Shown: one piece after another, positions 1 to 64,000 of the stretch
How positions within the stretch are numbered: the first letter of the stretch is position 1
How the letters are laid out: each line of letters begins with the position of its first letter
The notes under the pieces: generated by a model
Database searches by the model: none
What the model was told of the DNA's origin: nothing
The model's input: the letters and a program-made list of their open reading frames with translations, nothing else
Origin: Octopus bimaculoides
Lineage: Eukaryota
NCBI RefSeq assembly: GCF_001194135.2
Contig: NC_068997.1
Coordinates: 2,661,033 to 2,725,032 of the forward strand
Length of the DNA stretch: 64,000 nt
Reading direction: 5' to 3'
Program-made: the position numbers and the translations under genes

Positions 1-1287
1 TTAAGGGACGGGTATGAAAAAATAGAGAATATGATTGAAACTCATTTACATAATGATTAAAAACATAATAAACATTCTTGAGTATATCCCATGAATAATT
101 AGTATTCTATATGTTTTCCTTTTGCTTTTATAACCGCTTTAATGCGTTTTTGCATATTCTTCATAACTGGTTGTGGCAATTTTCTGCCATTCAACGTGTG
201 ATGCTAACATTTTTTCCTATTTTTGCAGTGAATATCTTATTATTAACTTACCAGTGGTTAATCTTTATTGAAAATGTCTCCGAAGAAACAAATTTCTGAA
301 GCTCAAAGGGCTCAAATCATTGCTGTGTTCAGAGAAGGATTATCCCAAGTCAAAATTGCAAGAAAATTGAAATGCTCGAGAAACGGTGTCCTAACAACCA
401 TCAAAAGGTACAATGAGACCAATTCTTTCGAAAACCGTGCCGGTCAAGGTCGCAAAAAAGTGTACAAGCCCGAGGGAAAACAAGTTATTGAAGAGGACAA
501 ATCTGGCCGTTAGGAAAAAAAAAAAAAAACCTCTTCTGACGTAGCCGCTGAGTTTCAGAGAACAACAAAGAGATATCAAGTTGTAGAGGGAGAAGAAGGT
601 TATCAGAAGCTGGACTCAAATGATGTAAGGCTAGAAAGAAACCGTGACTGTCTGAGGTGAACAAGAAGAAGCGAGTGTCTTAGGCAAAAGAGCATGAAAA
701 TTGGACTGATGATGATTGAGCTAAAATTGTTTGGTCCGATGAAAGCTACTTTGAGGTAGGTTCTCCATATTATTTTCCACCAATTTATTAGGCATAATAA
801 AATTATTTATGCTTGTACACATTTTTATTGGATACCAAACATGGTTAATAAAATTTGCATTTCTTCTCAAATCTTTTGAATCCCTGGAGCTGTCTGTATT
901 CCTCGAAGAGTTGGGGAAGCTTATGATCCTAGATGTGTTGTCCCAACAATCAAATTTGGTAGTGGTAGCATAATAGTCTGGGGTTGCATGTTATCCTCAG
1001 GCCCAGGAATGTTGTTCACGTTTGAGGGTAGAATGAATTCCAGCACTTACACCAGCATGTTTATCAGTCTTCCTTAGGTAAAATTCTCAATAACATACCA
1101 GTAGGTGTAATCTCAAGCGTTCCCAAACGCATAAAAGCGGTTATGAAAGCAAAAGGAAGACACATCAAATGTTAATTATTGATAGAATGTACTCAAAATA
1201 TTTATTACTGTTATCTTGATTGTGAAATAAATGAGTTTCAATCATATTCTCTATTTTTTCATACCTGCCCCATAATTTTGACCAAAG

Positions 1288-1290
<3 letters not shown>
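1..1290 (+). mobile_element. Tc1-like DNA transposon, decayed; left TIR clipped by window start
   Basis: Bases 1-48 (..ggtatgaaaaaatagagaatatgattgaaactcattta) match the reverse complement of ~1220-1275; right end ..caaagctg at 1290 is followed by TA and a (TA)n run; transposase remnants inside. Confidence 0.9.
274..1175 (+). pseudogene. Tc1-type transposase pseudogene (frameshifts, stops, probable intron, internal deletion)
   Basis: HTH N-terminus MSPKKQISEAQRAQII.., WSDESYFE (first D), RRVGEAYDPRCVVPTIKFGSGSIIVWGCM, C-terminus SVPKRIKAVMKAKGRHIKC*. The second D and the E region are missing (junction ~1075). Confidence 0.85.
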
Positions 1291-1320
<30 letters not shown>

Positions 1321-1323
<3 letters not shown>

Positions 1324-1365
1324 GAGTGGCTGTGTGGTAAGTAGCTTACTTACCAACCACATGGT
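1321..1365 (+). mobile_element. SINE family A, 5' head running into an N-gap
   Basis: caggagtggctgtgtggtaag..ccacatggtt; A-box-like TGGCTGTGTGG; matches the reverse complement of the head at 46830-46869. Confidence 0.75.
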
Positions 1366-1856
1366 TNNNNNNNNNNNNNNNNNNNNNNNNNNNNNNNNNN
1401 NNNNNNNNNNNNNNNNNNNNNNNNNNNNNNNNNNNNNNNNNNNNNNNNNNNNNNNNNNNNNNNNNNNNNNNNNNNNNNNNNNNNNNNNNNNNNNNNNNNN
1501 NNNNNNNNNNNNNNNNNNNNNNNNNNNNNNNNNNNNNNNNNNNNNNNNNNNNNNNNNNNNNNNNNNNNNNNNNNNNNNNNNNNNNNNNNNNNNNNNNNNN
1601 NNNNNNNNNNNNNNNNNNNNNNNNNNNNNNNNNNNNNNNNNNNNNNNNNNNNNNNNNNNNNNNNNNNNNNNNNNNNNNNNNNNNNNNNNNNNNNNNNNNN
1701 NNNNNNNNNNNNNNNNNNNNNNNNNNNNNNNNNNNNNNNNNNNNNNNNNNNNNNNNNNNNNNNNNNNNNNNNNNNNNNNNNNNNNNNNNNNNNNNNNNNN
1801 NNNNNNNNNNNNNNNNNNNNNNNNNNNNNNNNNNNNNNNNNNNNNNNNNNNNNNNN

Positions 1857-1898
<42 letters not shown>

Positions 1899-2844
1899 AT
1901 CAGAAAATGGAGAAAACTTCAAATCAACAAACAAAAGAGTGGCAAATGTAGGGAAAAGAGTGATCTAGCAGTGGTCTTGGGAAAACATTTTCTGGGTTAT
2001 TTCCATATAAAGTGGGAACCAAGACGTTTTAAAAGTTGTGAAAAGAAGTTTTCAAACCAATAATACAAGAAAATTATTAACATGTTTATAAAGGGGCAGT
2101 ACCTATGTTAAAGTAGATCTTGCTAACTGATATTTATCCAAAACAATACTGTAGATTTCTTATGATAGTGAACTTACAGAAATATTACAGAGAACACCTC
2201 CTGTTGTCCGCAATGGGATAGACCGAAGTCCATCCATCTCTACAATTGGTCAATTATATTTGAACCAAGGGCAAAAGTTAAAACCGTTTCAATAGATGAT
2301 GAATATTACTTTCGCAGTTGGCACTGACTGGCATCGGAAGCGGAAACGGCCGTAAGAATCATTATGTCACATAAATGTTATGTCATGTTTTGTATATTAA
2401 ATAATAAGCTACAGATATGGTCCGATGGATTTGTGCATTGATCTGAAGTTTTCTCCATTTTCCGATTATTTATATTTGATTCCTGATAAACTTTTGTTTA
2501 TTCTGTTGTTACTTGTACTCTAAGAGCATAGTTTGCCTGCATACCCATGCCCAGAGATAACACGGGTAACTGATTCCGATAGTATATATGGATATTTTAT
2601 CCCTTAGTTGGTTATCATAACTGCTAATTCTGCTTATATATATACTCGATCGGCATTTTTCGGACGATTATGGTCCTTGTTGGTGTATATGTTTCCATTC
2701 ATGTGCGTTAACTACAGCATTAGAGCAGTTTAGCTCTTATTTCTGGTAATGTAGGTGTCTCCTAACACCCCAGTCACCTTTAATGTCATTTATAATTCTT
2801 CTTTTCAGTGAAACATTGCAAACTGGAGTTTATATTAATTTTAT

Positions 2845-2915
<71 letters not shown>

Positions 2916-3009
2916 TGTGTGTGTGCGTGTGTGTGTGTGTGTGTACATATACATACATACGTTGTGTATCTGTGTATGTATTTATGTGTGTATCAATTTT
3001 TGTATTTAT

Positions 3010-3195
3010 GCTTGTGCTCCACTACAGCCTGTTTTGTTGATGTTCCCGTAACTTAGCGGTTCGGCACAAGAGACAGATAGAGTAAGTACCAGGCTTAAAG
3101 AAATAAGTACTGGCGTCAATTTGTTCAAGTAAAACCCTTCAGGATGGTGCCTCAGCATAGCTATAGTCTAAATACTGAAACAAATAAAAAAAAAT
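3010..3195 (+). mobile_element. SINE family A, 3' half
   Basis: cccgtaacttagcggttcggc..aagtaccaggctta..actgaaacaaataaaa; aligns by eye to the copies at 26491, 29550 and 46476. Confidence 0.8.
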
Positions 3196-4218
3196 TTTAA
3201 AAATGTATAAAAGATTACAAAAGTATATAAAGTAATGATATAAATATTTATATTCAGACAATTAAATCTATGCTTACGTCCAACTGCACATTCATCAGCG
3301 AGGGAAAAGATGCAGTCGGCAGGCAAATGTATTTCGTGCTGTAGGTAATCTCGATCCCACCAGACTCACCTTAACTGCTTAATGATGGAATAGTACGATA
3401 ACACTGGAATTGAACTGACTTTGTTTTGGATTAAATTGTTGTGTCGCAGCCGCGAGCGTAATTCACATATTAATTGTGTTTGTGAATGTCCCTCTCCGAA
3501 AATGTCAGGAGTGGAAAGGGAAATTATGTCCAAACTGGAGACCTGCTCTGCATGACTCTGAATGTATACATGACAACAATGTTTCTCTTGGAAGGTGGAC
3601 AAAACGGAGCAACGAACAAAGCGGTAAAAGACCACGTGTTCCTAGAGTTTCTGTTTACCAAGTTTCATTCGAAAAGTCTTTGATCGACCCGAAGCAATGG
3701 TAGAACACATTTGCCATACGTGCCGAGCAGTAGGATGCTTCGAACGATATTATGTAGATGTGTATGTGTGTGCGTGTGTGTGTGTATGTGTGTGTGTGTG
3801 TGTGTGTGTATAGCTATATGTTCATAATTGCATAAATATATATATACAGATAAATATACATACATNNNNNNNNNNNNNNNNNNNNNNNNNNNNNNNNNNN
3901 NNNNNNNNNNNNNNNNNNNNNNNNNNNNNNNNNNNNNNNNNNNNNNNNNNNNNNNNNNNNNNNNNNNNNNNNNNNNNNNNNNNNNNNNNNNNNNNNNNNN
4001 NNNNNNNNNNNNNNNNNNNNNNNNNNNNNNNNNNNNNNNNNNNNNNNNNNNNNNNNNNNNNNNNNNNNNNNNNNNNNNNNNNNNNNNNNNNNNNNNNNNN
4101 NNNNNNNNNNNNNNNNNNNNNNNNNNNNNNNNNNNNNNNNATATACCTATACAAATATACATAATGTACACACAGACTCACAAGAAACTGATACAATCGC
4201 ACACATATACACAATAAT

Positions 4219-4260
<42 letters not shown>

Positions 4261-4446
4261 AGGGACACTTGCGTAGATAAACGCACATGCACGTAAATGT
4301 GCGCACACATGCTGTTACCGTTGATAAGTAGTGACCAATAACAAAATTGAAGGAAGATTTTAATTCAAATTTTCGAGACCAATGCATCGTATGGAGAAGC
4401 TACCATTCGCACACACAAACTCATACACGCACCCTTCTAAGACATA

Positions 4447-4643
4447 GAATTGTTAGCACGCTGGATAGAGTGGTTTAGCAGTATTTCTTCTGGCTATACA
4501 CGCTGAGTTACATTCACCCTGATGTCAACTTTGCCTTTCATCTTTTTGAGGTCGACGAAGTAAGTACCAGCTGAGCACTCGAGTCGACGAAATTGATTAA
4601 CTCCCTTGTCATAAACTTCTGGCTTTGTGCCCACATTAGAAAT
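4447..4643 (+). mobile_element. SINE family B (tRNA-derived head, MetaSINE-like core), diverged
   Basis: Core gtcaactttgcctttcatc..gaggtcgac..aagtaccag shared with the other B copies. Confidence 0.75.
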
Positions 4644-4782
4644 ATATGTGTCTACGTGTGTGCATGTGTGTGTGTGTATATGTGTGCGTGCTCGAGTATA
4701 CGCGTGCGTGTGTGTGTGTGCGTTTGTGTTTGTGTGCGCGCGCGCGCGCGTGTGTGTTTGTATGAATGTATGTGTATATATA

Positions 4783-6018
4783 CAGGGTGTCCCAGAAAGA
4801 TTTACCCATTAATGTCTCTTAATTATTCAAAATAAACTTAAGGTAGGATAATGGAATTTGACAGACACGTTCTAATCTAAATTGTCAATCTATTGCAGTA
4901 ATTATATTTCAAAATGACCACCTTCCGCCTTGATTATAGCCTGCAAACATGTGGTCACTGCGTTGCATGAGCTTCGTACTATCTCTTCATCAAACTTGAC
5001 TCATGACGTCAGAAGGACTTTCTTCAGATCTGACACATTTGAATAAGAGTGAGCAGAAACATTACTCTCTAAGACAGACCAGATGCCAAAGTCCATTCGA
5101 TCAATGTACGGACTTAAGGGAGACCATATCCTCTTGTCCCAAAAGTCACTGAAATGCTCTTTGCACTACCTCTGTGTCAAATTGGATGTCTGGGCCGGAG
5201 TGAGGATGTAGCAGTCAGCAAAGGTTTCTGTGACCCAGAGTAACGCTTTCTCATCCAAGATTTCCACATAAACATCACTGTTGACTTTGACGCCAGCGTC
5301 GATGAAGATCAAGGGAGACTTAGACACATCAGATGCAACTGCGGCCCACACCGTGAGTGAAGCTGGCTTCTGGCAGCGTAAATGATTCCTACTACCTTCA
5401 GGCATAAAACTGGTCATTCTGTTTGTTGGTATCTGATTCCACGGTCAAGGTCTTCTCATCAGACCATATCAACACTTTGTTAGCAGTATGCTTCATCTCA
5501 TCTGACAGTGTTTTACCCCTGTAGAGCCGTTTCTTCTTGAAAGCTGCTGAAATTAATTGCCAGCATTGGTTCTTACATGCTGTTAGTTTTAAATCTTCTT
5601 GCGTTGACGATTTCGAAATATCAAGAATTTCTTGCACCCCTGCTGGGAGTACAATTCGTTCGCCTCTTCACAGCTTCAACAACTTATTTGGTACGAACTG
5701 ATTGTTTCCTACCAGTAATTGGCTAGCTAAAGTTAGTAGCGAACTCTATATATCGTTTCCAGGTATTGAACATTGTCTTACGGCACACGTTCAACTGTCT
5801 TGATGCTCACTCCAGCTGTTTTCAAAGCGACAATCTAGTCACGCTTTGCTTTCGATGCCATGTTTGTTTACAGACCTGTTATAGACGAACGAAGCAATAG
5901 ACACATGAACAAAAGACATACGCAGATTTTTATGTAAAATGTAGATAATATAATATTACGTGAACCGATATTCTTCAGGAAGAGTTTAAACATGGCTAAA
6001 TCTTTCTGGGGTACCCTG
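4783..6018 (-). mobile_element. maT/DD37D-like (Tc1/mariner superfamily) transposon with both TIRs, decayed
   Basis: TIRs cagggtgtcccagaaagattta (4783) and taaatctttctggggtaccctg (ends 6018); TA on the left; ~1.24 kb. Confidence 0.9.
4902..5861 (-). pseudogene. DD37D-like transposase pseudogene
   Basis: MASKAKRD.., VLIWSDEKTLTVESDTNKQND, PASLTVWAAVASD..SPLIFIDAGVKVNSDVY, MDFGIWSVLE, C-terminus AIIKAEGGHFEI*. The QDGA motif (second D) is missing at YILTP-AQTSN. Confidence 0.85.
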
Positions 6019-6589
6019 TGTATACACACAGGTTTGGAGAGCAACAAGATCCATTATTGTAATAAATGAATAACGATTGTGGGGCAAATCAGATGCATCC
6101 GATAAGTTAAGCGTGGTGACTTCAAATGGCGGTGAGTGCTAGGAATTTATCCTAAGGACTGGCTCCCCTCTTCAAGGAAACTAAATTCTTCAAACGTTAA
6201 CATTTATCGATATTCTACAATACCATTCTCACATCTAGGACGGTGCTGCTACTGCTACTGCAGCAGCTGTTGCTACTGTCGCTGCTGTTGCTAACGCTTC
6301 TAGTATTGTTGCTGTTGCTGCACACTTAGATGTCTTAGACCGGGATATAGCCTCCCAACTGATTGACATACAGTCATTCACGGACGCAATCTAGCCTCTA
6401 GCTCAGTCCTACTGTGTCCTCTCTGCCTTTCCTATCACTACTGGATTTTGCTCCTTGGAGATAGATGGACTCATATCACCTTCCCAGAGGCACTTCCGAC
6501 TCACTTGTCGCTTCTGTCCTTACCCATGATGTCTCCAACCCCCCACCACCACAAGCCTTGACATACAAAGGCTCAACATGGATATCGAC

Positions 6590-6800
6590 TTCAAACTCTG
6601 ACACAAGGGCAGAAATTTCGGGAAAGGGTATAAATCGATTACATCGACCCCAATGTTCGACTAGTTTTTATCTTATCAACCCCGAAAGGATGAAAAGCAA
6701 AGCCGACCTGGACGGAATTTGAACTCAGAATTAGAAGACGGACGAAATGCAGCTAAGCATTTCGCCCGGCATGTTAACGATTCTGCCAGCTCGCCGTCTT
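6590..6800 (-). mobile_element. SINE family B, full length, type-2 tail
   Basis: Reverse complement reads ggcgagctggcagaatcgtt..ctgagttcaaattccgtcc..gctttgcttttcatcctttcgggg; B-box GAGTTCAAATTCC. Confidence 0.85.
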
Positions 6801-7449
6801 GCTCAAGATGAATACTAATTTTATCAATCTCACAGGTGTAACGGACCCTACGAATGCCATGACCCCCGTCCCTTCCTTCAAGCCCTAGCCCAGCAAATTT
6901 AAAAACAAAAATAATCCTTTCTTTAGACTTACTGGGAACCCGATTTAGAATACCATATTTCGGAACGAAATAAATACCATTTGAATATTATGGTTGTGGG
7001 AATCCAGTTCCACCCATTACGCACCCTCTAGATCTTGTGATCTTATGCTTTTGTAGGAATTAATATTCTTTGGAAACAAATATAATAATAAAATACCATT
7101 TATTCTCTCCTCTACAGAAACAGTCCGACATGTGTATATTATAAATAGTTTTACATCGATATGACTCAGCTATAATATAATATAATATAAATAATATTAC
7201 GTTAATATACCTCAGTTATAATATAAATGATATCTCGTTGATATAACTTAGCAGATATCGTGAAACTTATATCTTTTTATTAATCTCATATATCTGTGAT
7301 ATTTCTGTTTCGCCTTCAACAGTTGTCATACTGATATTACATTATCTGAAATATCTCACATCGTACAATAACTAAGAAATATTGTCGTTGTTGTTTTTGC
7401 TGTTGTTATTCATAATAATATTAATGATAAAGATAGGGATAATGTCGAA

Positions 7450-7521
<72 letters not shown>

Positions 7522-7617
7522 TTGTTGTCTCTTGGGGTCTCTGGGTGAGACTTGGATCCAACTTGTACAAATGCAAAACAAAAGTCAAACATAAAATAAT
7601 AATAATAATAATAATTG
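7450..7617 (+). repeat. (AAT)n microsatellite interrupted by a 73-bp unique insert (7521-7593)
   Basis: Directly visible. Confidence 0.9.
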
Positions 7618-7744
7618 AAAGCGGTAGAGATATACAATTAGAAAACTATAATATTACCGAAATATCTTAAGTTCAGAATCAAGGAAAATTGACGCATATA
7701 ACTACAAAACATGAACCAAATATATATATATATATATATATAAA

Positions 7745-8052
7745 AACTGTTCTCTGTCTTCGAGGAAACCGAAAAATACAAAGCAGAGGTTATAAGAACT
7801 GATGGCTCTAAAGGAAAAGGAGAAACAACAAAAACTGCAAAGCAGCTATAAATGTTAGGTAAAACTGGAACTATAAAATGCCATGATAAAACGATGGTAA
7901 GAAAAGTCCTTGCATGGCAGATACTTGAATAAGGAGAAATAGACAAAGTAACATTCCAACGCTAGTTGAGAAGAGCAGGACTCAATGCGGTGACTGAAGG
8001 GTTCTTATTTGCGGCACAAGATTAAAACCTTCTTCACCAGAGACCACCAAAA
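7745..8052 (+). mobile_element. R4/Dong-like RLE non-LTR retrotransposon fragment (post-RT linker)
   Basis: Interrupted translation ..KVLAW/HGRYLNKEK..LRRAGLNAVTEGFLFAAQD resembles the conserved WL..GLK.ETEG.I.AAQDQ block of this clade. Confidence 0.7.
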
Positions 8053-8060
8053 ATAATAAT

Positions 8061-8208
8061 GGTTTCGATTTTTGGCACAAGGCCAGCATGTTCAGGAGAT
8101 GGAGTAAGTCGATTATATCAGCCCCAGTGCTCAACTGGTACTTGATTTATCGACCCCGAAAGGATGAAGAACAAAGTCGACCTCGGCGGAATTTGAACTC
8201 AGACGTAT
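8061..8208 (-). mobile_element. SINE family B, head truncated, type-3 tail
   Basis: Core ggtacttgatttatcgaccccgaaaggatg..gtcgacctcggcggaatttgaactcag; tail ggtttcga..ggcacaaggccagc preceded by aataataat. Confidence 0.85.
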
Positions 8209-8212
8209 AGAC

Positions 8213-8340
8213 CAGTGTTTCTCAACACTTTTTTGCCTATTAACCCCTTTGATTCGTGTTTTACACGAATATATGTACCCTCCTAACCATTCGATGTTTA
8301 AAAGATTATAATACATTCTTATGATTGAATATTATTAGGA
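8213..8340. mobile_element. hAT-type MITE, one-end fragment
   Basis: Starts cagtgtttctcaac; aligns by eye to the reverse complement of 20600-20723. Confidence 0.65.
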
Positions 8341-8473
8341 AAAGATCCTTCTTAATTGACATTTCAGTCTAGACGGTTTAGTTTTATCGAACCCGGAAGG
8401 ATAAGCCGAAAAGTTGACGTCAACCGGATTTGAACTCAGAACGTATATAAATGACGCAATATATATTTTTCAC

Positions 8474-8695
8474 AAGGTAGCGAGCTGGCAGAAACGTTAC
8501 CACGCTGGGTAAAATGCTTAGCGGTATTTCGTCTGCTGTTACGTTCTGAGTTCAATTCCTCCCGAAGTCGACTTTGCCATTTATTCTTTCGGAGTCAATA
8601 AATTGAGTACCAGTTACACACTGGGGTAGATGCAATCGACTTAATCCCTTTGTCTGTCCTTGTTTGTCCCTTCTATGTTTAGCCCCTTGTAAGGC
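8474..8695 (+). mobile_element. SINE family B, full length, type-1 tail
   Basis: aaggtagcgagctggcagaaacgtt..ttctgagttcaattcc..gtcgactttgcc..atccctttgtctgtccttgtttgtcc..agccccttgt. Confidence 0.9.
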
Positions 8696-8703
8696 TAAAC
8701 ATA

Positions 8704-8846
8704 GAATTCCGCCGAGGTCGACTTTGCCTTTCAACTTTTCGAGGTTGATGAATAAAGTACCAGTTGCGTACTGGGATCGATTTAATCGATTGCCCCCCCC
8801 ACCTTCCTCCAAATTTCGGGCCTCGTGCCTAGAGCAGAAAAGAATA
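8704..8846 (+). mobile_element. SINE family B, 5'-truncated at the B box, type-2 tail
   Basis: gaattccgccgaggtcgactttgcctttca..ccaaatttcgggcctcgtgcctagagcagaaaagaat. Confidence 0.85.
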
Positions 8847-9622
8847 TATATTTTTCTCTACTTATTCTGCCTTCCAGATATTCTTACGAAATATTCCTCC
8901 ACTGTTAAAACTCAAAATTTTAGAAGGTAAAATTNNNNNNNNNNNNNNNNNNNNNNNNNNNNNNNNNNNNNNNNNNNNNNNNNNNNNNNNNNNNNNNNNN
9001 NNNNNNNNNNNNNNNNNNNNNNNNNNNNNNNNNNNNNNNNNNNNNNNNNNNNNNNNNNNNNNNNNNNNNNNNNNNNNNNNNNNNNNNNNNNNNNNNNNNN
9101 NNNNNNNNNNNNNNNNNNNNNNNNNNNNNNNNNNNNNNNNNNNNNNNNNNNNNNNNNNNNNNNNNNNNNNNNNNNNNNNNNNNNNNNNNNNNNNNNNNNN
9201 NNNNNNNNNNNNNNNNNNNNNNNNNNNNNNNNNNNNNNNNNNNNNNNNNNNNNNNNNNNNNNNNNNNNNNNNNNNNNNNNNNNNNNNNNNNNNNNNNNNN
9301 NNNNNNNNNNNNNNNNNNNNNNNNNNNNNNNNNNNNNNNNNNNNNNNNNNNNNNNNNNNNNNNNNNNNNNNNNNNNNNNNNNNNNNNNNNNNNNNNNNNN
9401 NNNNNNNNNNNNNNNNNNNNNNNNNNNNNNNNNNNNNNNNNNNNNNNNNNNNNNNNNNNNNNNNNNNNNNNNNNNNNNNNNNNNNNNNNNNNNNNNNNNN
9501 NNNNNNNNNNNNNNNNNNNNNNNNNNNNNNNNNNNNNNNNNNNNNNNNNNNNNNNNNNNNNNNNNNNNNNNNNNNNNNNNNNNNNNNNNNNNNNNNNNNN
9601 NNNNNNNNNNNNNNNNNNNNNN

Positions 9623-9679
<57 letters not shown>

Positions 9680-9939
9680 ATGTGTGTGAGTGTGTGTATG
9701 TATGTATGTATGTATTTATCTCTCTCTCTGTATATATATAAATATATGCATGCATAAATACATATACATATATATGTGTGTATCTGTATATGCGTGTGTG
9801 TGTGTATATATATCTATGTATGTATGCATATGTGAGTAAAAAGAGAGAGGGGGGAGCGAGGAAAGAGAGAGGAGGGAGGAAAGAGAGAGGAGGGAGGAGA
9901 GAGAAGAGAGAAATAGGCGGGAGAGGGAGAGTTAGTTAC

Positions 9940-10200
9940 AGCTGCCATTTCCCGATTCTGTAATTTTTGATGTTGGAATGTTTCTTGGATCAGACGTGTA
10001 AGCGAAGGATCTTTGATCAGTTATGAGAGCGAAGTTCCTATTATCCAAGTAGAATATTAAAGCCGATACAGAATGATTTAATGCAACAAACCTACAGTTT
10101 TGTGATACCCCAGTTTCCAATACAAATTCCATGTTTTCATTGACATACAACAGAGCTGCGTTTTCAATTTGCAGTTTCAAATCTCCAAAATTGTTCTGTA
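9940..10200 (-). mobile_element. Ty3/Gypsy pol fragment (RNase H region), decayed
   Basis: LKLQIENAALLYVNENMEFVLETGVS and YLDNRNFALITDQRSFAY resemble the RT-RNaseH junction (PFVVETDAS) and the YL.GR.F.L.TDQ.S motif. Confidence 0.7.
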
Positions 10201-10616
10201 ATGTTTGCGATAAATGAAATGTCTTTGAAAGAAGGCAGGGCAGTTGGAAATGTTATCAGAAATTCTATACACCTTGACTTATGCATTTAATATATTATAT
10301 GCTTCGTAGAATAGAATAAGGTTGAGTCGATGTGACAAAATATAACGAGTAATCAGTTGTTACTCGAGCAGCCTAAGTTTCGACTTTATTATTAGTGGTG
10401 TCCACGATTCATTTTTGGAGACATTGCAGCCGGGAACATATATTTCTTGAACATCTGTATTCATTTATGCAGAATCTACTATATCTCAGCAGTTAGAGAG
10501 GTAAATAAATTATTCATTAAAAGGAAATCACCCACCAATAAATTCTAAAGTATGATCTGCAGCGGGTAACAGCTGACAAAGTATGTATATACAAACTTTG
10601 AAATAAATAACATATG

Positions 10617-10664
<48 letters not shown>

Positions 10665-11657
10665 NNNNNNNNNNNNNNNNNNNNNNNNNNNNNNNNNNNN
10701 NNNNNNNNNNNNNNNNNNNNNNNNNNNNNNNNNNNNNNNNNNNNNNNNNNNNNNNNNNNNNNNNNNNNNNNNNNNNNNNNNNNNNNNNNNNNNNNNNNNN
10801 NNNNNNNNNNNNNNNNNNNNNNNNNNNNNNNNNNNNNNNNNNNNNNNNNNNNNNNNNNNNNNNNNNNNNNNNNNNNNNNNNNNNNNNNNNNNNNNNNNNN
10901 NNNNNNNNNNNNNNNNNNNNNNNNNNNNNNNNNNNNNNNNNNNNNNNNNNNNNNNNNNNNNNNNNNNNNNNNNNNNNNNNNNNNNNNNNNNNNNNNNNNN
11001 NNNNNNNNNNNNNNNNNNNNNNNNNNNNNNNNNNNNNNNNNNNNNNNNNNNNNNNNNNNNNNNNNNNNNNNNNNNNNNNNNNNNNNNNNNNNNNNNNNNN
11101 NNNNNNNNNNNNNNNNNNNNNNNNNNNNNNNNNNNNNNNNNNNNNNNNNNNNNNNNNNNNNNNNNNNNNNNNNNNNNNNNNNNNNNNNNNNNNNNNNNNN
11201 NNNNNNNNNNNNNNNNNNNNNNNNNNNNNNNNNNNNNNNNNNNNNNNNNNNNNNNNNNNNNNNNNNNNNNNNNNNNNNNNNNNNNNNNNNNNNNNNNNNN
11301 NNNNNNNNNNNNNNNNNNNNNNNNNNNNNNNNNNNNNNNNNNNNNNNNNNNNNNNNNNNNNNNNNNNNNNNNNNNNNNNNNNNNNNNNNNNNNNNNNNNN
11401 NNNNNNNNNNNNNNNNNNNNNNNNNNNNNNNNNNNNNNNNNNNNNNNNNNNNNNNNNNNNNNNNNNNNNNNNNNNNTAGACATGTTATAAAATGCTGTCT
11501 GAGTTGTTTTGATCGCACGAAATTTAATGGCTCATAAAAAATATATACTGTGTTTATTGAATAATATTTATCTCTCACCGCATTGAGTACTTTTTGCTGA
11601 ACAGAACACTATATATATATATGTATATATATATGTATATATATATATATATATATA

Positions 11658-11850
11658 CACGAGTGTGTACCCTAAAGAAACTGGAATTTCTCAATATTAT
11701 TTCATTCTCTTGGTTTTCCATGCTTACACTTTTATCGCCTTCAAAGTATTCTACATTTGATGCAATGCATCGGTCCAGACGCATTTTCCACTGTTCGAAG
11801 CAGTCTTGGAAATCCGCGAAATGATGCTTTTAACGCCTCTGTCGTGTTCT
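11658..11850 (-). mobile_element. mariner 3' end with TIR
   Basis: RLDRCIASNVEYFEGD C-terminus; TIR cacgagtgtgtaccctaaagaaactggaattt after a (TA)n run; related to 42434-43054. Confidence 0.8.
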
Positions 11851-12023
11851 TTTCACTTCTAGATTTTCAAAAGATTCCATGTATGCATGTATGTATGTAT
11901 GTATGTATGTTATCAATCAGTTTCATTTCTGTATTTCTTGTCCATAGAGAATGAGCCGGACTCTAACATAGATTCAAGGTTCCTTCATTGGAACTTTTAT
12001 CAACATCATCTAGGTATTTGTGC

Positions 12024-12061
<38 letters not shown>

Positions 12062-13679
12062 TTTGGTGTTAGTGTATGCGCAGATTTGTATGTTTGTTTT
12101 ATGGATGCGTTTTTATGCATATATTTTCATGTCTAGATGCATGCATATGTATTTATGTGCTAAATTTTTGGAAAGTTTTACATATCTTTACAATTCCATT
12201 GATGGCTTGAATCTGTAGTCTTCTAATCAGCCTTTTTCTTTCAGGTTTTAAGAACCCTAATTTTTCCAGGTTTTTGTTGAGGCAGTTCATTGTATGTATG
12301 TATGTATGTATGTATGTATGTATGTTTGTATGTATGTATGCATGTATGCATGTATGTATGATTGTATGTTTATATACGTGCACAAATTCAGACACGCATA
12401 TATGCAAAAAAATTCTACGAGTTAAAACTTACTCGAAGTTCCTTTATATTGTGTATCAGTTGTTTCCTTTTTTCGTTTAATATTTCACGGTGTAAATTCA
12501 AGTCGTAGCCCCAAATAATTCATGATTCCTATGAACTTTTGTTGAGCACTTTTGTTGAGCACTTTTGTTAAATATATCACGCTACAAGTAATTGTAATTT
12601 GCCCAGTGCAATACGACTTTTTATATGTGCGTGCGTCTTTATGTATATGTAAATATGTGTGTATGTATGTGTGTTTGTGCGTATTATGTAAATCTAAAAA
12701 TTAAATTCTTCCCAAGGATGTCTATTTTAAGAACTTTTAATAATTAGCCTGTCGTGATCAGGATTATAGTTTTAATTAAACACGAAACCAATTTCATTAG
12801 CAGCAGAATCTGAGATATTTCCTATCCAGTTCCTGATTATTTATTCTACGGATCCTTACTTCTTCTACACATGCACACGTATCCTTAAGGGACTATTTTT
12901 TCCAGCGTTCCGTGCTACACTGCATCTAAATAACCTTATTCATGACATCGAAACGAATCAAGTCAATTGATACGTTTTACTGTACGCTTCAAAACGTGGA
13001 TATACACGGTGTATGTTTGGAATCGAACTCGTCTTTGTAGTAAACATTCTGCACATTTAGAATGCTAAAATGTTCTTAATTCGCTAAATCATTTATAGTT
13101 TGGTCAAAGTTTCGGCTGTCGCAACACCTTCGAATGTGTGAAGCGAATTATCGCTCGACTATAATCACCCGCCATTTGTCTTTTATGATGCCGTTCCTCT
13201 AATTACAATCACCTGTACACTGCAAGGCGATAGAATTGGTTTTGTAAATTCTTTGTTGTGTTGTTTGTTCTCTATTTCTTTAATGAGAGAATACCATTCG
13301 TTTGACTCTAACGATATGATTTAGTAAATAGAAAGAGGAAATTTACGCCAAGATGCCTGAAGACTCCGGTTTAAGATAGATTTTTACAACAAATAATCTC
13401 TTTATATAATAAAAACACTTTTTATATTTTTGTTTCATGTTTAGAGCAAGATCACAAGAAAGTTTGACTGATTCCTCCTTATTTCAAAGTCGAAATTCAT
13501 TCGTCATTCTTTACCCAAATAACAATTTAAATCGTCAATTAACACGAGACCATTGTTAATTAACTTCGAAATTTGTTATTGAAATAAGTTACTGTAAGTT
13601 TTATTGTTGTTGTGACTTCAATAAAAACATTAAATTCCTGAAATGCATTGTTTCTACTTTTGTTTCATTTCCTTATCCT

Positions 13680-14010
13680 TAGCATCATCGACTTCCAGTA
13701 TTCATAGATTCATATATCAATTGTTATCGGGTTCTAATTCCCTTCTTCCGATAGGTTTATGTTGTTAAAATGTCCCTCCTCTCGTTTTCGTACAATAAAT
13801 TCCATTCCAAAATCTCCACTCAACACACCTTTGCTCTATAACAACTGAATTGATCTCGTCTGTTGATTTTCGAATATCTTTCTGTCGCTGATGATATAAA
13901 GCATGATATAAGGCATGAGGACAGGTATATTCTTCTTTGGTAGAGCTCTCAAGTTTCACTTGAAAATGAAATTGAGAGTGGAGAGCTATGTGCTGTCCTC
14001 GAGTGAGTTT
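13680..14010 (-). mobile_element. Highly decayed RLE-type LINE RT fragment
   Basis: Across frames: HALYISDRKIF / KSTDEINSVV / SGDFGMEF, resembling HLLYMDDLK..IDSL..V..FS.DIGMEFG. Confidence 0.5.
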
Positions 14011-14289
14011 ATTAACAGGTAACTGAAAGTTGTGAAAATGGCAAGAGTGCAGACCTGTGAGTTGGAGAGTGCACTTGCTCCTGGGGTTTCACGGAAATCT
14101 CGGACAGTGGAGTTCCTCAATTATCCCTAGAGGTCTTCCTGTATCAGGAGGGCCACATCTCCATCATCCTCCCCGCCACATTTTTCTTTTTGAAACCTTT
14201 GTATGCTATGCATATGTCCCTTCTTTTTCAGTGTATACCGTGAATACTTAATTTCTTTCTTTCCGTTTTGTTTTATCATTTCATTATAT

Positions 14290-14361
14290 GTAAACTCCAA
14301 CACTTTATGTCTGTCTTTGTATTGTCCTCCTTATCTTTGACCCTTGCAGCAAATAAATGAA

Positions 14362-14362
<1 letters not shown>
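14290..14362 (+). mobile_element. SINE B type-1-like tail remnant ending in (TTA)n
   Basis: ctttatgtctgtctttgtattgtcctcc..gacccttgcagcaaataaatgaag resembles the tail at 8641-8695. Confidence 0.5.
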
Positions 14363-14425
<63 letters not shown>

Positions 14426-14426
<1 letters not shown>

Positions 14427-14970
14427 GTGAGAGAGCAGCACATACCATTAAAGTGGCACTGGGGCACAAATATACGAAGCTCATTATACCCATCATGACC
14501 ATCCGTCTGATGAGGGTACACCAAACACATGCATCATAACCATATGTGCGCAACATGGTGATCTTATATCAAGATAGACAGTGCATGACCTTGCAGGTGG
14601 GACCCAGTTAGAATTTTCTTCTGGTCGAGTAGCTCATCCCATTCAAAGGTCCCCGAATGAGGGTTGTTTAAGGATGTTGAATGAAACACCTATGTTTCCA
14701 GGAGCGAATTATTCAAATTCCAAAGAATTTCTCTCAACACACGGGTATGACGTTCCACCACCACCACCTCTGTTTGTGATCAGAGATGCACTAAGAGACT
14801 TGCTCAACTGGTTAAGGTCATACAAATGACAAGTACATCTGTGGTATTGGGCAGAATATTTTCTGTGGCTCATCTTTTACACTAAAACAAAACAACGTAC
14901 ATGATAAAACTTCCAATCAATTAAGATCAGAAACCATGAGAGCCACTGCCTGGCACTCGCATCACGGCAC
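14426..14970 (-). mobile_element. Orphan ~545-bp AAT-flanked element (family X), full-length copy
   Basis: Reverse complement aligns along its length to 53784-54351 and 52976-53277; microsatellite on both sides. Confidence 0.85.
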
Positions 14971-14978
14971 TGTTGTTG

Positions 14979-15048
<70 letters not shown>

Positions 15049-15072
15049 CATTATTATTATTATTATTATTTA

Positions 15073-17811
15073 TTGCCTTTGCACNNNNNNNNNNNNNNNN
15101 NNNNNNNNNNNNNNNNNNNNNNNNNNNNNNNNNNNNNNNNNNNNNNNNNNNNNNNNNNNNNNNNNNNNNNNNNNNNNNNNNNNNNNNNNNNNNNNNNNNN
15201 NNNNNNNNNNNNNNNNNNNNNNNNNNNNATGTACTTCTCAAGATTTTTACTCACTGGTCCCAGGGCTCCGACAATTATTGCTACTACTACCACTTTTTTC
15301 AGCGACCACAACTGCTTAACCTCCCAAGCTAACCTGTCATATCTATCGACTTTTCTGTCTTCCTTATCACATACCTTGTTGTCAGTTGGGCATGCTATAT
15401 CTATGATCCAGATTTTGGTCCAATCTAAAGTTCCAACTTCATATTTGATTAGGAGTACTGCTCTTGCATGTGTTGTTTCTGTAACATTTAAAAAATCCAA
15501 CTTTGTAATATTTTTCTCAATCTCCTTGTACGCTCTCTACTGGTAATTTGTTTTATCGCTTTATGTCTTATTTTATCCGCCTCCAGGATCCCCGAATACC
15601 CATACCACTGTCCTTTCTTATCTTCTTTTATTGTTTGCCCATTTGATATTTCTATTTCCTGGCTTCCTTCTAATCTTTCTCGTTTCATTATCAATATAGC
15701 ACATTTTTCAATCCCAAATTCCATACCTACATCATTTGAGAAAATGCGAACAGCATGTACAAGACTTTCAAGCTGCCTCTCGTTTATCGTATAAAAATTT
15801 ATATTATTCATAAAAAGGAGAGTTCATCTGACCATATCCTTTATTCAAATCATAAGCTACTTTAAATTCTCGTAACATCAAACTTAGCGGTATCATGGCC
15901 AATAAAAATATTAATGGAGGCAAGCTTTAAATATACTACTTTCTCAAATCTTTGTTTTCTTTCAATCAGTTCAGTATTTCAATGTTTTATACTTTAATTA
16001 TCCATTTTCTCCCTATTTTATTCCACTTCAAAGATGTTCATTGTTTTACTTAACTGTACGGTACCATACCGTATACTTTTGTTTAATCCAACTAAACTAC
16101 ATTCAATTCTGTCAGTCTGCGTCTACAATTTCTAATATTTTTATCAACTAATGACTGGTCTTTAGTCACCTTACTTTGCTTCCTGAATGCTTTTTGTTTG
16201 TTCTACTAGAAATAGATTGCTACTTTCCAAATGATTATATAATTTTTGCCAAAACACCGGACATGAGCTTCCACATAAGGGGTAAACAAGTTATAGATCG
16301 AAAATTTGATATCAATTTACCATTCAAGAGTTCCTTGGGACATAACCAACATTCGTCCACTTGTTATCCAGGTAGGGATGTGTCCCTGCTGCAGATATTC
16401 ATCCAGGTGTGCTGCAATCCTTTCTTCAGCCATTAACCTTGTACTTCATCCGGGCCAGGTCCTTTTTAATTTGCTATTTTTTAAACTTCAGTCTCACTAA
16501 ATGCAGATCATTTCTGACATCCTTTTGTCTTGGTATATTTGCAAGTTGTTCTCCACCTATGTTAGCCACTCTGCACTTTCCTTATGTCTCACTGGACTGT
16601 TTCAAAGTTCTTACTTTCGCATCAAGAACCACTTCCTAATGTTGTTTCCCACTGTATCCTTTAAAAGACGCTTTCTACTTGATTGAAACAATGTATTCGG
16701 TTCAAAATCTTTGCATCTAGCACCATATCATTTCAATTTGGCTTTTAACGCCGTCACCTCTTATTTGCTTGCTCCTTTCTTCTTACCCGTACTGTCCATT
16801 CAATTTTCTGATTACTATTTCATTCTTTCAGCTCTCTTTTCATTATTCTATTCAGTTGCCCCAATTCTTTCCGTGTCTTTTCTAGTTTCATTTGCATTAT
16901 TTCCCTCCCGTCAGCGTCTTTCTTTTCATTCTCCGTCTTTCCTTCAACAGTTTTCTGCTTTTATCCTATTATGTCAGTTACAACATTAGCAGCAGTTATG
17001 ATTTCTTGATTTCTTCCGCTAATGTTCTCTGTTTTAACTAAACGCAGAATGCCATTTACTTTGCCTGTGGCTCTCTTTACTTTTCCTCTGTCCATATGCC
17101 TTACATTTGGTGACACTTCATTGTTTACACCACACATTTTACCTCGCAGCATTTCAAGAATCCTCTTCTCTTCATCTTTCAACTCTTGTGAAACATTTAC
17201 AGTCACTTGTCCAACTTGTTCATCTTCACTATTTACTTCATCAGCAATCTCAGGCACATAGTGATTTAAAAAATTTTCATTTTCTTTATCACTATCTCTT
17301 TCTACCACTGTTGTTTCACTCCCTTCCTGTTCATTTTTTATTCTTCTTTAAATTTCTTCAACTTCTAATCCTGCAATTCAATCCTAAATTGCCTTTGCCT
17401 GATCTATCAATCGTTGGGTGGAAGCTTCACAAATCCTTTTTCATCCCATATTCTCTTCATTCATCTCGTGTGAAATCTCTTTTAATTGGCTCACTTTTTT
17501 CAGTCACAATCTTGTTCACCTCTTTTTCCCATTTCATTTTCTCCCCTTTGCACTTTTCACTTTGATTCTGGTCCGGATCAAAGGCTTGATGACGATCTGC
17601 TGGACCTTGATCAGACACACCTTGCTTGCCGAGCACGACACCTTCCTTGATAACAGTTCCGGTTTCGATAACGCAGTTATGATTTTTATTTAAATTTGAT
17701 ATCACTCATTTTGCGATAGCATTCGCAAGGTTGTACAATCACCAGCATTTTTATCGTGACACCATCAATAGGCTGATTGCCAACCAAGGCTCAGAGAGTT
17801 CACGCATACCC
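15073..17811 (-). mobile_element. R4/Dong-like RLE non-LTR retrotransposon, near full length, decayed and internally deleted
   Basis: Ordered motifs: KWEKEVNKIV..QRLIDQA (N-terminus), DRGKVKRATGKVNGIL..TENIS, GPDEVQG, FRSITCLPLMWKL, TKDQSLVDK, RIFSNDVGMEFGIEKCA, then RLE domain IIDIACP.D..KVDRYDRLAWEVKQLW..VAIIVGALG. 5' flank ttaataata; 3' end followed by (AAT)n. Includes a 144-nt gap. Confidence 0.88.
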
Positions 17812-18399
17812 TATTATTAAGTTTATTGTGGTGTTTGTTATATTACACTTCAAAGATAGCGCCGATTGATATGAAAACAAAATGTTTTTCTGGGTGAAAA
17901 GTAGAAGTTAATGTTTTTAAATAAAAGAAGTAAATGGATCTAAATGAGACTAATTGTTTCAACCTATCATGAAGAAAGGCATAATCGCCACAAAATCCCG
18001 ATTACATGCGAATCGAATTGCGTGTGGTGTGTATTAATGTCTCATCTACGCATTCTTTTAGCTCAACTTCACAATGATTGAACATATTCCCAAATTGAAT
18101 ATTATACCTCTACCCACCTCTCTATTTATTGTTCATTATTTTACTATCATCATCGACCTTTTTTATCGGAATTTCATTGTTTAGGACAACATTACAACTT
18201 GTGCCTCACTTATGACAAAATAGAAAACACTTTTACATTCATTTCGACACATTGTTTCATTACAAATTATATTCTCCCTTTATATTAAAACAGCCTTCAC
18301 CATGGAACGAAATCAAAAACTTGACGCATCACAGAAATATAACAAAACAAAACAAGCGAAGAACTAGAAAGCAGGAAATAAGAGAATGTTGAAGATAAA

Positions 18400-18730
18400 C
18401 GAACGGATCACGAGAGCCAACGTGATTGAGCTGGAAAAGACAGGATATCTATGATATTGAAGGGGAAGACCAGCAAATATGGAGAAAGAAAACATGGACG
18501 ATGAACAGCGTGATTATAAGGGAGAAGACTGAAGGTGTGTGGGGGTGGGGGATTAAGTGTGATGAAATAACTTGATAGACGAATAATGGTCAGAATGTGA
18601 GAAATGATTGTAGGAAGGAATCGAATGGAACGGCGAGAAAACAACAGTTGTTTTAATTGAGAAATTGTCAGGGAAGAGAATATTGTCATGGATGATTTGG
18701 TGCCTCTTTGATAAAACATTAGAATGAAGA
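18400..18730 (-). mobile_element. Possible Penelope-like element fragment (RT to GIY-YIG linker)
   Basis: SKRHQIIHDNILFPDNFSIKTTVVFSPFHSI..NHFSHS loosely resembles the PLE linker; several stops. Confidence 0.4.
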
Positions 18731-20029
18731 AATGTAAATTGAATTATAGAGCGTCAGAGAAATGGATAGTTGCTGTTTTCGTTGTGATTTTTTGAAATTC
18801 AGGAATAAACTTCTAACCTGAGGCCATAATGGCTAAGTGGGAATTCCACCTCTGCAACCTTATTTTGAAGATATGGAAAGATTCTTCGATGCGAATAACG
18901 AGGAAACTAATAATTCCAGGAAAAATATCCGAAAGAATAACTATGTAGTTCCCTTTGTTTCCCCTGAAAGGAAAATAGAAGGTTACTTCGTGTATATGAA
19001 AACAAATAGTTGTGGTATATAATTTTCCTGCATTTTCGTTCAATAAGACAGAAAATAGATCTTGTAGATAAAATAAGCCAAACAGTAGTTCTATCTTGTA
19101 GATAACATAATGCAAACAGTAATTCTACCACAACTGGTTTGGAAATACAGATTTAATACCAAATTTCAACTTGGAATATTCTAAACATTAATTTGCCGCT
19201 TCAAGTTAAAGTTTACCTGAATACGTTTGCAAATGCTGATGGAATTCTTCATGTTTTAGCAAGTCAATGTGCAAAGAAAACGCTTGGTAAAAATAATTCT
19301 TGATAAAAGAAAACAACAACAACAACGACGACGACGACGACAATAAACGGAGAAAACTGTGTGAAGTCAAATACGATTCATCTTCAGAATATGGAAGATT
19401 TAATATGGATGCCATTTTCAAATGTTGCCAGAGTTCAAATATATTCACCGAAAACGGTCTGTGAAGAAATTTCTTAAACAATAATTGGACGTGATTGTGT
19501 CTGTGTGAGAGAAAATCGCTTCTATGAAGGTGTGTGTGCTTGTAAGAAGAGATAAGTGTTTGTGAACATATTTTTCTTATAGCGTGTGTTTACGAGGGTA
19601 GGTTTATCTTGTGTATAAAAGGATTTTCTTTGCATAATACTGGACGTGTATCTCTAACAGCAAATTTTCCAGTGTGTAGAGAGCCACCAACTCGAACGCA
19701 ACGTTACGATTCCTTTCATCTGTTATGTGAGAGAGAAATGAGAGTGTAATTAAGGGAGAGAACTGTTATTATACTGTGTTACTGTGGTGTAGAGAGAAAC
19801 TTATCGCTACTGAGATGATTTTTCCTGGTCATTCATCTATTTTGGTAGAAGCATGAAGAAACTTCCGGATATGCATAAGTGACAATCTATCGTTTGCACT
19901 GTGTATCACGATTTTTGTCCTTGGGTAGCGAGTGTAATTTCCAATTTGTTTACCTCTAGAAAGTATGAAAGATGGTTAACATTTCCTTCAAACTTTGCTT
20001 TTGTTACATTTAATTGAAACTCCAAAGAA

Positions 20030-20185
20030 TCCTTCTCAGCACATGGCTATGATGCTCGCCACCCCACTATTCCTGATCATGATCAGAGATACACGTATTA
20101 TCAGCCACTAAGGGACATGCTCAAGTAGTTAAGGTCAGATTTTAAAAGCAAATCTGTGGTATTGAGCAGATTATTTGCTATAACG
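20030..20185 (-). mobile_element. Family X internal fragment, diverged
   Basis: cacatggctatgatgct..cagccactaagggacatgctcaa..gcaaatctgtggtattgagcaga matches the reverse complement of 53945-54085. Confidence 0.8.
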
Positions 20186-20466
20186 ATATTTCTGCTTCAG
20201 CAACTCAACGCTGAATCTGTCTGAAATGTAATGGAAAATAGGTCAATTTCAAACATTGATGGTTACCAAGGTTACCAAGGCAAAGTTTGAAGGGAAGAGT
20301 AATTACTTCCTTTGATTTCTAAATCGGCAAATAAGGAAATCACACTTACTAACCAAAGACAAAAAAAAGAAAGAAAAAAAGATAAAAGAAAAAATGTTAC
20401 ACAGTATTAGTAAAGAGAAGAGTTAATGTTGCTTGAAGCATTGCACGTGATTAAAAGACCCTTCTG

Positions 20467-20723
20467 CAGTGCTTCTCAGCCTGGGTCCATAAGATCCTTG
20501 GGAGTCCACAGAAAAGTTGCTTGTTAAAATTTATGTACCTTAAAATGATTATACACGAAATGTAATACACGAAATGGTTTAACAGTTTTCTAATACAGTT
20601 CCTCAAAATATTTAATTATAAAAATATATCAGGACTTTTTTAAACACCAAAGGTTATGAGACTCTACCCGAGTAAAATAGGAATCAAGAGGGAGCAGAGG
20701 CAAAAGATGCTTGAGAACCCTTA
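20467..20723. mobile_element. hAT-type MITE, ~257 bp
   Basis: Imperfect TIRs cagtgcttctcagc / gcttgagaaccctta; no matching 8-bp TSD seen. Confidence 0.7.
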
Positions 20724-21623
20724 CTCTAATGCATTGAGGTAACAGAATGGAAATTGTTATATCGTCAGTGACGATATATGATGCGCGCGCGCGCATGTGG
20801 GTGTGTAACAATATATCACAATGCCAAATATAACCGTATAACAATAAGAGAGCTGGTTATCTTATTATACCCGTTCGTACAATAACAATCCAATACCCCA
20901 ACACAGTCAATAACGAGACTAACGCTCTCACAGTTCGACCCCCAACTGTCTACTGGCTCATCTGTTTAGAAGACTCGTCCAGTCCCCTGACAGTCACATG
21001 CAGGGGTGTGAGTTCACTCCATAACAGAAATATAACACCCATACAATGGAGCGGAGGTTCTAAAACCCAAATTGTATCAGTGACCGATAGAATCCTAACC
21101 ATGGAACCGACTTGTCCTCTACAATCATTGTATTGGTGACTGATAAAGATCTCAGCTATGGAATCGAGGGAGTTTATTAATTTTGAATTCAAGGATAAAT
21201 ACATCATTCTACTTCTCTGATGAATTCAGAAAAATCATCACCCAGCTTTCGTAAACTTTATTCATGATGCTAAGGAAGCTGCGTAATATCAGATAGAAGC
21301 ATCTTAGAACTCAGATGACTAATGTGGTGAACGCAATGCAAGAATAAGAAATTATGATTATTCACTATCTATACGTTAACAATGTCCATCAGGTTAAAAA
21401 AGCCTGAGGTGACCGTGGTCTTTTCCGTAGGCTTTTCTCTCCACGGATAAACCTAATCTGTTCCCCGTTTTTTACATCGACTGTGATACACGATCCCTAT
21501 TGATCGCCCCCCCCCCACGTTTTTTTTNNNNNNNNNNNNNNNNNNNNNNNNNNNNNNNNNNNNNNNNNNNNNNNNNNNNNNNTTTAGCCCTGTGTGGCTA
21601 TAATAACAAGATATCTATCTATA

Positions 21624-21668
<45 letters not shown>

Positions 21669-21859
21669 GTCAGCCTGTCTGTCTGCCTGCCTGACTGTCT
21701 GTCTGTCCGTCCGTCTGTCTGTCTGTCTATCGGTCTGCCTACGTATTTGCCCTAACCATTCAGTCATCGGTGGTGGTGGCTATTTATCATTATCGCTAGA
21801 AACCGTTATTTTAGAAATATGAGAAATAAAAGACCAAAAAATATTGTTTACATGTAAAA

Positions 21860-22409
21860 TTTTGCCATGATGATGATTATGATGATGATGATGATGATTA
21901 TGATGATGATGAAGATGATGATGATGATGAGGATGATGATGATAAGGATGACGGTGTTGGAGTTAGTGGTGCCAGGTAGCTCAGATAGAAAGTTATGTAA
22001 GTCGGATGATGGAAGCGGTTATAAATGGACGTAGATCACGTTAGCCGTGGTGGTGGCGGTGGTGGTGGTGGTGGCGGCTGTGTTATTGGTTTTGGTGGAG
22101 TCGTGGGGTGATGGAAGTTTGAGGTGATATGTGGCAGGTTGGGAAGAAGGAGGAGAGTGTGTGGTTAGCGGGGAGTTGTTTTAAGCCTGATGAGAAAATT
22201 AACATGACAAGTCTTGTCAGATTAAAAGTTTAGTTAAAATAAGAAACTACCACAAGAGGAAACTTCATCGTCGTCGTCGTCGTCATCATCATCATCATCA
22301 TCATCATCAACATCATCAACATCATCAACATTATTATTATTATTGTTATTGTTGTTGTTGTTTTTATTATTATTTATTATTATTATTACTATTACTGTTG
22401 TTGTTATTG

Positions 22410-22464
<55 letters not shown>

Positions 22465-22465
22465 C
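21860..22465. repeat. Cluster of (GAT)n, (GGT)n, (CAT)n and (ATT)n trinucleotide repeats
   Basis: Directly visible. Confidence 0.9.
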
Positions 22466-23199
22466 TGCTGCAGAGTTTTTATGGTTGTCAGTCATTAATA
22501 AGATAACTATTATCAATAAACCTGTTGGTTGAGCGACAACTTAAAAATACAAACATCAACTCAAGAACGATGTTGAAGATTATAAAAAAAATATGGTTTT
22601 AACAAGGAAAATATTGATTTCTCTTTTGTTACAATACCTGATTAATGGCTCTATCTATCTATGTGTCTTGCGGAGAGATTCGTCCTTTCTTGCATTCAAC
22701 GGGTTTTAATCTACTATCTATTACTCAGTTTGCTATGGATGCACATCGTTAAGAAAGACATCTTTGATAATAAGCGGCAAGGTTAACCAGAACGTCTGCG
22801 TAAAGTTTAGTGTCCCTACAAAAGAGCTACGTTTATTGATATTATCAAAGTAATCATTACCTGATCTGTTGGATCATTATTATTGCATATCAACAGTAAT
22901 TTTCAAAACAATATTTTATGGTTTTGTCATTGGAGAAATTAATGATGACTTTCAGGGCTTCCTCGACCGGTGAGAAGGAAGAGATGAGATGAGGTTATTC
23001 TCAGATTGGGCTCCTGGCCTCAGTGTTTATCAAAGAGGGGATTCCACTAAAGACATTGAAGGACCATATGTTTTAGTCCTAACAGCCAATTCACTAAAAC
23101 AACCAGGAACACCCAATGATCCCCAACGACCAGGTAGTGATATTACACAGGTAGATGTATTATGTCGACCACTGTAATGGTAGTCATAGTTATTAGCGA

Positions 23200-23350
23200 C
23201 GAATTTACGTTTCCGTCAACAAAAGTCCACTCACAACGTTTTGTTTGATTTTCGGCTACAATAGAAGATAAATGTCCATGGTGCAGTGTAGTAGGCTTGA
23301 AACCGAACCTATGTCGTGGGACTTCAGTTCTTAACCACAAGGCCATGCAT
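23200..23350 (-). mobile_element. SINE family A, 5' part, diverged
   Basis: gtttccgtcaacaaaagtccactcacaa..ggctacaatagaaga resembles 46725-46860. Confidence 0.6.
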
Positions 23351-24663
23351 TCGCCAATTATCTGAGTTCAAATCTTGCTAGGAGCGATGTATTCTTTAGT
23401 CTTTCTGGGGTCGGTGAAATTATCCACGGTGATATCCTGATCATCATCACCCGGTCCTATAACAAATTCTACTCAATTGATTTTCCATTCGGATACAAAT
23501 TCCATTCAAATTCTTCGATAAAATATATTTGTTTCCTCTCCTCCAACTGATATCTTTAATATACCTGAACCCTCATCCGCTCCAGCATGAAACTCCAACC
23601 AATCCTTCCTTTTCAATATCTCCCTCTAAAAGTCATCTCCCCTACTTACATATTTGTGACGGATGTTAAAACTATACATCAACAGCACCATTCACAAGCA
23701 GACGACACAACCTTTACAAGGTTACTCAAGCTTTTAGAACTTGTAGCAAAACCTCTTCCAAATAACATCCAACTTATTTAAAATCGAAGATAGCAACAAG
23801 ACATAGTTTTATGTATTTTATGTCTAAATACTTACCTCAATCTTACCTCAAATGTTTGCCTAAACTTTATAACTCCACTTCACCACGCTGGGAAGTCATA
23901 CAGAAGTCATGGACGATGTTTGTCCATTCCTTCTACTGTGTTTTATAAATCAAATAAACTTCACTTCATTGTTTCACAGCCAGTAAGAAGAGGCATCCAT
24001 TATAATTATATGGAATTGACAGAAAAAGAGAAAAATAAAGAAATGCTAATTAATTAGTCGTTTGTTTGATTATGTTATCATCGCTTCCTAATTAGCGGAG
24101 TATTATTAATTGTTTAATAGTTTATTATCACCGTCCATTAATTGTTTACGAAATAGCGTCCATCTTGAATAATAGATATGAACACATGAATAGAAAGACA
24201 CACCCATCCTCATGCATGGATACATATATATGTACATGCATGCAAATATACGTGCATGGACACATGTATGTAATATACATGTGTGTACATGTGTATATGC
24301 ATATATGAATATGTGTATATGTATATACATGTTCACACGCACACATAAATGCATTTATATATATACATAAATATATATGTACGCACGCACACACACACAC
24401 AATTTCAAAGTAACTAGCAACCTGCTATTTACTATTTATTTATTTTTTTCAAACACGAAGTAAACAAATATTTGTATAAAGATTTATTCTGAAGACATGG
24501 CGGACTATAAAAGATAACAGGCAACTGTATCCGTGAGGAAGAGGGGGGACAGGAGGAGAGGGAACAGAGAGAGTGAGAGAGAGGATGGGGAGGAGAGGAA
24601 TAAAAGAGGGGTAAGTGGGAGTGAAGGACGAGGTGGAAGATGAAAGAAGGGGAGTGGGAGGAC

Positions 24664-24696
24664 GAGAAGAAGAAGAAGAAGAAGAAGAAGAAGAAG

Positions 24697-24727
<31 letters not shown>

Positions 24728-24840
24728 GGAGGAAGAAGAAGAAGAAGAGGGAAGAAGAAGAAGAAGAAGGAGGAGGAGGAGGAGAAGAAGAAGGAGAAGA
24801 AGAAGAAGAAGAAGAAGAAGAAGAAGAAGAAGAAGAAGAA
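24664..24840 (+). repeat. (GAA)n/(GGA)n purine tract
   Basis: Directly visible; source of the poly-E/K/R ORFs. Confidence 0.95.
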
Positions 24841-25481
24841 TGGGAAAATAAAACGAGAACTCCCCCAAAGAAATAAGAATATTCGCCAAAAGAAACACCA
24901 TTCCATGGTTGTAGAGAAAGAAATCAGAAGACGGAGATATAAAAAAAAACAAAAAAAAACAAAACAAAAAAAGAATGCTAGCTAAATCGATATAGAGTAC
25001 CATGTTAGCATTGAGACAAAACTGCTCTGTAAATGGCAGGTTCCATATTTTCTGCTAGGCAGACACATGTAGCTTCTTATTGGAAGAACAATGGAGAAAT
25101 GTATAAGAGACTCAGGTGACTTTAGCTCTTGCTGAATTTAATTAGCCAATAGAAACGAAGAATGAGGAATACATCAAATACATTTTTCTGTAGCTAGGAT
25201 TAGAGGAATGTCTATAGATTATATCAATTTAAGATGTTTGTTGTTGTTGCTGTTGCTGTTGTTGTTGCTGTTGCTGTTGTTGTTGCTGTTGCTGTTGTTG
25301 TTGTGATGGTGATAGTAGTGGTGGTAGTGGTGGTCGCATATGCGATTTTACTTTCTGTCTTTCTCTCTCCACACACATTATATATATAGGCGTATATATA
25401 GATACATAAACACACACATATACACATACATATATATATATATATGTACATACATATATATACACGCATATNNNNNNNNNN

Positions 25482-25536
<55 letters not shown>

Positions 25537-26089
25537 ACACACACACGTACAAAGACACGTAGTCGTGTGGGTATTTTTGTCTATTGTTACTCTGCTTAGG
25601 CATTTTAGGAAAACGCACTCACATACACATACAAATGCACACGTGCACACACACACACACACACACATACACACACACACACATACACACACACACTAAT
25701 AACTACAACATATGTTTATGTGAATTCGCTCGTGTTGAAGGTTAAGGTGGAGGTGGTGTAGATGCATACAGAGAGGTGTTTGTTTTCTGCGTTCTCCAAA
25801 TGTTAAATACAATTCTTTGATTTTCGATGTCTAAAGTGGGTGAGTGGGTGTGCTCTGGGTGAGGAGGGAGGTGCAATTTCGAAACCATTAAATTAATTTT
25901 CGTGAATCATATTTCAGTGTTGCTAAATTATAATTATTATTGTTTTCATGCCACATACAAACACACTTGTACAGGCGTACGCTCGTGTGCATGATCACAC
26001 GAAGGTCTGTATGTATGCACGTATATATGTATGTATGCATTTATGTATGCGTGCATCTAGGTATGTATATATGCATGCATGCATGTATG

Positions 26090-26127
26090 CATGTCTGTAT
26101 GCATCTATCTATCTATCTATCTATCTA

Positions 26128-26158
<31 letters not shown>

Positions 26159-26228
26159 GCCTGTCTGCCTGTCTGTCTGTCNNNNNNNNNNTCTGTCTGT
26201 CTGTCTGTCTGTCTGTCTGCCTGTCTGC

Positions 26229-26280
<52 letters not shown>

Positions 26281-26422
26281 ATGTATGTATGTATGTATCT
26301 ATCTATCTATCTGACTATATATCTGTCTAATGTATGTATGTGTGTATGTATGAATGTATCTGTCTATCTATCTGTCTGTCTGTCTGTCTGTCTCTCTCCC
26401 TCTCCCTCTCTCTCTCTATCTG

Positions 26423-26490
<68 letters not shown>
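26090..26490 (+). repeat. Compound (CTAT)n/(CTGT)n/(ATGT)n tetranucleotide array
   Basis: Directly visible. Confidence 0.95.
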
Positions 26491-26494
<4 letters not shown>

Positions 26495-26710
26495 GTCTTC
26501 GCCATTGAGCTGCAGCCATGTTGGTCACGGCCATAAAGGATTTTAATGAAGTAAGTCGACTCCAGTAAATATTTTTAGGCCTGAAATGTTCTATTCGCAC
26601 CCCACCTTCTTTTCTTTTTACCGAATTGTTTGGTTACGGGGACGTAAACAAACCAGCACCAATTGACAACTAGTGGTGGTGGAGAGACACAAATACGTGG
26701 ATATACACAT
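26491..26710 (-). mobile_element. SINE family A, 3' part
   Basis: ctgcagccatgttgg..gttacggggacgtaaacaaaccagc.. Confidence 0.75.
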
Positions 26711-26779
26711 ACATACATGTGTGTGTGTGTGTGTGTGCGTGTGTGTGTGTCTGTGTCTATGTGTGTGTGTATATGTATA

Positions 26780-26896
26780 TGAGGGTGTGCTGAAAAGTTC
26801 CTGGCTTTGGATAAAATAAAATACAGGAGGATCATTTGATTATGATTTTATGCAACATATTCTCCTCTCAGATTCACGCGGTTATTGCAGCTGTCC
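26780..26896 (-). mobile_element. mariner-derived end/MITE half with TIR
   Basis: ta|tgagggtgtgctgaaaagttcctggc TIR; minus strand encodes ..CNNRVNLRGEY-like mariner C-terminus. Confidence 0.7.
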
Positions 26897-26958
26897 TACA
26901 TACATACATACATACATACATACATACAGACAGACAGACAGACAGACATACAGACATA

Positions 26959-27085
26959 CAGGGCTGGCCAGAAGTCACCCGATAGCAAATCAAAATTCCA
27001 TAGATACTATCTGTAATTCTGTCAGACTCGAATGGAAAAATGCGTCGCTCAAGAAGGACTGCAGTTTGAACGATTTTCATGTTTC
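26959..27085 (+). mobile_element. Tc1/mariner-derived MITE fragment
   Basis: ta|cagggctggccagaagtcaccc TIR-like start; RMEKCVAQEGLQFE resembles a transposase C-terminus. Confidence 0.55.
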
Positions 27086-27092
27086 ATATTTA

Positions 27093-27648
27093 TCAGGTCA
27101 TCCCATAAGTTCTGTCTAAATTTTGAATAAAGAAGACAAGTGATCAAATGTTATATTTAATTGAAATTTAATCATCAATGTACTTTCCCTGATTATCTAT
27201 GACTTCCTTCCATCTATTTACAAGCTTTTTAATCGCATCAATGTAAAACTCTTTTGGTTTCAAAGGGAAGAACTCTGAAATGTTAGTTTCAAACTTCTCC
27301 TAGCTTGCGAAAGTTATGTCCTCCAAATGATTCCGTAAACTACGAAACAAATGGTAGTCTGAAGGAGCAAGGTCCGGAGAATAATGTTGATGAGGAATTT
27401 TTTCCCAACCAAGCTCTTCGATCTTCTGTGATGTGTCCTGATGAAACATCACTCCTTTTCGATTCACTAAAGCGGGTCTTTTTTTCTTCAAAGCTTGGTT
27501 CAAACGCTCTAATTGCTGAAAGTAGACTTGAGCANNNNNNNNNNAAGCTTGGTTCAAACGCTCTAATTGCTGAAAGTAGACTTGAGCATTGATTGTTGCA
27601 TTAGGTGGTAACAATTCAAAGTGAATTACTCCTTTGCAATCTCACTAG
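27093..27648 (-). mobile_element. mariner (DD34D) 3' half, decayed
   Basis: LPPNATINAQVYFQQLERLNQALKKKRPALVNRKGVMFHQD..YSPDLAPSDYHLFRSL..KYIDD*; TIR ta|tcaggtcatcccataagttctgtc. Confidence 0.92.
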
Positions 27649-28758
27649 ATAGAGAGAGGAAACTTTTTTCCATGAAGTTCTCTTCTCGGTTATGGTTGAG
27701 CCTTTTCCCTTTTACTAAGCCACTGTTTACGCCGTTTAACATTTCGATAGAAGATCCAGTTTTAGTCACCAGTCACAAGTCTATCCAAAAAGGGTGAAAT
27801 GAGTTCGTGTATATGTACATGTTTGCACGCGCACGCAGGTGCGTGTTTCTGTGTGCGTTTCGACTCTGTTCGTGTTTCGACTCTGGTTAAGTATGTCATC
27901 CGGTTAGTAAACTTTGACTGGGTCCAAAACTTTGGTTTCATCGCTAATGTGTCCATGTAACATCAGTCCGCTACTACTTCCAGTTTACAGCTCTAGCCTG
28001 CCACTATTCTTTAAGTGCTATTGAGAGTAGCAGCATCAGGTTTTGATGCGAAAAAGCAAACCCTGGCATACTTTTCTTACTAATTTTTCTACATGTAGAA
28101 ATTTTTGCTCACATGTAGTTGCAGTTATGACTCCAATTTATAGAGGAATTAATTCTTGTAAAGCAAAATGCTGGGAAGTAAAATGCTTATTGCCTATATA
28201 AGTTTTAAAAAACAAAACTTCCTGGAAAACTCCACAGCTATGCTTTTGCGTGAATCTTTTCTGATTTCTTCAACATTGGGTCTTCTACATTTTGTGAATC
28301 CTCAAAAAAGAACAGTAACCGATTTTCTATAGTAACAACCTGATGATATGAATCTGATGCACCCAAACAAGACACACTTGTTTTACATGCCTGAATGACT
28401 TCTGAATAATAACTCAACTCCAACTGCACCCAATAAAATCTTCTATAATATCTTTCCATCAGCTCTCATCTGACAAACAATCTTCCTCCCATTCTCCACT
28501 ATAACACTAAATGCATATCTACATCTTAGACGTGCGTACACCAAGCCTAGTTATTATTCTTCATAAATCTACCTTCCCAAGAAAAATAACTTACAAAAGA
28601 GTGTATAAATCCAAGACGAGCCCAAATACAGGTCAAAACTTCAAAGCTACTGTCTCTCCTCTTCTTGTACTCACATTAATTTATTGAGTAATTCTTCAGT
28701 TTAATGCCAAATTGTTTTATAACTCGACATAAAACAAACATTAATATAACTATATATC

Positions 28759-28957
28759 AAGGCGGAGAGCTGGAAGAAACGTTAGCAGGCCGGATGAAAT
28801 GCTTGGCAGTATTTCGTCTGTCTTTAGGTTCTGAGTTCAAATACCACCGAGGTCGACTTTGCCTTTCATCCCTTCGGAATTAAGTACCAGTTGCGCATTG
28901 GGGTCGATCTAATCGACTGGTCCCCTCCCCCAAAATTTCGGGCCTAGAAAAGAATAT
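28759..28957 (+). mobile_element. SINE family B, full length, type-2 tail
   Basis: aaggcggagagctgg..ctgagttcaaatacc..gtcgactttgcctttcatcc..cccctcccccaaaatttcgggcc. Confidence 0.9.
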
Positions 28958-29549
28958 AAGTACATATGTATCCTATGTATGTATATACTAATTTATAAAT
29001 ATACATAAGTATTATTTATAACTATAAATGTATATATGTATATCTGTATATATGTATTTATAAATGTATATATCAACACATGTGTAAATATATTCATAAA
29101 CGTGTCTGTTATATAAAAATGTTCTATAACAATAAATTAAGCACACACACTGTCACTCTCTTTCTTCCTCCTCTCTCTCCCTCCTATCTCTCTCCTCCTC
29201 TCTCCCTCCTCCCCTCTCTCTCCCTCCTATCTCTCTCCTTCTCTCTCCCCCCTCTCTCTCTCTCATAGGCATCAGTTCTTGTAGAAATATTATTCCACCA
29301 TGATGTGAGATGGAACAGACAATGACATAAAACCAAGGTTTCTGTGATAAATTCCCATTAACCGTTGTTGGTTTGGTTTCCTTTTTTTTTATTGCTGTAA
29401 ATGAATAAAGTTCGAAGGCGTGAAATAAAAGTTAGGTGTCTGAAATAGATTAATTTGGTGGTTATGAGGTGGTTGTATTTCTGCTGAATAATAGCAAAAC
29501 TTCCGTTGTCATTCTGCGTATTTGCAGGTGAAATTTACAATGTCTTTTA

Positions 29550-29745
29550 CCTTTTATTTGTCTTAGTCATTTGATTGTAGCCATGCTGGAACACCGACAT
29601 GAAAGGTTAAGTTGAACAAGTGACCCCCAGTAAAGCCTGGTACTTATTCTCTCGGTCTCTTTTGGTCGAGCCACTAAGGTTACGGGGATGTAAACAAACT
29701 AACAACGGTTGTCGACCAGTGGTGCGGGACAAACAAAAACACAAA
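29550..29745 (-). mobile_element. SINE family A, 3' part
   Basis: cttttatttgtcttagtcatttgattgtagccatgctggaacacc..gttacggggatgtaaac. Confidence 0.8.
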
Positions 29746-29778
29746 AACTCTCACATGCACACATAAATAATACATACC

Positions 29779-29895
<117 letters not shown>

Positions 29896-30529
29896 NNNNN
29901 NNNNNNNNNNNNNNNNNNNNNNNNNNNNNNNNNNNNNNNNNNNNNNNNNNNNNNNNNNNNNNNNNNNNNNNNNNNNNNNNNNNNNNNNNNNNNNNNNNNN
30001 NNNNNNNNNNNNNNNNNNNNNNNNNNNNNNNNNNNNNNNNNNNNNNNNNNNNNNNNNNNNNNNNNNNNNNNNNNNNNNNNNNNNNNNNNNNNNNNNNNNN
30101 NNNNNNNNNNNNNNNNNNNNNNNNNNNNNNNNNNNNNNNNNNNNNNNNNNNNNNNNNNNNNNNNNNNNNNNNNNNNNNNNNNNNNNNNNNNNNNNNNNNN
30201 NNNNNNNNNNNNNNNNNNNNNNNNNNNNNNNNNNNNNNNNNNNNNNNNNNNNNNNNNNNNNNNNNNNNNNNNNNNNNNNNNNNNNNNNNNNNNNNNNNNN
30301 NNNNNNNNNNNNNNNNNNNNNNNNNNNNNNNNNNNNNNNNNNNNNNNNNNNNNNNNNNNNNNNNNNNNNNNAAGAATATATATATATATATATATATATA
30401 TACAGTTTTTAGGTAGAATTCTTTGCTATTTCTAGCAAAACGAATGGCCTCGTAAACCGTCTATTGTTGGTTTGTTGCTTTTGTTGTTTTTATTATTCCC
30501 ATAATAGCTGTAAAAGAATAGAATTACGA

Positions 30530-30715
30530 TGAAATATTTTTCACATGCAACTGTCTAGTCTTTAACTCAAACACAAGTGTACCTAGGTCTATATGATCAA
30601 ATGCTGCCTTCTTTGTTAGTAACCAATAAGGTATATATTCTGAGAGAGGTTTGTCGGTTATTTCTTTTAATTTTGCTGGTGCCTTTACTAGGTCATAGCG
30701 AGCATCATGAAAACA
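30530..30715 (-). mobile_element. Possible CR1-group LINE RT fragment
   Basis: LLTKKAAFDHIDLGTLVFEL resembles the DLSKAFD.IDH..L..KL motif. Confidence 0.35.
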
Positions 30716-30999
30716 CCGAAGGGGAAAGAGAGAAAGAGGGGAAGAAAGAGAGAGGAGGGGAGAGAAAGAGAGGGCAAGGAAAGTGAGAGAGGGAGAGAGG
30801 GACAGAGAGAGAGACATATATTCACATTGACTGAGGTCCCAGGTGTCAATTCGGTTGTTCATTTAAGAGATTACACTGTCTGCACGGCAGAACCGAATGC
30901 ATAGAATCTTGTTATCACCAGGCTTCTTCTTTATATATCAGAACCATTATAAGAAAACCTCATAGAAATTTCGATGATCTACTTCATTCTTAACTTGTT

Positions 31000-31303
31000 C
31001 CGGCAGTTTCGAGGGTGAATATGTTAACGATGAATGTCGTCTTCGGAGAACACCAGTAAAATAACTTCCTGTTAAAAGCGTCCATAACTGGAAACACCTG
31101 CGTCTCTACACTCTTGGACACCGAAGAGAAGGATATACTATATATGGAAAACCGTGGAGTAGCTTGTTCGAAACTTCGGTAATGGAGAGAATATTAATGA
31201 CCGAACTGGTATATACTGTCAGTTTCCAAATATACCACCTTCGAAATTACGAGCAAAAGAATTCTGTTGTACCAGTCTGATATTTAGAGGTCCTCAACTA
31301 TTC
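31000..31303 (+). mobile_element. CR1/Jockey-group LINE 3' ORF2 fragment running into a gap
   Basis: LYTLGHRREGYTIY (cf. LYSLERRRERY.IIY) and CTSLIFRGPQLF (cf. SL.FRGPQLFN). Confidence 0.65.
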
Positions 31304-31656
31304 NNNNNNNNNNNNNNNNNNNNNNNNNNNNNNNNNNNNNNNNNNNNNNNNNNNNNNNNNNNNNNNNNNNNNNNNNNNNNNNNNNNNNNNNNNNNNNNNN
31401 NNNNNNNNNNNNNNNNNNNNNNNNNNNNNNNNNNNNNNNNNNNNNNNNNNNNNNNNNNNNNNNNNNNNNNNNNNNNNNNNNNNNNNNNNNNNNNNNNNNN
31501 NNNNNNNNNNNNNNNNNNNNNNNNNNNNNNNNNNNNNNNNNNNNNNNNNNNNNNNNNNNNNNNNNNNNNNNNNNNNNNNNNNNNNNNNNNNNNNNNNNNN
31601 NNNNNNNNNNNNNNNNNNNNNNNNNNNNNNNNNNNNNNNNNNNNNNNNNNNNNNNN

Positions 31657-31719
<63 letters not shown>

Positions 31720-34304
31720 ATAATGATGCAAATAAACAAGTGAAAACGCTTGGACTTGATATACAAAATATTTATACATATAAATAGAGAGAAAGCAAAG
31801 ACTGAAAATATTGAGACGATGCATATTCATGCATATAATCTATAGATATTTATATATTAACAGAGCAAACTTGCGCAGAGTACAAAGACACAGACAATTA
31901 AGGGGAGAAGTTACGGTGCTATAAAGTCGTATGGTTTCTGTTGTAATAGCTTCATGGAGACATCCATTGGTGGAATTGGGATGCTCCTTGTAGATGTGCC
32001 CAAGAATTGTTTATCCATTAGTGCGATCTATAGGCAGCGCTCAACCGAGTAAAATGTATACAGTTAATAGAAGAAATCCAGAAATGCTCAATGTAGGAAA
32101 CACTTAATAACACTCAAATGATTTGAACTTGTACTCTGAAATCTTTACCAAGGACTAAGTCTGCGAGGTAAAGAGTGGCTATAAGAGGTAACCAGGTGAG
32201 CAGATGTGGAGATAATGATGTAAATTAGCAAATAAAACCGCTTGGGCTAGGTATACGAATTATACATGTAAATATAGAGAAGACTCAAAATTTTTAGACG
32301 ATGTATATTCGTGTATAAATGTATAGATTTTATATTTAACAAAACATACATACATGCATACATACATACATACATACATGTCTATATTCACGCACATATA
32401 TTCATTTGTATTGTAATTACATAGTATGTTGTTTAGTGTTGGTTTGATAATATTTTTTTATTTTTCTTATTGTAGAACATTTGTATGTTTCTGCTCAGTT
32501 TGACCATTCGGCCTTTGGTGAATAGCTGTAACTGGAATCAATTTGTATTTGACAGATAAATAGAGGATTACAAGAGTCGAAATATCTACTGGATGATTAT
32601 ATAATCTGACAAGTATTTTAATCTCTTGGTCAGTTTATAATCACAGGCTTAATTCTCGTGATTATCAACAGAAGAAAACAGGTTTGAGAAACCACGTTGG
32701 AATCAATAGTGTCTGGAAGAGGATTAAAGGATGTGTTAAGAGTTACAAACATGGTTTACGCGTCTTGTTGAAAATAGACACTTTAATTAGTGATGTGAAA
32801 AATAAAGAAAATGGAGTCTAGTGCGTAACAGACAGAGAAACTTGATTTACCAGTAGGTATATTTTAAAGAATTTGGCGGAACTCCCATGAGAGTAAATTT
32901 GTCAAATTTTCAAATAGTCTTCCAAATACGAAATATTAACAAGCATCAGAAATATTATTTCAATGGAATATTAGCCTTTTTCCGGCGATAAAAGGAGTAA
33001 ATTTTGAATAAAGAGCAGAAGTGAGAATTAGTGATGTTTATGGCTTTATCCAGGGACATTATCAATTTTAATGAAGTGGAAAGAAAATTGAAATTGGTAA
33101 AATGGAGGGATTACTTTTTCCTCTGGTTATAAAACCACACTCTCTTTATCTGTGAAATATAATCTTCAAGTAAAGACATTGACTCCTTGATCCTGTTCCT
33201 ATCTGTGAAACACAAATTGATTGTAATCATAACTCTACCACAAAGACCATATGGTCAAGCTGTCCAGAGTGGACAATGGAGTGAAATAGAAATTAATTAC
33301 CAAGTGGCTCATGGTAGTTTTCAATCGATACAAGGGATGTTTCTGTGATTTAAAAGTTCCTTTTCAAACTACATACTATCGGGTTCGGTCTCGTTACGCG
33401 CTACATTGTACTTCTACCAAGAAATAAAGAAAAACAAAGTGACCATACTGGGATTTGAACTCAGAACGTAAAAGGACAAATCAATTAATCCAATGTTTTA
33501 CCATTCCTGCCTCTCCAATTTTTTTTTCTCAGAAATAATATCTACTAGGCATAAGAGATGATGAAGTAGAGGAAGGAGTATACTCAATGAGATCCCCCAA
33601 CCATAATACAAAATGATATCGCACGTCCAAATGTGTGGTGGTGTTTGTGGTATTGAAAGTGTCAGACTACAGCTTTACGTGTTACTATGGAAACAGACAC
33701 CAATGTGAGAGTTTCGGTCGTATGTATTATGGTGGCTTTTGATTGGCTGAAAAATCCAAACTTTGGAAATTCTAAAAGCTATAAGCTTTTTATATGTTCC
33801 ATTAATTTATAGCAAAATTTTATCTTTATAATTAACATACGAAACTAAATCGCTATACCAGGATTAAAAGCAACAGGAAAGGAATTGAACAAATACGAAA
33901 TCTGTGGAGCAACCGAACGATCATCTTTTGCTCAAATTTCATCTTGTGATTGTGTTATGAAGTGCTTCTGTATCCAGTACAATGGGTTTGACAGGTTTGT
34001 GACTATTGTGCTTTTGTGCGTATTTTGAAAATAATCTCTGGCTGTAATAGCAGATGGTCGGTGCAACGGTTTGCGAAAATCAAAACTCTGTGGATATCCA
34101 TTTTGTCCTGCTGTTGTGATTTACCAAAATCAGTCAGTCACCATTGATTGGACTGAGAATGTATTGATATTCTCTTCCCTTCGATTTATTGTTTTAACAT
34201 GGCATTTGTAACTACTAGTTCTATCCCTCTACATGGAGCATTAGAAGCTCTCCGTTGTAATCGAAGCCACCAACATCATGCAAGACCATGAGCATTTTTA
34301 CTTA

Positions 34305-34705
34305 TTTCAACATTAGACTGCGGTCATGCTGGGGCACCGCTTTGAAAATTTTTTAGTTCCTATTTTTTTTTAAACGTAATATTTATTGTATTGACATCTT
34401 TTGCTGAACCGATTAGTTACATAAACACACCAGCACCTATTCTCAAGAGGTGATGCTGTGCTTGACAACCAGTGTTGGGGGACAAACATATACACAAAGA
34501 TACACACAGACGTATACACACATATACACACACACACACACATACACACACGCACACACCCACACACACACACACATACACACGCATACGACGAGCTTTT
34601 TTTAGTTTCCGACTACCAAATTCACTCACAAAGCTTTGCTCGGCTCAAGACTATAATAGAAAGACACTTGTCCAAGGTGCCACGAAGAAGGACTGAACCC
34701 ACAAC
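34305..34705 (-). mobile_element. SINE family A with internal (CA)n expansion
   Basis: agactgcggtcatgctggggcacc .. (CA)n .. gtttccgactaccaaattcactcacaaagc..gacacttgtccaaggtgccac. Confidence 0.85.
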
Positions 34706-35399
34706 AAAGTACAAAGTTTACTTTAACAACGGTAAGTGGTGTAGTTTCTGCTTCTTTGAAGTATTGTAGTTTCTGCTTCATCCAGGTGCCTAACAAAATT
34801 CCATAAACGGTGATATCTACCCCTGCCCTCATGAGCGAAGATATAGATTAGCAAATTGGTTAGCTGCATCGTAAATGTAACCGCAAGCTCTTCTCCTCAA
34901 TCATTTTATACAACGCCTTCTGATATGTGCTGAAACCACTGGCTTGCTTTTTCAAGAGCGTATTTTCCACATGATTCCGAATCTACAGTTTTTGCTACGT
35001 TATCATGGTGTCGCTCCTATTATTATAGTCTCATAATATAGTGAACCCTTGATGTGATGGTCATACAGAAATATTTAGGTACGACTAAATTTCCCTTTAG
35101 AACTAATTCAATAACCACTAGCCCTCATCAATGTGAGGCTTAATGTCATAACTCTAACGAGACATGTATGGACATTGAAGGAAAATGTTGCGTATTGCGA
35201 CATCAACTGCAGGATACTGGAAAAATAAAAGGCTTACTTTAACAACAACAGGCGGAGTAGTTTCTGCTTCGCTGGACCTCCCGTCATCCAGGCACCTACC
35301 AAAATTTTATAAGCGAGGAGTTTTGCCTCTGCCCTCATGAGCGCAGATATGGGTTAGTGAACTGGTCTGCTACATCATAAATGCAAAAGTTGGCTCCTA

Positions 35400-35790
35400 C
35401 CCCTCAGTATTCCACCACATTATGAAGAAATAATAGGCCTATCTCCATCCAACAGCCAAATATGGCATATAGAAGCTTGTACTCATACATGCATGTACAT
35501 CACCAGACGATTTTAAAACTGAGTAGATAATTTTGGTCCTAGTTTAAGGGACACTGATGAACTTCAATTTGTTTTGCTTGGGTTTCATCTGAATGATTTT
35601 GTTTGTCCATTAATTCACTTCTCATTTCTTCCCAACAGCCTTAGGAACCGTAAACCTGATGTGGCACGTTGAGTTATCCAATGAAAAAGAGCCTACGCTG
35701 AACATTTCCTTTCAAATATTTCTGAAGATTGTTGGAGTTGGTTCTGCACGTTTGGTATGAAACCAGATTGGTAGTTTGTCTGTCATAAGA
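35400..35790 (-). mobile_element. Possible L2/Rex-Babar-like LINE ORF2 fragment
   Basis: KYLKGNVQRRLFFIG*L resembles KKGQQRLYFLRKL; heavily decayed. Confidence 0.4.
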
Positions 35791-37024
35791 CAATAATATA
35801 GTACGATTGTAATACTAACAGTAATGATAATAATAGATGTATGCATATGCATAAACATACACATGCACATGCCTATATATATGTACGTATGTTTGTATGT
35901 ATGTATGTATGTACATATGTATGTGTGTGTGTTTTTGTGTTTGTGCGTGTGTGTGTATGTGTGTGTGTGTAGCTAGAGGTGGAACGAGAAAGAGAAAGAA
36001 ATGTATGGTTGTATTAGAGATCGAGTGTTTATGCCTACTCCCACATCTAAGACTTATAAAAATTCGAATTAAATAGACCAAGATTGTAATTCTNNNNNNN
36101 NNNNNNNNNNNNNNNNNNNNNNNNNNNNNNNNNNNNNNNNNNNNNNNNNNNNNNNNNNNNNNNNNNNNNNNNNNNNNNNNNNNNNNNNNNNNNNNNNNNN
36201 NNNNNNNNNNNNNNNNNNNNNNNNNNNNNNNNNNNNNNNNNNNNNNNNNNNNNNNNNNNNNNNNNNNNNNNNNNNNNNNNNNNNNNNNNNNNNNNNNNNN
36301 NNNNNNNNNNNNNNNNNNNNNNNNNNNNNNNNNNNNNNNNNNNNNNNNNNNNNNNNNNNNNNNNNNNNNNNNNNNNNNNNNNNNNNNNNNNNNNNNNNNN
36401 NNNNNNNNNNNNNNNNNNNNNNNNNNNNNNNNNNNNNNNNNNNNNNNNNNNNNNNNNNNNNNNNNNNNNNNNNNNNNNNNNNNNNNNNNNNNNNNNNNNN
36501 NNNNNNNNNNNNNNNNNNNNNNNNNNNNNNNNNNNNNNNNNNNNNNNNNNNNNNNNNNNNNNNNNNNNNNNNNNNNNNNNNNNNNNNNNNNNNNNNNNNN
36601 NNNNNNNNNNNNNNNNNNNNNNNNNNNNNNNNNNNNNNNNNNNNNNNNNNNNNNNNNNNNNNNNNNNNNNNNNNNNNNNNNNNNNNNNNNNNNNNNNNNN
36701 NNNNNNNNNNNNNNNNNNNNNNNNNNNNNNNNNNNNNNNNNNNNNNNNNNNNNNNNNNNNNNNNNNNNNNNNNNNNNNNNNNNNNNNNNNNNNNNNNNNN
36801 NNNNNNNNNNNNNNNNNNNNNNNNNNNNNNNNNNNNNNNNNNNNNNNNNNNNNNNNNNNNNNNNNNNNNNNNNNNNNNNNNNNNNNNNNNNNNNNNNNNN
36901 NNNNNNNNNNNNNNNNNNNNNNNNNNNNNNNNNNNNNNNNNNNNNNNNNNNNNNNNNNNNNNNNNNNNNNNNNNNNNNACGCATGCAAGACTCCAGGTGC
37001 TCCAACAAAACCTGTGATAGAGAA

Positions 37025-37095
<71 letters not shown>

Positions 37096-37098
37096 TAA

Positions 37099-37164
37099 AT
37101 GACCTGATGCAGTAACCATGCCCTGATGCAGTAAAAGGCAGTGGCTCTCATGGCTTCTCATGGC
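37099..37164 (+). mobile_element. Family X 5'-only fragment with short internal duplications, after (AAT)n
   Basis: atgacctgatgcagtaacc-atgccctgatgcagtaaaaggcagtggctctcatggc-ttctcatggc. Confidence 0.8.
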
Positions 37165-37996
37165 AAACTTATATAAAACAGAAAAAACAAGAAAAGCCAA
37201 TTAGACGTAGACAGTGATTGTATTAGATTGACGCTCAATGAAAGTTTTAGATGGAAAAAAAAAAAGAGACAAAATGACGTTTCGCTCGTGGCTGTTTCGG
37301 AAACAGGTAAAAGTCCAGAGATATATTTTGAAACCCTGGGGTCGATATAATTGACTATTCCCCTCCCCACTAATTTCAGGCCCTGTGCCTTTATTAGAAA
37401 GGATTATTAGCATTGTGCTACCACAGCAATCACAAGAGATTTATAAGGGGTTAGAGGGCGTGAGGTGGGGGTGAAGTGGGGGTGGCCTCACCCAATTTTA
37501 TACAGTAGTTACCATTTTTGGAATCAAGTTGAATGAAAATTCTCTTCAGTTGTCGGAGACTATTTAACGTTATTCTGGCTCGGTTCTTAATTTCGTTGCA
37601 GAACGAATAAATCGAACTGGCTGACCGAAACAAGCCAATGGCGTTGCAGAGTTTATTTCCCAAAGGGCGACAATCTGTTACGATGATAGAGAACATCGCC
37701 AACAACAACAAGAACAACGCTATCGATTATGACTATGATAATAGTGATGATGGAGATGATTGTGATTATTGTGATGATGGTGATGATATCGATGATAAAA
37801 GAGATTCTGAAAGAAATAGGATGAATGAGCAGTAGAGTTCATTGAAGTGGTTAATTAATCTGGGACCAATTCTAATTTTGCTTTCCTTTAATTTGTTTCT
37901 TCTTTGCGAGGAAGGAAGGAAACTCGGAAATCTTTCTGATATTTTCCAAATACTGAAAACTTCAATTTGGAATTGGATGTTAGAATGGACAAATTA

Positions 37997-38044
<48 letters not shown>

Positions 38045-38122
38045 NNNNNNNNNNNNNNNNNNNNNNNNNNNNNNNNNNNNNNNNNNNNNNNNNNNNNNNN
38101 NNNNNNNNNNNNNNNNNNNNNN

Positions 38123-64000: not shown

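What the first reader, a model, noticed from the sequence alone, without database searches (positions are those of the whole stretch)
14363..15072. Orphan ~545-bp retro-like element (family X) that inserts in (AAT)n tracts
Five related pieces occur (14426-14970 -, 20030-20185 -, 37099-37164 +, 52976-53277 +, 53784-54351 +). Four abut (AAT)n runs, always with AAT on the element's own sense strand. The two visible 3' ends coincide (..ctgctctctcact-AAT) while 5' ends vary (52976 starts internally), the pattern expected from target-primed reverse transcription. I see no TIRs, no ORF and no properly spaced Pol III A/B boxes, so it is neither a MITE nor a tRNA SINE. A hairpin near the 3' end (cagtg..cactg around gtca-ctt-tgat; variant gcca..tggt in the 14.4-kb copy) could be a recognition signal. 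Inference: a non-autonomous partner of R4/Dong-like RLE retrotransposons, which are known to target TAA repeats; one lies immediately adjacent at 15073.
Basis: partly seen in the sequence, partly recalled or inferred. Interest (0 to 1): 0.72.

Follow-up and report, generated by a model that had tools for sequence, protein, structure and literature searches.

The report
Octopus retroposon living in AAT microsatellites
This is a real, roughly 550-bp non-coding repeat family of octopus genomes that sits inside (AAT)n microsatellites in a fixed orientation, as the neighbouring Dong/R4-type LINE does, so it is probably a parasite of that LINE; it is a useful transposon annotation and not a major surprise.

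Summary
Family X has five pieces in the window, at the stated coordinates. Five of nine visible ends lie within 15 bp of a pure (AAT)n tract (chance 0.6% per end), always with AAT on the same strand of X.

The host is Octopus bimaculoides or a very close relative. At least 14 short UniProt "proteins" of that species are spurious ORFs over other X copies. A contig from another sequencing project holds two X copies in tandem (X-(AAT)-X) with the same termini.

The neighbour at 15072-17700(-) is a degraded RLE-type LINE. An intact relative matches R2 by sequence and structure, has CCHC and PD..D..K motifs, and ends in (AAT)n followed by a second LINE copy. X is not the LINE's 3' UTR.

Not supported:
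- The 3' hairpin.
- "5' ends vary": three of four coincide.
- Any sequence shared with the LINE.
- An HDV-like 5' ribozyme of the kind Dong and R4 carry.

A conserved 10-bp hairpin lies near the 5' end instead.

Best reading (about 0.55): a non-autonomous retroposon moved in trans by Dong-R4 LINEs into (TAA)n. The partnership is inferred from shared target and polarity only. I could not check whether X is already catalogued.

The parts
14426..14970 (-). X copy A, full length (545 bp); 5' end GTGCCGTGATGCGAG..., 3' end ...CTGCTCTCTCACT
14365..14425 (-). (AAT)20 tract directly after the 3' end of copy A (read on the minus strand)
14971..15071 (-). (AAT)~29 followed by (CAA)4 (minus-strand sense), lying between the LINE 3' end and the 5' end of copy A
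15072..15084 (-). Last 13 nt of the LINE 3' UTR (gtgcaaaggcaat), homologous to ...GCAAAGGGAA... at the end of the L001 LINE 3' UTR; the rest is in the N gap 15085-15228
   Evidence: p=0.013
15229..17700 (-). Degraded Dong/R4-like LINE: frame-shifted RT, then the second half of the RLE (IIDIACPTD...K..RY...GALG). The CCHC and RPD part is deleted.
   Evidence: class
20013..20185 (-). X copy B, internal fragment (X positions ~100-270), no AAT flanks, not part of the LINE
37025..37093 (+). (AAT)23 tract directly 5' of copy C
37099..37166 (+). X copy C: a 19-nt duplicated 5' terminus followed by X positions 2-49 only
52916..52975 (+). (AAT)n tract directly 5' of the truncated copy D
52976..53276 (+). 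X copy D: 5'-truncated (starts about position 80), internal deletion of about positions 255-425, canonical 3' end
53277..53430 (+). Degenerate trinucleotide tract 3' of copy D (ctatagtaataatgac(gat)6(AAT)n, with a 10-N gap)
53709..53782 (+). (AAT)~25 tract between one end of an S SINE copy and the 5' end of X copy E
53784..54351 (+). X copy E: canonical 5' end, 3' end lost in the N gap at 54352; a 42-bp assembly duplication flanks the 10-N gap 53908-53917

Best explanation
X is a roughly 545-560-bp non-coding, non-autonomous retroposon family of octopods. It has no recognisable Pol III head. It integrates into (TAA)n/(AAT)n microsatellites in a fixed polarity, with TAA on its sense strand at both junctions.

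The most likely driver is the Dong/R4-type LINE family of the same genome, which carries a reverse transcriptase and a restriction-like endonuclease. In this model the LINE protein nicks a (TAA)n target. An X transcript ending in (UAA)n pairs with the nicked (TTA)n strand and is reverse-transcribed in place. The element is left flanked by the split tract, and repeated hits on one tract give head-to-tail arrays (LINE-(AAT)n-X, X-(AAT)n-X, LINE-(AAT)n-LINE).

Shown: the family, its termini, tract association at both ends, polarity, conservation in a second genome, the class of the LINE and the LINE's own tract association.

Inferred: the RNA intermediate, trans-mobilisation by this particular LINE, and priming through the tail repeat. 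How the defined 5' end of the RNA arises is unknown. A conserved hairpin at X positions ~36-61 is the only structural candidate.
For: Tract association is far above chance, and it holds at both ends.
- The 3' end is followed by an AAT-type tract in 5 of 5 cases: A, D, L2a, L2b in L002, and P0131, which reads LLLLLLLLL-SERRAH.
- The 5' end is preceded by AAT in 6 of 9 cases: A, E, C, truncated D, L2b, and P0135, which reads AWYCIWA-F-IIIIIII.
- The tract 53709-53782 borders the 5' end of X-E on one side and an end of the unrelated S element on the other.

The family has a defined unit.
- Three window copies and L2b share the 5' terminus TGCC(C)TGATGCAGT.
- Four copies share the 3' terminus TC(T/C)(C/A)ACT.

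The neighbour is an R2-like RLE LINE.
- RVT_1 and homologues to 5e-70.
- The nearest PDB sequences are R2 proteins (1e-22) ahead of L1 ORF2p (1e-12).
- CCHC and PD..D..K columns are invariant in 12 relatives.
- The AF2 model superimposes on R2 proteins (E 5e-11, TMq 0.6, about 420-450 columns) and then on PD-(D/E)XK nucleases.

The LINE family itself ends in (AAT)n and forms LINE-(AAT)53-LINE in L001. The window shows LINE-(AAT)29-X in the same polarity.

Literature: Dong targets (TAA)n in a moth, a mosquito and a snail. A full-length Dong consensus exists for O. bimaculoides. Dong-R4 is the most abundant recently active LINE class in O. vulgaris.

X has no coding capacity: its frame translations hit only spurious O. 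bimaculoides gene models.
Against: - Neither end of X is similar to the LINE 3' UTR (the comparator is a 77%-identical relative plus 13 nt of the window copy).
- No HDV-like ribozyme at the 5' junction, although Dong and R4 have one: Rfam finds nothing, and a descriptor search gives 0, 0 and 2 candidates against about 2.3 expected by chance.
- Only one 5'-truncated copy. One copy (C) keeps only the 5' end.
- D and E may be a local duplication.
- Three other copies lack AAT right at the 5' end: L2a, and P0126 and P0129, which share the flank 'LANLWY*'.
- Only 3-4 independent loci in the window, plus one contig and peptide-level glimpses elsewhere.
- No empty site was seen.
Confidence: 0.55

Rival explanations
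1. X is a non-autonomous retroposon driven by a different LINE, for example the octopus RTE, whose 3' UTR is mostly a microsatellite. In this reading the AAT tract is X's own expanded 3' tail. Upstream tracts arise because tailed RNAs prime preferentially on existing AT-rich microsatellites or on the tails of other elements. X's true sense could even be the reverse, with an (ATT)n tail.
For: The octopus RTE-2_OV 3' UTR is largely a microsatellite (PMC9115989). The abundant S SINE in the window also carries AAT/ATT tracts at one end in about 5 of 9 copies. In the reverse orientation, copy C would be an ordinary, severely 5'-truncated copy with a tail. X shares no sequence with the Dong-like LINE.
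Against: Tracts occur at both ends of X, unlike S, whose other end is rarely tract-associated. That polarity equals that of the Dong-like LINE. The RTE tail motif is not known to me, and no RTE copy was found in the window.
Confidence: 0.2
2. X spreads mainly at the DNA level. It would be a sequence embedded in compound trinucleotide microsatellites and copied by unequal crossing-over or segmental duplication between AAT tracts, not by retrotransposition.
For: D and E are the closest pair and lie 500 bp apart in one tract complex. L002 holds a tandem pair. P0126 and P0129 share an identical non-AAT flank. No TSD, poly(A) or empty site was seen.
Against: Copies lie at dispersed loci within the window (14 kb, 20 kb, 37 kb, 53 kb). 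At least 14 distinct spurious gene models elsewhere in the genome carry X. Unique flanks differ between copies. Termini are sharp and shared across two genomes. Pairwise divergence of 0.15-0.31 looks like a dispersed old family.
Confidence: 0.1
3. X is not separate. It would be a distal part of a Dong-like LINE subfamily: a 3' UTR extension beyond an internal (AAT)n, or the 5' UTR of the next LINE copy in an array.
For: Copy A lies directly downstream of a LINE in the same orientation, separated only by (AAT)n.
Against: The related LINE in L001 ends before the tract, and another LINE follows it, not X. The 5' ends of E, C and L2b coincide, and beyond their tracts the upstream sequence is not LINE. 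X ends at a fixed 3' terminus followed by a tract and does not continue into an ORF. BLAST finds no similarity between X and L001.
Confidence: 0.07
4. X is a DNA transposon derivative (MITE or Helitron-like) with a preference for AT-rich targets.
For: It is short and non-coding, with AT-rich target sites.
Against: No terminal inverted repeats (score 7 against a null of 6, p=0.25). The termini are not TC...CTRR. The polarity is fixed relative to the AAT strand.
Confidence: 0.03

Closest known systems
Dong (Bombyx mori) and Dong-R4 LINEs (DongAg, DongBg; octopus Dong-R4 families)
   Same: Both insert in (TAA)n microsatellites with TAA on the sense strand at both junctions and form head-to-tail arrays. 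One such LINE lies immediately upstream of X copy A.
   Different: Dong is autonomous: about 4-5 kb, with RT and RLE. It carries an HDV-like ribozyme at its 5' end. X is 0.55 kb, non-coding, shares no detectable sequence with the LINE, and shows no ribozyme.
R2 SIDEs (short internally deleted, non-autonomous R2 derivatives of Drosophila; recalled from memory, not read here)
   Same: Non-autonomous elements that use the machinery and the specific target site of an RLE-type LINE, and that have no Pol III head.
   Different: SIDEs are made of the LINE's own 5' ribozyme and 3' UTR. X shows neither in the comparisons possible here.
LP-SINEs and other mollusc SINEs with non-tRNA heads (PMC4758252)
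   Same: Short mollusc retroposons that lack a tRNA head and depend on a LINE partner.
   Different: LP-SINEs have a LINE-derived 5' end and are not reported to be microsatellite-targeted. The origin of X's 5' end is unknown.
Microsatellite-associated repeat families generated by RTE LINEs in Lepidoptera (PMC2887409) and the octopus RTE-2_OV
   Same: Interspersed repeats whose ends are joined to microsatellites, which produces 'microsatellite families'.
   Different: There the microsatellite is the element's own 3' tail. X has tracts at both ends and shares polarity with a Dong-like LINE.

Membership tests
Non-autonomous partner of a Dong/R4-clade LINE | Same integration target, (TAA)n, and same polarity as the LINE | tested here: met
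   AAT on the X sense strand at both junctions, and arrays LINE-(AAT)n-X, X-(AAT)n-X and LINE-(AAT)n-LINE.
Non-autonomous partner of a Dong/R4-clade LINE | 3'-terminal sequence or structure shared with the LINE 3' UTR (stringent recognition) | tested here: inconclusive
   No similarity to the L001 LINE 3' UTR (p=0.17-0.8) and no conserved 3' structure. The proper comparator, the O. bimaculoides Dong-R4 3' UTR, lies in the N gap and was unavailable.
Non-autonomous partner of a Dong/R4-clade LINE | 5' HDV-like self-cleaving ribozyme at the junction, as in Dong, R4 and R2 SIDEs | tested here: not met
   Permissive Rfam scan: none. Descriptor search: 0, 0 and 2 candidates against about 2.3 in shuffles.
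Non-autonomous partner of a Dong/R4-clade LINE | Series of 5' truncations with constant 3' ends (target-primed reverse transcription) | tested here: inconclusive
   One truncated copy (D), four full 5' ends, and one 5'-only fragment (C).
Classical SINE (Pol III, small-RNA-derived head) | tRNA, 5S or 7SL-derived head with A and B boxes | tested here: not met
   ARAGORN finds nothing. Rfam finds nothing at gathering score or at E<=10.
Classical SINE (Pol III, small-RNA-derived head) | No internal T4+ terminators upstream of the 3' end | tested here: not met
   T4+ runs at positions 62, 79 and 84 in the sense strand, and at 189, 434 and 450 in the antisense strand.
Dong/R4-clade RLE LINE (the neighbour at 15072-17700) | Reverse transcriptase closest to the R2 group | tested here: met
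   RVT_1. R2 proteins are the best PDB sequence hits, 1e-22 against 1e-12 for L1.
Dong/R4-clade RLE LINE (the neighbour at 15072-17700) | C-terminal CCHC zinc knuckle plus PD-(D/E)XK restriction-like endonuclease | tested here: met
   Invariant C283, C286, H295 and C300, and P368-D369...D384...K400, in 12 relatives. The fold matches R2 over 418-456 columns and then PD-(D/E)XK nucleases. The window copy keeps only the D...K half.
Dong/R4-clade RLE LINE (the neighbour at 15072-17700) | Insertion in (TAA)n | tested here: met
   The window 3' end abuts (AAT)29. L001 shows LINE-(AAT)53-LINE.
Dong/R4-clade RLE LINE (the neighbour at 15072-17700) | Phylogenetic placement within R4/Dong as opposed to R2, Hero or NeSL | not tested
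   No reference Dong, R4, Hero or NeSL sequences were available. Assignment rests on target site and on published octopus annotations.
3' UTR of an autonomous LINE | Continuity with an upstream LINE ORF; 5' ends that do not coincide | tested here: not met
   The LINE ends before the tract in the window and in L001. X 5' ends coincide in A, E, C and L2b.
MITE / DNA transposon | Terminal inverted repeats | tested here: not met
   (p=0.25-0.28).

The most novel reading that the evidence does not exclude
X would be the first described non-autonomous parasite of the Dong/R4 clade. In this reading it is a head-less, microsatellite-targeting retroposon conserved across octopods, recognised by the LINE through its (UAA)n tail alone. 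It would shape its 5' end by a means other than the HDV-like ribozyme, possibly involving the conserved hairpin at positions 36-61.
Probability: 0.4. Interest if true: 0.55.

Novelty: new member of a known kind. Interest (0 to 1): 0.38.

Why it matters
If the partnership is real, X offers a small natural substrate for working out what an R2-like, sequence-specific LINE needs in an RNA template. Here the requirement might be nothing more than a (UAA)n tail. That question matters to work on site-specific retrotransposon-based gene insertion.

X also explains part of the microsatellite landscape of octopus genomes: 6 of the 17 AAT tracts in this window touch an X copy. It flags at least 14 UniProt 'uncharacterized proteins' of O. 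bimaculoides as translated repeats. It would also let some of the hundreds of 'unclassified SINE' and 'unknown' families in cephalopod repeat libraries be assigned to a driver.

If the partnership is not real, X is one more old interspersed repeat.

Tried and rejected
- Pfam on the raw three-frame translations of the LINE gave nothing. Only a frame-stitched pseudo-protein gave a weak RVT_1 hit, and that query found nothing in PDB.
- UniRef hits could not be traced to DNA.
- Two scans of JGI metagenome contigs with conserved X words found nothing.
- X words are absent from the roughly 400 kb of O. vulgaris transcriptome held as a supplement.
- The flank upstream of copy C looked LINE-like by eye but is not (p=0.6).
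- Copy B is not inside the LINE 5' region. The LINE coding signal stops near 17.7-18 kb, and frames upstream are low-complexity.
- The second LINE hit, at 34900-35016(-), is a 39-aa scrap with no tract.
- A CUGAUGA motif on the antisense strand of copy A suggested a hammerhead ribozyme. It is not conserved in D or E, and Rfam finds no hammerhead.
- Solo-LTR (TG...CA) and Helitron (TC...CTRR) termini do not fit the shared ends.
- The antisense open frame (83 aa in A) has no homologues outside spurious O. bimaculoides models, so X is not a decayed gene.
- I assumed the S SINE has a tRNA head, but Rfam did not confirm it. Arguments that depend on the orientation of S were therefore down-weighted.

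Full report
**What the window is.** The window is a draft eukaryotic scaffold with 25 N gaps, about 33% G+C, and a very high microsatellite content. Translations of the element in question hit only short 'uncharacterized proteins' of Octopus bimaculoides in a 5.8-billion-protein database. The host is therefore O. bimaculoides or a very close relative.

**The observation.**
- A: 14426-14970(-), full length, 545 bp.
- B: 20013-20185(-), an internal fragment.
- C: 37099-37166(+), only the first ~50 nt, preceded by a 19-nt duplication of the terminus.
- D: 52976-53276(+), starting near position 80, with an internal deletion of about 170 bp.
- E: 53784-54351(+), with an intact 5' end; its 3' end is lost in an N gap, and there is an assembly duplication around a 10-N gap.

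A and D end identically (...CTGCTCTCTCACT). A, E and C begin identically ((A/G)TGCC..GATGC.AGT..AGGCAGTGG).

Five of nine visible ends lie within 15 bp of a pure (AAT)>=4 tract, against 0.64% expected per end. Copies differ by K2P 0.15-0.31, so the family is old. D and E are the closest pair and are neighbours, so they may not be independent.

**What X is not.**
- Not a tRNA SINE or any Rfam family: no tRNA and no Rfam match at gathering score or at E<=10.
- Not a MITE: no terminal inverted repeats.
- Unlikely to be a full-length Pol III transcript: T4+ runs occur in both orientations.
- Not a decayed gene: one antisense frame is unusually open, but its only relatives are the O. bimaculoides models.
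- The 3' hairpin is not supported. It folds no better than shuffled sequence (z -0.1 and -0.4), and a consensus fold of four 3' ends from two genomes predicts nothing there.

**The neighbour.** On the minus strand the order is: degraded LINE (17700->15229), N gap, 'gtgcaaaggcaat', (AAT)29(CAA)4, X copy A, (AAT)20, unique DNA.

A frame-stitched pseudo-protein hits RVT_1 weakly and finds 343 homologues, to 5e-70. P0094 is 77% identical over the C-terminal part.

In its 1.6-Mb contig (L001), the LINE ORF stops and a 95-nt 3' UTR ends '...GAGCAAAGGGAAGAACAT'. About 160 bp of (AAT)n follows, and then a second, 5'-truncated copy of the same LINE begins. The window's 'GCAAAGGCAA' matches that UTR end (p=0.013).

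An intact relative is closest to R2 proteins among solved structures (1e-22, against 1e-12 for L1 ORF2p). Twelve relatives have invariant CCHC and PD...D...K columns. An AlphaFold model of P0094 (pLDDT 74) superimposes on R2 proteins over 418-456 columns (E 5e-11 to 2e-8, TMq about 0.6). Its next-best matches are PD-(D/E)XK nucleases.

The neighbour is therefore an R2-like, RLE-type LINE that sits in (TAA)n. That is what defines Dong (PMC3812793). A full-length Dong consensus is known for O. bimaculoides (PMC9115989), and Dong-R4 is the most abundant recently active LINE class in O. vulgaris (PMC13282606). I made no phylogeny.

**X elsewhere.** No DNA of the host genome was reachable, so I used spurious ORFs as probes. 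(ATT)n has no stop codon in any frame, so ORFs that run out of X report its flanks.
- P0131 reads '...ATK-LLLLLLLLL-SERRAH...': an (AAT)9 directly at the 3' end.
- P0135 reads '...AWYCIWA-F-IIIIIII-MLLSL...': an (AAT)~8 directly at the 5' end.
- P0126 and P0129 both continue past the 5' end into the same non-AAT peptide 'LANLWY*'. This may be a longer variant or a duplicated locus.
- A Logan contig from another project (L002, SRR11869391) holds two X copies, about 72% identical to the consensus, head to tail. The first ends ...GGTTCTACTC. Then comes 'aataataatattatcaataata'. The second starts TGCCCTGATGCAGT and ends ...TTGCTTCCCACTC, followed by 'aatattgatggtaatgac(gac)n'.

Overall, the 3' end is followed by an AAT-type tract in 5 of 5 cases, and the 5' end is preceded by one in 6 of 9.

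**Target or tail?** A tract at both ends (A, D, L2b) argues for integration into pre-existing tracts and against a 3' tail alone. So does a tract lying between the 5' end of X-E and an end of an unrelated SINE (53709-53782), and so does the 5'-truncated copy D directly abutting a tract. X is not the LINE's 3' UTR. The LINE ends before the tract in two genomes. X's 5' ends coincide. Beyond their tracts, the upstream flanks of E, C and L2b are not LINE.

**Tests of the partnership.** Dong and R4 carry an HDV-like ribozyme at their exact 5' end that cuts the element RNA out of a (UAA)n co-transcript (PMC3774820). X shows none: Rfam finds nothing, and a descriptor search gives 0, 0 and 2 candidates against about 2.3 expected by chance. 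Neither end of X resembles the LINE 3' UTR, although the right comparator is hidden in the N gap.

A consensus fold of four 5' regions recovers a 10-bp hairpin at positions ~36-61 (UUCUGAUC...GAUUGGAA). It pairs in 92.5% of cells against 22-52% when the partner is slid. Five pairs change on one side and stay paired, and none change on both sides. This is suggestive only.

**Verdict.** X is a genuine, conserved, non-coding interspersed family that lives in (AAT)n tracts in one polarity. The most economical mechanism is trans-mobilisation by Dong-R4 LINEs into (TAA)n, perhaps recognised through the (UAA)n tail alone (confidence about 0.55).

The rivals are:
- another LINE, such as the microsatellite-tailed octopus RTE, about 0.2;
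- DNA-level duplication between tracts, about 0.1;
- a distal part of the LINE, about 0.07;
- a DNA transposon, about 0.03.

The family is very likely present, unclassified, in existing octopus repeat libraries. I could not check Dfam or Repbase. I rate it a new member of a known kind and of moderate interest.

Noticed in passing
window 4446-4607, 6599-6801, 8049-8212, 8473-8654, 8705-8823, 28739-28945, 37333-37409, 53478-53708, 55288-55396, 55418-55621, 58918-59101: An abundant SINE-like family ('S') of about 200-230 bp. One strand has a B-box-like GTTCAAATTCC and a motif that, from memory, resembles the CORE domain of MIR/OR1-type SINEs. Rfam finds no tRNA, so its orientation is unverified. 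About 5 of 9 copies have an AAT/ATT tract at the end opposite the putative head, and two copies are in tandem across (AAT)7 at 55397-55417.
   Followed up: partly
UniProt A0A0L8I0P0, G3R2, H316, G9T0, IF69, H6S8, HJ33, I1L9, FNA5, FFV7, FX38, HEN8 (and two metaclust entries): Short 'uncharacterized proteins' of O. bimaculoides are translations of X copies, mostly of the antisense strand. Some are chimeras of X with other sequence (P0130, P0132, P0133), which suggests that X is exonised in transcripts or that these are gene-model artefacts.
   Followed up: partly
window 53866-53959: An assembly artefact: the same 42 bp (cttggtataaaaaagatgggttacagcaaatattctgctcaa) is present on both sides of the 10-N gap 53908-53917 inside X copy E.
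   Followed up: yes
L001 11417-11672 and 11673-12418: In the related genome (ENA ERZ25066843), two copies of the Dong-like LINE lie head to tail across about 160 bp of (AAT)n, and the downstream copy is 5'-truncated. A different retroelement ORF (RVT_1, DUF8422, HTH_animal) lies at 7070-9319(-).
   Followed up: partly
window 42434-42721 (+): An ORF fragment emerging from an N gap reads like the N-terminal DNA-binding region of a mariner-type transposase (...SGRPSI...HELILEDRHRTIDEL...). Pfam does not confirm it at E<=0.01.
   Followed up: partly
window 34900-35016 (-): An isolated 39-aa scrap of the same LINE family (the region between the zinc knuckle and the RLE), with no AAT tract nearby.
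   Followed up: yes
window 22330-22464, 49309-49618, 50039-50441, 53277-53475: AAT tracts in this window are commonly compound: (CAA)n(AAT)n(GAT)n(GAC)n. The same AAT-to-GAT/GAC transition follows the 3' ends of X copy D and of L2b in L002.
   Followed up: no
X positions ~36-61 (window 14910-14935 minus strand; 53819-53844 plus strand): A conserved 10-bp hairpin, UUCUGAUC-N6-GAUUGGAA, is kept in four copies from two genomes through one-sided changes. Its function is unknown.
   Followed up: partly
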